From IMG/VR virus record IMGVR_UViG_3300012933_000155, positions 71,079 to 135,078 of that record: 64,000 nt of DNA; one strand, 5' to 3'. The notes below the pieces were generated by a model. It had not been told where the DNA came from, ran no database searches, and saw only the letters and a program-made list of their open reading frames with translations. Positions 1 to 64,000 of this stretch are shown one piece after another. The first letter of the stretch is position 1. The number at the start of each line of letters is the position of its first letter. Made by a program: the position numbers and the translations under genes. This DNA comes from a virus.

Positions 1-12
1 GAACCTGAGATT

Positions 13-726
13 GTGATTCACTGCGCTAGTTTCCCTAGACAGAAAGTAGTTAACAACGATCCAGCGATGGGTAGTCGGGTAATGAGCGAGGGTCTACTCA
101 ACTTATTAGAAGCAAGCAACACTTATGATGTGCGTAAGTTCATCTATATCAGTTCGTCAATGGTATATGGTGATTTCAAAGACGATGTGAAAGAAGACTA
201 TGACTGCAAACCACAAGGGCAATATGGAATCCTCAAACTCGCAGGCGAATGGCTTGTCAAAGATTATACTCGCCGTACTAATCTTGTTCATACTATTATA
301 CGCCCCTCTGCTGTATATGGTCCACTTGACGTTGAAGACCGCGTCATCAGCAAGTTCATACTCCGCGCTATGCGGGGCGATACTCTTAGAGTCAATGGAG
401 CTGACGAAACCCTCGACTTCACCTTCGTTGACGACGCCGCAGATGGAATCGTTGCCGCTGCCCTATCAGATAACACAGAAAACAAAACCTACAATATAAC
501 TAAATCACATAGTCACAGTTTACTTGATGCAGCCAAACTAGCTGTGAACGTAGCCGGTAAAGGTGAAATTGAAGTGGGCGAACGTGATTTAGACTTCCCT
601 AGCAGGGGAGCATTGAATATTGATGCAGCCAGACAAGACTTTGGATTCGACCCTAAAGTTGACGTAGAAGAAGGCTTTCAAATCTACTATGATTGGCTAA
701 AGAACTCCTCATATTTTAATAAATAA
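13..726 (+). CDS. NAD-dependent epimerase/dehydratase (extended SDR), 5'-truncated by the window edge
   Basis: YISSSMVYG, catalytic YxxxK (YGILK), IRPSAVYGP, LDFTFVDD; the frame is open to the window start and the GxxGxxG motif is not in view. Confidence 0.88.
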   Translation: MIHCASFPRQKVVNNDPAMGSRVMSEGLLNLLEASNTYDVRKFIYISSSMVYGDFKDDVKEDYDCKPQGQYGILKLAGEWLVKDYTRRTNLVHTIIRPSAVYGPLDVEDRVISKFILRAMRGDTLRVNGADETLDFTFVDDAADGIVAAALSDNTENKTYNITKSHSHSLLDAAKLAVNVAGKGEIEVGERDLDFPSRGALNIDAARQDFGFDPKVDVEEGFQIYYDWLKNSSYFNK

Positions 727-730
727 GAGC

Positions 731-1159
731 ATGTTCATCTTTGAAATTACACCATCTTGGGTCTTCCATTCACTATTCTATCTTAGCATAGTTTCGATTA
801 TTCTTGGCTTTGCCTTTGGTAAAGCTAAGTTGATTAAGAGATACGCACTGATGCTTAAAATCTCAGGTGTAATTGGATTTGCTGCTGCCACATTCCTTGA
901 AGGGGCATTATATGATTACAATGTCATGCAGACTCGAATCGAAGAAGCAAAGCAACAGACCGCAGAATACGAGCAGAAGAACAAAGAATTGAACGACAAG
1001 TTAGCAAAGAAAGCTACTGCTACAAAGCAAAAGATTCAGGTCAAGAAAGAATACATCACTCGTTATATCGACCGTGAAGTTAAGAAGTATGATAACACTT
1101 GTGCAATTCCAAAAGAGTTTGTGAAAGCGCACAATGATTCAGCGGAGAAAGCAAAATGA
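731..1159 (+). CDS. i-spanin (Rz-like) inner-membrane protein
   Basis: N-terminal hydrophobic helices, then a charged coiled coil and C-terminal Cys; ATGA overlap with a downstream lipoprotein. Confidence 0.65.
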   Translation: MFIFEITPSWVFHSLFYLSIVSIILGFAFGKAKLIKRYALMLKISGVIGFAAATFLEGALYDYNVMQTRIEEAKQQTAEYEQKNKELNDKLAKKATATKQKIQVKKEYITRYIDREVKKYDNTCAIPKEFVKAHNDSAEKAK

Positions 1160-1467
1160 ACTACGATCCTAAAGAAATGTTCAAGGGTATCTTTACTTTT
1201 GTCGTAATCATGCTAGTTATCGTGTTTATATTGACAGGATGCACGACTCCACCTGTCATACCTAAGTTCCCCGAAGCACCTGTTAAGGCTGGAGCTATGG
1301 AACAATGCCCCGACCTTGAAAAACTCAAAGACGGGGCAAAATTAAGTGATGTTAGCAAGACAATCACAATCAACTATTCAACTTACTACGAATGTGCAGT
1401 TAAGTCAGATACGTGGATTGAATGGTATCAAATTAACAAAATCAACTTCGACAAAATCGGCAAGTAA
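1156..1467 (+). CDS. o-spanin (Rz1-like) lipoprotein
   Basis: Signal peptide with lipobox ILTG-C, then a Pro-rich segment and Cys residues. Confidence 0.68.
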   Translation: MNYDPKEMFKGIFTFVVIMLVIVFILTGCTTPPVIPKFPEAPVKAGAMEQCPDLEKLKDGAKLSDVSKTITINYSTYYECAVKSDTWIEWYQINKINFDKIGK

Positions 1468-2295
1468 TTACTCGTCAACTGCACCTTTGCACTTGGCACG
1501 TTTAGCGTTCGTTAAAGCGCCAAAGTTTACTGGCCATTCAGTTCCCGGAGCTAACTCTTTAGCATTTGCTGGGAACATATACTGAACCCCTGCTTCTTTC
1601 ATAATGTCGGCAACTGGCACACGGAACTTAGTCAAATCATTTCCTAAGTTAACGTATGGCTTAGTGTGAGGGAATCTCCAACCTGCAACTTGTCCTGTTT
1701 GATTGTTGATAACAATCTTGTAGAACCCATGAGGAACGATAACGTCTTTGCTCTTGCCAATGAATTCATCACCAGCGCCATACATAGCTCCAACGAATAT
1801 CGTATAGCTTTGGTTCGTTTGTACTGCCCAACCACGTACTGAAGTTTCCAGTAACTTCCAGATTCCACGGTTTAGACTTCCATGCTGTGGATACATGTTT
1901 GTCATTAAAAAACTCTCGTATTCCACTTGCTGGGTGTAAGATAGGTCACCATCCGGCGCCGCGTGTCCCTTGTCGTATCCTGTACCAGCATAGTCATCAG
2001 GTCTTGCACCTGTGCCATTTAAAGACTGGTCAGCCACGAAGGCGTTTGTTCTGGGAAAGCAACCTAATGCGTTTTCAGGCTTTAATGTATACGCTACATA
2101 AGCCGGAATTTTAACTGGTGCGTCATAAGCGACTAGATAGCCCTCTCGGCAAATTGCACTTACTTGACGCTGTGTGTTTGCAAACCCATATGGACTATGG
2201 ACTTGACATTGTTGAACGGGTAGAGGGGCTCTTTGGTCCCATGCTTGTGCGGATGCTGATACAACTAACAACAATCCTAATAGAAATTTACGCAT
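1468..2295 (-). CDS. Secreted DNA/RNA non-specific endonuclease (NucA/EndA, beta-beta-alpha-Me family)
   Basis: Signal peptide (MRKFLLGLLLVVSASAQA), YDKGHAAP (DRGH-like), NMYPQHGSLNRGIWKLLE; SD AAGGAG and late promoter upstream. Confidence 0.9.
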   Translation of the reverse strand: MRKFLLGLLLVVSASAQAWDQRAPLPVQQCQVHSPYGFANTQRQVSAICREGYLVAYDAPVKIPAYVAYTLKPENALGCFPRTNAFVADQSLNGTGARPDDYAGTGYDKGHAAPDGDLSYTQQVEYESFLMTNMYPQHGSLNRGIWKLLETSVRGWAVQTNQSYTIFVGAMYGAGDEFIGKSKDVIVPHGFYKIVINNQTGQVAGWRFPHTKPYVNLGNDLTKFRVPVADIMKEAGVQYMFPANAKELAPGTEWPVNFGALTNAKRAKCKGAVDE

Positions 2296-2317
2296 AAATG
2301 CTCCTTAAATAGTCTAC

Positions 2318-2325
2318 TATTTATA
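2318..2325 (-). promoter_or_regulatory. T4-type late promoter TATAAATA for the nuclease gene
   Basis: tatttata on the + strand, 22 nt upstream of the ATG; divergent from GATAAATA at 2348-2355. Confidence 0.6.
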
Positions 2326-2347
2326 CCCAAAATGTTCCTTCGCTACA

Positions 2348-2355
2348 GATAAATA
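2348..2355 (+). promoter_or_regulatory. Late promoter motif (G/T/C/A)ATAAATA, representative of a recurring set
   Basis: Same motif at 3153, 4258, 6109, 7801, 26834, 30064, 31075, 32023, 33819, 34579, 42230, 47673, 49394, 50217, 50738, 53623 and 59390, mostly just upstream of structural or putative virion genes; matches the T4 gp55 late consensus TATAAATA. Confidence 0.75.
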
Positions 2356-2376
2356 CATGATATTGGAATCTAAACT

Positions 2377-3165
2377 ATGACCACAGTTAATCAAGTTGAT
2401 ATAGGTATTGTACCTAACGATGCCGGCGGTGACCCGCTCAGAGTTGCCTTTGCAAAGATTAATGATAACTTCAACTATCTTTCAAGTCTCGCCCCGAACG
2501 GACCTGAAGGTGCAGTGCAATACATTTATGACGGTTTGTCTAAAGGTGACGCTAACCTTGTATACAATCAAGTTACCGGCGTACTTGATATTAATATCGA
2601 CACGATTCCACTGAGGGACAATGAACTTGATTTAGGCTCAGACGTACAGCGTTTTGCTCATCTTTATTTAGGTACTACTGGTGTCTCTATCGGTCACGTA
2701 TCCATTGCTCAAACTGACTTAAACACATTGTCATTCCCCGCTATCGGAGGGTTAGAACCAGAGAATGCAAGCATCAACGTTAAGAACGTAAATGCAGACG
2801 GTAACGTAAACGTATCAGGATCATTAGTAGTCAACGGTTCTTCTAGCGGAACTATCACAGTCATTACAAATGATAACTCAACTAACCAAGTAGTATTTGA
2901 GTTACCAGTTTCAGATTTTGACAATGGCACATTTCAAATTACTTCACGCAGCTTAGTTGACACTAACAGTCAGAAAGTAACCTTAGAAGTATTGAAAGCA
3001 ACGTCAAACATTGCTGTTAAGTTCTCGGCATTCGGTACATTGTTCTCAGGAGCACCTATCACTAGATATAATGCTGATGTAGGTTACGGCAATGTAAGAG
3101 TAATGGTGAATCCTATGTTCAATCAAGATATCGAGCACTCAATTAAGTTCACGATAAATACATAA
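2377..3165 (+). CDS. Virion structural protein, baseplate/fibre connector (gp9/gp10-like N-terminus)
   Basis: DIGIVPNDAGGDPLRVAFAKINDNF N-terminal motif; LDLGSDVQRFAHLYL fibre motif; late promoter. Confidence 0.6.
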   Translation: MTTVNQVDIGIVPNDAGGDPLRVAFAKINDNFNYLSSLAPNGPEGAVQYIYDGLSKGDANLVYNQVTGVLDINIDTIPLRDNELDLGSDVQRFAHLYLGTTGVSIGHVSIAQTDLNTLSFPAIGGLEPENASINVKNVNADGNVNVSGSLVVNGSSSGTITVITNDNSTNQVVFELPVSDFDNGTFQITSRSLVDTNSQKVTLEVLKATSNIAVKFSAFGTLFSGAPITRYNADVGYGNVRVMVNPMFNQDIEHSIKFTINT

Positions 3166-3166
3166 T

Positions 3167-3535
3167 ATGAGAGCAACCGAATTCATCAGTGAGTCTAGTG
3201 AAAAGAAAATTTCTAAAAGACAGCAAGAGCCTACAAAGGGCTTGAACACATATGGCGATAGTGAGCACGTAAGCGGGGATTACACTGGTTATAGATTGGG
3301 CATGGCAGTTGCTGGAGCAGATGGTAAAACCCCGTTAGATATGAAGGCTAAAAGTTGGGTAGGTAAAAAGAAAACAACTCATCCATACACCAAAGAAGAA
3401 CAAGATATGCTTAAACAAGCATACAAAGCAGTCGGTGCAGAATATACTGACGTAAACAGTGGGGACATGGCTAGTAAAGAACTAGAAGATACTCACAAAG
3501 TCAGTCCTGTAACTGGCTTCAAAGGCTTCAAATAA
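3167..3535 (+). CDS. Hypothetical protein, possible internal head protein
   Basis: N-terminal MRATEFISE motif; late promoter at 3153. Confidence 0.5.
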   Translation: MRATEFISESSEKKISKRQQEPTKGLNTYGDSEHVSGDYTGYRLGMAVAGADGKTPLDMKAKSWVGKKKTTHPYTKEEQDMLKQAYKAVGAEYTDVNSGDMASKELEDTHKVSPVTGFKGFK

Positions 3536-3572
3536 AAATTTTCAACCTATACTTCTGTCTGTAAATAGAAGT

Positions 3573-4262
3573 ATGATTGACATTAACAACACCCTAGACT
3601 TACTTAAACTCAAATTCTATAACGAATGGTTGTACACTAGCCATTTAGCAGACGAAGGAGAGTCAAAACTTCACAGTTCATTAACCAAGCAAATCGTACC
3701 TAATTATGTTGAACCATTAAACTTACGTAAAGATGGTTTTATCGTAGATATTGGCTGCGGCGTAGGTTACTTCTTGGACGAGATGAAAGAACGAGGATTC
3801 ACTAATGTAGTGGGCACTACTCTCAGTGAAAACGATGCCAAGATTTGTAAAGAAAAAGGACACGATGTACGCATTCATGACCCTAGCTTCTTGCCACAAA
3901 CAGATGGGTTCCATGATGAAAGCGTTGATTTCATTTTCTTACGTCACACTTTACAACAAAGTCCATATCCTATTCTAAGTTTGACTGAATACAATCGTAT
4001 TTTGCGTCAGTTTGGTAAAATGTACATTGAAGTACCTGCACCCGAATGCGAACGTAAGCATGAATTTGTTTCTAGTAACTACAGTGTTTTGGGTATGGTT
4101 CAATGGATTGCATTGCTTGAACGAACTGGATTTAACATTGACAAGTTCAACAATTTAGAGTTTGATGTGACAGTAACAACACCAGAAGGTGAATCAAAGT
4201 CTATCAAGGAAAAGTATTTTGCTATCTCTGTTACAAAACAAAGGCCGCTAGATATCAAATAA
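3573..4262 (+). CDS. Class I SAM-dependent methyltransferase
   Basis: IVDIGCGVGYF motif I; ESVDFIFLRHTLQQ; EYNRILRQFGKMYIEVP. Confidence 0.85.
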   Translation: MIDINNTLDLLKLKFYNEWLYTSHLADEGESKLHSSLTKQIVPNYVEPLNLRKDGFIVDIGCGVGYFLDEMKERGFTNVVGTTLSENDAKICKEKGHDVRIHDPSFLPQTDGFHDESVDFIFLRHTLQQSPYPILSLTEYNRILRQFGKMYIEVPAPECERKHEFVSSNYSVLGMVQWIALLERTGFNIDKFNNLEFDVTVTTPEGESKSIKEKYFAISVTKQRPLDIK

Positions 4263-4266
4263 ATAG

Positions 4267-4539
4267 TTGATGACGTTCGACCCATTCAAACAAGCACAAC
4301 TAATGAACGGATTTGATAAACTCAAGTCCGTTTCCATACCTGCGCAAAACGTTGATGAGTTGGGCGACCTAAAGAAACTAGCAGGGATAGATAATCAACC
4401 TAGCTACGGTGAGAACACTAGTGCTTACGCAACGAATTTAGGACAGATACAACGTGAACGAAATATCAAACCGGGCACAGATGAATGGTTCAGATTGTGG
4501 TTTAGTAAAACTACACTCACTGGTGAGAAACCATATTAA
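4267..4539 (+). CDS. Hypothetical protein
   Basis: ORF fills the gap between genes; LKKLAGI motif; IKPGTDEWFRLWF C-terminus. Confidence 0.55.
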   Translation: MMTFDPFKQAQLMNGFDKLKSVSIPAQNVDELGDLKKLAGIDNQPSYGENTSAYATNLGQIQRERNIKPGTDEWFRLWFSKTTLTGEKPY

Positions 4540-4565
4540 CCAAAAAATACTAACTAAATAAAATT

Positions 4566-6110
4566 ATGAGCGGAACACCTACCTTAATCAAAAACCCGTA
4601 CGAGAAAACGAAGTTTGCCGACGAGAAAGAATTAAACGACTTTATCAAGTGCTGTGACCCTAACACAGGTCCAATGTACTTCATGGATAACTTCTTTATG
4701 ATTCAGCATCCTACAAAAGGATCGATGAACTATCACCCGTACGAATATCAGAAACGATTGATTGAAAACTATCACAACAATCGTTACTCAATCTCATTGA
4801 TGCCTCGACAAACAGGTAAGTCAACAAGTGCTGCTGGATATCTATTGTGGTACGCTATGTTTGTACCTGACTCAACGATTCTAATTGCGGCACACAAATA
4901 TACAGGTGCTCAAGAAATTATGCAACGTGTGCGCTATGCATACGAGAACTGCCCTGACCATATTAAAGCAGGTGTCACAACATACAACAAAGGCTCACTA
5001 GACTTTGAGAATGGCTCACGTATTGTTTCAGCTACAACTACTGAAAACACTGGTCGTGGTATGTCTATTACACTTCTATACCTTGACGAATTTGCTTTCG
5101 TTCGACCTACGATTGCGACAGAATTCTGGACTGCTATTACACCTACTCTAGCGACTGGTGGTAAAGCGATTATTACAAGTACTCCTAACTCAGACGAAGA
5201 TACGTTTGCGTTAATTTGGAAGGGTGCTAACAAATGTGAAGATGAGTTTGGTAACAAAACAGATGTAGGTGTTAACGGCTTTAAAGCATATCGTGCTTAC
5301 TGGCAAGAACACCCAGAGCGTGACGAAGAATGGGCTGCAAAGATTAAAGCACAACTTGGCGAGGATAGATTCCGTCGAGAAATTGGATGTGAGTTCATTA
5401 TTGCTGATGAAACATTGATTGCTCCTACAACATTGATTGACATGGAGGGAGTTGAACCTTCATTTAGACAAGGACAAGTTCGCTGGTACAAGAAACCAGA
5501 GAAAGATAAAATCTACACGATTGCGTTAGACCCTGCTGTTGGTACAGGTGGCGACTATGCTGCTATTCAAATCTTTGAAGCAAACTCAACTACTCAAGTG
5601 GGTGAGTGGAAGCACAACAAGACTCCTATTCCTGAGCAAATTAAGCTGATAGCTAGTATCAGCAAGTACATACTTGAATGCACCGAGCAACCTACGAACA
5701 TCTATTACTCAGTTGAAAACAACTCTGTGGGTGAAGGCGCACTAATCTCGTTACAAGAATACGGTGAGGCAAATATCCCAGGGACATTCTTATGTGAGCC
5801 CGGAAAGAAGCGTAAAGGTTTCACCACGACACACAAGACTAAGATGGCTGCGTGTACTAAGTTTAAACATCTACTGGAATCAAAGAAGATGAAGATTCTA
5901 AGTCATAGCTTAATCAGTGAATTGAAGAACTATATTGCGTCAAAGGATAGTTTTGCTGCGAAAATCGGCGAAACTGACGACTTAGTTGCATCTACACTGT
6001 TAACCATCAGAATGATTCAGGATTTAGGGGACTATCACTATAACTTAGAAGAACAGATTCGTGACCATGACGATATCGTTCTACCTTTACCCTTCTACGC
6101 TATTCTGTGA
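4566..6110 (+). CDS. gp17: Terminase large subunit (T4 gp17-like)
   Basis: YQKRL adenine motif, PRQTGKST Walker A, LLYLDEFAF Walker B, ITSTPN, RNase H-like C-terminus (ALDPAVG, TDDLV). Confidence 0.95.
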   Translation: MSGTPTLIKNPYEKTKFADEKELNDFIKCCDPNTGPMYFMDNFFMIQHPTKGSMNYHPYEYQKRLIENYHNNRYSISLMPRQTGKSTSAAGYLLWYAMFVPDSTILIAAHKYTGAQEIMQRVRYAYENCPDHIKAGVTTYNKGSLDFENGSRIVSATTTENTGRGMSITLLYLDEFAFVRPTIATEFWTAITPTLATGGKAIITSTPNSDEDTFALIWKGANKCEDEFGNKTDVGVNGFKAYRAYWQEHPERDEEWAAKIKAQLGEDRFRREIGCEFIIADETLIAPTTLIDMEGVEPSFRQGQVRWYKKPEKDKIYTIALDPAVGTGGDYAAIQIFEANSTTQVGEWKHNKTPIPEQIKLIASISKYILECTEQPTNIYYSVENNSVGEGALISLQEYGEANIPGTFLCEPGKKRKGFTTTHKTKMAACTKFKHLLESKKMKILSHSLISELKNYIASKDSFAAKIGETDDLVASTLLTIRMIQDLGDYHYNLEEQIRDHDDIVLPLPFYAIL

Positions 6111-6135
6111 TAAATACAATATAGAGACTATTACC

Positions 6136-7437
6136 ATGGCAAAATCAAGAATTAACGATAAATTATACGGATTACTAGACAGCAGAGGATACAAACCTGA
6201 TATGTACGACAGTTCAGGTAAAAAAGTTGCTGTTCCAGAAGAGGCAGAGTTGATGCAGTTTTCTTTCATCAAAGACGGTGAAGATTACGGCAGAGCAACT
6301 GTTACCATTGACGGTTCACATCGTTTAATTGTATATTACAACGACAAGATTTCACAAAGCCCTAAAGCGGGTTCACAAGATTCTCAGTCATGGGAACAGT
6401 TGATGAAACAGTTACGCAAATTCGCTATTAACTACCAATTGGGGTTTGAGCGCAAAGATGTTGATGATTTAGAAAGTGATATGGCAGTGAGAGCACATAA
6501 CAAACGTGAAGGTCTAGCAGAAGGCTACCATGCAATGGGTAAGAAACAGAGTTACAACGATGTAATTCCTGAAACAAAAATTATCATCAAGCACTCAAAG
6601 CAAATGGAAGAAGGTGAACAACGCTTCCGTAGTGTTGAAAAGATTTTTATCGAAACTGCACAAGGTGAACGTTTCTTAGCTCCTACAAATAGACCCGGCA
6701 TTGCTCAAATCTATGCTCGTCACGTTGCTGAAGGTGGCAGACCTAGCGATGAAAGATGGAATCACATCAATGAGATGTGTGATGAATATTCAAAGATGGC
6801 AGGCTTTGTTCGTGCTACTAAAGGTAAGCAGTTCAATGAATCAACTGAGAAGTTAGTCAACGAAGGCATGAATCATTATTCAAAACTACGTGAGTGTTTG
6901 AGTAAGATGCGTGGCAGAAAAGGATATCACGCTTACTTTGAATCATGGACTCCTGCACTGCAAGAAGATGAAGTGAATGAAGATTTGTCAGGCATGTTCA
7001 TGTCAAGTTCATTAGACCCGCGTATTGAATCAGTAATGCCTATCCTAAGCAAGTTGAACAAGAACATAGCTGAATCAAAGCCAATGGCAGAAGTCATCGC
7101 ACTACAAGACTGGGCAGACAACACAACTGAATCAATCGGTGATGTTGAAGATTATGTTGACCCAGAAGAAGCTGACTACGGTGACGAGTACCAAAAGTCT
7201 GCATCAAGTGCAGGCGAAGCAGTCAAGCGCATTGAAAAGAAATTAGGTAAAGTTGATATTGCTGCATTGGCAAAGAAACTTAACCGTGAAGAAACGTCAG
7301 AAGGTTTAGATGCAGACCAAAAGGCAGCAGGTCAGTTAGGACCAACTGGTCGCCCAGCTAAGAAGGGTGATTTAGTAGGAGCATCCGAATCCGTTGATCC
7401 TGCAATCGCACGTATGCGTAAATTGTCTGGGATGTAA
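6136..7437 (+). CDS. Conserved hypothetical late protein (acidic C-terminal half, possible head-associated protein)
   Basis: Long ORF after late promoter 6109; ATG at 6136 is the likely start; ends RMRKLSGM. Confidence 0.6.
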   Translation: MAKSRINDKLYGLLDSRGYKPDMYDSSGKKVAVPEEAELMQFSFIKDGEDYGRATVTIDGSHRLIVYYNDKISQSPKAGSQDSQSWEQLMKQLRKFAINYQLGFERKDVDDLESDMAVRAHNKREGLAEGYHAMGKKQSYNDVIPETKIIIKHSKQMEEGEQRFRSVEKIFIETAQGERFLAPTNRPGIAQIYARHVAEGGRPSDERWNHINEMCDEYSKMAGFVRATKGKQFNESTEKLVNEGMNHYSKLRECLSKMRGRKGYHAYFESWTPALQEDEVNEDLSGMFMSSSLDPRIESVMPILSKLNKNIAESKPMAEVIALQDWADNTTESIGDVEDYVDPEEADYGDEYQKSASSAGEAVKRIEKKLGKVDIAALAKKLNREETSEGLDADQKAAGQLGPTGRPAKKGDLVGASESVDPAIARMRKLSGM

Positions 7438-7438
7438 T

Positions 7439-7777
7439 ATGAAAGAAATTAAGTTATTTGAATCTTGGGCAGAGAATCTAGTCAATGAAGCGTCCGAGAT
7501 TCGTATGGGTACACCAATCAAAGGTAAAGCGGATCGTCCTTTACCTAGAGAACACGATATCAACTACAAAGCACAATTAGCTCACCCGGAGTTAAGCCCG
7601 GAACAAGCCCTTGCCAAATACTTGGAAGATGAACTTGAACAAAACGAAAAAGTTGACAGACTACAAAACAAAGAAATCAACCAAATCGAAAAAGAAGTTG
7701 ACCACGTTGAACACGGTGAGGAAGACATTAAAGCCGAAATTGCACGCCTAATGCAATTAATCAAAACGGCACAATAA
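7439..7777 (+). CDS. Hypothetical acidic coiled-coil protein
   Basis: ATG 1 nt after the upstream stop; MKEIKLFESW...LVNEA N-terminus. Confidence 0.55.
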   Translation: MKEIKLFESWAENLVNEASEIRMGTPIKGKADRPLPREHDINYKAQLAHPELSPEQALAKYLEDELEQNEKVDRLQNKEINQIEKEVDHVEHGEEDIKAEIARLMQLIKTAQ

Positions 7778-7811
7778 AAAGTATATTTGCCCTAATAAGG
7801 CATAAATACTA

Positions 7812-7840
7812 TTGACGTTGACAGATAGTTTTGCTATACT
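7812..7840 (+). promoter_or_regulatory. Sigma70-like promoter for the SSB gene (tandem with late promoter CATAAATA 7801-7808)
   Basis: TTGACG-17 nt-TATACT. Confidence 0.6.
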
Positions 7841-7918
7841 ATCTTCTACGTTAGATACTAATAGGTAGTATCGAATATTAAACAGAGACCATCTCAATTT
7901 ATATAAGGAAAATTAATC

Positions 7919-8932
7919 ATGGCATCATTAGCAGAAATCCGCGCTCGTCTACAAGCGCAAGAAAACAAAGGTCAAAAGGGCTCTAACGCTCAACAAGACA
8001 ACTCTATCTACCCCCACTGGAATATTGACGAAGGCACAACAGCCACAGTTCGTTTCTTGCCTGACGGTGATACAAGTAACCAGTTCTTCTGGGTAGAAAA
8101 GAACATCATCAAATTGCCATTCAACGGCGTCAAAGGTGATAGCAACGTTAAACAAGTTATCGTTCAAGTTCCTTGTAACGATATGTACGTGCCTAACTCT
8201 TGCCCAGTCTTGGCAGAAGTTCGTCCTTGGTACAAAGACGAGTCATTGAAAGAAATGGCAAACAAGTACTGGAAGAAGCGTTCATACATCTTCCAAGGTT
8301 TTGTTCGTCAAAACCCACTAGGTGATGACAAAGTCCCAGCGAACCCAATTCGCCGCTTTGCTATCACATCACAAATCTTCCCAATCATCAAAGGTGGTAT
8401 CATGGATCCTGAAATCCTTGAGTTGCCAACTGATTACATGCGCGGTCTAGATTTCAACATTAAGAAAACTTCTAAAGGTGGTTATGCTGACTACTCTACA
8501 AGTTCATGGGCACGCCGTGAATCTTCTTTGACAGAAGCAGAGTTGGAAGCAATCAACTCACATGGTTTGTTTAACTTGAAAGACTTCTTGCCAAAGCAAC
8601 CAACAGAAGCAGAATTGAAAATCATCAAAGAGATGTTTGAAGCATCTGTAGATGGTGAAGCGTATGACCCAGAACGTTGGGGTCAGTACTACAAGCCTTA
8701 TGGTTTGGATATTCCTCAAGCAGGTTCAACAGCGGCTCAACAATCAGCGCCAGCACGTACAGAGGCAAGCGCACCCGCGACAGCACCCGTAGCAGAAGCG
8801 AAAAGTCCTGAACCTTGGGAAGCAGACGCAGCCGAAGCAGCAACAGCTCCAATTCAAGTCCCTACTTCTGCTCCAGGCAGTGACAAAGCACAAGACATCC
8901 TAGCGATGATTCGTGCTCGTCAACAAAAGTGA
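7919..8932 (+). CDS. gp32: Single-stranded DNA-binding protein (T4 gp32-like)
   Basis: TVRFLPDG, CPVLAEVRPWYK, KYWKKRSY, GLDFNIKKTSKGGYADYSTS; low-complexity Ala/Pro tail. Confidence 0.9.
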   Translation: MASLAEIRARLQAQENKGQKGSNAQQDNSIYPHWNIDEGTTATVRFLPDGDTSNQFFWVEKNIIKLPFNGVKGDSNVKQVIVQVPCNDMYVPNSCPVLAEVRPWYKDESLKEMANKYWKKRSYIFQGFVRQNPLGDDKVPANPIRRFAITSQIFPIIKGGIMDPEILELPTDYMRGLDFNIKKTSKGGYADYSTSSWARRESSLTEAELEAINSHGLFNLKDFLPKQPTEAELKIIKEMFEASVDGEAYDPERWGQYYKPYGLDIPQAGSTAAQQSAPARTEASAPATAPVAEAKSPEPWEADAAEAATAPIQVPTSAPGSDKAQDILAMIRARQQK

Positions 8933-8940
8933 TAGGTGAT

Positions 8941-8959
8941 GGGGACTTCGGTCCCCTTT
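8941..8959 (+). terminator. Rho-independent terminator-like hairpin
   Basis: GGGGAC-TTCG-GTCCCC-TTT after the gp32 stop. Confidence 0.7.
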
Positions 8960-8971
8960 AAGGAGCACATT

Positions 8972-9226
8972 ATGACACTACCAGACGAAAGATACCGTAG
9001 CCTAAAGCAAGGTAGAAAACTCTTGGAAGAACTATGTGACCCTGGTAAAACACCTAGGGTCCCGAGCATAGTTCGTGACCGAGCAAGAGGAGCATTGCGC
9101 CATTACCCAAGTGATTATGAACTTGATACAATGGCTCAACAATGCCCCGAACTATTAGACAAAGAACCATTTAGCGTTCACAAAATAAATCAAAGAATTG
9201 GAGAACAAATTGGCAAAACCATTTGA
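8972..9226 (+). CDS. Small conserved phage protein (resembles BPSL0761-like family)
   Basis: SD AGGAG before ATG 8972; MTLPDERYRS...PRVPSIVRDRARGALRHYP. Confidence 0.6.
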   Translation: MTLPDERYRSLKQGRKLLEELCDPGKTPRVPSIVRDRARGALRHYPSDYELDTMAQQCPELLDKEPFSVHKINQRIGEQIGKTI

Positions 9227-10283
9227 CGTAAGCAAATTTCGAAAAGAAATTACAAAAAGCATTGAAGGATTAAGCATTGGATTTAACGACCCTACTGATT
9301 GGATTAGTACAGGTAATTATGCACTTAACTATCTTATCAGCGGTGACTTTAATAAAGGTGTACCTCTTGGTAAAGTTACTGTGTTTGCTGGAGAAAGCGG
9401 CGCAGGCAAGAGTTACATTTGTTCAGGCAACCTTGTTAAACACGCACAAGAACAAGGGATATTCGTTGTCCTCATCGACTCGGAAAACGCACTTGACGAA
9501 GATTGGCTTCATAACTTGGGTGTTGACACTGATGAATCCAAGCTACTAAAATTAAACATGGCTATGATTGACGAAGTGGGTAAAACTATTTCTATGTTCG
9601 TCAAAGACTACAAACAATTACCAGAAGCAGACCGACCAAAAGTATTGTTCGTTGTCGATTCATTGGGTATGTTGTTGACACCAACTGACGTTAATCAGTT
9701 TGAAGCAGGTGATATGAAGGGTGACATGGGTCGTAAGCCTAAAGCACTAACAGCACTTGTTCGTAACTGTGTTAACATGTTTGGTTCGCTTGGCATCGGC
9801 TTAGTTGCAACTAACCACACATACGCATCACAAGACATGTTTGACCCAGATGACAAAATCTCTGGTGGACAAGGTTTCGTTTATGCGTCATCTATCGTTG
9901 TTGCGATGAAGAAGATGAAGTTGAAAGAAGACGAAGACGGTAACAAAGTTTCAGAAGTAAATGGTATTCGTGCTGGATGTAAGATTATGAAAACTCGCTA
10001 TGCAAAACCTTTCGAGGGTGTGCAAGTGAAGATTCCTTACAAGACAGGTATGAGCCCATACTCTGGCTTAGTTGACATGGCTGAAAAAGCAGAGTTGCTG
10101 AAAAAAGAAGGCAACTCATTAGTCTACGTCACTATGGATGGTGAAATCATCAAGAAATTCCGTAAAGCATGGGAAGCAAACACCGATGAATGCTTGGACA
10201 AGTTGATGGCAGACTATCCATTGAGAACAGCTAAAGCAGAGATAAGTAATGTAGAACCAGAAGAAGGAGATTCTACAGAATGA
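9210..10283 (+). CDS. uvsX: RecA-like recombinase (UvsX)
   Basis: WISTGNYALN, GESGAGKS Walker A, IDSENA, VVDSLG, TNHTY, SGGQGFVYASS; probable TTG start at 9210 with GGAG SD. Confidence 0.93.
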   Translation: MAKPFDVSKFRKEITKSIEGLSIGFNDPTDWISTGNYALNYLISGDFNKGVPLGKVTVFAGESGAGKSYICSGNLVKHAQEQGIFVVLIDSENALDEDWLHNLGVDTDESKLLKLNMAMIDEVGKTISMFVKDYKQLPEADRPKVLFVVDSLGMLLTPTDVNQFEAGDMKGDMGRKPKALTALVRNCVNMFGSLGIGLVATNHTYASQDMFDPDDKISGGQGFVYASSIVVAMKKMKLKEDEDGNKVSEVNGIRAGCKIMKTRYAKPFEGVQVKIPYKTGMSPYSGLVDMAEKAELLKKEGNSLVYVTMDGEIIKKFRKAWEANTDECLDKLMADYPLRTAKAEISNVEPEEGDSTE

Positions 10284-10528
10284 GTTTAAGCATCGTATCA
10301 GAAGTTTGGGAAGCATTGCGTGAGCACATTGATTTCAATGACCGCTCAGAAGCAGCCGACACATTAGTAAATTATTTGATGGACAACAACTATGAAGTTG
10401 ATGATATCAAAGATGAATTCAAAGACAAAGATATCACTAAGGCTTTGAAGGGTTATGCAGAGCAACACTTCCAAGAAGAAGACTACGAAGAATACGAAGA
10501 AGACCAAGACGAAGACGATTGGAACTAA
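10280..10528 (+). CDS. Hypothetical acidic protein
   Basis: Coupled ORF between uvsX and uvsY; D/E-rich tail. Confidence 0.6.
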   Translation: MSLSIVSEVWEALREHIDFNDRSEAADTLVNYLMDNNYEVDDIKDEFKDKDITKALKGYAEQHFQEEDYEEYEEDQDEDDWN

Positions 10529-10990
10529 ATGTCAGGCAATTGGCTAACAAAGGTTAGTGCAGATATTTCAAAGCTGCCAGATTTCATTACATATTTTGAG
10601 AATGAACTGGCAGCGGCGAAGCATGATGTGAAGGTCTATGGCAACTTAGAAAAGAACATTGCTGCATTACCCGGTATCACCGAGCATCGCTTCCACCAGC
10701 TTCAAGAAGTTGAGGCTGTTCTGAATCACTTGAACATTCAATTACGTAAGATTCGTAGAAAGCATTTCCAAAAGTATCTGGAAGCGTACAATCGGGCACT
10801 CACATCACGTGATGCTGAAAAGTACACTGACGGTGAACAGGAAGTAATTGACTATGAAACCCTAATCAACGAAGTCGCATTAATGCGAAACAAATGGTTA
10901 GGTGTCATGAAAGGGCTCGATGCCAAACAATGGCAAATGGGTCACATAGTTCGATTACGGACAAGTGGAATGGAAGATATTACCCTTTAA
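10529..10990 (+). CDS. uvsY: Recombination mediator UvsY-like
   Basis: Helical protein with YLEAYNRALTSRDAEKYTDGE and KQWQMGHIVRLRTSGMED; downstream of uvsX. Confidence 0.8.
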   Translation: MSGNWLTKVSADISKLPDFITYFENELAAAKHDVKVYGNLEKNIAALPGITEHRFHQLQEVEAVLNHLNIQLRKIRRKHFQKYLEAYNRALTSRDAEKYTDGEQEVIDYETLINEVALMRNKWLGVMKGLDAKQWQMGHIVRLRTSGMEDITL

Positions 10991-10995
10991 CAGAG

Positions 10996-11025
10996 ACCTC
11001 GTATTGCAAAGATACGAGGTTTTTT
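10996..11025 (+). terminator. Rho-independent terminator overlapping a sigma70 promoter
   Basis: ACCTCGTAT/ATACGAGGT stem plus T-tract; TTGCAA(11004)-17-TATAAT(11027) overlaps it. Confidence 0.7.
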
Positions 11026-11037
11026 GTATAATAGAAC

Positions 11038-11886
11038 ATGTCACAATCTCAATACAAAGGTAAAGGCTTTGTTCAACTTACTGGAAAATCTACTATGACA
11101 CAAATTAACGCAAACCCTCTTCGTCCCTTTAGCAGTATCTCAGGATCTTCGGGACTATTTAACTCACCATTTGCAAACATAGCATTGAATGGTATAGATT
11201 TTGAAAAGACTAAACAATCACCGTCCATCACTAAAACAGAGGTATTCGAGAGCCCAGAAGATATTCTAACATTGAGTTGCACACTACAACGGTTACGTGC
11301 TACTGGCGAGTTTGGCAATCGTGTATTAGATGATGCGGTGATGCGTAAAGTATCAACTGAAGACCGAACAAAGTCGGCAGCACTTAGAGATTACTACAGC
11401 AAGAAAATTATGATGGGTAATCTAACTGACAAACTGTTCAAGTCTAATTTCAGACGAGACTTGTCTACGTTCATCATGGCAGATGGACACCGATTCAAAA
11501 CTAATGACATTGGTATGGCATGTTATTTGCCTGATTTCTACGACTACGACACACAGATTGATTCAATCAAGTTGCAAGTAGAAACTTCCCTCAATGTACC
11601 ATCTAGTTCACCTACTGTAATGAAGCTAGATGAAGTCAAATTAACTCCGTTGAGTAAAATTTCAAAGAAGACAAAAAATCGCAAACAACTTGAATACTGG
11701 TTCAAAGATGACAAAGTGAATGCCGCTGTTGTGTTGACACTAGACCCTAAGAATCAACTAATCAAAGTTTGGGATAGTATTTTCAACGGTTCTACTACCC
11801 TACCAATGAGCGGATATTTTCACAGAACTTCACTAGACGGATTTGAATACTTTAGAGTTACAAATTGGGATTTAATTAAGGCTTGA
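11038..11886 (+). CDS. Hypothetical protein
   Basis: 282-aa ORF whose ATG lies 5 nt after TATAAT. Confidence 0.7.
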   Translation: MSQSQYKGKGFVQLTGKSTMTQINANPLRPFSSISGSSGLFNSPFANIALNGIDFEKTKQSPSITKTEVFESPEDILTLSCTLQRLRATGEFGNRVLDDAVMRKVSTEDRTKSAALRDYYSKKIMMGNLTDKLFKSNFRRDLSTFIMADGHRFKTNDIGMACYLPDFYDYDTQIDSIKLQVETSLNVPSSSPTVMKLDEVKLTPLSKISKKTKNRKQLEYWFKDDKVNAAVVLTLDPKNQLIKVWDSIFNGSTTLPMSGYFHRTSLDGFEYFRVTNWDLIKA

Positions 11887-11911
11887 CAATAAATCATTTT
11901 GGGCATATAAT
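11883..11911 (+). promoter_or_regulatory. Consensus sigma70 early promoter
   Basis: TTGACA-17-TATAAT; near-identical copy at 12277-12305, related copy at 39423-39451. Confidence 0.85.
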
Positions 11912-11941
11912 AGATACTTAGATTGATTAAAGGAGTCTTGT

Positions 11942-12271
11942 ATGCTTGAAACTGAAACAAAACACAAATCAGCTGGTCAATTTGCTTGGTTCGCCGAGCG
12001 TGACGCACGACTCCGTAGTGCAGTCAATAGTACTAACTATTCTGACAGTCAAAAAATCAAAGCCGAGCGTATGAAATTGGCGCTGGAGATGTGCGTGTTT
12101 GCTGAGAACATTTACATCGAATACCGCAAAAAGTTCATTAGTGTTAAAGTTAACAAGCCTGCTCACGTTGACAAAAAGACCCTCGGCTTGCTCGAAGGTG
12201 ATTGGACAACAGAAGGTCACACAAAAGTATTAACTTCTCAGGGTTTCACCTATCGCTTATTTGCTCACTAA
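11942..12271 (+). CDS. Hypothetical early protein
   Basis: ORF after a consensus promoter; GGAG SD. Confidence 0.7.
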   Translation: MLETETKHKSAGQFAWFAERDARLRSAVNSTNYSDSQKIKAERMKLALEMCVFAENIYIEYRKKFISVKVNKPAHVDKKTLGLLEGDWTTEGHTKVLTSQGFTYRLFAH

Positions 12272-12276
12272 AAGGC

Positions 12277-12305
12277 TTGACAAATAATCATTTCGGGTAT
12301 ATAAT
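12277..12305 (+). promoter_or_regulatory. Consensus sigma70 early promoter
   Basis: TTGACA-17-TATAAT. Confidence 0.85.
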
Positions 12306-12338
12306 AACATCTTTAAGTCACAAAGTACAGGAATCTAC

Positions 12339-13346
12339 ATGACAAGCACAGTTCGCATCACTTCAGGCACGTATCGCAACGCATCAGTTAACGGTCAAGT
12401 GTTTACACTTGTCAAAGGTTATCAGCTAGGTGCTAAAGGTGGTTTCGTAACAGTTCGTAATGAGGGTCAGTTCCCGGGTCGTAGTGCTGAATTGCGTATC
12501 AACGTAGACAATCACGAATGCTTGCAATTCGTGTCAGGTGACACACTGGTGATTGAAGAAAAAGTAACTGAGACTGAGACAGAAGCAATGGATCGTATTG
12601 CCTCACGTTTCGCAGTGCTTGATGAAATGTCTCGTGCCTGTATCGCAGGTGATATTCGTGCTATGATTGTGACAGGTCCTGCAGGTATCGGTAAGTCACA
12701 CGGTGTTATCACACAGATGGAAAAAGCATCTATGTTTGACAAAATCTCAGGCAAGCGTCCTCGCTTTGAGATTGTCAAAGGTGCAATGTCAGGCATCGGC
12801 TTGTTCGCAAAACTCTACAAATTCTCTGACAAGAAAAACGTTCTCGTGTTTGACGACTGTGACATTTGGGATGACCAAGATGCAGTTAACGTGCTGAAAG
12901 GTGCCCTCGATTCAGGTAAGACTCGCCGTATCTCTTGGAACAAAGATAGTCGTTTGTTGCGTGACGAGGGTGTGCCAAACACTTTCAACTTTGAAGGTTC
13001 AATCATCTTCATTACTAACAAAACTTTCGATAGCAAAAAAGCAAGCAAGATGACACCTCACTTGGATGCTTTGCAAAGTCGTAGTCACTTCTTGGACCTG
13101 ACTGTTGATACTGAGCGTGACAAAATGTTGCGTATCAAGCAGGTGCATCGTGACGCTGACGGTGGCTTGTTTGCTGACTATGACTTTACTCAGGAACAAA
13201 CTGACGAGGTGATGAACTTTATCGAAGCTAATCATTCTAAATTGCGTGAAGTGTCATTGCGTATGTGTTTGAAGATTGCTGACCTCGTTAAGATTTCTGG
13301 CAACTGGCGTGAACTTGCTAAAGCAACTTGCATGAAAGGTGCATAA
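12339..13346 (+). CDS. AAA+-like P-loop ATPase, early
   Basis: IVTGPAGIGKS Walker A, VLVFDDCD Walker B, IIFITN sensor, ALQSRS Arg-finger-like. Confidence 0.8.
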   Translation: MTSTVRITSGTYRNASVNGQVFTLVKGYQLGAKGGFVTVRNEGQFPGRSAELRINVDNHECLQFVSGDTLVIEEKVTETETEAMDRIASRFAVLDEMSRACIAGDIRAMIVTGPAGIGKSHGVITQMEKASMFDKISGKRPRFEIVKGAMSGIGLFAKLYKFSDKKNVLVFDDCDIWDDQDAVNVLKGALDSGKTRRISWNKDSRLLRDEGVPNTFNFEGSIIFITNKTFDSKKASKMTPHLDALQSRSHFLDLTVDTERDKMLRIKQVHRDADGGLFADYDFTQEQTDEVMNFIEANHSKLREVSLRMCLKIADLVKISGNWRELAKATCMKGA

Positions 13347-13516
13347 TGGAATACGTTCTTGTTGCATTGATGTTAACATCTCCGGGTGTTTACACTTTTG
13401 AATCTGTAGCTGATTTTAAGACTATGGATGAATGTCAAAAATCTTTAGAACGTGCTAACAAAAATGGCACGACTAAGATTGTAAGTTTGCTGTGTGCGAA
13501 AAAGGATAAAGTATGA
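13346..13516 (+). CDS. Small hypothetical protein with hydrophobic N-terminus
   Basis: TAATG overlap; MEYVLVALML; two Cys. Confidence 0.55.
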   Translation: MEYVLVALMLTSPGVYTFESVADFKTMDECQKSLERANKNGTTKIVSLLCAKKDKV

Positions 13517-13722
13517 AAGAATCAGAATTGATTCGTAGCTTTCAAAGTTGGGAGCGACAACTAGGTAACTATGGATACAAGATAAGTGTCCTCACGAATG
13601 GTCTTTACATTCATAACAGTAAAGGCACTATCGTTGCTGATTGTCAGTCAGTAGACGGCTTGCGTGGATTCGCACAAGCAGTAGAATACTTTGACCCGAA
13701 CGCAGGAATTGAAACAAAATGA
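13513..13722 (+). CDS. Hypothetical protein
   Basis: ATGA-coupled ORF. Confidence 0.6.
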   Translation: MKESELIRSFQSWERQLGNYGYKISVLTNGLYIHNSKGTIVADCQSVDGLRGFAQAVEYFDPNAGIETK

Positions 13723-14057
13723 ATATCAAAATGTATCTAGCATTTTTCAAATGGTGCTTTATGCGAATCTTCGGTGGTTGTTTCAACCTAGCTGAAAATT
13801 TCAGATATGAATTGAAGAAAGGTGCTCCTGATTCTATCTTTGCTATCTGCGGGTTTCTTATTCTCTCATTGATTACCTTGCTAGTGACACTATTATTATC
13901 TGCTTGGTTAATCGAAAGTAAAGAGACAGTCCAACTTATCGGAGCATCCGGTTTCTGGCTTGCAGTGTTTACCTTCTTTTACAACATTGTCAAGGCAGCG
14001 TTTGAATGTTTCTTGGTTGAGCGTGAACACATCTTTAACAAATTGCGTGATGAATGA
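13719..14057 (+). CDS. Hypothetical membrane protein
   Basis: Two long hydrophobic segments; coupled start. Confidence 0.6.
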   Translation: MNIKMYLAFFKWCFMRIFGGCFNLAENFRYELKKGAPDSIFAICGFLILSLITLLVTLLLSAWLIESKETVQLIGASGFWLAVFTFFYNIVKAAFECFLVEREHIFNKLRDE

Positions 14058-14271
14058 GCATAAAAATACAATTCGTGCGTTGAAGGATGAGGAGCTTCTA
14101 GTGTCCAGTTGGTGGTGTCGAATCGGCATTCATAACTGGACTCGCTGGCAGGATGCTGAACTGGGTAGCCACACTCCGTGGCACAGTACGTTCAGTAAAA
14201 GAGCGCGGTATCGTCAACGGTACTGCTGTCATTGTAACCATGTGAACCGAACGGTTTTGTTGTTAGAGTAA
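14050..14271 (+). CDS. Small Cys/His-rich (Zn-binding-like) protein
   Basis: WCRIGIHNW...YCCHC; start at ATG 14050. Confidence 0.55.
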   Translation: MNEHKNTIRALKDEELLVSSWWCRIGIHNWTRWQDAELGSHTPWHSTFSKRARYRQRYCCHCNHVNRTVLLLE

Positions 14272-14274
14272 CAA

Positions 14275-14299
14275 AAGGGGACTTAGGTCCCCTTATTTT
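14275..14299 (+). terminator. Rho-independent terminator
   Basis: AAGGGGAC-TTAG-GTCCCCTT-ATTTT. Confidence 0.75.
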
Positions 14300-14309
14300 G
14301 CCTATAGTG

Positions 14310-14338
14310 TTGACTTCCATCTAGTAATACTTTATAAT
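14310..14338 (+). promoter_or_regulatory. Sigma70 promoter (leaderless transcript likely)
   Basis: TTGACT-17-TATAAT, with the ATG 6 nt downstream. Confidence 0.7.
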
Positions 14339-14344
14339 TGCTGA

Positions 14345-15409
14345 ATGAAAATAACGCCTACGACAAAGGAACAGTTAGTCTATTACATGTTGCAAAATAT
14401 TAGTTTAGGAACCTACGATAATAAGTTCCTCACTAACCTGCAAGAAAATCTAGTGTCACGTAAAAACCCAGTGACTAGTAATCAGGCTGACTTGCTAACC
14501 AAAATTACACTACGTTATTTCAAGCAGTTCAAAAAGCATGAGATTGACGTAAATGAAATGGCTATGCTCCCATGGTCAACTCAACCAATATTGAGTTCAC
14601 CCCAATACACTAGTGCCTTTTGTGTAGTGGAAGATGATGTACTGAAGATTAGAAGTCCGTACAATACTGAGTTTATCAGTGAAATCAGAAAAATGCCAGT
14701 AACAGCAGATTGGGACAAAGACACAAAAACATGGTCTATGCCTTACTGCGAAGTTACTGCAAAACATGCAATAGAGTGTATAACAAAAAACTATGAAGTA
14801 ATTAACTTCTGCCCAGTATTAACAGAGGTCATAGATACTTTCGCTAAATATGAGACTGCACAACACTGGGATCCAATTTACTTGAAAGTAAACGGCAACT
14901 ATATGATTGCTTGTATTACTAAGCAGATACACGAAATTGTAAGTAATGTCACGCTAGATGCAAGTCCTGCAACACTAGCGTTACTCACTTCACTGGGTAT
15001 TAATATTTCAAATGAAGTAGTACTAGACGCATGTGCTACACTGGACAATACGTTATCAGGACACAAACTCATCGATTTTGCTACATCAATGTCATCTACT
15101 ATCATTGATGAGAATTGTATGGATGAGTTAGCATTGTACTTGAAAGAAATTAAATCAGATTTTGTTCTAATCGTTGACACATACAAAGAAAAGAACAGAG
15201 TACATACGAAAAAGTTGCATGACCTTTTGACCGGCATGAACGTAAACACACATCTTGTTACCAGACAAGATAAAGCAGAGCTAGACTTCTCATCTTACAA
15301 TTTGCCAGTGATTGTTAATTCATCATTGTGGGGTGTAGGAAGTTTTTCTAAGATTGCAAAATGCAAGACTGTATTCTTAGGCAACAATAAACCGATTGAG
15401 ATTAAATGA
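14345..15409 (+). CDS. Hypothetical protein coupled to the UvsW helicase
   Basis: 354-aa ORF; ATGA overlap with the helicase. Confidence 0.7.
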   Translation: MKITPTTKEQLVYYMLQNISLGTYDNKFLTNLQENLVSRKNPVTSNQADLLTKITLRYFKQFKKHEIDVNEMAMLPWSTQPILSSPQYTSAFCVVEDDVLKIRSPYNTEFISEIRKMPVTADWDKDTKTWSMPYCEVTAKHAIECITKNYEVINFCPVLTEVIDTFAKYETAQHWDPIYLKVNGNYMIACITKQIHEIVSNVTLDASPATLALLTSLGINISNEVVLDACATLDNTLSGHKLIDFATSMSSTIIDENCMDELALYLKEIKSDFVLIVDTYKEKNRVHTKKLHDLLTGMNVNTHLVTRQDKAELDFSSYNLPVIVNSSLWGVGSFSKIAKCKTVFLGNNKPIEIK

Positions 15410-16893
15410 AAGAATGTAAACTAATTATTAGAGATGAAGTCAACGTAAAAATTGAAGGTCTGGAGCTGGGAGACCGCAAAGCGTTGATGAAGAAGTTTGA
15501 GTATGAGAAGCCTGGTGCAAGATATTTGCCGAGTGTCCGATTAGGTCGCTGGAACGGCAAGATTAGTTATTTCAGTCTAGGAGGTTCAACATACGTCAAC
15601 TTGCTACCTGAGATTCTACCAATCTTAGACCAAGCAGGATATGACATTGAACTAGAAGACTTGCGTGAGTATTCTACTACGTTTAACTTCACCGAATTCA
15701 AAGAAGATAGCTTTGCTGAACATCTATGGCCTGCAAAGCATCCAATGGCAGGTCAGCCTGTTATGATTCGTGACTATCAACTTGATATTGTTAACAACTT
15801 CTTAAAGAACCCACAAGCATTACAAGAAGTAGCGACAGGCGCAGGTAAGACAATTATGACTGCGGCTCTGAGTTATTCAGTACAAGCATACGGTCGTAGT
15901 ATTGTTATCGTCCCTAACAAAGACTTGGTTACACAGACCGAACGTGATTACATTAACGTAGGATTAGATGTTGGTGTGTACTTCGGTGACAGAAAAGACT
16001 TTGGTAAGACACATACGATTTGCACATGGCAAAGTCTTGGCAACATGTTGAAGAAAACAAAAGCAGACGAAGCAGAAGTTTCCATTCAAGACTTTATTGA
16101 GGGTGTAGTGTGCGTTATTGTTGACGAAGTTCACATGGCTAAAGCTGATGTGTTGAAAGAACTATTATCTACTGTAATGTCACACATCCCAATTCGCTGG
16201 GGATTGACTGGAACTATTCCCAAGTCTGATTTTGACTATAAAGCTATCATGGTTTCATTGGGTCCAGTCATCGGACGTTTGTCTGCAAAAGAATTGCAAG
16301 ACAAAGGTGTGTTGGCACAGTGTCACGTGAACATCATTCAGTTACAAGATAAAGTTGAATTTAGTAACTATCAGTCTGAGTTGAAGTACCTACTTGAAGA
16401 TGACAAACGGTTAACAACTATATGCCAACTGATTGAGAAGATTAAAGAGACCGGCAACACGTTGATTCTAGTTGATAGAGTTGGCGCTGGTAAACAAATT
16501 CAAACCAGACTTAGTGAAGCATTCACAAAAGCTAGGTTAGATTATGAGGTAAGTTTCGTATCGGGCGAGACAGGATTAGCAGAAAGGAAAGAACAGTATG
16601 ATGAAGTGGCTACAGCTACTAACAAAGTTATTGTGGCGACTTATGGTGTGGCCGCTGTGGGGATTAATATTCCTAGGATTTTTAATCTGGTTCTTATGGA
16701 ACCCGGAAAGAGCTTTGTCCGAGTTATCCAGTCTATTGGACGCGGTATTAGAAAAGCAGAAGACAAAGACCACGTGCAAATCTGGGACATAACCAGCAGT
16801 TGCAAGTTCGCAAAAAGACACTTGACACAACGCAAGACCTTTTATAAGGATGCAAATTATCCATTCTCGATTGAGAAACTTGACTATAAATGA
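15406..16893 (+). CDS. uvsW: SF2 DNA helicase (UvsW-like)
   Basis: IRDYQ Q-motif, ATGAGKT, IVDEVH, GLTGT, GINIPRI, QSIGRGIR. Confidence 0.92.
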   Translation: MKECKLIIRDEVNVKIEGLELGDRKALMKKFEYEKPGARYLPSVRLGRWNGKISYFSLGGSTYVNLLPEILPILDQAGYDIELEDLREYSTTFNFTEFKEDSFAEHLWPAKHPMAGQPVMIRDYQLDIVNNFLKNPQALQEVATGAGKTIMTAALSYSVQAYGRSIVIVPNKDLVTQTERDYINVGLDVGVYFGDRKDFGKTHTICTWQSLGNMLKKTKADEAEVSIQDFIEGVVCVIVDEVHMAKADVLKELLSTVMSHIPIRWGLTGTIPKSDFDYKAIMVSLGPVIGRLSAKELQDKGVLAQCHVNIIQLQDKVEFSNYQSELKYLLEDDKRLTTICQLIEKIKETGNTLILVDRVGAGKQIQTRLSEAFTKARLDYEVSFVSGETGLAERKEQYDEVATATNKVIVATYGVAAVGINIPRIFNLVLMEPGKSFVRVIQSIGRGIRKAEDKDHVQIWDITSSCKFAKRHLTQRKTFYKDANYPFSIEKLDYK

Positions 16894-16905
16894 TATAATA
16901 ACACT

Positions 16906-17406
16906 ATGCGAATTTTAACATTAGACGATACCTATTACAACTTAGAAACACTACCCGAAGAAGTAGATGATTTGCGCTTTGCTATACTTGATAACTCAAA
17001 CCCACAAAACGTAGACTATCATTATATCCCACTTATCTTCTTAGAGAGTTTCAATTCACCTGCACTTGTTTTGCGAGTAGGTGACAAGACTATTAAGATG
17101 CCAGTAGATTGGCAAATCTTAATCGGTGAACCTGAAATGGGTGACCTAGAAACATTGCCACTAACAAGTATCAATGACAGAGGATTCAAAGCATTTGAGT
17201 TTAACCCGCTCTCAGCATTTAGACCTAGCTTTCAAGATATCGAGATTGTTGATATCTATCACGATGTAACTTGGTATGCACCTCGATTAAAGAATGGGCA
17301 GTTCTTATGCGTACCCATTGATGATACTCCGAAACCTAGATGTATCTATTTTGTTAAAGACATTAGTAGAAATTGTGAAATCGTAGACTATCAACAGGCT
17401 TGGTAA
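16906..17406 (+). CDS. Hypothetical protein with a possible degenerate Hint-like fold
   Basis: Own sigma70 promoter TTGAGA(16871)-17-TATAAT(16894); beta-rich pattern. Confidence 0.65.
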   Translation: MRILTLDDTYYNLETLPEEVDDLRFAILDNSNPQNVDYHYIPLIFLESFNSPALVLRVGDKTIKMPVDWQILIGEPEMGDLETLPLTSINDRGFKAFEFNPLSAFRPSFQDIEIVDIYHDVTWYAPRLKNGQFLCVPIDDTPKPRCIYFVKDISRNCEIVDYQQAW

Positions 17407-18002
17407 TGGCAACAAAGAAACCTGCAACACCTAAAGACGAAAAATTTGAGAAGCAAGACTTCGACTTGTTCGAGGCACTCTCAGCATTGGATCGTAAAGA
17501 TTATACATACTTAGACAACTTAACAGACGAGCAACAACGAAAGTTCGTCCCGTACATGATGACACATTGGATGAGTACTGTTAAAGACAACGGTGGAGTT
17601 CAAGGTTATTATGTGTTGAGTACAGAGTATGCCGCTAACAAACACTTATTCAACGAGCATGTACAGAAACATCCTAAACTACAATGGTTGATGCTGTGCG
17701 CGGCAAGTCCTGGCTTAGGTAAGAAGTTCCATCAATGGATTCCTCACTTGTCTAGCAAAGTAGCAACATTGAAAGAGTCTCCTAAACTCAAAGATGTTAA
17801 AGACTATTACGCAAAGATTTATCCCAAGGCTGCTCCTAGCGACTTAGATATGCTGGCAGAAGTGTTTGTAGACGAACACAAAAAGAAAGTGTATCTTGCA
17901 AAAAGATTCCCCGAATTAAAATTATCCGACATTGAAGTATTAGCACAGACAGTAACAGATGATGACATTAGAGCATACGAAAGAGACCTTGGCAACGACT
18001 AA
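17406..18002 (+). CDS. Clamp loader small subunit (T4 gp62-like), putative
   Basis: FDLFEALSALDRKD...FVPYMMTHWMS...LQWLMLCAASPGLGKKFHQWIP pattern resembles gp62. Confidence 0.55.
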   Translation: MATKKPATPKDEKFEKQDFDLFEALSALDRKDYTYLDNLTDEQQRKFVPYMMTHWMSTVKDNGGVQGYYVLSTEYAANKHLFNEHVQKHPKLQWLMLCAASPGLGKKFHQWIPHLSSKVATLKESPKLKDVKDYYAKIYPKAAPSDLDMLAEVFVDEHKKKVYLAKRFPELKLSDIEVLAQTVTDDDIRAYERDLGND

Positions 18003-18675
18003 GTACACCTGCGAGTTTTGTAATAAAACATTTGCACGTGAGCGTACATTAGTTAGCCATCTTTGTGAGAAGAAACAACGATGGCTTAACAAGGATCATC
18101 CTGGCAACAGAATCGGGTTTCAAACTTGGGTTCAGTTTTACTCTAAACACAGCATGAGTAGGACTAAGAACAAAACGTATGAAGAATTTATTAACAGCCC
18201 GTACTATATTGCGTTTGCCAAGTTCGGTAGTTATTGTGTAGACACTAAGGTGTTGAACATTTCATTCTACGTTGATTGGCTTCTTAAAGAACAATTCAAA
18301 CTAGATTCATGGACGAGTGATACAGTGTACAACAAGTATTTGTGTCATTACTTGCGGCATGAGGATCCATTCGATGCTATCTATCGAGGTGTTGAAAACT
18401 GTTCCGAATTAGCAGAAGCAAATAGTATTCAACCTAATGACGTATTTCGGTACGTTAACGCAAATCGGGTATGTCAGTACATCATAAACGGTAAAATATC
18501 ACCATGGATGTTGTTTCAAAGCGACAGTGGTATCCGTTTTCTAGAGACATTAAATCAGGATCAAGTTACAATAATACTTGATTACATTAGTCCAGAACAA
18601 TGGAAGTTGAAGTTTAACCGAGAGCCAGATGTTACTAGAAAAATACGAGACACCCTCAAAGACGCAGGGTACTAA
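17959..18675 (+). CDS. Hypothetical protein with an N-terminal C2H2/C2HC zinc finger
   Basis: YTCEFCNKTFARERTLVSHLC. Confidence 0.65.
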   Translation: MMTLEHTKETLATTKYTCEFCNKTFARERTLVSHLCEKKQRWLNKDHPGNRIGFQTWVQFYSKHSMSRTKNKTYEEFINSPYYIAFAKFGSYCVDTKVLNISFYVDWLLKEQFKLDSWTSDTVYNKYLCHYLRHEDPFDAIYRGVENCSELAEANSIQPNDVFRYVNANRVCQYIINGKISPWMLFQSDSGIRFLETLNQDQVTIILDYISPEQWKLKFNREPDVTRKIRDTLKDAGY

Positions 18676-18859
18676 AGTCACGCTTGAGTGGCGGCATGGA
18701 CGAGACAATACTGAATCATGGAATGAGATTTGCGCTTGGGTAATCGAGCAGTTTGGAATGCCTGGAACACTTTATACATGGCATCCAACAGAAGATTATA
18801 TGCAGTTTTACTTTCATAGAGAACAGGATGCGATTCACTTTATGTTGAGGTGGGCATGA
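18629..18859 (+). CDS. LRW-array small protein
   Basis: AWVIEQFG...FYFHREQDAIHFMLRWA. Confidence 0.65.
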   Translation: MLLEKYETPSKTQGTKVTLEWRHGRDNTESWNEICAWVIEQFGMPGTLYTWHPTEDYMQFYFHREQDAIHFMLRWA

Positions 18860-19179
18860 ACAAACTACATGTATACCAAGATAACTTGTGCAAGGAGATA
18901 GTAATGACTGCACAAACACAACTATGTACGCTTGGTGTCTATTATGCCCCTTACATGCCAAAGATTATGAAACCTAAATATCAATTCAGTCGTGCTAACT
19001 GGTTCAAAGCAAATTTTGACCATAGAAAATACAATGAGGTACAAGAATGGTGTACTGACAACTTTGGTCCGCAGCCCAGATTTCCTGATGCATGGAGTCG
19101 CTGGGTACACACTTACGAAGACCAGATTTTCTTTAGAGATAGCAAAGATTACGAATGGTTTATGTTACGATGGAGCTAA
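18856..19179 (+). CDS. LRW-array small protein
   Basis: EWCTDNFG...IFFRDSKDYEWFMLRWS. Confidence 0.7.
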   Translation: MNKLHVYQDNLCKEIVMTAQTQLCTLGVYYAPYMPKIMKPKYQFSRANWFKANFDHRKYNEVQEWCTDNFGPQPRFPDAWSRWVHTYEDQIFFRDSKDYEWFMLRWS

Positions 19180-19180
19180 A

Positions 19181-19618
19181 ATGAATTTGAATCACTTAAC
19201 AGATAATGAACTTATCGACCACATCATTCGCTATGATGAAGACCCTGTGCGAGTTCGCCTTGCTACAATCATGCAACGCACTAAAGGTGCAATCATTGAC
19301 GACTTAGAGTATGCGGGTATGGATGATACATTCTGTAACTTTAAAAGCATTGTGAACGGGTGTGAGTACCATCCCGGACAGTATATCAGTCATCTTGAAG
19401 GTGAAATTGAGCACTTGTGGTTTATGTCAGAGCAAGACCAGAAAGAAATCAAGAACCTACAAGCAAGAACTATAATGGACGTCTTTGCTGAGTTAAAGCA
19501 AGAAATCAAGACGGCTGAGTATTCAAAAGAACTAGCAATCAAAGACCGTGCTGCTGCTGAGAAGCGGGAACAAGACATGAAGCACAAACTTGACATGTGG
19601 GCAATCTTGCAACGATGA
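19181..19618 (+). CDS. Hypothetical coiled-coil protein
   Basis: GGAG SD; ATG at 19181. Confidence 0.65.
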   Translation: MNLNHLTDNELIDHIIRYDEDPVRVRLATIMQRTKGAIIDDLEYAGMDDTFCNFKSIVNGCEYHPGQYISHLEGEIEHLWFMSEQDQKEIKNLQARTIMDVFAELKQEIKTAEYSKELAIKDRAAAEKREQDMKHKLDMWAILQR

Positions 19619-19932
19619 TTACTAGCATCTGGTACAACATCGAAGATAATACGCCCACTGTAGAGGGTTATTACCTTGCGTACAAGAAACCGTCGTTAGG
19701 TGATGATAGTGAAGGATACGGTGTATATTATTGGTGTCAGCGAGAAAGATGCTGGAGAGAATCTGCGGCGCTCCATTCATATGGTCTTAGAGTTACTCTT
19801 TGGTCAGAACTACCGGCACATGACCCATATAATTCCACTGACCATTCACCTAGTGTTGCAGAAGTTGATGCTTGGCGTAATGTAGAGGATGCTATTAGTA
19901 AGTTCAACATGATAAAAGAATTGAGTAGATAA
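19615..19932 (+). CDS. Hypothetical protein (DUF551-like W...P...YL pattern)
   Basis: WYNIEDNTPTVEGYYLAY...VTLWSELP. Confidence 0.55.
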   Translation: MITSIWYNIEDNTPTVEGYYLAYKKPSLGDDSEGYGVYYWCQRERCWRESAALHSYGLRVTLWSELPAHDPYNSTDHSPSVAEVDAWRNVEDAISKFNMIKELSR

Positions 19933-20201
19933 TGGAATACTTTTATGGTGGCGGCGGCAACAATCGTCCTGTATTTAATCACAGATTCAAAGTTAAACAG
20001 TGTACTACTGAAATGCACAAGTGGGCAACAGCGTATCCTGAGAAAGGTCCCTTCAGTCGTTGGCACGTTGAGTGGGCTAGTGTCTATGGTACAATGGATA
20101 GACCAAGAGACTTTGACATTGTTCAGTTTGAACACAGCGAGGCAGCTAAAATCTTTAGAATCGCATTTGCCGGCGAGTACGAGGAAGTAGCATGGCTGTA
20201 G
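19932..20201 (+). CDS. LRW-array divergent member
   Basis: VQFEHSEAAKIFRIAF. Confidence 0.6.
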   Translation: MEYFYGGGGNNRPVFNHRFKVKQCTTEMHKWATAYPEKGPFSRWHVEWASVYGTMDRPRDFDIVQFEHSEAAKIFRIAFAGEYEEVAWL

Positions 20202-20428
20202 CTTCAAAGTACGATTATTGGTCGTTGCTGCGAATTCTCTATAAAGAGTATGAGAAACAATATACTGGATACTATGAACCAACGTGGACGGGTAAGAGTG
20301 ATAGCTTTGACAAGTATGTTGAAACCCAGTATGGAATGCAAGTTAGCTTTGTTGATGGGATGATTACACAAGATTTTTCAATTGTAGATGAAGGTAAGTA
20401 TGCGTGGTGCATACTCAAACATAAATGA
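20192..20428 (+). CDS. LRW-array member (IVDE subtype)
   Basis: FSIVDEGKYAWCILKHK. Confidence 0.6.
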   Translation: MAVASKYDYWSLLRILYKEYEKQYTGYYEPTWTGKSDSFDKYVETQYGMQVSFVDGMITQDFSIVDEGKYAWCILKHK

Positions 20429-20868
20429 AATTACGACTTAAAGCCCGAATCAGAAAGTATCTTGCTGACCGCAAGCTGAAAAATAGTGGCTATCGTTCTT
20501 GGCGTGTGTATCGTCATAACCGTGACCCTGATGTTGTGCGTTATGCTGACAAAGTAAGTGACTTCTACAAAAACTACAAATATGTGTATATGTGTGAAGG
20601 TGGCACAGCACATTATGCTTACAGCGTAGTACATGATTATGGTCCAGGTGGATTAGTATTCGGATATGAAGAAATGCGTGATTGGTGTGAAAGTAAATGT
20701 AGATTCAAGTATCGGGTAGACATTCATAGAGGGTTGAAACAAACTGGTCTAGGTATTAACGGTGAAGAATATCCTGATTATTACTTTAACGATATTGGTG
20801 GAAGTGACCTAGTGTTCTTTGCTTTTATGGATGAGCAAGACTATATCATGTTTAGGTTGAGGTGGTGA
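20425..20868 (+). CDS. LRW-array member (long)
   Basis: MRDWCESKC...FFAFMDEQDYIMFRLRW. Confidence 0.7.
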   Translation: MKLRLKARIRKYLADRKLKNSGYRSWRVYRHNRDPDVVRYADKVSDFYKNYKYVYMCEGGTAHYAYSVVHDYGPGGLVFGYEEMRDWCESKCRFKYRVDIHRGLKQTGLGINGEEYPDYYFNDIGGSDLVFFAFMDEQDYIMFRLRW

Positions 20869-21128
20869 TGAAAGAACCTTTTATTATTAGAGAAAAGTTT
20901 CTAGTAGAAGTTGGTAGACCATGGAAAGAGCCTTGGGCTGAGTATTTTCAAAACTTTTATCTTCATTGTCAAGAAATAGCAATAAAGAATAACTGGGTGG
21001 TTGATACAGTAGCAAACACTGAACTAAAGCCACTAGGTGGCAAACTAATCAAAACTAAAACACAAGGTTGGTATCTACGTTGGGATGATGAAAAGTCTCA
21101 TACATTTTTTGTATTGAAGTGGTCATGA
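20868..21128 (+). CDS. LRW-array member
   Basis: YLRWDDEKSHTFFVLKWS. Confidence 0.65.
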   Translation: MKEPFIIREKFLVEVGRPWKEPWAEYFQNFYLHCQEIAIKNNWVVDTVANTELKPLGGKLIKTKTQGWYLRWDDEKSHTFFVLKWS

Positions 21129-21322
21129 AACAATACGGCATAGCAATTGAGAATTGGCCAGCATCTCGTAAAGTAGATGTTAAATGGTGGTTGCTTGAAA
21201 ACTTTGGACCTGAAGACTCTCCTACACAAAAGGGGCGTTGGGGCTGTGCGTATGACTATGGGTTAGACAATATCTACATGAATGAAGATGTTTTTATAAT
21301 GTATCAATTGAGGTGGGGTTGA
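21125..21322 (+). CDS. LRW-array member
   Basis: WWLLENFGP...YMNEDVFIMYQLRWG. Confidence 0.65.
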   Translation: MKQYGIAIENWPASRKVDVKWWLLENFGPEDSPTQKGRWGCAYDYGLDNIYMNEDVFIMYQLRWG

Positions 21323-21519
21323 TGGAAGTCTTTTACGTCACTTGGCAAACTGAAACCCCACATCGTTGGTGTGTAACATGCCCAAGTTTGCCGGCTGAAG
21401 ACCAGTATGAACGAAGAAACTGGTGCTACTCACAAGAAATGAATTTTGTGAATGTAGGCGTAAGATTCTGGTTCGTAGAAGAAAAAGATGTTATAATGTT
21501 CAGATTAAGGTGGGAATAA
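21322..21519 (+). CDS. LRW-array member
   Basis: NWCYSQ...FWFVEEKDVIMFRLRWE. Confidence 0.65.
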   Translation: MEVFYVTWQTETPHRWCVTCPSLPAEDQYERRNWCYSQEMNFVNVGVRFWFVEEKDVIMFRLRWE

Positions 21520-21722
21520 TGGAATATCAAAGATACCCTCAATACACTAGTAACTGGACTAATGTTATTGTAGATCCAGCTTGGCGCGAACCAATCAAAG
21601 GTGAACATATTGCTTGGCTAAAAGCACACGAAGGTGGGTACTATCATCTTCATCGTAATGCCACTGCTGTTAAGTTTGAGCGCAAAGAAGATGCTGAATG
21701 GTTTATATTGAGGTGGCTGTGA
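21519..21722 (+). CDS. LRW-array member
   Basis: AWLKAH...VKFERKEDAEWFILRWL. Confidence 0.65.
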   Translation: MEYQRYPQYTSNWTNVIVDPAWREPIKGEHIAWLKAHEGGYYHLHRNATAVKFERKEDAEWFILRWL

Positions 21723-21967
21723 TGGATTTAGAACTTGTAAAAACTATTGTAGCTAGGCAAGGACAGAACGAGTTTCTGAAAAATCCCATCGTACTGCCAC
21801 CTGAAGCAAAAGTTGTCACCGGTCAAATCAAAGAAGATGCTTACTTGCATTTTCTAGAAACTACATGCGGTGTAGAGGTACTGTTGTCAGAATACCATCA
21901 CGAGATAGTTGGGTACAATGTCATTGATGAAAAGAAGTTTTCTTGGTTTGTATTGAGGTGGAGTTAA
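21722..21967 (+). CDS. LRW-array member (IVDE subtype)
   Basis: YNVIDEKKFSWFVLRWS. Confidence 0.65.
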   Translation: MDLELVKTIVARQGQNEFLKNPIVLPPEAKVVTGQIKEDAYLHFLETTCGVEVLLSEYHHEIVGYNVIDEKKFSWFVLRWS

Positions 21968-22314
21968 TGTTAGAAAAGATAAACAGAATGTTAAGTGTGT
22001 TCGGTGGAAAGGTCCAAGAACAAGCTACTGAAAAGTTTACTAAGCCCGGTGACCCATTTAGCCCATTTAAAGTAGAAAACGGGATGGTTGGGTTCAAGCC
22101 TTACCTAATTGTTGAGAATCAAAACGAAACTGTGTTATACTCTAATCATAAGTGTGTAGCAATTGATGTTAGCCCAAATGTTGAAGAATGGATACTTAAT
22201 CAACCCCCGCACTTGTGGAAGTACGCAGATGATACCTATGATTGTCATTATGCTATGACAAGATTTTTAGTAAATGAAGAATTATTAACTTGGATGACAC
22301 TAAGATGGGCGTGA
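21967..22314 (+). CDS. LRW-array member
   Basis: VEEWILNQ...FLVNEELLTWMTLRWA. Confidence 0.65.
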   Translation: MLEKINRMLSVFGGKVQEQATEKFTKPGDPFSPFKVENGMVGFKPYLIVENQNETVLYSNHKCVAIDVSPNVEEWILNQPPHLWKYADDTYDCHYAMTRFLVNEELLTWMTLRWA

Positions 22315-22610
22315 AACAATTTACGGCTAACTATTCGATGAAAGCTGGTGATAACGACTTAGATACAATTGCAATAGCATACGCAAAGATTATCCAAGAA
22401 GAAATTGACAATGAGATTATGATTGACATGCTGAAAATGAACGGTTGGATAGTTGTAAACCTTGAACGATTCAAAGACATGAAGCATCCGATTGATGTCC
22501 AAGACTGGTGTACTGATAACATAGGTGATGGTAACTGGAAAAACTTAGGGCCTACGTTCTTGTTCCGTGAGAGCAAACATGCTGAGTGGTTTAGTCTACG
22601 ATGGACATGA
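22311..22610 (+). CDS. LRW-array member
   Basis: DWCTDNIG...FLFRESKHAEWFSLRWT; start is GTG 22311 or ATG 22305. Confidence 0.65.
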   Translation: MKQFTANYSMKAGDNDLDTIAIAYAKIIQEEIDNEIMIDMLKMNGWIVVNLERFKDMKHPIDVQDWCTDNIGDGNWKNLGPTFLFRESKHAEWFSLRWT

Positions 22611-22864
22611 CGTTTGGTGAAGGTCGTGTTTATGGCTCACGATATTATACTGTTGAACCTACAATCAGCTGGGATCTAACCGGTGATTGGGGGAATATAA
22701 ATTCATGGTCACAGATGGAAGAATGGTGTATTAGTACATATGGTTCAACCGGAGAGATATGGGGAGACGAACAGCCCGTACTACAACGTTGGTATATGAA
22801 TAATGCAAAGTTTTGGTTCAGAGAGAAAAAAGATTTAGAATGGTTTGTATTGAAATGGAGTTAA
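22607..22864 (+). CDS. LRW-array member
   Basis: EWCISTYG...FWFREKKDLEWFVLKWS. Confidence 0.68.
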   Translation: MTFGEGRVYGSRYYTVEPTISWDLTGDWGNINSWSQMEEWCISTYGSTGEIWGDEQPVLQRWYMNNAKFWFREKKDLEWFVLKWS

Positions 22865-22865
22865 A

Positions 22866-23114
22866 ATGATTAATGTAGAAGTTACACCCGAATTGATTAC
22901 CAACATAACACGTGCAGTACGTGCATGGAAAAGAGACACGGTTCCTTTAGAAGACGAAGAACAACACTTTGATACTTTTTGCAAAGAAGAACATGGCTTA
23001 GATGTTGAGTTCGGACAGAACGGTCACATCGTTGTAGTACTGGGTGCTACCATTGTTGACGAAGAAAAATACATCAACTTCTTACTAAAGTTCGGGAATA
23101 TGCACGATGACTAA
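22866..23114 (+). CDS. LRW-array member (IVDE subtype)
   Basis: TIVDEEKYINFLLKFG. Confidence 0.62.
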   Translation: MINVEVTPELITNITRAVRAWKRDTVPLEDEEQHFDTFCKEEHGLDVEFGQNGHIVVVLGATIVDEEKYINFLLKFGNMHDD

Positions 23115-23400
23115 TGATATGAAAAACGCAGTGAAGCAACGCAAGATACAAGAGTTAGGTAGTTTCAACTACTGGACTGAGAATTACTATGGTAGTAAAA
23201 GGAATATCACTACTATAAGTTGGAAGGGCAAGGGTGAGGTTGATGGCAATGAAATTCGTCAATGGTGTATTGATAGATTTGGTAAGAGTGGTTACCGAGA
23301 AGATATCGAAGATAGCTACTGGGTTGACAATACAGAGTTTGGAGAAATCATGTTATGTAAGGATGAGTTCCTTACAGCGTTTCTATTGAGGTGGACTTGA
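23107..23400 (+). CDS. LRW-array member
   Basis: QWCIDRFG...IMLCKDEFLTAFLLRWT. Confidence 0.65.
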   Translation: MTNDMKNAVKQRKIQELGSFNYWTENYYGSKRNITTISWKGKGEVDGNEIRQWCIDRFGKSGYREDIEDSYWVDNTEFGEIMLCKDEFLTAFLLRWT

Positions 23401-23654
23401 AAATTGATTGGACTAGAAGTCTAGGGTGGAATTTAGATAGAGCAGAAATGGAACGTACTGACATTATCACTGATGGAGCAGATTGCTATCCATGGAAAGA
23501 AACGTTTGTCATATGGCCTCGTAGAAGCATCACGGGTGCTCCCTTGTTTTGGACAAAAGCATATAAGCGTAAGGTTTGGGTAATATGGGGCTCGGGTTTT
23601 CACATGGAACCTGAAGTACAGTATGCTACGGCATTTGATATATTGTCTCTATGA
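23397..23654 (+). CDS. Hypothetical protein
   Basis: TTGA overlap with the upstream stop; Trp-rich. Confidence 0.55.
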   Translation: MKIDWTRSLGWNLDRAEMERTDIITDGADCYPWKETFVIWPRRSITGAPLFWTKAYKRKVWVIWGSGFHMEPEVQYATAFDILSL

Positions 23655-23899
23655 TAACGATAACACTTAAACACGGACTAACCCCAGCTAGTGAGCAATG
23701 GCTTGCGAAGAACATCGGACCACGTATGCACTACATTCATAATTCAATAGGTGGAGAAGGTTGGATAGCAAAACAACACAACGAGCAAGTAATAATGCAT
23801 GACGAAGGTGGGAGTTACACCAGACACCAAAGAGTTTGGAAACTAACACTAGAAGATGAACGTTTTGCTAGTTGGTTTTTAATAAAGTTTCCACAATGA
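23651..23899 (+). CDS. LRW-array member
   Basis: QWLAKNIGP...LTLEDERFASWFLIKFP. Confidence 0.62.
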   Translation: MITITLKHGLTPASEQWLAKNIGPRMHYIHNSIGGEGWIAKQHNEQVIMHDEGGSYTRHQRVWKLTLEDERFASWFLIKFPQ

Positions 23900-24114
23900 A
23901 AGAAATTAAAGCTGAGGGCTGGCGCTCACATCAAGCACTAGAAGTAGTCAGTGCCCTAAAAGAACAAGGTTATGTTATGGGCGTAGACTTTGATTGGGAA
24001 TATCATAAACCCAAACGTGATGACACTACGTATCAGTTAGTGTATAATAGACATACCGTGTTTAGATTCTATAAAGATGAACTAGCAACATGGTTTAGTT
24101 TAAGGTATCTATAA
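23896..24114 (+). CDS. LRW-array member
   Basis: FRFYKDELATWFSLRYL. Confidence 0.62.
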   Translation: MKEIKAEGWRSHQALEVVSALKEQGYVMGVDFDWEYHKPKRDDTTYQLVYNRHTVFRFYKDELATWFSLRYL

Positions 24115-24401
24115 TGGCAATATCAAGTATCGGAAGAAGTACAGGGACATTCGCTCCTTACACATCTATTGCTACTCAGTCGGATCGCACTGAAGTTCGC
24201 CGTTACGATGGAAGCGGTCGCATGGTTCATGTAATTGACCTAGCATACCAAAAAATTAACGAATTAGAATACATCAAATGGTGTCGTAGAAACTTAGGCG
24301 ACAGACATGATGGTTGGGACTTCTGGTTAGTCGGTGGACTCTTGTACATCGAAGTTTGGGGCGAGAAGCAAAAGTTTACCTATGAGATGTGGAAAAATTA
24401 A
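24114..24401 (+). CDS. LRW-array divergent member
   Basis: KWCRRNLG...WDFWL...YIEVWGEKQKFTYEMWKN. Confidence 0.55.
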   Translation: MAISSIGRSTGTFAPYTSIATQSDRTEVRRYDGSGRMVHVIDLAYQKINELEYIKWCRRNLGDRHDGWDFWLVGGLLYIEVWGEKQKFTYEMWKN

Positions 24402-24694
24402 TGAACGAACTAGTAGCAGTAAACGGCATAATTCAATCAGTGAACCAGTACATGAAGATAAGTGACAGGATCATCTTTCACCAAGCACCAGAGGCTGGTG
24501 CAATCATTTCTATCATGTCCGAAGAAGAAAGATTTGAATATAGGGCTGATGGGTCTACTTATGCGTTTCCTTGGCCAGCAAGTGAACGGGTAATGTATAA
24601 ACAGTTCATGGAAGAAGTGTACAAAAACAGAGATAACCCAACAGTTAAAGACCAACTAGAGAAATTGAAAGTGGTGATGGAGTTAGTAAGATGA
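24401..24694 (+). CDS. Hypothetical protein
   Basis: TAATG-coupled ORF. Confidence 0.55.
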   Translation: MNELVAVNGIIQSVNQYMKISDRIIFHQAPEAGAIISIMSEEERFEYRADGSTYAFPWPASERVMYKQFMEEVYKNRDNPTVKDQLEKLKVVMELVR

Positions 24695-24906
24695 ATGTAG
24701 CGAAAGAAAACATGTGGCGTAATTTACAGGGACTAAAACCTGTACAGTCATGGAAATGCAAATTGAATTGGCATAAGTGGACTAATTACGAAGTCGTAGA
24801 ACCTAGGAATGAGTTCAGTAACCGCATGTATGCAGTATGTCATTGTGCAGATTGCGGAATGCCTAGAATTGAACAACCTTTTACAAAGAGTATAAAAAAT
24901 GGCTAA
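24691..24906 (+). CDS. Small Cys/His (Zn-ribbon-like) protein
   Basis: WKCKLNWHKW...CHCADCG. Confidence 0.55.
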   Translation: MNVAKENMWRNLQGLKPVQSWKCKLNWHKWTNYEVVEPRNEFSNRMYAVCHCADCGMPRIEQPFTKSIKNG

Positions 24907-25459
24907 TGATATTATGATTGACATTGAGAGTTTAGACACAACACCTGATTGTGCTATTCTTACAATTGGTGCAGTGCGTTTTGATCCTAGAGGATCAGGT
25001 GTTGTTGAGAAACTAGAATTAAGACCTACACTAGAAGACCAGACAGAGATATATAACAGGAGAATCAGTGATGATACCGTTCGTTGGTGGTCCGAGCAGA
25101 ACCCCGCAGCCATCGAAGAAGCGATGGGAGATTCTGGACGAGTCCCTTTTAAAGAGTGTATGGAGACGCTTTATAAGTTTTGTTGGAATCGCCGTGCTGT
25201 TTGGTCTAATGGTGCACCATTCGACTTGGTCGTTATGGAAAACGCCTGGAGACAAACAAGCGACAAGCCGAATCCTATCCCCTGGGCTTTCTGGTCAATG
25301 CGAGACACGAGAACATTGTGGGAAATCGCAGGTGTTAAACTTAAAGACGGCGGACACGTTACAAGTCACAAAGCCGTAGAAGATGCAGAACGACAAGCCA
25401 TTGTTGTTCAACAAGCATACGTGAAATTAATGAAAGCTGGATTGGCAGACCCACGATGA
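24899..25459 (+). CDS. DEDDh 3'-5' exonuclease (RNase AS/DexA-like)
   Basis: IMIDIESL (ExoI), WSNGAPFD (ExoII), HKAVEDA (ExoIII). Confidence 0.85.
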   Translation: MANDIMIDIESLDTTPDCAILTIGAVRFDPRGSGVVEKLELRPTLEDQTEIYNRRISDDTVRWWSEQNPAAIEEAMGDSGRVPFKECMETLYKFCWNRRAVWSNGAPFDLVVMENAWRQTSDKPNPIPWAFWSMRDTRTLWEIAGVKLKDGGHVTSHKAVEDAERQAIVVQQAYVKLMKAGLADPR

Positions 25460-25833
25460 GTAAGTTAGAAGAAATAAGGGCAAAAGTCGCTGCCGCTATT
25501 GAGGCAGAAAAATTAAAACCTAAGAAACCTAAACCAAAAAAATATACTGACTACCACTGCGTAAATTATAAACTCAGTAATGAATATGATGAATGGCATG
25601 AATGGATGTGGAACCCGACTCATCCAACTAGGGTATATTTTGAAGAAAACGGAAATGGAAGTCTCGTCTGGCCTACTAGCCGACACTTTACTCAAAATGG
25701 AAGACGAGAAGGTAATTATCAATATTTACAATTTAGATTTGACGAATTAGAAGATGCTGAAAAGTTTGCTAAAAAATTCGGCTTGAATGTATCCACAGTG
25801 AGATATAGTAACGGACCTGGGAGTTACTTTTGA
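25456..25833 (+). CDS. Hypothetical protein, distant LRW-family-like C-terminus
   Basis: LQFRFDELEDAEKFAKKFG. Confidence 0.55.
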   Translation: MSKLEEIRAKVAAAIEAEKLKPKKPKPKKYTDYHCVNYKLSNEYDEWHEWMWNPTHPTRVYFEENGNGSLVWPTSRHFTQNGRREGNYQYLQFRFDELEDAEKFAKKFGLNVSTVRYSNGPGSYF

Positions 25834-26414
25834 AATTTCAATCAGATATTGACATTGACTTTGGTAACAGGGGTAATATCCTGCAACACATTAAGCATAT
25901 ACCTGCAGCCATGCGTAATGTAACACCTATTCGTAAACATGCAACAGGTGTTCATGTAGCAGATATACCATACGATGCTATCAATGACATGGCAAACATT
26001 GATTACACAGAAGCAGAAGAACGTGGATATTTTAAGTTAGACTTGTTGAATGTGCATCTCTACAACTTTGTACGTGATGAGCAGCATTTACAAGAGTTGA
26101 TGCAAGAACCTGATTGGGAAATGCTCAAAGATAGAAAGACGGTTGAACGATTAATTCACTTGTCGAATCATTACAACAGCCTTCAGCGTATGCCTGAGCC
26201 GGTAGATACTATTCCTCGTCTTGCTATGTTTCTGGCGGTAATTCGCCCAGCGAAGAAACATCTGATTGGTCTCCCATGGGTCGATGTGGCGAAAAGTGTC
26301 TGGGAAAAAGAATCTGACGACTATCATTTTAAGAAGTCGCACAGTGTTGCCTATGCAAACCTTGTTGTTGTTCATATGAATTTGTTAAAACAAGGTATTA
26401 TGACAGACGTTTGA
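25830..26414 (+). CDS. dnaE: Minimal DNA polymerase III alpha (DnaE) catalytic fragment, C-part
   Basis: SDIDIDF (DxD), KHATGVHV, GYFKLDLL (third Asp), LAVIRPA, HFKKSHSVAYA; TTG start overlapping the upstream TGA. Confidence 0.85.
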   Translation: MKFQSDIDIDFGNRGNILQHIKHIPAAMRNVTPIRKHATGVHVADIPYDAINDMANIDYTEAEERGYFKLDLLNVHLYNFVRDEQHLQELMQEPDWEMLKDRKTVERLIHLSNHYNSLQRMPEPVDTIPRLAMFLAVIRPAKKHLIGLPWVDVAKSVWEKESDDYHFKKSHSVAYANLVVVHMNLLKQGIMTDV

Positions 26415-26778
26415 CGAGAGTGATTGATTTGCGTTTTGATTTGCGTTTTGCTAGTTCTAGCATACTACAAGTGGGACCGTGAATTACAGATAAACTTTTG
26501 TTGTTAAACGTTCTTAGATAGGGCTTGAACATAGCCCACTCATCTTTTAAGAACATATTGATTGGAACTAATCTATTAGATTCCCACCACCATATGTCTC
26601 CTAGTTCTAGGAACTTCTCACGCATAACTTGGTCAACAATAGAGCCATAGTCATATATAGTGGTAACAATGTCGTCCCTGTTCTGGACAATCCCCACATA
26701 GTCTTGCCCTGCGTAGGAGCAAACCGTTATGAACGGGTGATTTTCTGATAATCTCTTGAAGAATTCGTTTGGAATCAT
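26398..26778 (-). CDS. Conserved hypothetical protein
   Basis: Late promoter GATAAATA on the minus strand (26798-26805); WWWESNRLVPIN. Confidence 0.65.
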   Translation of the reverse strand: MIPNEFFKRLSENHPFITVCSYAGQDYVGIVQNRDDIVTTIYDYGSIVDQVMREKFLELGDIWWWESNRLVPINMFLKDEWAMFKPYLRTFNNKSLSVIHGPTCSMLELAKRKSKRKSITLVKRLS

Positions 26779-26862
26779 TATTTTTGTTGTCTTGGATTAT
26801 TTATCATCGGGTTTTACCCAATATTTTATTTGTCATAAATAGAGTATAAGGAGCCTTTTAAC

Positions 26863-27609
26863 GTGTACTCAACCCCAGTTTATATATTTACACCTAGACA
26901 AACCGTTGTGTTAAACGTTGGCAACTCACCTAGGAGATATAATACCGTGTACGCTAAAAACTTGACATTCCATAAGGGCGTTGATAACGTAATTCAATTC
27001 CAATTCTTAAACCAAGAACAGAAACCAGTTGACGTTACAGGTAAAGACATTACGGTTCGTATTATCAGTGACGACGGTACAAGAATCCTTATCAAAACTT
27101 CCTTATACCCTGTTCTTCCATTGACCGGTATCATGGAACTACGTATCATTGCTTCTGAGTTGGAAAGTATATCAGCACAGAAAGCACGTTATTCTTTAGA
27201 AATACCCGTAGGGCAATTTAGTGTCCCAGTCTTTGTAGGCGGAGATGCCGGTGCTAAAGGTGTTATTGACATTTTAGACGGTGTCTTACCAAAACACACT
27301 CCTGCAATGGAGGTAGGCATCGCTTCCCATGCACAACCAAACAACAACACAGTAGTATATTACAGTGATGTAATTAGTACAGGTTACAGCCCAGTCTTGA
27401 GCATTCAAGCATACTACACTGGATTTAGTGGTGCTGTTAAGGTGCAAGGTTCTACAGTTCCGAACAGTGACTGGTATGACATTGGTAGCGTTTCGACATA
27501 TCTTGAAACTACAGAATCCGATGTGTACACCATCAATGGCTACCACCCATATGTGCGTTTAGAGTTCACTAGTACATTGGGTAATGTCAACAAAATTTTA
27601 GCAAGATAA
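26863..27609 (+). CDS. Hypothetical late (probably structural) beta-rich protein
   Basis: Late promoter 26834; AGGAG SD; GTG start. Confidence 0.6.
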   Translation: MYSTPVYIFTPRQTVVLNVGNSPRRYNTVYAKNLTFHKGVDNVIQFQFLNQEQKPVDVTGKDITVRIISDDGTRILIKTSLYPVLPLTGIMELRIIASELESISAQKARYSLEIPVGQFSVPVFVGGDAGAKGVIDILDGVLPKHTPAMEVGIASHAQPNNNTVVYYSDVISTGYSPVLSIQAYYTGFSGAVKVQGSTVPNSDWYDIGSVSTYLETTESDVYTINGYHPYVRLEFTSTLGNVNKILAR

Positions 27610-27621
27610 TTACCAACTCTC

Positions 27622-27650
27622 TTGTATTACACTACATACTTTGTTATAAT
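27622..27650 (+). promoter_or_regulatory. Sigma70 promoter for primase-helicase
   Basis: TTGTAT-17-TATAAT, with the ATG 8 nt downstream. Confidence 0.6.
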
Positions 27651-27658
27651 ACACAAGT

Positions 27659-28636
27659 ATGTTTGACATTAAATCAATTCTCCCCGGTAGAAAGAAAACA
27701 ACAGTAAGCGGTTGGCTAAGTTTCAACGCTGTTTGTTGCGGACATCGTGGACACAAACCTGACCGTAAAGGTCGTGGTGGTTTAAAGTTCAACGGTGCTG
27801 ATTGGACTTATCATTGTTTTAACTGTGGGTTCAAGTGTAGCTTTTCTTTGGGTAGAACTATCTCTCACCCTGCACGTGACCTATTACAATGGTGCGGAGT
27901 AGACTCGCTACAGATTCAACGCTGGAGCTTAGAGAGTTTACAATACAAAGATATTTTAGATTTCTCAAAACCCAAATATCAGTTTTCAATCAACTTCAAT
28001 GAGAAAGAGTTACCTGAAGAAGCAGAGATACTGGATCCAACAAATCCATCACACAAAGTATTCTCAGATTATCTACACAAACGCAGTATAAGTACTGATG
28101 ACTTCCCGTTTGTAGTCACTCCAACATTGCCCGATAGAATGGGCAACAGAATTATCATACCGTATACATACAAAGGACAAATTGTAGGCTATACAAGTAG
28201 ATTTTTAGATAATAGAGCACCCAAATATATTAACGAACAACAGCCAGGTTATGTGTTCAACATTGACCTACAAAAACCTGATTGGAACGTTTGTATATTA
28301 ACTGAAGGTATTTTTGATGCGTTGGCTATTGACGGTGTCGCGGTAATGCACGATGACATTAGCAACGAGCAAGTGCAACTTCTCAGTACGTTAAACAGAC
28401 CTATCATTGTAGTTCCTGACAGAGATAAGACAGGACTAAAGATGTGCGATAGGGCATTAGAATTAGGTTACAAAGTTAGTTTACCTAACTGGGAACCAGA
28501 TGTTAAAGATACAAACGATGCAGTAGTAAGATACGGGAAATTGCCGACCTTATTGTCTATACTTCAAAGTGCAACTAATAGTAAAATCAAAATAGAATTG
28601 CAGAGGAAGAAAATTGGTAAACAAATCGGATTATAA
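27659..28636 (+). CDS. gp61: DNA primase (gp61-like; Zn ribbon plus TOPRIM)
   Basis: CC...YHCFNCG Zn site, RIIIPY, ILTEGIFDAL, VVPDRD, KDTND. Confidence 0.88.
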   Translation: MFDIKSILPGRKKTTVSGWLSFNAVCCGHRGHKPDRKGRGGLKFNGADWTYHCFNCGFKCSFSLGRTISHPARDLLQWCGVDSLQIQRWSLESLQYKDILDFSKPKYQFSINFNEKELPEEAEILDPTNPSHKVFSDYLHKRSISTDDFPFVVTPTLPDRMGNRIIIPYTYKGQIVGYTSRFLDNRAPKYINEQQPGYVFNIDLQKPDWNVCILTEGIFDALAIDGVAVMHDDISNEQVQLLSTLNRPIIVVPDRDKTGLKMCDRALELGYKVSLPNWEPDVKDTNDAVVRYGKLPTLLSILQSATNSKIKIELQRKKIGKQIGL

Positions 28637-30068
28637 AATAGAATACACCACTGAGGTGCAGAAGTGGTTTTTGAGAATGATGTTGACCGACGGTCAACTA
28701 TACACACGTGTAGCTAACATCATTAGCCCAGAGAACTTTGACAAGTCATTGCGTCCAGTTGTCGAGGCATTTAAGGAAAGTGCAGAACAATATAGTTCGA
28801 TACCAGAGCCTGAACTAATTAGAGCATCAACTGGTATTGACTTACAACCATTAGAAGGCATTACTCAAGGTCACACTGATAAGTTCTTAGAAGAATTCGA
28901 AAAGTTCACAAAACGTCAAGAACTAGAACGTGCGATTTTGAAAGCAGCCGACCTGCTTGAGAAGGGTGATTACGGTCCTGTTGAAAAACTAATCAAAGAC
29001 GCAGTTCAAATCAGTCTACAAAAAGACATGGGTACAGATTACTTTCATGATCCTAAAGGACGTATCAACAAATACTTTAACTCAGGCGGACAAGTATCAA
29101 CAGGCTGGCCGCAACTAGACAGATTGTTATATGGTGGTTTCAGTCGTGGTGAATTGAATATCTTTGCAGGTGGCTCAGGTTCAGGTAAGTCTCTTGTTAT
29201 GATGAACTTAGCGTTGAACTGGTTACAACAAGGTATGAGTGGTGTATATGTATCACTTGAATTGTCAGAAGAATTGACATGTTTGCGTAGTGATGCTATG
29301 TTAACAGCCATGAGTACTAAAGACATTCGCAAGGACATTGATTCGACTGAACTTAAAGTTAAGATGGTTAGTAAGAAAGCAGGTCAGTATCGTGTCAAAG
29401 CAATGCCTGCACAAAGTAACGTGAATGACATTCGTGCTTATCTTAAAGAAGTTCAAATTCAAACAGGTATCAAAGTTGACTTTGTAATGGTTGACTACTT
29501 AGACTTGGTTATGCCAGTGTCTGTTAAAGTTAACCCTAACGACCAGTTCATTAAAGACAAGTATGTTTCAGAAGAACTACGTAACTTAGCTAAAGAACTA
29601 GGTGTACTGTTAGTTACAGCGTCACAGTTGAATCGTTCAGCCGTTGAAGAAGTTGAATTCGACCACAGTCACATTGCAGGTGGTATCTCTAAGATTAACA
29701 CAGCGGACAACGTGTTTGGTATTTTTACTTCACGAGCTATGAAAGAGCGAGGGGTCTATCAGATTCAGTGTATGAAGTCTCGTAGTTCTACTGGTGTTGG
29801 TCAAAAGATTGACTTGACATACAATATTGAAACTATGCGTATCACTGACGATGATCCTGAGGGTTATGGTGAGCAACAAGCAAAATACAAACAACAACCG
29901 TCAGCAAATGCTATTCTAAGTCAACTAAAGCCACAGTCAACACTGACTGCAACTACTCCCATAATCGACCAATCTACCGGTGAAGTACTAGAACCAGTAG
30001 AAAAGAAAGTTGTAGCAGATGTTCAGGGTGCAAAACTGAAAGCAATGCTTAATAGTCTAAAGCGATAA
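28614..30068 (+). CDS. gp41: Replicative DnaB-like helicase (gp41-like)
   Basis: STGWPQLD, AGGSGSGKS, VSLEL, VMVDYLD, TASQLNR, MKSRSS. Confidence 0.92.
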   Translation: MVNKSDYKIEYTTEVQKWFLRMMLTDGQLYTRVANIISPENFDKSLRPVVEAFKESAEQYSSIPEPELIRASTGIDLQPLEGITQGHTDKFLEEFEKFTKRQELERAILKAADLLEKGDYGPVEKLIKDAVQISLQKDMGTDYFHDPKGRINKYFNSGGQVSTGWPQLDRLLYGGFSRGELNIFAGGSGSGKSLVMMNLALNWLQQGMSGVYVSLELSEELTCLRSDAMLTAMSTKDIRKDIDSTELKVKMVSKKAGQYRVKAMPAQSNVNDIRAYLKEVQIQTGIKVDFVMVDYLDLVMPVSVKVNPNDQFIKDKYVSEELRNLAKELGVLLVTASQLNRSAVEEVEFDHSHIAGGISKINTADNVFGIFTSRAMKERGVYQIQCMKSRSSTGVGQKIDLTYNIETMRITDDDPEGYGEQQAKYKQQPSANAILSQLKPQSTLTATTPIIDQSTGEVLEPVEKKVVADVQGAKLKAMLNSLKR

Positions 30069-30090
30069 ATACTTAATAGGAATCTATCTC

Positions 30091-30336
30091 ATGCACCGCA
30101 AAACACGCAGCCTTTTAGAAGAATTAGAAGCCCTCGGTCAAAATCGTGACACTAAACATGTCATCGAATCCAGAGCCAACAACATCATTACTAGTGCCAT
30201 CAATTTACTAGAAATGATTGGCAAACACTATGACGAGGAGAAGGCAGCAGTACTAGAACGTAAACTATTACGTGCCATCAAAGCCAGAGATACAACTAGA
30301 TTCTCTAATAGTATCAGGAAAAACGATGAGAATTAA
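30091..30336 (+). CDS. Hypothetical late protein
   Basis: Late promoter 30064; AGGA SD. Confidence 0.65.
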   Translation: MHRKTRSLLEELEALGQNRDTKHVIESRANNIITSAINLLEMIGKHYDEEKAAVLERKLLRAIKARDTTRFSNSIRKNDEN

Positions 30337-31039
30337 CGAAATATTAACAGAAGCCGGTGTTCCCGGTGCGCTGCGTAAGGGTCTATTCAAAGCAACAGGA
30401 TTAGGTGGCTCACCTGCAGTTACGTCTTCTATTGCTAAAGATAATTTCATTAAAAAGTTTGCCTCAAACTTTGATTTAGTGTCACATGACCAAACAGGTG
30501 CGTTTGATGCTAAAGATTACTTAGAATCTGTTATTGACCAGAACAACTGGGGACCAACTACCCCTATTCAGCAACAAGCATTGGACAAAGCAATCAGTGC
30601 AAATGACTCAACAAAAATTGCAGCAGTGGTATATCAAATAGGTATGCAGAACCGAGGTGGTAGTTCAGTTGCGACTAAACGCATGGCACCTCAAGCAAGT
30701 CAAGCAAGTCAAGTTAAAAGCACTACGGGCAAACCTGATGACTTGTCAACGAATACGTCTGGTATTATGTCTAAGATTGAAATGATGGCTAATGCTGGCA
30801 ATGTCGATGATTTACAAGCTATCTGCCGTGATGCATTGAACGTGTTGAACAAAGTATCTCCGACACACTATGCTAAATTCATCAAACAGTTGACTACAGG
30901 AAAGAATCCCAATTCACTAGCTCCTGCTGCTGTAGATAAGACTGGGGTAGTTCGTGGATCAACAGGTAAGGCAAACATAGGTGTACAAGACTTGTCTCCT
31001 GAAGTTCAACAGAGACTAGCACAACAACAGCAAAAGTAA
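30326..31039 (+). CDS. Hypothetical protein, possible internal head protein
   Basis: MRINEILTEA N-terminus. Confidence 0.6.
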   Translation: MRINEILTEAGVPGALRKGLFKATGLGGSPAVTSSIAKDNFIKKFASNFDLVSHDQTGAFDAKDYLESVIDQNNWGPTTPIQQQALDKAISANDSTKIAAVVYQIGMQNRGGSSVATKRMAPQASQASQVKSTTGKPDDLSTNTSGIMSKIEMMANAGNVDDLQAICRDALNVLNKVSPTHYAKFIKQLTTGKNPNSLAPAAVDKTGVVRGSTGKANIGVQDLSPEVQQRLAQQQQK

Positions 31040-31042
31040 AAT

Positions 31043-31066
31043 AAGCCCGATATTATGTCGGGCTTT
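31043..31066 (+). terminator. Terminator-like hairpin
   Basis: AAGCCCGA-7 nt-TCGGGCTT-T. Confidence 0.55.
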
Positions 31067-31087
31067 CCTACCTCTATAAATATCGTT

Positions 31088-31546
31088 ATGAGTTATAGAA
31101 TTAGATGTTACACGCTTTTCGACATTACGCACACTGCGTCAGTGAGCCGTAGACCATCAGTGAATTTTACCCCTGCTCAGTTGAAAGAGTGGGAGTTAAA
31201 GAGAAACGCACAGACAAATTTCGATACTGTATTGCAAGTGGTTTCTATCAGATGCCAACCAGAGAATTTTTCATCACCTAAAACCAAAACAGTTGATTTT
31301 AGTAAAGAACAATTGTTTGGATTTATGTTTGAGAATGAAGATTCTCACCAGTATTGGACGTTTGATTTTGACATTGAGAAAGACAACGTGTTTGATGACG
31401 GGAACAATAGGTTGGGCTTTTTAATTGATGATTGCAATGGAGTCCCTATGGTTAAGACAGGACGTGAATGGAATCAACTTCCGTATTTCCTAGACACAAG
31501 CCCAGAGCTAAGAAACATTTATTTTGAGGTACTATCAGATGGCTAA
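31088..31546 (+). CDS. Hypothetical protein
   Basis: TATAAATA at 31075 immediately before ATG 31088. Confidence 0.6.
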   Translation: MSYRIRCYTLFDITHTASVSRRPSVNFTPAQLKEWELKRNAQTNFDTVLQVVSIRCQPENFSSPKTKTVDFSKEQLFGFMFENEDSHQYWTFDFDIEKDNVFDDGNNRLGFLIDDCNGVPMVKTGREWNQLPYFLDTSPELRNIYFEVLSDG

Positions 31547-32012
31547 AAAAGACTTCATGTCCACTCTTAAACGAGTAGTAAAGGACAAGCAACTAGAAAA
31601 CCTTGAAAAGTATCTAGTTATCGATGTGAATGGTGGGTATGAATTGTACGGTGAGTACTTTATAACCCCAGAGAACAGTAGATTCACCGTAACCAAGCGT
31701 AGGACTGCGACTGTTGAACAATTTAACACACTGAGACATGCAGTTGCTTGGGCGTCATTAGACAAACGAGGGTCTTATAATGATGCATCCCGCATTATTT
31801 TGCTTGACCTACTACTTGAGAGTGCGTCAGTTGACCTACAAATCCACCAGAATATGTACAGAAAAGCGTCTGACATTGAGAAGAAACTCATCTATTCAGC
31901 CAAAATTCAAGAAGACAAACTAAAGAAATCTCAGGTTACGGCTGAGTTAAATACATATATAGCAAACGCTAAAAACTGGCAGTATCGTCAGTTCAAAGAA
32001 GCCGCAAAATAA
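31539..32012 (+). CDS. Hypothetical protein
   Basis: Overlapping ORF; helical C-terminus. Confidence 0.6.
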   Translation: MAKKDFMSTLKRVVKDKQLENLEKYLVIDVNGGYELYGEYFITPENSRFTVTKRRTATVEQFNTLRHAVAWASLDKRGSYNDASRIILLDLLLESASVDLQIHQNMYRKASDIEKKLIYSAKIQEDKLKKSQVTAELNTYIANAKNWQYRQFKEAAK

Positions 32013-32055
32013 TTTTAATAATGATAAATACATTATTAGTACTCTAGGAATAACC

Positions 32056-32760
32056 ATGAAACTTAACGAATTTAACTTAAAGAAATCTCAAACTTCTGCT
32101 AAAGCATTAAAAGAGCATTTCAACACGGATCTCGATACATCTAAACTAAACTTACAATCAGCACAAAAAATGTTGGTTAAAGTTCGTAGCTTAGTTTCTG
32201 AGATGAAATCTACATCTGCTGCACACGCTAGTGAGCAGAACCCAGCTTACTTGAAAGCATTGTTCATGGAGCAAACATTAACTCATCACGTAAATGAGTT
32301 GAAGGCTCTTCCACAACGTATCGTTGTAGAAAATGAACAAGTTGAGAAGTCTCAAGTTATCTTGGCTGCTCAAGAGATGGTTGACTCAATGCAAAAAATG
32401 ATTGAGCAAGTATCTGATATGCTAGTCAAAGAACTTCCAGCAGTTGTTGACGGTGTTAACTCAGAAGTTGGCACAAATGAAGGTCAACAATTCCAAGACC
32501 AAGTCACTCAAGCATTGACAAGTCTACAAGCAGCATTGACTGGTTCAAAGACTGGTCTAACAGGTGCTTTATCTGTCATTACAGGCTCTGGCGCAAGCGA
32601 CATGGGCATGGATGCAGGTGCTGATATGGGCATGGGCGATGAAATGTCTGACGTATCAGTTGAAGAACCTGATATGATGGGCGGCGAAGAAGACTTAGGT
32701 GCAGAAATGCCCGAAGAAGAGCCAGAAGAACTATCAAGCGTAGGCCGCGCAACTCGTTAA
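32056..32760 (+). CDS. Hypothetical acidic protein, possible prohead core/scaffold component
   Basis: MKLNEF start, IVVE/LxE sites, D/E/M/G-rich tail, late promoter 32023. Confidence 0.55.
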   Translation: MKLNEFNLKKSQTSAKALKEHFNTDLDTSKLNLQSAQKMLVKVRSLVSEMKSTSAAHASEQNPAYLKALFMEQTLTHHVNELKALPQRIVVENEQVEKSQVILAAQEMVDSMQKMIEQVSDMLVKELPAVVDGVNSEVGTNEGQQFQDQVTQALTSLQAALTGSKTGLTGALSVITGSGASDMGMDAGADMGMGDEMSDVSVEEPDMMGGEEDLGAEMPEEEPEELSSVGRATR

Positions 32761-32761
32761 T

Positions 32762-33082
32762 ATGAGATTGTTTGAATTTGCGGACGATGATCCGCTAAGA
32801 GTCAAGTTGGCAGGCGTTGCTACTCAGCTTAAAGCTAACAGTAACGAACCCATGCCACTTGACGAGTTTATGGAGATTTTACGTTCAAACGAAATCTCAA
32901 TAGACGAAGGTGATATTTTCGATATCATCAAAAAAGAACCTCTTGTTAACATTGTGCAAGACATTGAAGATAAGCAAGTTGTGTTCAAAGGTCAACACGG
33001 TGAGTTCGAAGAACCCGGACCTGACGAAAATGAAAAGATTCGTCAATCAATGGCAAGCAAACAAGCAAGCAAATTAGCTTAA
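32762..33082 (+). CDS. Hypothetical acidic protein
   Basis: MRLFEF start. Confidence 0.6.
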   Translation: MRLFEFADDDPLRVKLAGVATQLKANSNEPMPLDEFMEILRSNEISIDEGDIFDIIKKEPLVNIVQDIEDKQVVFKGQHGEFEEPGPDENEKIRQSMASKQASKLA

Positions 33083-33090
33083 CCGAAAAG

Positions 33091-33120
33091 ATTGTACTAT
33101 GAAGAAATTTATAGTACAAT
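33091..33120 (+). promoter_or_regulatory. Sigma70 promoter embedded in a perfect 10-bp inverted repeat
   Basis: ATTGTACTAT-10 nt-ATAGTACAAT; TTGTAC-17-TACAAT. Confidence 0.6.
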
Positions 33121-33126
33121 TGCCAT

Positions 33127-33813
33127 ATGTACATTCCCGATAAATTTAAATACGAAGCAATCAAGCGTGTAGACACACCCGAAGGTCGCAGATACGCTAC
33201 TCCTGATGGAAACAAATTACCATCAGTCACTACGATTCTTTCAGCAACTACCCCGATAGAAAAGCAACAAGCATTGCAAAACTGGCGCAATGCAGTAGGT
33301 CCTAAGAAAGCTCAAGAGATTTCAACAGAAGCCGCTAGTCGTGGCACAAGAATGCACAAGTTCTTGGAAGACTATGTATTAACAGGAGCATTAAGTGCGT
33401 CAGGTTCTAACCCCTACTCAATCCAAAGTCACAAAATGGCTGACTCAATTATCAAGCAGGGCCTTGCAAATTGCAGTGAGTTCTGGGGAACTGAAGTCCC
33501 TCTATACTTCCCTGCGGTCTATGCTGGAACAACTGACTTGGTCGGCGTCCATGATGGTAGTGAATCTATTATGGACCATAAACAAACTAATAAGCCCAAG
33601 AAAAGAGAGTGGATTGATGATTACTTTATCCAACTTACGGCTTACGCAACAGCTCATAACGAGTTACACGGAACTAACATCCGCAAAGGCGTCATTTTTA
33701 TGTGCGACCCGAACGCTGTGTACCAAGAGTTCATTATAGAGGGCGCAGAGTTTGATAAGTACCAGCAAGAGTGGTACAAACGATTAGAATTGTTCTACAC
33801 TCAGTTCGTTTAA
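33127..33813 (+). CDS. PD-(D/E)XK exonuclease (Cas4/MGME1-like phage exonuclease)
   Basis: LPSVTTIL, RGTRMH, YAGTTDLV, IMDHKQT, QLTAYA. Confidence 0.85.
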   Translation: MYIPDKFKYEAIKRVDTPEGRRYATPDGNKLPSVTTILSATTPIEKQQALQNWRNAVGPKKAQEISTEAASRGTRMHKFLEDYVLTGALSASGSNPYSIQSHKMADSIIKQGLANCSEFWGTEVPLYFPAVYAGTTDLVGVHDGSESIMDHKQTNKPKKREWIDDYFIQLTAYATAHNELHGTNIRKGVIFMCDPNAVYQEFIIEGAEFDKYQQEWYKRLELFYTQFV

Positions 33814-33847
33814 TCAACGATAAATAGTATATCAAAAGAGATATACT

Positions 33848-34576
33848 ATGGCAATCGTACAAATTTCAAAAATCATTCACAGAACTGGTTCAGTTTCAGA
33901 ACTTCCACAATTAGACATTGGGGAGATTGGTTTTGCTTCTGATGAACAACGTCTGTTCATTGGAAATGACCCAGCTTGGGTACCACCAGATGGTAATCAA
34001 CCAACTAATACTGAAATTTTAACTAACAGTGCTAACTGTAGGATTGACTTCTCTCAAGTTAACTTCAGTAGCGAGAGTTTAGCCAGTGTTTATGGACCGG
34101 CATTCATAGCAACCATAACTACTGGTCAAACTGTACCTTCATCACCTGACGGTATATCACTGATGGATCTAGTATATAATAATACTACGAAAAACATCAG
34201 TAACGGGTATAATGCATCTACTGGGGTGTTTACTGCACCAAAAGAAGGGTTTTACCAAGTTAGTGCATGTTTAGCAGTAGGATCATCAACGGGAACTATA
34301 CCCAGTGACCTGAATAATTACTGGGGCGGAGCTATATTAGGACTGTCAAGAAATGACACTCCTATTGCTGCAGGTCCATTTGTTGAGGCAAAGATGCGAA
34401 CATTCGGGTCTACTACTATTGCAGTAGCGGACGCTTCATCAGTTAGTACACTGGTTTACATGAATGAGAATGATACATTAAAGTGTACATTAGCATATGC
34501 AACCAATGCTACTTTTTTCACAACATACGCAAATATTGTTCAGAACTATTTCCAAGCTGTTTGGATTCGTCCTTAA
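33848..34576 (+). CDS. Virion fibre/decoration protein with a C1q/TNF-like C-terminal domain
   Basis: N-terminal LDIGEIGFASDEQRLFIG anchor; GYNASTGVFTAPKEGFYQVSA C1q motif. Confidence 0.6.
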   Translation: MAIVQISKIIHRTGSVSELPQLDIGEIGFASDEQRLFIGNDPAWVPPDGNQPTNTEILTNSANCRIDFSQVNFSSESLASVYGPAFIATITTGQTVPSSPDGISLMDLVYNNTTKNISNGYNASTGVFTAPKEGFYQVSACLAVGSSTGTIPSDLNNYWGGAILGLSRNDTPIAAGPFVEAKMRTFGSTTIAVADASSVSTLVYMNENDTLKCTLAYATNATFFTTYANIVQNYFQAVWIRP

Positions 34577-34652
34577 CAGATAAATACATTGTTCAAACAA
34601 TTTATGCAGAATCCCTCTGCGTAGACCTAGAACGTCATTCAAAGGAAACAAA

Positions 34653-35621
34653 ATGGGACGTCCATTAAACAAAAAATTATTCGGTAACCGTAACATCGGT
34701 ACCACAGGTACAGGCGACAACAACATCGGCGGTCAAGGCTTAGCAGCATTTACATTGCCAGGTCAATTAGGTAGCCTAATCATCAACAGCACTTATGCTC
34801 AACCTCAACTAGTAATTCCAGCTCCAACACTACCAGGTGGTGTTCAAGCTACTGCTACAGTAGTTTGGGAAGTTGAAAGCATCACAGTTTCTAACGGTTT
34901 AGTTGGAAACGGTTACGGCACAACTACAGGTGGTGCAACAACACTAACAGGCTTAGCTGGTGTTACTGCTAACATTACAGCAGTTGGTTCAGGTCAAGGT
35001 GAAGTTCAAGTTATCGTTCCTGTTAACCGTGGTGAGTTCACTACAGTTCCAACAGTAGAAGGTACATATCAAATCGTCGGTGGTGACGGTGAGCAACAAG
35101 CCGCAGTTAAGTTCCGTGTTAAGTCTATCACTACAGTAGAAAAAGGTTCCGGCTATGCCGCAGCTCCTACATTGTCATGGACAACAGCTGGTACAGATAC
35201 AGGCGGCACAGCAGTTGGTGCACCTACAGTTGCATTGACTACAGATACAGGTACTGTTGGCGGAACTACTAACCAAGAAAACGCTATCTTAGTTTCAGCA
35301 CAAACTACTTCAGGTGGTTCAGATAAAGCCGGTGATATCGTATCACAAAAAGGCGCACGTAACTTCAAAGTAAAAACAGCAGACGGTACAGCAATTTGCA
35401 AGTTAACAGCATCAGCAAACTTGGCTGTTGGTCAAATGTCTATCATTGCTACTGACGCACGTGGTAACACATACTACGTAACTAAGCTAACTGCTAAGAA
35501 AGCTACATTAGTACGCAAGACACAGAACGGTGCTAACGCATGGGTTCACGTTGAAGGTGGCGTTGCTCAGTGGAGTTTCGCAGCGGCAGCAGGTTCAGTT
35601 GTACAAGTTGCAAACGCTTAA
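34653..35621 (+). CDS. Putative virion structural protein (Gly/Thr/Ala-rich, beta-rich)
   Basis: Late promoter 34579; strong SD; composition. Confidence 0.55.
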   Translation: MGRPLNKKLFGNRNIGTTGTGDNNIGGQGLAAFTLPGQLGSLIINSTYAQPQLVIPAPTLPGGVQATATVVWEVESITVSNGLVGNGYGTTTGGATTLTGLAGVTANITAVGSGQGEVQVIVPVNRGEFTTVPTVEGTYQIVGGDGEQQAAVKFRVKSITTVEKGSGYAAAPTLSWTTAGTDTGGTAVGAPTVALTTDTGTVGGTTNQENAILVSAQTTSGGSDKAGDIVSQKGARNFKVKTADGTAICKLTASANLAVGQMSIIATDARGNTYYVTKLTAKKATLVRKTQNGANAWVHVEGGVAQWSFAAAAGSVVQVANA

Positions 35622-35636
35622 TATTTTAAGCTCAAC

Positions 35637-35663
35637 AAAAAAGCCGCTTTATGCGGCTTTTTT
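35637..35663. terminator. Bidirectional rho-independent terminator between convergent genes
   Basis: AAAAAAGCCGC-TTTAT-GCGGCTTTTTT. Confidence 0.8.
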
Positions 35664-36074
35664 TATTAGTTGATTTAGTTTGTTCTGAACTACATCGAAG
35701 TTGATTGTGTTAAACAATCCTGGATGCAACGGTCTTGGATATGACTCATATGGCACCCAGCAATACCCGCAATGTTCGTCATTCAATGTAGGGATGAACT
35801 CATCAGAAACCATACTAAAGAAAGTATGATAAGTGAAAGTATTATTCACAAACTTTTGAATTGGGATTAATTTTGCTTGTTGTGGGAAGAAGCCAATTTC
35901 TTCCTCACACTCTCGGTGAACACCTTCGAGTATTGATTCGTTCTTTTCTATTTTACCACCGGGGAGTCCCCAGAAGCCCGGGTTCTTTTCGTCATTGCGT
36001 AAGAGAAACAAAAATCTGTTAGTGCTTTGTGCATAGAAGAATACCCCGGCAGAAGTATTCTCTATTTTAGTCAT
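35649..36074 (-). CDS. Nudix hydrolase
   Basis: Nudix box GGKIEKNESILEGVHRECEEEIG. Confidence 0.9.
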   Translation of the reverse strand: MTKIENTSAGVFFYAQSTNRFLFLLRNDEKNPGFWGLPGGKIEKNESILEGVHRECEEEIGFFPQQAKLIPIQKFVNNTFTYHTFFSMVSDEFIPTLNDEHCGYCWVPYESYPRPLHPGLFNTINFDVVQNKLNQLIKKAA

Positions 36075-36093
36075 ACACTAATTTATCAGAGTT

Positions 36094-47100: not shown

Positions 47101-47639
47101 CTTGGTTAGCGGCTGCTGGTACACGCCGTGGTAACATCGACAATGCTACAAACATTGGTTATATCGATGCAGCTACTGGTGAATTCCAGACAGTTAAGAA
47201 CAGAATGGGTATTCGTGACGTATTGTACTCAAATCAAATCAACCCATTGGCATTCTTCACTGGTGTTGGCTTGTTGAACTACGGTAACAAGAACGCACAA
47301 GATACACAGTCTGCTATGGACAGAACTAACGTTGCTCGTCTAGTCGCTTACATCCGTGAACGTCTACAAGTTGCGGCTCGTCCGTTCGTATTCGAACCAA
47401 ATGACTCGTTAACACGTGGTCAGTTGACAGCAGTTGTTCAGTCACTATTCGTTGACTTGGTTGCTAAACGTGGTCTATATGACTACTTGGTTGTATGTGA
47501 CGAAACAAACAACACTCCTGCTCGTATCGACAGAAACGAATTATGGATTGACGTTGCGATTGAGCCAGTCAAGGCTGCTGAATTCATCTACATCCCGGTT
47601 CGTATTATGAACACAGGTGAGATTGCAGGTCTCAAGTAA
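44130..47639 (+). CDS. gp18: Contractile tail sheath protein (gp18-like), enlarged
   Basis: LVSPGVAVSIIDES N-terminus; YPWLAAAGTRRG, NQINP, FVFEPND, VVCDETNNTPARIDRNELWIDVAIEPVKAAEFIYI. Confidence 0.95.
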   Translation: MANLVSPGVAVSIIDESQYLPGASSSVPLIVVASAQNKLNGAGTGVAAATTAANANKLQLLTSQRDLTTLFGSPFFYKTTTGTPIHGYELNEYGLLAAYSVLGVSNRAYVLRADVDMGALVGKLARPVGDPVDGTYWLDTTNSTWGIYEFNATTGKFTNKLPIVITEASSMVDGFPKDSIGSIGSYAVIPMNITTGPNTAGTYFYKNMQNTWVEVGSKEWKKAIPTVVSGGANVQAGQFSISTSEGQIYTITIGSGDELSDVANYINGLGDSYLEASVVSNKLHIYYAAVGENAHISMTDGAGTPLVFLGLPTTAQFAPAVSAGTSANMPRWTASQEYPHPTGSVWIKTGAAGLGFNALVSKYSSSTASYSLSQTKIYPTIDIASTMLDSTGGKNIPAGTIVGTFSGQIGADAAESYTIPNIIWYKRKTTGPTVVTGTNPAVSFSVAKSINLATSATSTVNYTIPCTGSAEDFVQAVQSQNIPNLTASVSSTGQIVLTHTQGGDIFMGDLVDGQSNGALEELGFINGINTIPAFVQYYQNTNVAYTTESGANAQFSVYNKGTHYTTTVVSGGTNFSTGDTITIKGSEIGGVDNVNDLILTVVNVNGSGSIESVAIASGTPKLLLPPLASNWELLDFVANEGAPASLPANGTPWYYSTASQVDLMINVGGQWVGYGNAGYDNTGFPGHNIANETDAGGVIVSALAPTTQVNGSDLVPGDIWLDSGDLENYPALSRWEVIEDVPQWVAIDNTDQITSKGILFADARWAVSGDVDPVNDPLSTIADLHTSDYLDLDAPDATLYPTGMILFNTRRSGYNVKKFTRNYFTQAKYPNTQLPVYTYTWVSASGLKADGSAYMGRKAQRAMVVQSLKAAIGTNMQIREEDTFFNLIVCPGYPELQPDMVGLNNERNNTAYIIGDTPLRLNDQATDLTAWATNAKGATGTGEEGLVTRDQYLGIFYPSGITSDLTGAAAVVPSSHMMLRTFIRNDTIAYPWLAAAGTRRGNIDNATNIGYIDAATGEFQTVKNRMGIRDVLYSNQINPLAFFTGVGLLNYGNKNAQDTQSAMDRTNVARLVAYIRERLQVAARPFVFEPNDSLTRGQLTAVVQSLFVDLVAKRGLYDYLVVCDETNNTPARIDRNELWIDVAIEPVKAAEFIYIPVRIMNTGEIAGLK

Positions 47640-47645
47640 AAAATG

Positions 47646-47665
47646 ATAGCCCCTTCGGGGGCTAT
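47646..47665 (+). terminator. UUCG hairpin (terminator or processing site) after the sheath gene
   Basis: ATAGCCCC-TTCG-GGGGCTAT; weak T-tract. Confidence 0.55.
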
Positions 47666-47700
47666 TATGTAAGATAAATATATACATAGGAGAATAAAAT

Positions 47701-48327
47701 ATGGCAACAGCCTCTCAATCACTGTTCAATATGACCGTAGCATCTGATGCTTCATCTAATAGTCAAGGTCTATTGATGCCTAAGTTACAATTTCGCTTTA
47801 GAGCGATGTTTTTGAACTTTGGCGTAGGTGGTTCTACACAAGAATTGACTAAGCAAGTTATGGATATCACACGTCCTCAACTATCGTTTGAAGAAGTTAC
47901 ATTAGATGTTTACAACAGCAAAGTTTATCTAGCCGGTAAACATTCATGGTCAGAAACAACTATCAACTTACGTGACGATGCACAAGGCAACGTAACTAAG
48001 TTAGTCGGTCAACAACTACAAAAGCAAATGGACTTTGTTGAACAAGCATCTGCTGCATCTGGTCAAGACTATAAGTTCCAAATCAACTACGAAGTACTTG
48101 ATGGTGGTAACGGAGTATTGACACCTACAGTCCTAGAAACATGGGAATTGTATGGATGCTTCATCAAGACAGTTAACTATAACAATATGGATTACAAATC
48201 AAATGAACCAGCAACAATTCAGTTGCAAGTTCGTTTCGATAACGCAATTCAGTCCCCATTGGCTTCTGGCTTGGGTACTACTGTTGGTCGTGCTTTCGGT
48301 GGTTCTTCAGTAACTGGTATCGGTTAA
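47701..48327 (+). CDS. gp19: Tail tube protein (gp19-like)
   Basis: Follows the sheath gene; KLQFRFR, YLAGKHSWSETTINLRDD, WELYGCF, VRFDNA. Confidence 0.85.
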   Translation: MATASQSLFNMTVASDASSNSQGLLMPKLQFRFRAMFLNFGVGGSTQELTKQVMDITRPQLSFEEVTLDVYNSKVYLAGKHSWSETTINLRDDAQGNVTKLVGQQLQKQMDFVEQASAASGQDYKFQINYEVLDGGNGVLTPTVLETWELYGCFIKTVNYNNMDYKSNEPATIQLQVRFDNAIQSPLASGLGTTVGRAFGGSSVTGIG

Positions 48328-48333
48328 TAACTA

Positions 48334-49395
48334 ATGTCATTTGTTTCGGATTTATTTAAAGACGGCGCAAAGGCGTTTTTCGGTAATGAATACTTGCGTG
48401 ATTTTCAACACGCAAGTAAAACATTCGTTACCGACCAATACGCCAACGCACCCAAGTTTAAGTTCCTCTTTCATGTTTACTTTGACATAAATCCAGCAAT
48501 TGGCAATTTCATGACCTGGGACAAAAAACAAAACTTCGGTTTGAATGTTAAGAATGTTCAACTTCCGAAGTTTTCTTTTGACCTACATACAATGAATCAG
48601 TACAATCGTAAAAGAATTGTACAAACAAAAATGAAGTTTGACCCTATCAACCTTACTATGCATGATGATAATGCTGGTATGGCGAGAAAACTTTGGCAAG
48701 CGTATAGTTCATATTACTATAAAGATGCCGCACAAGCAGGTGATAATCAACCTACAAACAAATCAGCGGGTACTAGTTCATTTGATATGACTAAGCGTAA
48801 CCAATATGCTGATAGCTTATCTGGATATGATGATTGGGGTTATGTCGGTGAATCTCCATCGGGACAGGTAAAACCTAATTTCTTTAACGCAATCAACGTG
48901 TTTGGCTTCAATCAACACAACTTTGTGTTATATCGTTTAATGAATCCATACATTGAGAGTTTTAGTCACGACACTTATGACTATGCTTCCTCAGACACAA
49001 TGGAACATCAATTAACACTTCAATATGAAAACGTCAAGTACTATGAAGGTAAAGTTGATGGCAAGAAACCTGACGCTATCGTACAAATGTTTGGTGAAGA
49101 AGCTCACTATGATAGAGTTACAAGTCCTAATAGCCGTGCCGGTGGTCAAGCATCTATCTTTGGTCAAGGTGGTTTAGTTGATGCAGGTGGTAGCTTGTTT
49201 GATGACGTAGCAAGTGGTAACTGGCTCAGTGCGATTCAAACTGCAGGTAGAACTGCTAATACCTTTAAGGGTCAAAATCTAAGTCAACTTGCAAAAGGCG
49301 AAGCGTTAACTGGCATTACTAACGCAGCTCAAGGTACACCAAACCGAAATTTACCTTTCTCTTTCCCAACAAGAAACTCGACCGGCGGAAAGTAA
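48334..49395 (+). CDS. Tail-tube-fold baseplate junction/initiator protein (gp48/gp54-like)
   Basis: VQLPKFSF...NQYNRKRIVQTKMKFDPINLTMHDDN...LTLQYE. Confidence 0.6.
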   Translation: MSFVSDLFKDGAKAFFGNEYLRDFQHASKTFVTDQYANAPKFKFLFHVYFDINPAIGNFMTWDKKQNFGLNVKNVQLPKFSFDLHTMNQYNRKRIVQTKMKFDPINLTMHDDNAGMARKLWQAYSSYYYKDAAQAGDNQPTNKSAGTSSFDMTKRNQYADSLSGYDDWGYVGESPSGQVKPNFFNAINVFGFNQHNFVLYRLMNPYIESFSHDTYDYASSDTMEHQLTLQYENVKYYEGKVDGKKPDAIVQMFGEEAHYDRVTSPNSRAGGQASIFGQGGLVDAGGSLFDDVASGNWLSAIQTAGRTANTFKGQNLSQLAKGEALTGITNAAQGTPNRNLPFSFPTRNSTGGK

Positions 49396-49418
49396 TAAAT
49401 ACTTCTACGAGGTAACAC

Positions 49419-49781
49419 ATGGCAAATATCGTAGATGCTCCAATTTCACAACTAGACAGCTCAACAAGGCTGTTTGATTCTTTTTACAATTTCGAGTTAG
49501 TAATCGATGCTAACCGTTATGAAATTGTATACTCAACTCTTTATGAGATTACCAAAAGCAAAACAGTTGCTTCTAATTTTGTAACCATTCTTTTTAGAAT
49601 TTCTGAAACAACAGGTGATGATGTCTTAATATTATTAGACACCTTGAGAAACAAGTCGTTAGATGAAATGAATTATCAGATGGCATTCTATCTGAATAGC
49701 ATCAAAAGTAAAACGACATTGTATGGGATTAACGACCAGCCAGTCCCCAATGAATACGTTCAACGCAACATAATTGTATAA
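49419..49781 (+). CDS. Hypothetical late protein
   Basis: Late promoter 49394; GAGG SD. Confidence 0.6.
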   Translation: MANIVDAPISQLDSSTRLFDSFYNFELVIDANRYEIVYSTLYEITKSKTVASNFVTILFRISETTGDDVLILLDTLRNKSLDEMNYQMAFYLNSIKSKTTLYGINDQPVPNEYVQRNIIV

Positions 49782-50218
49782 TGGCTAAGTACGCACAGGG
49801 TATATTCGTCCCAACTAACCCTGCAAAGTATGTAGGTAATAACAAACCACGATATCGTAGTGGTTGGGAATTCACATTCATGCAGTTTTGCGATAAAAAT
49901 GACCACGTGGTTCAGTGGGCAAGCGAAGCCATTGCAATCCCATATCGTAACCCAATTACTGGTAAATCAGCTAACTACATCCCAGACTTCTTTATTGTCT
50001 ATCAAAACAAGCATGGACAACAGATTGCAGAAGTTGTAGAAATCAAACCCAAGAAACAAAGTCTTATTGAAAGCAAAGTTGCTAATGCTAGAGATAGAGC
50101 AGTTGTTGCAGTAAACCATGCAAAATGGGCAGCAGCAATGGCTTGGTGCAAGCAAGCAAGACTAACGTTTAGAGTTATCACCGAAGATGACCTTTTCTAC
50201 AACGGCAGACGCAAGTAA
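49781..50218 (+). CDS. gp4: Head completion nuclease (T4 gp4-like, TnsA-N fold)
   Basis: YRSGWE, WASE, IPY, YIPDFF, EIKPKKQ, NHAKW, FRVITEDDL. Confidence 0.85.
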   Translation: MAKYAQGIFVPTNPAKYVGNNKPRYRSGWEFTFMQFCDKNDHVVQWASEAIAIPYRNPITGKSANYIPDFFIVYQNKHGQQIAEVVEIKPKKQSLIESKVANARDRAVVAVNHAKWAAAMAWCKQARLTFRVITEDDLFYNGRRK

Positions 50219-50245
50219 TAAATACTACTATTATAGGATAGTAGA

Positions 50246-50737
50246 ATGACAAAGAAACTCAGCGAACTTTTTGAGTTACCGACAACTGATGATGCACAGA
50301 ATGAAGATGTCATCGAGCACCAACAAGTCCAAGAAATAACGGAAGATGCAATCAATACTCTCGATAAGATTGAGAATGCACTGCCTCAAGTTCGCGGTCT
50401 AGAAGCTAGTGATACAGAGATGGATGAACTCGCTCAATTGGCAACGGATTCGTATAAAGATTTGATTGACTTGGGAATGCAAGTTGATAGTAGATTTGCT
50501 AGTGAAATTTTCAACAGTGCAAGTTCATTCTTGGGACATGCTATCACAGCTAAAACAGCTAAAATCAATAAAAAATTGAAAATGTTAGACCTACAGATGA
50601 AGAAAGCAGCTATGGATCATAAGATAGCTACTTCAAAAGGTCCCGAAGAGATTGAAAATACGCCAATGGGTGAAGGTAACTTGCTTGACAGGAACGAGTT
50701 ACTCAAACAAATTTTGGCTAGCAAAAAAACAGATTAA
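50246..50737 (+). CDS. Putative terminase small subunit (gp16-like)
   Basis: All-helical, about 160 aa; late promoter; C-terminal RNELLKQI; adjacent to gp4. Confidence 0.45.
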   Translation: MTKKLSELFELPTTDDAQNEDVIEHQQVQEITEDAINTLDKIENALPQVRGLEASDTEMDELAQLATDSYKDLIDLGMQVDSRFASEIFNSASSFLGHAITAKTAKINKKLKMLDLQMKKAAMDHKIATSKGPEEIENTPMGEGNLLDRNELLKQILASKKTD

Positions 50738-50764
50738 GATAAATAATAAGATAGGAATAAAAAG

Positions 50765-51358
50765 ATGCGTAGCCTAAAACACTATTTAATGGAAAGCACT
50801 AGAACTTATCGCTATACAATTAAGATTGCTGGCGATTTGGACAAGAACTTTCTTGAACTATTCAAGTACAACTTGAATAAATTTGATCCTCTAAAAATCG
50901 AGGATGCAAAGACTACTCCTGTTCAAAAGAGTCCATACGACTTTCCTGAACTAGAGAATGAAACAGTCACAATTATCAAAGCAGAATTTAAGTATCCTGC
51001 TACTGAGCCTATGATTCAGCAAGTTGCACAACATTGCGGTCATAACATCAACAAAATTCGTGTATTTACAACTGACTTTACTGATTCAATCAACAGCGAA
51101 GAAGAAAAGTTTGCTAATGAAAAAGATACAGTCTTACTGACAAACGAAATCTTGAGTGATGGTGGCAAAGAAGCCGGTCAAGCATATGCTAATCAGTATC
51201 TAGACCAAGTTCTTCCTAAAGAACCTAGCATTGATATTCCATATGCAGGTCAAAAAACTCCGACTGCACCTAACACATCTAAAGAAGGAATCAATACTAA
51301 AGGTCCTTTCTCAAGTGTAAAGCGCCCAGAGCGCCCAGCTACTGGAGCTCGTAAATAA
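50765..51358 (+). CDS. Hypothetical late protein
   Basis: MRSLKHYLMES N-terminus; late promoter 50738. Confidence 0.6.
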   Translation: MRSLKHYLMESTRTYRYTIKIAGDLDKNFLELFKYNLNKFDPLKIEDAKTTPVQKSPYDFPELENETVTIIKAEFKYPATEPMIQQVAQHCGHNINKIRVFTTDFTDSINSEEEKFANEKDTVLLTNEILSDGGKEAGQAYANQYLDQVLPKEPSIDIPYAGQKTPTAPNTSKEGINTKGPFSSVKRPERPATGARK

Positions 51359-51359
51359 A

Positions 51360-51572
51360 ATGGTTGACTTTACCGCCAAACAACTATCTTGGATTGTAAT
51401 TAGTGCATGTGGTATTGGTGGCGGTGGCTACCTTACTATGGACTCAAAGATTAAAGAAGTTGACAACAAACTAACAATCAATAGTGTACGTCAAGAAGCG
51501 ATGAACGATAAGATGGCTGATATTGCAAAGCAACTCAGCCGAATCGAAGATAAATTAGATAAGAGAAGATAA
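51360..51572 (+). CDS. Small membrane protein (one TM helix plus coiled coil), holin-like candidate
   Basis: LSWIVISACGIGGGGYL followed by a heptad-rich, basic C-terminus. Confidence 0.4.
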   Translation: MVDFTAKQLSWIVISACGIGGGGYLTMDSKIKEVDNKLTINSVRQEAMNDKMADIAKQLSRIEDKLDKRR

Positions 51573-51581
51573 GGATACGAC

Positions 51582-53564
51582 ATGAAAGACTTATTAAAAT
51601 CCCTAAGCACACTCAGCGAAGGTGAAACAAAAGACACGAAAACAGGTCGTGTTCACAAAGGTAGTTACGGTTCAGAGTATGATACTGACCGTGAAGGCAA
51701 CGAAGTTAAAAAAGCTGCAACAGACGTTAAAAAAGGACGTGGTCGTCCTAAGAAAGACGGCGGCGAAGATAGTCCTAAGTTTGACACATCTGCTTTGAGC
51801 GGAGTCTTCGGCGGCGGTAAGAAGCCAGCTAAACAAGTTGGAACAGTTTCTAAGAAGCATTCATTAAAAGAATTCATCGAATCTATTGAATCTGAAAAAT
51901 CTCAATTAGATGAAGCTGACCAAGTTGAAATCAAACCTGCTCAACAAAATACACAAGTCATTCAACAAGGTGACAAGACATTGGGTACAGTTACAAACCC
52001 GCAACTTGCTAATCAACTTAAACAAGCACTTACTAAAGGCGAAATGTCTTTGGCTACTGATGATCCACAAGGCATGGCTGAAGAAGTTGATACAGGTGAA
52101 TACGATGCTCGTAAACCAGTTAAGAGTCAACCAAAAGGTGATTGGGATAAAGACTTCCGTGAAAAGTTAAAGGCATATGTTAGAGAGTTAGAACATCGCC
52201 AAGCGCAAAAAGCACAAAGTATGGCTGAAGGTAAGAAGCCAGACTTCTTAGACGTTGATAAAGACGGTGACAAGAAAGAATCTTTCAAGAAAGCTGTTGC
52301 TGACAAGTCTAAGAAGAAAGTTGATGAGAGCATTAGTTTCAATGAAATGAATGCTGAAAGTCAAGAAACTGCACAAGAAATGTTAGCTGAATTGCAAGAC
52401 GATATTGAAACGTTTGTCAATACAGGTCATTGCAGCGACAAACTAGAAGCATTCTTGAAAGTTCATGGACATGCTAAAAGAAAAATTGCTGACGAAAGCG
52501 CAGTTAATGATTTTGCTATTCACGGTGTTAAGCCAACTAATGACTTCACTAGAACAGGCACATCAATGGCAGCTCCAAGAGGAACTCCTACAACAGCTAA
52601 TCGTCCAGTTCCTGAACCGACTCCGTTCGGAACAGATCCAATTCAAGCAACAACAGATAGAGCAATTAACTTTATCTCTGGCTTACGTAAGTCATCAAAC
52701 CCATTCTCAGAAAGCAACACTATGAAAGATATGCAAGTGGAAAGCTGGTCATCTCAGCTAGACAGTTTATTAAATGAAGGTATCACTGTATCTTCAAGTC
52801 AAGGTCAACAAGGTGCACCTGATTCAGTTAGCGTAACTGCTACTGAAACTGATGCAGACGCATTGTTATCTGTATTACGTAATGCAGGTATCGGTGGTTT
52901 CGGAGCTGAACCTCAAGCCCCAGAAGTTGGTTACGGTGTAGCCCAAGGTGGTGAAGAAGAATTTGATGGTACAGGAACTGAACCTCAACCAGCCCCAGGT
53001 GTAGTCGGTGACGACAACGACATGTTATCTATGTTGAAAAAGATGGCTGGCATTGAAGGTGGAGATTCAGCAGTAGTTGCCGTAGGTGGTGACGAAGAAG
53101 GTCAAGACTATGAAGATGAAGAAGGTTCGGAAGAACAAGCTCAAACTTTAGAGCCAGCAGACGGTGAAGAAGAATCAGGTGAAGAATCTGGTGAAGAAGA
53201 AAAAACCGACGAAGGTAATGCGTTCACTGGTAAGTTAGCACAAACACCAAAGGGCGGGGAATTCAGCATGGGCGATAAGTCTTACAAAGACAATAGCTCA
53301 TTGGAAGAAGAAGGTCACGACCATGACGAAGAAGAAACATGCAATGAATGCGGTGGCTCAATGTACGAAGGTCATGACTGCAACTCAGAGCAAGTTGAAG
53401 AAGCATATGCAAACGAACCTAACGAAGAAATTGCTAAGTTGAAAGCATTGTTATCTATGGGTAACGATATGCACAGAATGAAGCAAAGTCAAGCGATGGG
53501 TAACCCAGTAAGAGTTGCCGAATCTGATGCGTTGGCTCAGTGGAAAAAGTTAAGCGGTCTATAA
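51582..53564 (+). CDS. Large acidic protein, possible prohead core/internal head protein
   Basis: Extremely E/D-rich; many (L/M/V)xE sites; FLDVDKDGD motif; ends WKKLSGL. Confidence 0.6.
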   Translation: MKDLLKSLSTLSEGETKDTKTGRVHKGSYGSEYDTDREGNEVKKAATDVKKGRGRPKKDGGEDSPKFDTSALSGVFGGGKKPAKQVGTVSKKHSLKEFIESIESEKSQLDEADQVEIKPAQQNTQVIQQGDKTLGTVTNPQLANQLKQALTKGEMSLATDDPQGMAEEVDTGEYDARKPVKSQPKGDWDKDFREKLKAYVRELEHRQAQKAQSMAEGKKPDFLDVDKDGDKKESFKKAVADKSKKKVDESISFNEMNAESQETAQEMLAELQDDIETFVNTGHCSDKLEAFLKVHGHAKRKIADESAVNDFAIHGVKPTNDFTRTGTSMAAPRGTPTTANRPVPEPTPFGTDPIQATTDRAINFISGLRKSSNPFSESNTMKDMQVESWSSQLDSLLNEGITVSSSQGQQGAPDSVSVTATETDADALLSVLRNAGIGGFGAEPQAPEVGYGVAQGGEEEFDGTGTEPQPAPGVVGDDNDMLSMLKKMAGIEGGDSAVVAVGGDEEGQDYEDEEGSEEQAQTLEPADGEEESGEESGEEEKTDEGNAFTGKLAQTPKGGEFSMGDKSYKDNSSLEEEGHDHDEEETCNECGGSMYEGHDCNSEQVEEAYANEPNEEIAKLKALLSMGNDMHRMKQSQAMGNPVRVAESDALAQWKKLSGL

Positions 53565-53580
53565 TAAGAAACCGTATTTT

Positions 53581-53610
53581 AAATAGCTCACTTCGGTGGG
53601 CTATTTTTTT
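53581..53610 (+). terminator. Rho-independent terminator
   Basis: AAATAGCTCAC-TTCG-GTGGGCTATTT plus T-tract. Confidence 0.8.
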
Positions 53611-53654
53611 GGTTTGAAAAACGATAAATACTCTATAAGAGGTATTACATAACC

Positions 53655-56597
53655 ATGACTCAACAGTATATTGATTTCGGATCATTTCCGGATGATCCTT
53701 CAGCAGACTCTATCAGAGAATCGTTTCAAAAAGTTCAAGACAACTTCACTGATTTATACACCAACTCATTGAAACAGGGTGTTTTAGAAGTTGTACCCGG
53801 TTTCGGCTTACGCAGTGAAGATGACCGAATTACCGGCAATTTAGTCTTGTATGCAAATATCCCAAACGTTGTAATCTCTACACCGTATACAATTGAGAAT
53901 GGTTTAACCAACTTGCGTGTTAAACCTAGAACAAGCCCGTCATATAGCAATATTGCAATTATCTCAGACGCAACACCAATTGACATTGACTTAGCACCTA
54001 ACATTAAAACAGTAAATGCTAATTTTACTGGAAACTTAAAAGCAGCAAACTTGCAGGTATACGGTAAAGTTCAAACTGATTTCATCCCTGAAGGTGACAT
54101 GCTATTAGACTTGGGTTCTACTACAAATCGCTGGAGAGACTTGTATTTGTCAGGGAACACTTTGAAGATTGGTACCCAGTCTATCTCGTCAAACGCAGCA
54201 GGTTTTTTGATGACCGGATCAGTTGTCACTGATACAATTAACGTAGGAACTGTTGATGCAGTTACTGTTCTAGGAAACATCACAACTACAGAGCAAACAA
54301 TGGTTACTAAGGTGGGTACACTGACAGAGTTATCTATCTCAGGAGATACTAACTCAGATGGTAATATTACTTTAACTGGTAACTTAGATTCATTTGCAGT
54401 AAATGCGGCTACTATTAATGTATCTGGTGTATTTACTGCAGGCACAATCACTGGTAACATCGTATTACCACCTGGAGCAACAATTGATGCCCCTGGCGGT
54501 GAAGATGCAAACATGCAAATCGTGTTTAACGATGCAGGTAAGCAAGCAGCAGTTCCTGGATTATCATATAACAAACTTAATAGTTTATTAACTATTCAAG
54601 GCAATGTCGAAGGTGGAAATTTAAATACAAGCGGTGCGCTTGCAGTAACCGGAGAAGCAATAGTTGGTAGTCTAGCAACGGATGGTAGTATCAATGCTAA
54701 CTCTGGGGCTATCTCTGGTGGCTCAATCATTTCTTTAGGTATTTTAACTGCAACTGACACTATCACTGGCGGTAACGTATCAACTAGTGGATACTTGGCA
54801 GTGTCGGGTAATGCTTCCATAGGCAATATTACTGCTGTTAATAGTATCACTGGTAATTTAATGTCTATCGCAGGCAACATCTCAGGTGCAAACTTAGTTG
54901 CAAGTGGTATTTTAAAAGTTGACGGTCAAGCTAATGTCGGTAGTTTAACTACTAGCGGAGAAGTTTCGGCAGCAACCTTGCGAACAACGGCTGATGCACT
55001 AATTGACGGGAACGTAAGTTCAACTGACGGTGACTTTACAACAGTTAATGGTAAAATTTCAGGTGGTACATTGTACTCATCTGGTTTGGCTGATATCACT
55101 GGGCAATTATTAGCCCGCTCTGATGTACAAGCAAACGGTATTTTAACTGTACTAGGCAATGCAACTACATTAGGTAACGTGTCAATGGGTTCTAGTGCTA
55201 AACTAGCAAACACATTATCAATTGGAGCTAACTTAGTAATTACAGGTACTTCAGGAAATGGCACTCATGCAACGTTAACATTTGCCGAGCAAGAGTTCTC
55301 TCCGTTCGTTACTGGCTCTCATATCGCAGTATCCGGTTTAAATCCTTCGAGCTATAACGTTGCTGATAGTGCAGTAATTTCATGCAACGCTACATCAGTC
55401 ACATACTCAAGTAGCGGCACGGGTGCTATGGTTACTCCAGGTAGAGTAGTTAGTATAGGAACTGGTTTAACTGTTGTCGGTAATGTATCAGGTGGAAACT
55501 TGAACATTGCTGGAATTTTACGTGCTGGCGATAGTAATATGGCTAACGTGAATGCAGTTGGATCAATGAGCGTTTCAGAAACATTCAATGCTACAAAAAC
55601 TATCACTGGCGGCAATTTATCGACAGGCGGAACATTGAGTGTTACTGCCACTGCGACAGTTGGTAACTTAAATACTGGTGGATTAATTTCTGCTGATGGT
55701 AACATCATTGGAGGTAACTTAGTAACCTCTGGTAAAGCTACATCAGCATCTTTAGAAGTCACGTCAGGTGGCGCAAGCATTACAGGTACAGTTACCGGAA
55801 CGTTGTTTAGTGGTAATGGTGCAAGTTTAACTAATTTAAATAGCACAGTACTCAATACTACAATTACAACAACTGATGCTTCTGGAACTGGGTCAGTAGT
55901 CACGTTGACATATGTAAATCCAGGATTTACTCCATTCTATCAAGGACAGTCGATTACCGTTAGCGGAGTTATACCAACAGCATACAACGGGACATTCACT
56001 GTAGTAACTGCGTCTGCTACTCAAGTAACATTTAATCATACTGCTACTGGTGCACAAACTACCAGTGGTACAATTGTAGGTGGTTCTCGTGCAGCCTCTG
56101 CTCAACAGGCAGATAATGCAGCACTTGCTACTAATGCTACTACTGTACTAGGTGCAACGCAAACTAATATCACTACACTAGGAACACTAACTGGATTAAC
56201 ACTGAATGGCACTGGTTCAATCTCAGGTGCATCTAGTATTTCAGGTGGAAACGTGCAAGTTTCTGGCTATTTCTTACACAGTTTGGGTGCAAGTATAAGT
56301 GCATCAGGTTCGACTCAAGGTGGAGCCTATGTCTTATCGAAAGAAGTGAACTTAGTTACATCTGCGACAGCTTCAACGTCTGATGGGGTACAATTACCGA
56401 TACCTCCTACAACAGCGAGTATGCAGATTGTAATTATTAATGGTTCATCAGCACCCATTAAAGTATATCCATCATCGTCTGCTCGTATTGATGGATTAGC
56501 TACAAATGCTCACGCAGTCGTAGGTGTAGGAGGAAAATTAGTATTGTTCTCTACATCTCAAACTCAATGGTATACATTGACAACAATTTACGCATAA
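53655..56597 (+). CDS. Long tail fibre/spike-like protein with Gly-Asn-rich beta-solenoid repeats
   Basis: N-terminal DDPSADSIRESFQKVQDNF anchor, LDLGSTTNRWRDLYL, repeated ITGGNL.T.G.L.V.G units. Confidence 0.7.
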   Translation: MTQQYIDFGSFPDDPSADSIRESFQKVQDNFTDLYTNSLKQGVLEVVPGFGLRSEDDRITGNLVLYANIPNVVISTPYTIENGLTNLRVKPRTSPSYSNIAIISDATPIDIDLAPNIKTVNANFTGNLKAANLQVYGKVQTDFIPEGDMLLDLGSTTNRWRDLYLSGNTLKIGTQSISSNAAGFLMTGSVVTDTINVGTVDAVTVLGNITTTEQTMVTKVGTLTELSISGDTNSDGNITLTGNLDSFAVNAATINVSGVFTAGTITGNIVLPPGATIDAPGGEDANMQIVFNDAGKQAAVPGLSYNKLNSLLTIQGNVEGGNLNTSGALAVTGEAIVGSLATDGSINANSGAISGGSIISLGILTATDTITGGNVSTSGYLAVSGNASIGNITAVNSITGNLMSIAGNISGANLVASGILKVDGQANVGSLTTSGEVSAATLRTTADALIDGNVSSTDGDFTTVNGKISGGTLYSSGLADITGQLLARSDVQANGILTVLGNATTLGNVSMGSSAKLANTLSIGANLVITGTSGNGTHATLTFAEQEFSPFVTGSHIAVSGLNPSSYNVADSAVISCNATSVTYSSSGTGAMVTPGRVVSIGTGLTVVGNVSGGNLNIAGILRAGDSNMANVNAVGSMSVSETFNATKTITGGNLSTGGTLSVTATATVGNLNTGGLISADGNIIGGNLVTSGKATSASLEVTSGGASITGTVTGTLFSGNGASLTNLNSTVLNTTITTTDASGTGSVVTLTYVNPGFTPFYQGQSITVSGVIPTAYNGTFTVVTASATQVTFNHTATGAQTTSGTIVGGSRAASAQQADNAALATNATTVLGATQTNITTLGTLTGLTLNGTGSISGASSISGGNVQVSGYFLHSLGASISASGSTQGGAYVLSKEVNLVTSATASTSDGVQLPIPPTTASMQIVIINGSSAPIKVYPSSSARIDGLATNAHAVVGVGGKLVLFSTSQTQWYTLTTIYA

Positions 56598-56607
56598 GAG
56601 GAAAAAT

Positions 56608-57237
56608 ATGAAAATTACTTTAGAATTATTACAGGCATTATGCCCAAAGACAAAACAAACTGTGTTAGCACAGTATGTTGATGCATTAAATGACGTAGCA
56701 GAATACTATGACATGTATGACAATCCTCGCAGAGTTGCAGGATTCTTAGCACAAGTAGCACATGAGTCAGGTGGTTTCAACTTCGTTAAAGAGAATTTGA
56801 ACTACGGTGCAAAGGGATTGATGACGACATTTAAGAAATACTTCCCTTCAGAGGAGCTTGCGAAACAATATGAAAGACAACCTGAAAAAATTGCTAACCG
56901 TGTCTATGCTAATCGCATGGCTAATGGTGATGAGTCGTCAGGCGACGGATATCGCTTCTGCGGTCGCGGACTTATTCAATTGACCGGTCGTGCTAACTAT
57001 ACAAAGTTTGCACAAGACTTAGGTATCAGTATTGAAGAAACCGTTCAGTACTTAGAAACACCTGCAGGCGCTGTTAGCTCTGCTGGTTGGTTCTGGGATA
57101 ACAATAACTTGAATCAATATTGTGACAGCGATGATTTTGTAACACTAACTAAACGTATCAACGGTGGCACGATTGGATTAGAAGATAGACAACATCACTA
57201 TCACCTAGCGATTCAACTATTGCAAAAACAAGGATAA
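56608..57237 (+). CDS. Endolysin, glycoside hydrolase family 19
   Basis: FLAQVAHESGGF, ENLNY, IANRVYANRMANG, GRGLIQLTGRANY, TKRINGGTIGLEDR. Confidence 0.93.
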   Translation: MKITLELLQALCPKTKQTVLAQYVDALNDVAEYYDMYDNPRRVAGFLAQVAHESGGFNFVKENLNYGAKGLMTTFKKYFPSEELAKQYERQPEKIANRVYANRMANGDESSGDGYRFCGRGLIQLTGRANYTKFAQDLGISIEETVQYLETPAGAVSSAGWFWDNNNLNQYCDSDDFVTLTKRINGGTIGLEDRQHHYHLAIQLLQKQG

Positions 57238-57239
57238 TT

Positions 57240-59387
57240 ATGTCACAACCAGTATGGACGACTATTCCCGGTAATTTGGGACTATTTCCTTCAGGGACAA
57301 AATTGAACATTCAATTGAATGCAACACCTGTCGCACCGTCAAATTCAGTTACTTATAAACTTATCAGTGGCAGTCTACCTGAAGGTGATGTAAAGTTGTC
57401 TACTACTGGTTTAATTTCTGGTATCCCTAAATCTCTAGGTCTTCAAAAAACATATAGTTTTGTAGTACGTGCAAGTGATGATAGAGGTGTTATAAAAGAT
57501 GCGACCTTTACAATCGACATTAGTGCGAATACGGTAGTTAAGTTTGAAACACTGAATACTACTGTTCTTGCCGAGTTGCAAGATAGTGAATACTACTATC
57601 ATAAATTAGTAGTTATCAACCCAGTAAGTTCAAACCCCTTAATGTTCCGTTTGTCTTCAGGTAGATTACCACCTGGACTCTCGTTGAGTGTAGATGGGGT
57701 TATTTCGGGATGGCCATCACCGCCTACTCTATCTGACAAGTCTCCGACTACAAAGGAATATATATTTAACGTAACAGTAGACAGTAGTTTAGGTAATGAT
57801 ACTATACCCTTAGTTATAATTGTTCGCAATAAACAAGAAGCATCAATCTTTGCTAAAAGAAGCCCGGCTATCTTGAATGCAAAACCATTATCAACTGTTG
57901 TTCCAAATGATCCTTATGCTGGATATTACCTAACAGGGAATACTATACCAGCAGTATATAGCAATGAAACATTTGCATTCAAAGTCATAGGACATGATTT
58001 TGACAAAGACTCAATCACCTACACTTTTTCAAAATTACCTGAAGGTTTAACTGGTGATGTTAGTACTGGATGGGTTTCGGGTGTTATAGATATCGGAACT
58101 AATGTTTTTGAAGTGTTCTCTTTTGATGTGGTTGTATCTAAAGACACCGACCCTTCTTTAAAAAGTCAAACGGCTACCTTCATTCTTCCAGTAAAGTCTA
58201 AGTTTTCTCAAGAAATCTTATGGGTTACTGAATCTGATTTAGGAACACATCATAATGGAACAGTATGTGATTTGAAGATTGTTGCCTCTGCAACATCACT
58301 GCTTCATTATAGAGTGTCTAATGGCTCACTGCCTCCTAATATGGTGTTGTCAGACACAGGTGAATTAATTGGAACCTTCCCATTCCAGCCTGAGATTTAT
58401 ATGAAGAACAAGGGTGAAAAATCAGTGTTTACTTTTGAAGTGACTGTAAGTTCGAATACTCATTTCTTGTTAGATGCAAAAAGAGAATTCACATTGACTA
58501 TCGAACAGAGATTTGAAAAACCAGTAGAAACAATCTATTTCAAAGCTGCACCAAATCTTGCAGGAAGACAAATCATCAATTCACTGTTAAAGAATGAAGA
58601 ATTGATTCCTAATAAAATAATATATAGACCCAATGACTCAAACTTTGGCAAAGCAACAACAGTTAGGATCAATCACCAGTACGGTATCGTAGCCTCAAAC
58701 TTAGTTCAATATTTAGAAGCTATACCTAACAACCATTACAAACAAAAATTTACTTTTGGTGAATTGAAAACTGCGGTTGCTAGAGATAATAACGGGGATG
58801 TCATTTACGAAGTAATATACAGCCAACTCATTGATCCGGCAGTAAACAAAGATGGCGTTAGTATACCAATGAACATTGCTTGGCCGCAAGATATAGGTTT
58901 ACGTTACGGCGAATGGTATGATAGTAGAACTGATAAGTTCACTTCTAGTGAAGTGGGTCATACTAGTTTTTCACCTGGCTATGTTAAGCTACTAAATCCA
59001 GTAAGTTTAGAAAACATGAGGAAAGAGATTGAGAGTAATATGGAATATGACTATGACCAATCTTTGTTACCAAAATGGATGACGAGTCAACAGTTGGATG
59101 GTAACACTTTAGGATTGACTTCGGCATGGGTAATATGCCATACATTGCCAGGTTACTCAGAAAAAATAAAAGATAGAATCAATACATTTTGGGGTCACTA
59201 CCTAAGTGAAATTGATTTTGAAATCGATAGATTCATTGTAGATAGAAAAATGACGTTTAATTGGAATACACATCTAGTTAGACCCAACTGGGGTAATTTG
59301 CCTAGTGCGTTCCCTACACCCGCGCAGACTGACAAGTACGACACAATCGTATTGTTCAACAGAGAAACAATTATACCAAAGACGTAA
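57240..59387 (+). CDS. Baseplate wedge-like structural protein with tandem Ig-like (He_PIG-type) domains
   Basis: Repeated SGSLPxG.x.LS..G.ISG.P units. Confidence 0.6.
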   Translation: MSQPVWTTIPGNLGLFPSGTKLNIQLNATPVAPSNSVTYKLISGSLPEGDVKLSTTGLISGIPKSLGLQKTYSFVVRASDDRGVIKDATFTIDISANTVVKFETLNTTVLAELQDSEYYYHKLVVINPVSSNPLMFRLSSGRLPPGLSLSVDGVISGWPSPPTLSDKSPTTKEYIFNVTVDSSLGNDTIPLVIIVRNKQEASIFAKRSPAILNAKPLSTVVPNDPYAGYYLTGNTIPAVYSNETFAFKVIGHDFDKDSITYTFSKLPEGLTGDVSTGWVSGVIDIGTNVFEVFSFDVVVSKDTDPSLKSQTATFILPVKSKFSQEILWVTESDLGTHHNGTVCDLKIVASATSLLHYRVSNGSLPPNMVLSDTGELIGTFPFQPEIYMKNKGEKSVFTFEVTVSSNTHFLLDAKREFTLTIEQRFEKPVETIYFKAAPNLAGRQIINSLLKNEELIPNKIIYRPNDSNFGKATTVRINHQYGIVASNLVQYLEAIPNNHYKQKFTFGELKTAVARDNNGDVIYEVIYSQLIDPAVNKDGVSIPMNIAWPQDIGLRYGEWYDSRTDKFTSSEVGHTSFSPGYVKLLNPVSLENMRKEIESNMEYDYDQSLLPKWMTSQQLDGNTLGLTSAWVICHTLPGYSEKIKDRINTFWGHYLSEIDFEIDRFIVDRKMTFNWNTHLVRPNWGNLPSAFPTPAQTDKYDTIVLFNRETIIPKT

Positions 59388-59413
59388 GTTATAAATACGT
59401 AACGGAAAGACAT

Positions 59414-60235
59414 ATGAGTAACATTAACACATCATCAATCAACATCACTTACCCTACACCGGGTGTGAATAATAGTACACAGGGTTTTAGAGACAACTTC
59501 TCTAATATCAAACTAGCGTTGGATACTACCAAAACTGAATTAAATGACCTTCAATCTAAAGTAGTTCTCAAGTCTGCATTGACTGGTACTAGTATCAACA
59601 ATGACATGGCTAACACAATTGTTAGTAACTGCGTGACTAAGACATTTAGAGCAAGTACTTATGATTTGGGTTCTAATTTAACTGGTCAGATTGTAATTGA
59701 TACTACAAAAGGTGATGTGCAACTTGGTACTATCACTGATGATGTTCAATTTGATTTTAGTAAATGGGCTCCGTCTGGTACAGAAGCACAAGTTAAGTTA
59801 AAATTGAAGATTGGTACCCCGACTGCGAATATCATGTTCCCTAATTCCAAAATCGATGGAGCTACCGGCTTAGTATCAACTGGACCAACTAATTCTATTC
59901 GTATTTTAGAAAATTATGCGTCAAACAATTATCCTCATATTTCTGAAGATGGTGCAGATTTCTTATGTACTAACGGTGTAACTGTCCCGTATGGTGTAAC
60001 TGAATTAAATTATACTATCACAACTACGGATTGCGGAACAACGATTGATGTTACTCCGACAAACAGGGGAACTGTAGCTTCAACTATTGAAGTTCGTTCT
60101 GGTATGTCTGCGATTGGTGTTCAGGGAGATACCGCTGGGCATGTATGTACAGATGGTAACTACATTTACGTGTGTGTTGCTGAATATGACGGAACGACTC
60201 ATGTTTGGAAACGTTCTGCTCTCTCAAGTTTTTAA
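59414..60235 (+). CDS. Virion structural/fibre protein
   Basis: TATAAATA at 59390; N-terminal QGFRDNFSNIK anchor; C-terminal DGNYIYVC...WKR motif. Confidence 0.55.
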   Translation: MSNINTSSINITYPTPGVNNSTQGFRDNFSNIKLALDTTKTELNDLQSKVVLKSALTGTSINNDMANTIVSNCVTKTFRASTYDLGSNLTGQIVIDTTKGDVQLGTITDDVQFDFSKWAPSGTEAQVKLKLKIGTPTANIMFPNSKIDGATGLVSTGPTNSIRILENYASNNYPHISEDGADFLCTNGVTVPYGVTELNYTITTTDCGTTIDVTPTNRGTVASTIEVRSGMSAIGVQGDTAGHVCTDGNYIYVCVAEYDGTTHVWKRSALSSF

Positions 60236-60266
60236 TCACTAGCATGAAGATACATTAAATATCTTC

Positions 60267-60497
60267 ATGCAACATCCCTTTATATCAGATTTATCCGACA
60301 AGTCATTGGAAGAACTGCAATCAACAATCACTGATTTGCAGGGCAAACTCAACTTTGCATTCAGAATGGGCAATTCAGCCATGATAAATCAATTACGTAT
60401 GGTAATTGAAAGTTATCAAACTGAAACTGCAAATCGTTTGGACGCAATGTACAAAAAACAGAACTTAAAATCTTCTGTTAACGTTTCTAAAGGATAA
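60267..60497 (+). CDS. Hypothetical helical protein
   Basis: ORF whose start lies inside an inverted repeat. Confidence 0.6.
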   Translation: MQHPFISDLSDKSLEELQSTITDLQGKLNFAFRMGNSAMINQLRMVIESYQTETANRLDAMYKKQNLKSSVNVSKG

Positions 60498-60499
60498 TC

Positions 60500-61099
60500 A
60501 TGTCAGCGAGAATTCAACGAAGTTTCGATTTACTTGCCTGCGTTCAGTTTGACCCTGAGTTTTTTGTCAACTACTATGAGTTTGATATTACATTCAATGT
60601 GGGTACAGAAAATATTGAAGAACAAAACATTGCATTGGAAAGAATCAAGTGTTACCTTGAGGTATTCTTGCAAAATAGTGTTTTTGTGCAAGATGCTGAT
60701 GACAAAGCAATAGAGCGTTTACTTACTGCTGGTTTGAAAGTGTGTGTTCTCCCAGAAGAACCATATGACCAAATCGTAGGTATCATGCTACTACAAAAAA
60801 TCAATGCAATCACTGAAGGTAGATTAGTTGCTACTGATATATCTATCACAAGTCACATGAGTGACGGTGTAACTTGTTTCCATGCTATCGAAGAAAACAA
60901 TGGACCATTTGTATTGAAAGGTTGGTGGTATGATTCCGCCCCTACAATCAATGGACTAAAGCCAAAGAATAAAAAAGTAGTTAAGTTATCAAAGCATGTG
61001 AATGATTGGGCGGAATTTAACTTAGAATGGGAAGATACTCCCAAAACACAAACTACCAGTGAGATTGTAATAGTTTCTTTCGATAAAACGGACAAATAA
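60500..61099 (+). CDS. Hypothetical protein, possible degenerate QueD/T-fold
   Basis: Strand/helix pattern NYYEFDITF...LERIKCYL...PEEPYDQIVG...DISITS; catalytic His residues absent. Confidence 0.5.
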   Translation: MSARIQRSFDLLACVQFDPEFFVNYYEFDITFNVGTENIEEQNIALERIKCYLEVFLQNSVFVQDADDKAIERLLTAGLKVCVLPEEPYDQIVGIMLLQKINAITEGRLVATDISITSHMSDGVTCFHAIEENNGPFVLKGWWYDSAPTINGLKPKNKKVVKLSKHVNDWAEFNLEWEDTPKTQTTSEIVIVSFDKTDK

Positions 61100-61102
61100 C
61101 TG

Positions 61103-61131
61103 TTGCACTTGCTTGACAAATCTGTTATACT
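61103..61131 (+). promoter_or_regulatory. Sigma70 promoter for the DnaE N-fragment
   Basis: TTGCAC-17-TATACT, with the ATG 6 nt downstream. Confidence 0.6.
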
Positions 61132-61137
61132 ATCTTA

Positions 61138-61644
61138 ATGAATACCGATAGTTACAGCAGACAAATTCTCACAGAGAATGACCTCTGTGAGATTTACCTT
61201 AAAGACCCTGAAGCAGTTGTAAAATCTGCAACGGTCAATAAAAGTATCACATTCTCAGACTATCTTGAGATTGAAAACATCCCAGAGATAAGTGTCGTGC
61301 AACCTTTAACTATGTCAGTTGAAGATTATGACATGATGAACCAAAATAATTGGTACATCCCCGAAACATACAAGACATTTGACATAGCCAAGTGGTTACT
61401 TGAGCAATGCAAAGAAGATTACGAACTACAAAGAGTGGGTGAAGAACTCTTGTTGTTCCAAGAAAGAGACTTATTCCCATTATTATGTTATTGCAAGTAT
61501 CTAGTTGATACAATGCGTAAACATAACGTAGTATGGGGCGTGGGTCGCGGTAGTAGTGTAGCGAGTTACGTATTGTACCTAATAGGGGTACACCGTATAA
61601 ATAGCTTGCATTATGACTTGTCGATTGACGAGTTTTTAAAATAG
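61138..61644 (+). CDS. dnaE: DNA polymerase III alpha (DnaE) N-part fragment
   Basis: QRVGEELLLF...LVDTMRKHNVVWGVGRGSSVASYVLYLIGVHRINSLHYDLSIDEFLK matches the DnaE GxGRGS motif region. Confidence 0.88.
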   Translation: MNTDSYSRQILTENDLCEIYLKDPEAVVKSATVNKSITFSDYLEIENIPEISVVQPLTMSVEDYDMMNQNNWYIPETYKTFDIAKWLLEQCKEDYELQRVGEELLLFQERDLFPLLCYCKYLVDTMRKHNVVWGVGRGSSVASYVLYLIGVHRINSLHYDLSIDEFLK

Positions 61645-61653
61645 GAGAAAATT

Positions 61654-61995
61654 ATGACAATTCAAAGAACAGCGCAAGGTAAGATGGTTGATATGGCTAC
61701 ATTAGCCGCAAAGAACGAAAAGGTTCGTGCAGTTGGAAACATGAGTGTGAATGCACGTGGTGACGTACTTGATAACCAAAACAACATCGTACACAATAAT
61801 TCTAATCGTGTCAAGTCACAATATCGAAACACAGTTGAGCCGCAAAAGCCAGCAGCACAAGCACCTGAGACAATTGCACCAAACAAACCTGCGACAATCG
61901 AAGCAGATGTATCTAAAATTGAGCAGGTAGCTGAGCCAGTTGAACTAAGCAAAGAAGAACAAGAATTGTTTGATGATGAGGACGAAGAAAAGTGA
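61654..61995 (+). CDS. Hypothetical protein
   Basis: AGGAG SD; acidic tail. Confidence 0.65.
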   Translation: MTIQRTAQGKMVDMATLAAKNEKVRAVGNMSVNARGDVLDNQNNIVHNNSNRVKSQYRNTVEPQKPAAQAPETIAPNKPATIEADVSKIEQVAEPVELSKEEQELFDDEDEEK

Positions 61996-62363
61996 GCAAG
62001 TTAGCATTCGAACCGCACAAGTTTAACAAAGAGCAATTCAAACCCATTCGAGATTATGTGTTTGTCTCTGACATGCTCACTGATGAACGTATCACCAAAG
62101 CTGGTATTATCATCCCAAATGATAACAGAACTAACGCAGGTATTCGCCCACGTTGGTGTAAAGTGTACAAAATGGGTCCTGAGTTCACTAACGAAGTTAA
62201 AGAGGGTGAATGGATTCTAGTTAGTCACGGTCGTTGGTCACGCGGCATTGAAATCGAAGACGAAGAGGGTAAAAAGACGTTGCGTAGAGTAGATACAAAT
62301 GATATACTCTTAGTATCTGATTCCCCGATGGAAGATGAAACATTCTCAACTAAGGTATTTTAA
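61992..62363 (+). CDS. groES: GroES-like co-chaperonin (gp31-like)
   Basis: FKPIRDYVFV, TKAGIIIP mobile loop, VYKMGP, VKEGEWILV, DILLV. Confidence 0.8.
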   Translation: MSKLAFEPHKFNKEQFKPIRDYVFVSDMLTDERITKAGIIIPNDNRTNAGIRPRWCKVYKMGPEFTNEVKEGEWILVSHGRWSRGIEIEDEEGKKTLRRVDTNDILLVSDSPMEDETFSTKVF

Positions 62364-62716
62364 TGAAATGGTTTTTTAATTGGCTGTATAACGGCATCAA
62401 AGACATTGAAGCACACAATCGTGAAGAAACTGGCTTTGCTACACAATCAGGCTTGGTTGCCAGAGCAAGAGGACCCAAGAACTTCAAGATGAACGTTGGG
62501 CTTGCAAAGTCAGCAACAGACGAGAACCATATCCATCTAAACCAATCAGCTATGAATTTTAGATTGTATCCAGCAACAGGTGGACACATTGTAGAATATT
62601 CTTATTACAATGAGAATACAGACCGTAACACTCAAGCACTTCACTTGATTCCAAGTGATGCAGACTTAGGTGATGCACTTAGTAAAATTATGACATTGGA
62701 AGCATTGAAGCGATGA
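62363..62716 (+). CDS. Hypothetical protein
   Basis: TAATG-coupled ORF. Confidence 0.6.
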   Translation: MKWFFNWLYNGIKDIEAHNREETGFATQSGLVARARGPKNFKMNVGLAKSATDENHIHLNQSAMNFRLYPATGGHIVEYSYYNENTDRNTQALHLIPSDADLGDALSKIMTLEALKR

Positions 62717-63642
62717 AAAATAACTTGTGGGTAGAAAAGTATCGCCCTAACTCAGTATCAGACTATGTGTTCGTTGATGAACGTCAAAAAGAACAAGTAG
62801 ATGGTTGGATTAAACAGGGTGAGATTCCTCACTTGTTACTGTCAGGTGATCCAGGTACTGGTAAAACTACTCTTGCAAAGGTACTAATCCATGAATTGAA
62901 AGTGGATGACTATGATGTACTAGAGATTAACGCATCACGTGAGAACAGTGTTGATACAGTCCGTGACAAAATCAGCGGGTTCGTTCAGACAATGCCCTTC
63001 GGTAAGTTCAAGATTGTTCTTCTTGACGAAGCTGACTATCTAAGTCCCGCAGGTCAAGCAGCATTGCGTAATGACATGGAAGCATACTCTATGACAGCAC
63101 GTTTCATTCTTACTTGTAACTATGAGCATCGTGTTATCCCTGCATTGCGTGAATCACGCTGCCATAAGTTTCACATTGCTAAGCCAGATAAAGAACAATA
63201 TACCCTTCGTGCAGCCACAGTACTCGTGTCTGAAGGTGTTGAGTTTGATTTAGATGTACTTGATACTTACGTTAGTGCTTGCTATCCAGACTTACGTAAA
63301 TGCTTGAATCAATTACAAGTAAATAGTAGTGCAGGTAAGCTAATAGCACCACAAAGTCAAGGCTCAAGTGAAGATGATTTGTTGACAGATGCAACACAGT
63401 TGTTTAAGACTGGCAAAGTTACAGAAGGTCGTCAGCAACTATTACAGTATTTGAGTTTGTATCCAAGTCGTATTGAGGACATCTATCGTTGGATGTACAA
63501 CAACTTAGACTTGTGGGGTAAAACTAGTGAGCAGAAAGATGCAAGCATCATTATCATTCGTAATGGTCTAGCAAATCTCGGCTTAGTGGGTATCCCAGAG
63601 ATTAACTTAGCAGCCACTCTAATCGAATTAACAGGACAATAA
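62713..63642 (+). CDS. gp44: Clamp loader large subunit (gp44/RFC-like AAA+)
   Basis: LWVEKYRP, SGDPGTGKTT, EINAS, LLDEAD, ILTCNY, SRC, YPDLRK. Confidence 0.92.
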   Translation: MKNNLWVEKYRPNSVSDYVFVDERQKEQVDGWIKQGEIPHLLLSGDPGTGKTTLAKVLIHELKVDDYDVLEINASRENSVDTVRDKISGFVQTMPFGKFKIVLLDEADYLSPAGQAALRNDMEAYSMTARFILTCNYEHRVIPALRESRCHKFHIAKPDKEQYTLRAATVLVSEGVEFDLDVLDTYVSACYPDLRKCLNQLQVNSSAGKLIAPQSQGSSEDDLLTDATQLFKTGKVTEGRQQLLQYLSLYPSRIEDIYRWMYNNLDLWGKTSEQKDASIIIIRNGLANLGLVGIPEINLAATLIELTGQ

Positions 63643-63900
63643 ATGAGATACCTAATTATTACTTACGTTGGAAAACCAAACGGACAAATTGACGAACAAG
63701 TTGAAATGTCAAACCGTGTGCGAGATTCAGACATTCAAACAGCGAATGTCATCATGGATTTTAAAGAAGCGAAGATTATCAAGTGTTCTATTAAAGGAAC
63801 AACATTGACTAATGAATGGAGTAAGTTGCGAAACTATTACCATGAAGTGTATAGTGATGTGATTGAAAAACTAGAAGCAGAAAATACTCCTGCTCTATAA
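63643..63900 (+). CDS. Hypothetical protein
   Basis: ORF immediately after the clamp loader. Confidence 0.6.
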   Translation: MRYLIITYVGKPNGQIDEQVEMSNRVRDSDIQTANVIMDFKEAKIIKCSIKGTTLTNEWSKLRNYYHEVYSDVIEKLEAENTPAL

Positions 63901-63904
63901 TAAC

Positions 63905-63929
63905 AAAAGGGGCTTAACGCCCCTTTTTT
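63905..63929. terminator. Bidirectional terminator
   Basis: AAAAGGGGC-TTAAC-GCCCCTTTT between convergent genes. Confidence 0.75.
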
Positions 63930-64000
63930 AATTACCGTACAAGCGAAGTACGTGCTCAATAATTCTATGTCGTTGAACATCTTTCAGTTCAAAGTTACAT
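63928..64000 (-). CDS. phoH: C-terminal end of a PhoH-like protein (partial)
   Basis: Hand translation gives CNFELKDVQRHRIIEHVLRLYGN*, resembling the PhoH F..xDIVRHxLV..I...Y terminus. Confidence 0.6.
   Translation of the reverse strand, partial: CNFELKDVQRHRIIEHVLRLYGN

Follow-up and report, generated by a model that had tools for sequence, protein, structure and literature searches.

Large virulent phages such as SPO1 carry host-takeover or early modules, long runs of small genes that are mostly unrelated to each other. In T4-type phages, variable hyperplastic regions are remodelled by PeSL-mediated modular shuffling (PMC2839356, PMC4122927), and tandem gene arrays in jumbo phages have been described as highly similar copies (PMC13282480), which implies recent duplication. 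Here we analyse a tandem array of small genes in an uncultured freshwater jumbo myovirus, located in a 64,000-nucleotide stretch of its 135 kb contig (the window). We read the array as an old family of small, target-specific binding modules with dual-coded junctions and cassette exchange, and with an early role in host takeover or counter-defence, and we place this reading somewhat below even odds (about 0.45).

The sequence L-[R/K]-W, with zero or one residue after it, closes twelve stop-to-stop ORFs (+ strand, 18611 to 23400), an ending that is absent from the other 529 ORFs of at least 40 aa in the window and from the ~1,040 other ORFs on both strands of the contig. The tandem array of LRW-ending paralogues is thus a confirmed observation. 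A reading of the sequence alone (the sequence-only reading) had described about 18 paralogues sharing a W-C-x-x-x-F-G/LRW skeleton. The skeleton held up: in leave-one-out HMMs with the last 6 residues removed, 5-6 members ranked directly below the other seeds (E 3e-6 to 0.015), so the W-C-x-x-x-F-G core is homologous too, and not the tail alone. In hhalign comparisons with a family profile containing no window sequences, F1-F8 and F10-F12 reached 85-100% probability, with F9 borderline (Table 1). The proposed IVDE subtype at 20192, 21722 and 22866 was also recovered by hhalign, and the two IVDE genes homologous to F8 bring the demonstrable membership to 14. Values for d1, d2, d3, x125 and x89 surpassed all negative controls (P 0.003-0.03 versus 0.06-0.4) without being significant, and the membership of four or five further genes is suggestive at most. 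Comparison of the doubtful genes with curated families returned nothing above cut-off. Six genes within the span, including the Rv2179c-like exonuclease, lie outside the family, and the earlier count of about 18 exceeds what can be demonstrated.

The array genes form one co-directional run without intergenic space, overlapping by 1-4 nt as ATGA or TAATG, in a replication-gene block flanked by helicase, exonuclease, primase and DnaB genes. The wider co-directional run extends from 17400 to 26414 and is preceded by a promoter candidate. The array is probably transcribed from this host-type promoter, a single consensus match on which early expression also rests.

Table 1. Features of the array and its surroundings in the window. 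L004 and L006 are the two syntenic relatives; percentages labelled hhalign are probabilities.
Feature	Position	Strand	Description
Sigma-70-like promoter candidate	16871-16899	+	TTGAGA, 17 nt spacer with TG, TATAAT; 11/12 consensus match
F1	18629-18859	+	76 aa, ends FMLRWA; hhalign 97%
F2	18856-19179	+	107 aa, ends FMLRWS; hhalign 99%; N-terminal NLCKEIV, a remnant of the relatives' capsid-like segment
Three interspersed genes	19181-20201	+	145, 105 and 89 aa; no family signal, Pfam or PHROG match
Non-member genes	19181-19618, 19615-19932	+	The first two of these three genes; outside family
IVDE-a	20192-20428	+	F8 subfamily; hhalign 97% (E 3e-11) against F8 group; ends CILKHK, without LRW
F3	20425-20868	+	147 aa, long basic N-terminal extension, ends FRLRW; hhalign 97%; L004 orthologue 90% identical
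F4	20868-21128	+	86 aa, ends FVLKWS; hhalign 85%
F5	21125-21322	+	65 aa, minimal form, ends YQLRWG; hhalign 87%; orthologue 97% identical
F6	21322-21519	+	65 aa, ends FRLRWE; hhalign 96%; clear orthologue absent from L004, L006
F7	21519-21722	+	67 aa, ends FILRWL; hhalign 91%; orthologue 97% identical
F8	21722-21967	+	IVDE subtype, 81 aa, ends FVLRWS; hhalign 92%; modelled
F9	21967-22314	+	115 aa, ends MTLRWA; member by motif, profile borderline (E 4e-4; hhalign 18%, P 1e-3)
F10	22305-22610	+	101 aa, ends FSLRWT; hhalign 97%; motif Arg is CGA
F11	22607-22864	+	85 aa, ends FVLKWS; hhalign 100%; modelled
IVDE-c	22866-23114	+	F8 subfamily; hhalign 82% (E 1e-5) against IVDE-a; ends FLLKFGNMHDD
F12	23107-23400	+	97 aa, ends FLLRWT; hhalign 96%
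Interspersed non-member	23391-23654	+	87 aa
d1	23651-23899	+	Possible very divergent member, ends FLIKFPQ
d2	23896-24114	+	Possible very divergent member, ends FSLRYL
d3	24114-24401	+	Possible very divergent member, ends YEMWKN
Non-members 3' of array	24401-24694, 24691-24906	+	97-aa and 71-aa genes
DEDD-type exonuclease	24899-25459	+	Non-member; phrog_255; Rv2179c-like in relatives
x125	25456-25833	+	Possible divergent member, internal FRFDELEDAEKFAKKF, P 0.012; without orthologue in L004, L006

The family is large, comprising 1,414 clusters at 50% identity (E<=1e-3); the 150 matches listed are all 48-157 aa long and carry the domain at the C-terminus (150/150). Fourteen related phage loci have 2-13 clustered copies each, and gene content and order differ among the window, L004 and L006. 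The array of L004 lies between helicase and exonuclease/primase/DnaB, as in the window, while L006 starts inside its array and shows the downstream anchors only. The profile also found 14 proteins of Sinorhizobium phage Phosso (best 8e-10), all annotated 'hypothetical' and encoded at places scattered round the genome, not in one array, and the family recurs among hypothetical proteins of Atu_ph07 and PA5oct (EST35_0247). No named family fits. Ten window members had no match in Pfam-A or PHROGs v4, NCBIfam 20 matched 0 of 27 family sequences, and the best match of the family profile to PDB sequences had an E of 0.36. Across 62 diverse relatives, Pfam returned only Gp23, on the N-terminal extension of two, and one chance match.

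AlphaFold models of F11 and F8, the two most dissimilar confirmed subtypes (pLDDT 84.7 and 89.1), have in common a helix/beta-hairpin/helix core and differ in their N-terminal elements (F8: H3-18, H36-47, E51-55, E62-67, H70-80; F11: E2-8, E11-17, H34-45, E62-64, E69-71, H74-84). For the core, the models thus do not bear out a difference in fold between members, which the sequence-only reading had named as refuting. Aromatic or aliphatic residues (W, F, L, W) occupy almost all near-invariant positions, a pattern that together with the common core agrees with the earlier view of an expanded family having a conserved scaffold and a paralogue-specific remainder. The best Foldseek match in the PDB had an E of 1.3, and the best wide VIA-align scores (Z 5.2 for F11, 3.7 for F8) are within the tool's stated background. 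Significant structural matches were to uncharacterized phage proteins only, including proteins of uncultured freshwater Caudovirales such as A0A6J5L6V8 and A0A6J5KVW6 in BFVD (E 7e-5, TM 0.72); neither these nor the Phosso, Atu_ph07 and PA5oct relatives have been named or functionally studied. PDB and BFVD searches revealed no similarity to a known anti-defence or host-takeover protein and nothing above background among characterized inhibitors; the match to AcrIIA26 (Z 3.1) is noise. The proteins are Trp-rich, 8 of 12 have a pI of 4.6-5.4, and catalytic-looking invariant polar residues were not found among them. Their small size, acidity, tryptophan content and lack of catalytic-looking residues suggest binding rather than DNA-binding or enzymatic functions, and the anti-defence, host-takeover or common-partner functions proposed from sequence are plausible.

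The array sits in a replication block in the window, L004 and L006 alike, which raises the alternative that its members are accessory factors in the phage's own DNA replication or transcription. They would then be small regulators binding nucleic acids or the replisome, and their cooperation with helicase, exonuclease, polymerase pieces, primase and DnaB would be what keeps them beside those genes. Strong purifying selection (see below), three basic members (pI 8.4-9.1) and a weak fold likeness to KH, eIF1 and EF-G domain IV-type alpha/beta sandwiches (Z 4-5) are compatible with such a role. We nevertheless consider it unlikely, as most members are acidic, no fold match rises above background, the Phosso members are dispersed, and copy number ranges from 2 to 13, with members gained and lost between close relatives, an unusual behaviour for replisome parts.

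Codon usage at the motif points to a second function of the gene ends. AGG accounts for 47 of 72 motif Arg codons (65%, versus a background of 7-8%) and TTG for 65% of motif Leu codons (versus 28%), and in 73 of 87 cases the stop and the following ATG either overlap or adjoin directly. The codons TTG-AGG-TGG thereby yield a GAGGTG Shine-Dalgarno (SD) sequence ~5 nt before the overlapping next ATG, placing the neighbour's ribosome-binding site within each gene. Where the junction is TTGAGGTGG, predicted anti-SD pairing amounts to ~-10 kcal/mol; the mean over junctions of the array stretch is -7.6, versus -4.2 for other tight junctions. As judged from codons and pairing energies, these data show each gene supplying the predicted ribosome-binding site of the following one. 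L-R-W is retained where Arg is CGA or AGA, despite a weak SD such as the one that CGA leaves after F10, and also at internal positions 11-12 residues short of the C-terminus (L001 9530-9751; contig 67954-68229). By this codon evidence the C-terminal L-R-W is a constraint at the protein level, with synonymous codons chosen to fit the SD.

The reverse relation, in which a conserved ribosome-binding site with its stop/start overlap incidentally creates the shared ending in ORFs that are not a protein family, was also considered. When ATGA follows TTGAGGTGG, the upstream frame can only read ...L-R-W-x-stop, and the strong enrichment of AGG and TTG speaks for this relation. This explanation is effectively refuted, since homology reaches 40-60 residues upstream of the tail, the fold is common to two models, L-R-W is kept at internal positions and with CGA, AGA or CGT codons and weak SDs, and other tight junctions of the contig lack the motif.

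The nearly universal stop/start overlap and the unusually strong built-in SDs could also mean that the members assemble together or dock on a common partner via the C-terminal helix, coupling keeping their amounts matched. In favour of docking, no element of the family is more conserved than the helix W-F-x-L-R-W. This arrangement seems improbable given that membership and copy number vary among close relatives, a variation incompatible with a fixed complex, and that most of the conserved residues are hydrophobic, for which a place in the domain core is the simpler explanation.

For all 99 members examined, the nearest relative was in another phage and never in the member's own array; best matches within a phage reached 20-40 bits over short stretches. 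The paralogues must therefore be old and individually maintained. Between this phage and its two syntenic relatives, array orthologues had pN/pS values of 0.04-0.5, a gene-wide measure that is only a coarse guide because dS is saturated in many gene pairs, and the flanking replication genes fell in the same range. Several members are 87-97% identical between phages, compared with 78-82% for helicase and DnaB. Diversifying selection, as proposed in the sequence-only reading, finds no support in these comparisons. The hypervariability of N-termini and loops noted there is real between paralogues (16-32% pairwise identity) but not between orthologues, in which N-terminal extensions and loops are conserved and specific to each paralogue. 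On the alignments, variation between phages is a matter of whole-gene gain, loss and shuffling, not of rapid sequence change. Strong purifying selection and the very high conservation of some members fit a housekeeping role in replication or assembly as well as they fit counter-defence.

Single genes behave as cassettes in these comparisons. Blocks of 88-92.5% nucleotide identity start 2-43 nt 5' of an ATG and run to 1-5 nt beyond the stop, with dS of 0.2-0.43 in a backbone of dS 1-2, and non-orthologous junctions are 80-86% identical over 42-49 nt. The breakpoints suggest that the conserved 40-50 nt junction is a likely crossover point for whole-gene cassettes, a pattern partly expected anyway because selection removes gene-breaking rearrangements. 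Single-gene exchange at this junction and presence/absence differences between loci would also fit semi-selfish cassettes that persist by junction recombination with little benefit to the phage. We regard this as very improbable: purifying selection extends over the full length of each paralogue including its specific N-terminus, the genes lack a nuclease or other mobility function, and no recent within-genome duplicates occur among the 99 members.

Some relatives have N-terminal segments resembling the major capsid protein. In the mutually divergent members P0229, P0217, P0218 and P0227, the segment aligns to T4 gp23 residues 95-131. Residues 15-70 of P0229 match positions 2-57 of the Pfam Gp23 model (47.5 bits versus a cut-off of 24.4), a fragment of about 55 of 376 model positions, and P0229 also matches phrog_138, major head protein. 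A nearby ESM-Atlas cluster has a Gp23 Pfam match on 13% of its 113 members, and in the window F2 has a weak similarity to a different gp23 segment (E 0.008) but no match to the Pfam Gp23 model. A short T4 Gp23 peptide (Gol) triggers the Lit protease (PMC9712102; PMC8829019). The family might on this basis act in capsid assembly or capsid-sensing immunity, presenting major-capsid fragments as a chaperone/regulator or a decoy. We judge this distinctly unlikely, however, because few members carry the segment, only a decayed trace of it is left in the window, the contig offers no gp23-like gene for comparison, and the fusion could be a persisting accident of recombinational capture. The GVQPM capsid segment of the relatives is putatively the Gol region. 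A long shot is that the module is a display scaffold bearing short copies of the phage's own essential proteins, drawn from their most conserved and immune-visible segments, such as GVQPM of the capsid protein. The fusions would then be early decoys or sponges that pre-empt capsid-sensing abortive infection, and the array a library of binders and decoys swapped via the conserved junction as ready-to-translate cassettes.

In the binding-module reading that we prefer, the array encodes an old family of non-enzymatic proteins, small in size (65-147 aa) and built around an unnamed module of ~45-60 residues. The module starts with a helix that closes in W-C-x-x-x-F-G, continues with a two-stranded hairpin (R-W-x ... 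F-x-F) and finishes with the helix D-x-x-W-F-x-L-R/K-W, the conserved aromatics presumably forming its core. A host-type promoter would drive the array within the replication block, the L-R-W codons double as the SD for the next gene, and the conserved junction would serve as the crossover site that moves cassettes between related phages. Each paralogue may then bind its own protein target early in infection, in host takeover or counter-defence, and be neither enzyme nor virion component.

Among known folds, the secondary-structure order of the F11 model (beta-beta-alpha-beta-beta-alpha) is that of DCoH/pterin-4a-carbinolamine dehydratase-like sandwiches (1uso, 2ebb, 4low), small adaptor-type binders as the array proteins may be. 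The match (Z 4.4-4.8, 2-5% identity) is equalled by many unrelated two-layer alpha/beta folds, and the F8 subtype lacks the first hairpin; the models provide no evidence for DCoH homology. The locus itself resembles T4-type hyperplastic regions in that, in the window as in L004, core genes of a T4-related myovirus enclose a group of variable small genes, and whole genes are gained, lost and swapped at short conserved boundary sequences. It differs in that the overlap of the genes leaves no room for PeSL-type intergenic cassettes, and no recurrent promoter/terminator pair was found inside the array; in place of an intergenic promoter and stem-loop, the boundary is a coding C-terminal motif plus SD. 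The genes of T4 hyperplastic regions are also not paralogues, whereas those of the array are one family. Tandem multigene arrays of jumbo phages are a further parallel, but the paralogues here are highly divergent, each nearest to a gene of another phage and under purifying selection. With the SPO1-type module the array has in common many small genes, strong ribosome-binding sites, an apparent host-type promoter and an absence of enzymatic signatures, and where the SPO1 genes are mostly unrelated, those of the array are paralogues.

Twelve plus-strand ORFs at 18611-23400 (F1-F12) have L-[RK]-W at the C-terminus, followed by at most one residue, and this ending occurs on no other ORF of at least 40 aa on either strand of the whole 135 kb viral contig, whose 3'-most 64 kb make up the window. 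With the last six residues trimmed everywhere, leave-one-out HMMs ranked 5-6 members right after the seeds (E 3e-6 to 0.015), showing that homology is not confined to the tail and upholding the array of L-R/K-W-ending paralogues proposed in the sequence-only reading. When hhalign was run against a reference profile built from metagenome relatives only, F1-F8 and F10-F12 scored 85-100%, with F9 borderline at 18%. The 'IVDE' subtype described in that reading was likewise borne out: P, G, D, K and L are invariant in the alignment of F8 with IVDE-a and IVDE-c, two other members of its subfamily, and in profile-profile comparison IVDE-a matched the F8 group at 97% (E 3e-11) and IVDE-c matched IVDE-a at 82% (E 1e-5). 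Adding these two to the twelve motif-bearing ORFs gives 14 demonstrable members of the 'about 18' paralogues first counted; six genes in the span then assigned to the array, the exonuclease included, are non-members. The possible very divergent members d1-d3, x125 and x89 gave P values of 0.003-0.03, which are non-significant although better than those of every negative control. An isolated extra member outside the array (E 0.0018) lies 3.1 kb before the window begins, at contig 67954-68229, where ...YFYFEDSGEAMMYELRW is followed by an 11-residue tail that places the motif 11 residues from the end.

The HMM search suggested by the same reading found a large family without named relatives: searching 1.84 billion representatives with the members' profile gave 1,414 clusters (50% identity) at E<=1e-3, and no names were found among these matches. 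The 150 matches listed of the 1,414 clusters measure 48-157 aa, and in each the domain is C-terminal; a search for longer proteins in which the domain is fused to a known one, a weak test, found none. The consensus reads W-C-x-x-x-F-G ... R-W ... F-x-F-x-x-x-x-D-x-x-x-F-x-L-R-W, with W, F, L and W nearly invariant. Scans of Pfam, PHROGs and NCBIfam returned no match for the domain, the family profile matched nothing above background among PDB sequences, and literature searches found no description of the family. The array is real, and its proteins constitute an unnamed family absent from curated libraries. A weak DUF7205 flag on a neighbouring gene in one related phage locus, L001, failed to reproduce. 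F11-type members of 130-140 aa, such as P0042 (L001:10001-10402), carry an N-terminal extension of ~50 residues with a Walker A-like 'ITGRNSGKS'; a terminase Walker A region as the identity of this stretch in P0042 (134-aa relatives) was dropped, as there was no Pfam or PHROGs match.

The contig encodes a tail sheath sharing 42-46% identity with its counterparts in the jumbo myoviruses PA5oct, Atu_ph07 and Phosso, and a 354 kb contig of a relative bears an orthologue of one array gene. Relatives in these cultured phages are detectable only by profile: Sinorhizobium phage Phosso yields 14 matches, and Atu_ph07 and PA5oct yield a single weak one apiece, each carrying the annotation 'hypothetical protein'. 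Against 50,697 phage records, megablast of the array gave zero nucleotide matches to cultured phages and tblastn of F2 gave no match. The genes and signals surrounding the array are listed in the table. The polymerase piece is conserved, in syntenic position, in two related phage loci, L004 and L006, and a terminator scan of the co-directional run found none convincing inside it. Given this neighbourhood, one rival reading takes the members to be replisome accessories. GC skew is 0.23-0.245 at window 20000-24000 and at most 0.11 in the remaining window, which probably reflects the family's Trp/Glu/Gly-rich coding.

Features surrounding the array, with the ATP-grasp gene of a related array
Feature	Position	Remarks
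Bidirectional terminator-like hairpin, perfect 8-bp	14275-14294	
Sigma-70-like promoter candidate, 11/12	14310-14338	Directly after the hairpin, ahead of a 354-aa gene and the helicase
Strong sigma-70-like site (candidate promoter)	16871-16899	Precedes the co-directional run holding the array
Upstream flank of array		DEAD-type helicase and two conserved unknowns
Downstream flank of array		Rv2179c-like exonuclease, DNA-polymerase piece, primase, DnaB
Apparent stand-alone polymerase piece, 194-aa ORF	25830-26414	Full-length match to phrog_11778 (DNA polymerase)
ATP-grasp (GARS_A-like), 393 aa	L004:6004-7185	Mid-array in L004; missing from the window's array

Junctions between array genes are almost all ATGA or TAATG/TGATG overlaps, and the C-terminal motif shows strong codon preferences. 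In a set of 87 distinct members drawn from 14 loci, AGG encodes 47 of 72 motif Arg residues (65%), compared to 8% of Arg codons in long ORFs and 7% in the non-motif parts of these genes, and TTG encodes 65% of the motif Leu residues compared to 28%. The sequence TTG-AGG-TGG contains GAGGTG ~5 nt before the next ATG, and junctions of this kind have a predicted anti-Shine-Dalgarno (anti-SD) pairing of about -10 kcal/mol; averaged over junctions, the predicted pairing is -7.6 kcal/mol in the array stretch versus -4.2 kcal/mol at the contig's other tight junctions. That the motif is a mere SD artefact was rejected, since the L-R-W amino acids are retained in genes with a CGA, AGA or CGT Arg codon and a weak SD, and also at internal motif positions. 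This persistence argues that the protein constraint is primary and that synonymous choice has been recruited for the neighbour's ribosome-binding site.

Comparison of copy number between related phages, another suggestion of the sequence-only reading, covered 14 loci and gave 2-13 copies per locus, clustered and co-directional in the two syntenic relatives (L004 and L006) and in eleven further viral loci. For 99 of the 99 members examined, the nearest relative lies in another phage and is never a neighbour (median 84% identity), a pattern by which the paralogues are judged to be old. Orthologue pairs have gene-wide pN/pS values of 0.04-0.5, as in flanking core genes and with dS often saturated, and identity to L004 is 87-97% for the window's F3, F5, F7, F8 and F9, compared to 82% for the helicase and 78% for DnaB. 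These values leave the diversifying selection initially proposed unsupported at the gene level, and a recent lineage-specific expansion in an arms race was rejected on the low orthologue pN/pS together with the closest relatives in other phages. Regions described as hypervariable do vary between paralogues but are conserved within each orthologue set, which points to specialised, maintained functions.

F8 and two interspersed genes (x87 and x105) are located elsewhere in L004, whose array has three extra members plus an ATP-grasp gene and no orthologue of F6. Across window 20425-22314, dS relative to L004 is 0.2-0.43 for F3, F5, F7, F8 and F9 versus 1-2 for the backbone genes encoding helicase, primase and DnaB, and the low-dS array genes alternate with high-dS or missing ones. 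This uneven dS indicates recent swapping of single array genes between otherwise well-diverged lineages. At the nucleotide level there is one gene per high-identity block. The 5' edge of each block lies 2-43 nt ahead of that gene's ATG, either at or within the conserved tail of the preceding gene, and the 3' edge falls 1-5 nt beyond the gene's stop codon. Where members are not orthologous, their junctions are 80-86% identical over 42-49 nt, and from this shared identity and the block boundaries we infer that the conserved junction is probably the crossover site for cassette exchange, with the breakpoint pattern partly expected anyway from selection against broken genes. A rival reading of the members is that they are semi-selfish cassettes.

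AlphaFold models were made for the two confirmed subtypes that differ most, F11 (pLDDT 84.7; hairpin 2-17, helix 34-45, hairpin 62-71, helix 74-84) and F8 (pLDDT 89.1; helices 3-18 and 36-47, strands 51-55 and 62-67, helix 70-80). A helix / hairpin / helix core is common to both predicted structures and the N-terminal element differs, so the concern that members might fold differently does not hold for the core. Comparison of the models to solved structures gave background scores (Foldseek E>1; VIA-align Z at most 5.2 for F11 and 3.7 for F8), and significant structural matches were solely to uncharacterized proteins of uncultured phages. A DCoH-like resemblance was considered and not adopted, PDB searches being nowhere above background. 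Another rival reading has the members acting as hetero-oligomers.

Several family members in relatives carry a capsid segment. Residues 15-70 of P0229 (L004:7625-8008) match the first part of the Pfam Gp23 model at E 2e-12, a score above the cut-off, and this protein also matches phrog_138, the major head protein, and aligns to T4 gp23 residues 95-131 (E 1e-8); the Gol peptide is presumably roughly residues 93-122 of T4 Gp23. The N-terminal ...GVQPM segment of P0229 is shared by P0217, P0218 and P0227, which are mutually divergent, and 13% of the members of an ESM-Atlas neighbour cluster have a Gp23 match. At the F2 N-terminus (window 18856-18960) only the remnant NLCKEIV of the capsid-like segment is left, and F2 residues 3-34 show weak similarity to another region of gp23, residues 420-454 (GVYYAPYM vs GIYYAPYV; pairwise E 0.008). 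Searches of the contig with Pfam Gp23 and by tblastn of T4 gp23 did not find the phage's own capsid gene. In T4, the short Gol peptide within Gp23 is a known trigger of the Lit protease (PMC9712102; PMC8829019). Based on the recurrent fusions, the scaffold might display capsid peptides as decoys, a low-probability reading, and capsid-related roles more generally are a rival explanation of the family. Recurrent capsid-peptide fusion does provide one concrete, testable functional lead.

The members are small and without conserved polar residues suggesting catalysis, mostly acidic (8 of the 12 have a pI of 4.6-5.4, and three are basic) and Trp-rich (5-10% vs 1.1%), with a sigma-70-like site upstream. 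On these features we prefer, with modest confidence, the reading that they would be target-specific protein-binding modules, acting early with the replication genes in host takeover or counter-defence. Jumbo phages have hundreds of small genes of unknown function, and one large family among them is now defined, with a confident predicted fold, clear subfamily structure and individually conserved paralogues that make its members tractable candidates for host-takeover or counter-defence screens.

This new protein family has an unusual triple-use junction, in which one short sequence serves as a structural protein motif, as the next gene's ribosome-binding site and probably as a recombination point, the last of which would let whole genes travel as translation-ready cassettes. 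In organisation the array comes closest to the hyperplastic regions of T4-type phages, in which genes are shuffled by way of conserved promoter/stem-loop (PeSL) cassettes (PMC2839356, PMC4122927). Unlike those regions, the array has no intergenic DNA, its conserved boundary consists of a coding motif plus SD, and its genes form one family. If the probable recombination role is true, the array junction would do within coding sequence what PeSL cassettes do in T4-type phages.

Follow-up and report, generated by a model that had tools for sequence, protein, structure and literature searches.

A two-gene, minimal form of DNA polymerase III alpha (Pol III alpha) has already been described in jumbo phages of the RaK2/PA5oct/Atu_ph07 type (Iyer, Anantharaman, Krishnan, Burroughs and Aravind 2021, Viruses 13:63, PMC7824862), where a role in the synthesis of one strand or in repair was suggested and where such minimal forms were proposed to resemble the ancestor of Pol III. 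Earlier genome papers had called the N-terminal half a truncated Pol III alpha (PMC5259590; PMC6102473). The halves now carry corresponding annotations in several GenBank records, and no biochemistry or other experiments on the split minimal enzyme were found in the literature searched.

Cyanobacteria likewise obtain Pol III alpha from two distant genes; their DnaE halves (DnaE-n/DnaE-c) carry split-intein pieces and are trans-spliced to full-length DnaE, and the break is located elsewhere in the protein than in the phages. A second C-family polymerase beside a main replicase and a primase is found in B. subtilis, where DnaE, which is full-length and clamp-binding, extends primers and hands over to PolC.

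We analyzed a window of 64,000 nucleotides, the final 64 kb of a 135-kb IMG/VR virus record that was judged 39% complete and therefore points to a jumbo phage with a genome of approximately 340 kb. About ten studies, chiefly of freshwater and aquatic metagenomes, contained DNA resembling the window; four runs labelled RNA-Seq (three marked as probably DNA, the fourth as RNA by guess only) contained relatives only, mostly less than 95% identical, and are uninformative on expression. Two open reading frames of the window, 25830-26414 and 61138-61644, very probably encode the two subunits of a minimal, split Pol III alpha, a C-family polymerase of the group 2.2 jumbo phages, whose activity we infer. 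The pair is less than 60% identical to that of any cultured phage, and its source is an uncultured freshwater jumbo phage.

Compared with the published group 2.2 enzymes (PMC7824862), the pair shows the same NTP-binding N-terminal half (N-half) and Mg-/template-binding C-terminal half (C-half), the same wide separation of the genes, and the same phage group (relatives of RaK2, 121Q, PA5oct and Atu_ph07), with T4-type replisome genes in the window and a family B polymerase in a 97%-complete relative; we found no difference in kind. Orthology to the RaK2, PA5oct and Atu_ph07 proteins was supported by tblastn (E = 1e-26 to 1e-49) and by membership in phrog_11778 (C-half) and phrog_11127 (N-half), both of which are labelled DNA polymerase. 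A quick, weakly resolved, midpoint-rooted tree nested the protein of the window among those of the same phages. The locus is thus a correct rediscovery of a kind already published. The initial annotation had read the two genes as a minimal two-part C-family enzyme, which the placement of both halves in DnaE/PolC by profile and fold searches supports, and had cautioned that comparative genomics of jumbo phages might already hold such fragments, as proved to be the case. The value of the locus lies in a well-verified member of the family together with three additions that we did not find in the text of PMC7824862 and that are leads only: a fused 375-aa form, a 126-aa gene that is a constant neighbor, and a DEDDh exonuclease adjacent in the clade of the window.

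The C-half (194 aa; 25830-26414, +; phrog_11778, E = 5e-55) was assigned from profile, hhalign, AlphaFold2 (AF2) and dN/dS analyses. The reading frame stands as first described, with its start codon corrected to TTG; a GGAG lies 6 nt upstream, and the start overlaps the stop of the preceding ORF. Re-reading the translation recovered exactly the five DnaE core motifs that had been reported, in the reported order (SDIDIDF, KHATGV, GYFKLDLL, LAVIRPA, FKKSHSVAYA), and the motif sets of the C-half and N-half together are far beyond chance. The distance from DxD to His is 29 aa (D8 to H37), compared with 109 aa in a natural full-length DnaE (locus L105); the initial annotation had given about 20 aa for this ORF and about 110 aa for E. 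coli DnaE, so its shortening holds while the smaller figure does not. Given this spacing, the thumb is missing from the C-half. The C-half has a second deletion, of approximately 90 aa, in the stretch from the RP to the KSH motif. This stretch measures 28 aa in the C-half, compared with an E. coli RP motif that closes near residue 641 and a KSH motif inside 739-767, so that a portion of the fingers is missing as well. Both the thumb and the finger deletion had been anticipated from the spacing. Retained in the C-half are the beta-sheet portion of the palm, which bears K69 and the Asp triad (D6, D8, D71), and trimmed fingers with R139-P140 and K168-S-H171.

As a single sequence, the C-half matched nothing relevant in Pfam or the PDB; profile and fold searches succeeded. 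We built an alignment of 75 C-half representatives with 28-55% identity to the protein of the window, and the resulting profile retrieved nine different sequences from the PDB, each of them a Pol III alpha (E = 2e-5 to 4e-4). Its segments were collinear with the E. coli protein (54-140 onto 538-641, and 151-178 onto 739-767), and the DxD motif aligned weakly to E. coli 399-406. Through hhalign, the C-half was matched to the full-length L105 DnaE with 90% probability across the HxxG, KxD and RP motifs. In all 75 aligned sequences D6, D8, K69, D71, R139 and P140 were invariant, with D10, H37, G40, K168, H171 and A176 conserved in at least 90%. The three Asp residues D6, D8 and D71, whose variation among homologues would have spoken against an enzyme, align with MPDFDVDF and KFDFLG of E. 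coli alpha (metal-binding D401, D403 and D555), and the finger motifs RPG and KSHxxAYA are both present, aligning to E. coli near 639-641 and within 739-767, respectively.

We then compared the AlphaFold2 model of the C-half (pLDDT 95.4, pTM 0.89) with known structures. The top 16 PDB matches by Foldseek were all C-family polymerases (best E = 2.6e-3), and VIA-align gave Z scores of 9.8 with PolC (3f2c), 9.5 with the Taq enzyme (3e0d) and 8.4 with residues 399-785 of the E. coli enzyme (2hnh). The VIA alignments covered 183-191 of the 194 residues, with an E. coli span of 397/399-785; the top 15 rows were all C-family polymerases, and the best unrelated chain reached Z 4.0.

These comparisons bear on whether the pair might act as a nucleotidyltransferase and not as a templated polymerase, using a bare Pol-beta-like palm for untemplated tails, a nucleotide signal or RNA-end modification. 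The Pol-beta-fold superfamily holds many non-polymerase transferases, and such a function would suit proteins from which the thumb and every DNA-tethering domain are absent, in phages whose relatives already own a full family B replicase. We nevertheless consider it unlikely, given that RP and KSHxxAYA, which contact the template and the incoming dNTP in Pol III alpha, are kept and nearly invariant, that the structural neighbors across the full 194 residues are C-family polymerases only, and that the genes lie in replication modules, not in defence or RNA-repair modules. A templated polymerase is our preferred reading.

The N-half (168 aa; 61138-61644, +; phrog_11127, E = 1e-39), assigned from Pfam, AF2 and dN/dS, is a separate gene 35 kb away that carries the motif GVGRGSSVAS and ends in IDEFLK; both ORFs exist as the initial annotation had stated. 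Pfam family PF07733 (DNA_pol3_alpha) matched it with E = 7.5e-9 (36 bits; cut-off 23.9; model positions 16-94). In hhalign, the N-half matched the L105 DnaE with 76% probability, its motif aligned to GPGRGSGAGS, and the alignment stopped exactly at FERFLN. The AF2 model (pLDDT 83.5), built from an alignment without the proteins of named phage records, superposed residues 73-168 on E. coli alpha 279-393 with Z 9.7 and an rmsd of 2.7 Å over 92 residues; the top 10 VIA rows were all C-family polymerases, and nothing else exceeded Z 2. The models of the single halves matched only Pol III alpha/PolC, and each computational check proposed at the outset that was run gave a favorable result. The helical portion of the palm corresponds to residues 73-168 and includes the triphosphate-binding G134-x-G136-R-G-S139, of which G134, G136, R137, G138 and S139 are invariant. 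By a hand count over the FERFL alignment, E165 of the N-half stands opposite R390 of E. coli alpha, so one basic residue is not kept.

Residues 1-72 of the N-half (61138-61353) are a lineage-specific extension, predicted as a small beta/alpha unit, which had no aligned counterpart in Pol III alpha structures and is poorly conserved beyond the close clade. A gap of 5 nt that lacks a Shine-Dalgarno sequence separates the end of a promoter-like site, TTGCAC-17 nt-TATACT (61104-61140), from the ATG of the N-half, and a transcript from this site would be nearly leaderless.

On E. coli alpha the two halves abut, the N-half at 279-393 and the C-half at 397-785, and together they span 279-785 in approximately 290 residues. 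The two proteins sum to 362 aa, in line with the earlier estimate of about 360. Pfam revealed neither a PHP domain nor an intein on either ORF, consistent with the earlier report that intein remnants were not visible, and thumb, clamp-binding, OB, tau-binding and proofreading parts were not recognizable in the two proteins. The bacterial enzymes (2hnh, 3e0d, 3f2c) share with the phage pair the Pol-beta-like palm, the GRGS motif, the Asp triad and the RP and KSH motifs, and the models superpose on them; DnaE/PolC are, however, chains of about 1100-1400 aa, whereas the phage pair comprises two polypeptides of about 360 aa in total without PHP, thumb, HhH/beta-binding, OB or tau-binding domains. 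A canonical full-length DnaE/PolC holds PHP, thumb, clamp-binding and OB parts in one chain, and the phage pair does not; we did not class it as a canonical DnaE because of its 362 aa and the loss of PHP, thumb and part of the fingers. Unlike in the cyanobacterial DnaE halves, no intein domain is detected in the phage proteins, which end and start within a few residues of the break, and their ligation is not expected. If active, the pair would be the smallest known C-family polymerase core, with approximately 290 residues of palm and fingers over two chains, and would define the catalytic minimum of the bacterial replicase fold. It would also bear on the proposed nature of the Pol III ancestor (PMC7824862).

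Selection on the two genes was evaluated by the Nei-Gojobori method against relatives of 76-94% amino-acid identity, which gave dN/dS values of 0.06-0.12 for the C-half and 0.08 for the N-half. Both halves are under strong purifying selection, far from the value near 1 that had been named as the mark of a pseudogene. These data refute the reading of the two ORFs as decaying fragments of a captured bacterial dnaE, to which we assign a negligible probability even though the N-half was called a truncated Pol III alpha in a genome paper (PMC5259590): besides the low dN/dS, at least 8000 metagenome clusters at 90% identity were found for each half, all near the query length, and the protein ends are kept even where lineages are only about 35% identical. 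With at least 597 IMG/VR loci carrying the C-half, the split Pol III alpha family is abundant and conserved across jumbo phages of many hosts.

The two halves also occur together, as had been suggested for checking. A tblastn search recovered 96 phage records with the C-half and 95 with the N-half, and the counts per genus were almost the same for the two; every record was of a jumbo phage (RaK2/121Q/GAP32, PA5oct, Atu_ph07/Phosso and related groups), and both halves were present in nine of the nine large records checked directly. The genes themselves are far apart and in different gene runs, separated by 35 kb in the window and by up to approximately 220 kb in Phosso; none of the 80 related IMG/VR loci had the N-half within flanks of up to 10 kb around the C-half. 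The position of the break is constant in all lineages examined, being the short loop between FERFL and DxD: the N-half ends in EFL[KNE] with at most one further residue in RaK2, 121Q, Atu_ph07, Phosso, Ettore and four uncultured relatives, and the C-half begins 5 residues before DxD. Such distances between the genes would be compatible with halves that no longer cooperate and were each exapted to a task of their own, such as that of a non-catalytic adaptor in the replisome. This seems to us highly improbable in view of the near-identical phyletic patterns, the invariant active-site residues in both halves, the conserved split point and the existence of a natural fusion.

The fusion is a 375-aa protein (P0278), the only fused one among 363 representatives with E ≤ 0.001, and provides independent support for the halves acting as one enzyme. 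Its residues 68-180 match the N-half (E = 4e-23) and residues 190-370 the C-half, joined as KEFIK, a 10-residue linker and DFDID. It is encoded by a single called gene with a PF07733 match (L004:1066-2193, +) on an ENA metagenome contig of 2415 bp, on which a truncated homologue of the convergent 126-aa gene described below comes after it. In a quick, weakly resolved, midpoint-rooted tree, its C-terminal part grouped with two stand-alone C-halves (SH-aLRT 94). Sufficient flanking sequence was available for just one of the two, in which a zinc-finger-like gene, and not an N-half, lies upstream. From this grouping and this upstream gene, the fusion is probably, though tentatively, secondary. Further fused copies were not found among the longer relatives of the C-half of the window, IMG/VR held no close relative of P0278, and a metagenome scan with P0278 returned two full-length DnaE genes only.

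We investigated the neighborhoods of both genes for partners. The C-half gene lies in the order UvsW-like helicase, C-half, small convergent gene, structural-like protein, gp61-type primase and gp41/DnaB-type helicase, which is kept from the window to RaK2, 121Q, Atu_ph07, Phosso and Ettore, with the UvsW-like helicase not annotated everywhere. In the window, the primase (27659-28636, +; phrog_47, E = 6e-40) and the helicase (28614-30068, +; phrog_19, E = 1e-70) are syntenic with the C-half, as in all lineages examined. The N-half is situated just upstream of a GroES/gp31-like gene and then of a gp44-type clamp-loader large subunit (62713-63642, +; phrog_168, E = 3e-73; Pfam AAA and Gp44_lid), the third gene downstream, an order repeated in a relative (L100). 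A T4-type primase, helicase and clamp loader plus a UvsW-like helicase are thus present within the 64-kb window. The search for a family B polymerase that had been recommended gave a divided answer: none was found in the 135-kb fragment, which represents 39% of the expected genome, but a relative of 338.5 kb and 97% completeness (G001) encodes both halves together with an 893-aa family B polymerase.

The small convergent gene (26398-26778, -; phrog_11637) encodes a 126-aa protein that we regard as a candidate accessory component; its 3' end overlaps that of the C-half by 17 nt. Of 86 loci, 83 have it beside the C-half, those of RaK2, 121Q, Atu_ph07, Phosso and Ettore among them, and each of the three loci without it has less than 600 nt of downstream DNA. 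The protein occurs in 89 phage records from the same genera as the C-half and shares its phyletic pattern. In an alignment, the WWWESNRxIPINxFL core was conserved and the C-terminal tail, K[RK]xKR[RK]SITLV[KR][KR], was basic; searches of Pfam, PDB profiles and the ESM Atlas gave no match.

The second gene upstream of the C-half (24899-25459, +; PF16473, E = 6.9e-33) encodes an Rv2179c-like DEDDh 3'-5' exonuclease. It lies directly upstream of the C-half, at an offset of about -550 nt, in 47 of 80 IMG/VR relatives, and was not found beside the C-half in RaK2, Ettore, Atu_ph07 or Phosso. It may be a proofreading partner of the C-half. In the window, the two genes are separated by a 125-aa ORF (25456-25833, +) that is missing from the relatives, where related contigs join 25417 to 25831. 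This ORF contains an FxFxxxEDAxxF-like motif resembling that of an array of small paralogues at 18.6-24.4 kb.

The preferred mechanism would begin with the N-half, whose helical palm part would hold the triphosphate of the incoming nucleotide through the GRGS motif. The C-half would contribute the three metal-binding Asp residues and the RP and KSH finger motifs to the same active site, its thumb (about 80 aa) and approximately 90 aa of its fingers having been removed. The halves would assemble non-covalently, and the heterodimer would polymerize deoxynucleotides on a template. Having no PHP, thumb, clamp-binding, OB or tau-binding domains, it is probably a distributive enzyme, and it would probably serve as an auxiliary beside the family B replicase of the phage in a T4-like replisome; templated, processive synthesis is not assured for a protein pair without a thumb or a recognizable clamp-binding or proofreading domain. 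We favor, with low confidence, a role in extending primers from the neighboring gp61/gp41 primase-helicase, a suggestion drawn solely from the gene neighborhood and from the B. subtilis DnaE, to which the likeness is a functional analogy only. Short-patch repair synthesis is an alternative role held with similarly low confidence.

The 126-aa protein and the exonuclease of the clade may be accessory subunits of this polymerase. A fuller version, which we find doubtful though conceivable, would be a three- or four-part machine in which the 126-aa protein is an obligate subunit that replaces the thumb or provides tethering via its basic tail to DNA or the clamp, and in which the exonuclease may proofread in the freshwater clade.

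Upstream of the C-half, distant lineages encode a protein of 180-250 aa with a weakly C2H2 zinc-finger-like N-terminus, whose Pfam matches fall below the curated cut-offs. The corresponding genes (L101:474-1028; L091:2884-3630; L003:2822-3493; L093:2446-3198; L002:2199-2909) include immediate upstream neighbors of the C-half in L101 and Ettore, and lie at least one gene away in RaK2, Atu_ph07 and Phosso. Separately, we observed a full-length-type DnaE encoded as two adjacent ORFs 66 nt apart on contig OKRZ01000398.1 (L104:3366-7382, +), one carrying the PHP domain (382 aa) and the other the polymerase part (933 aa), which could represent a different split, a frameshift or an assembly error.
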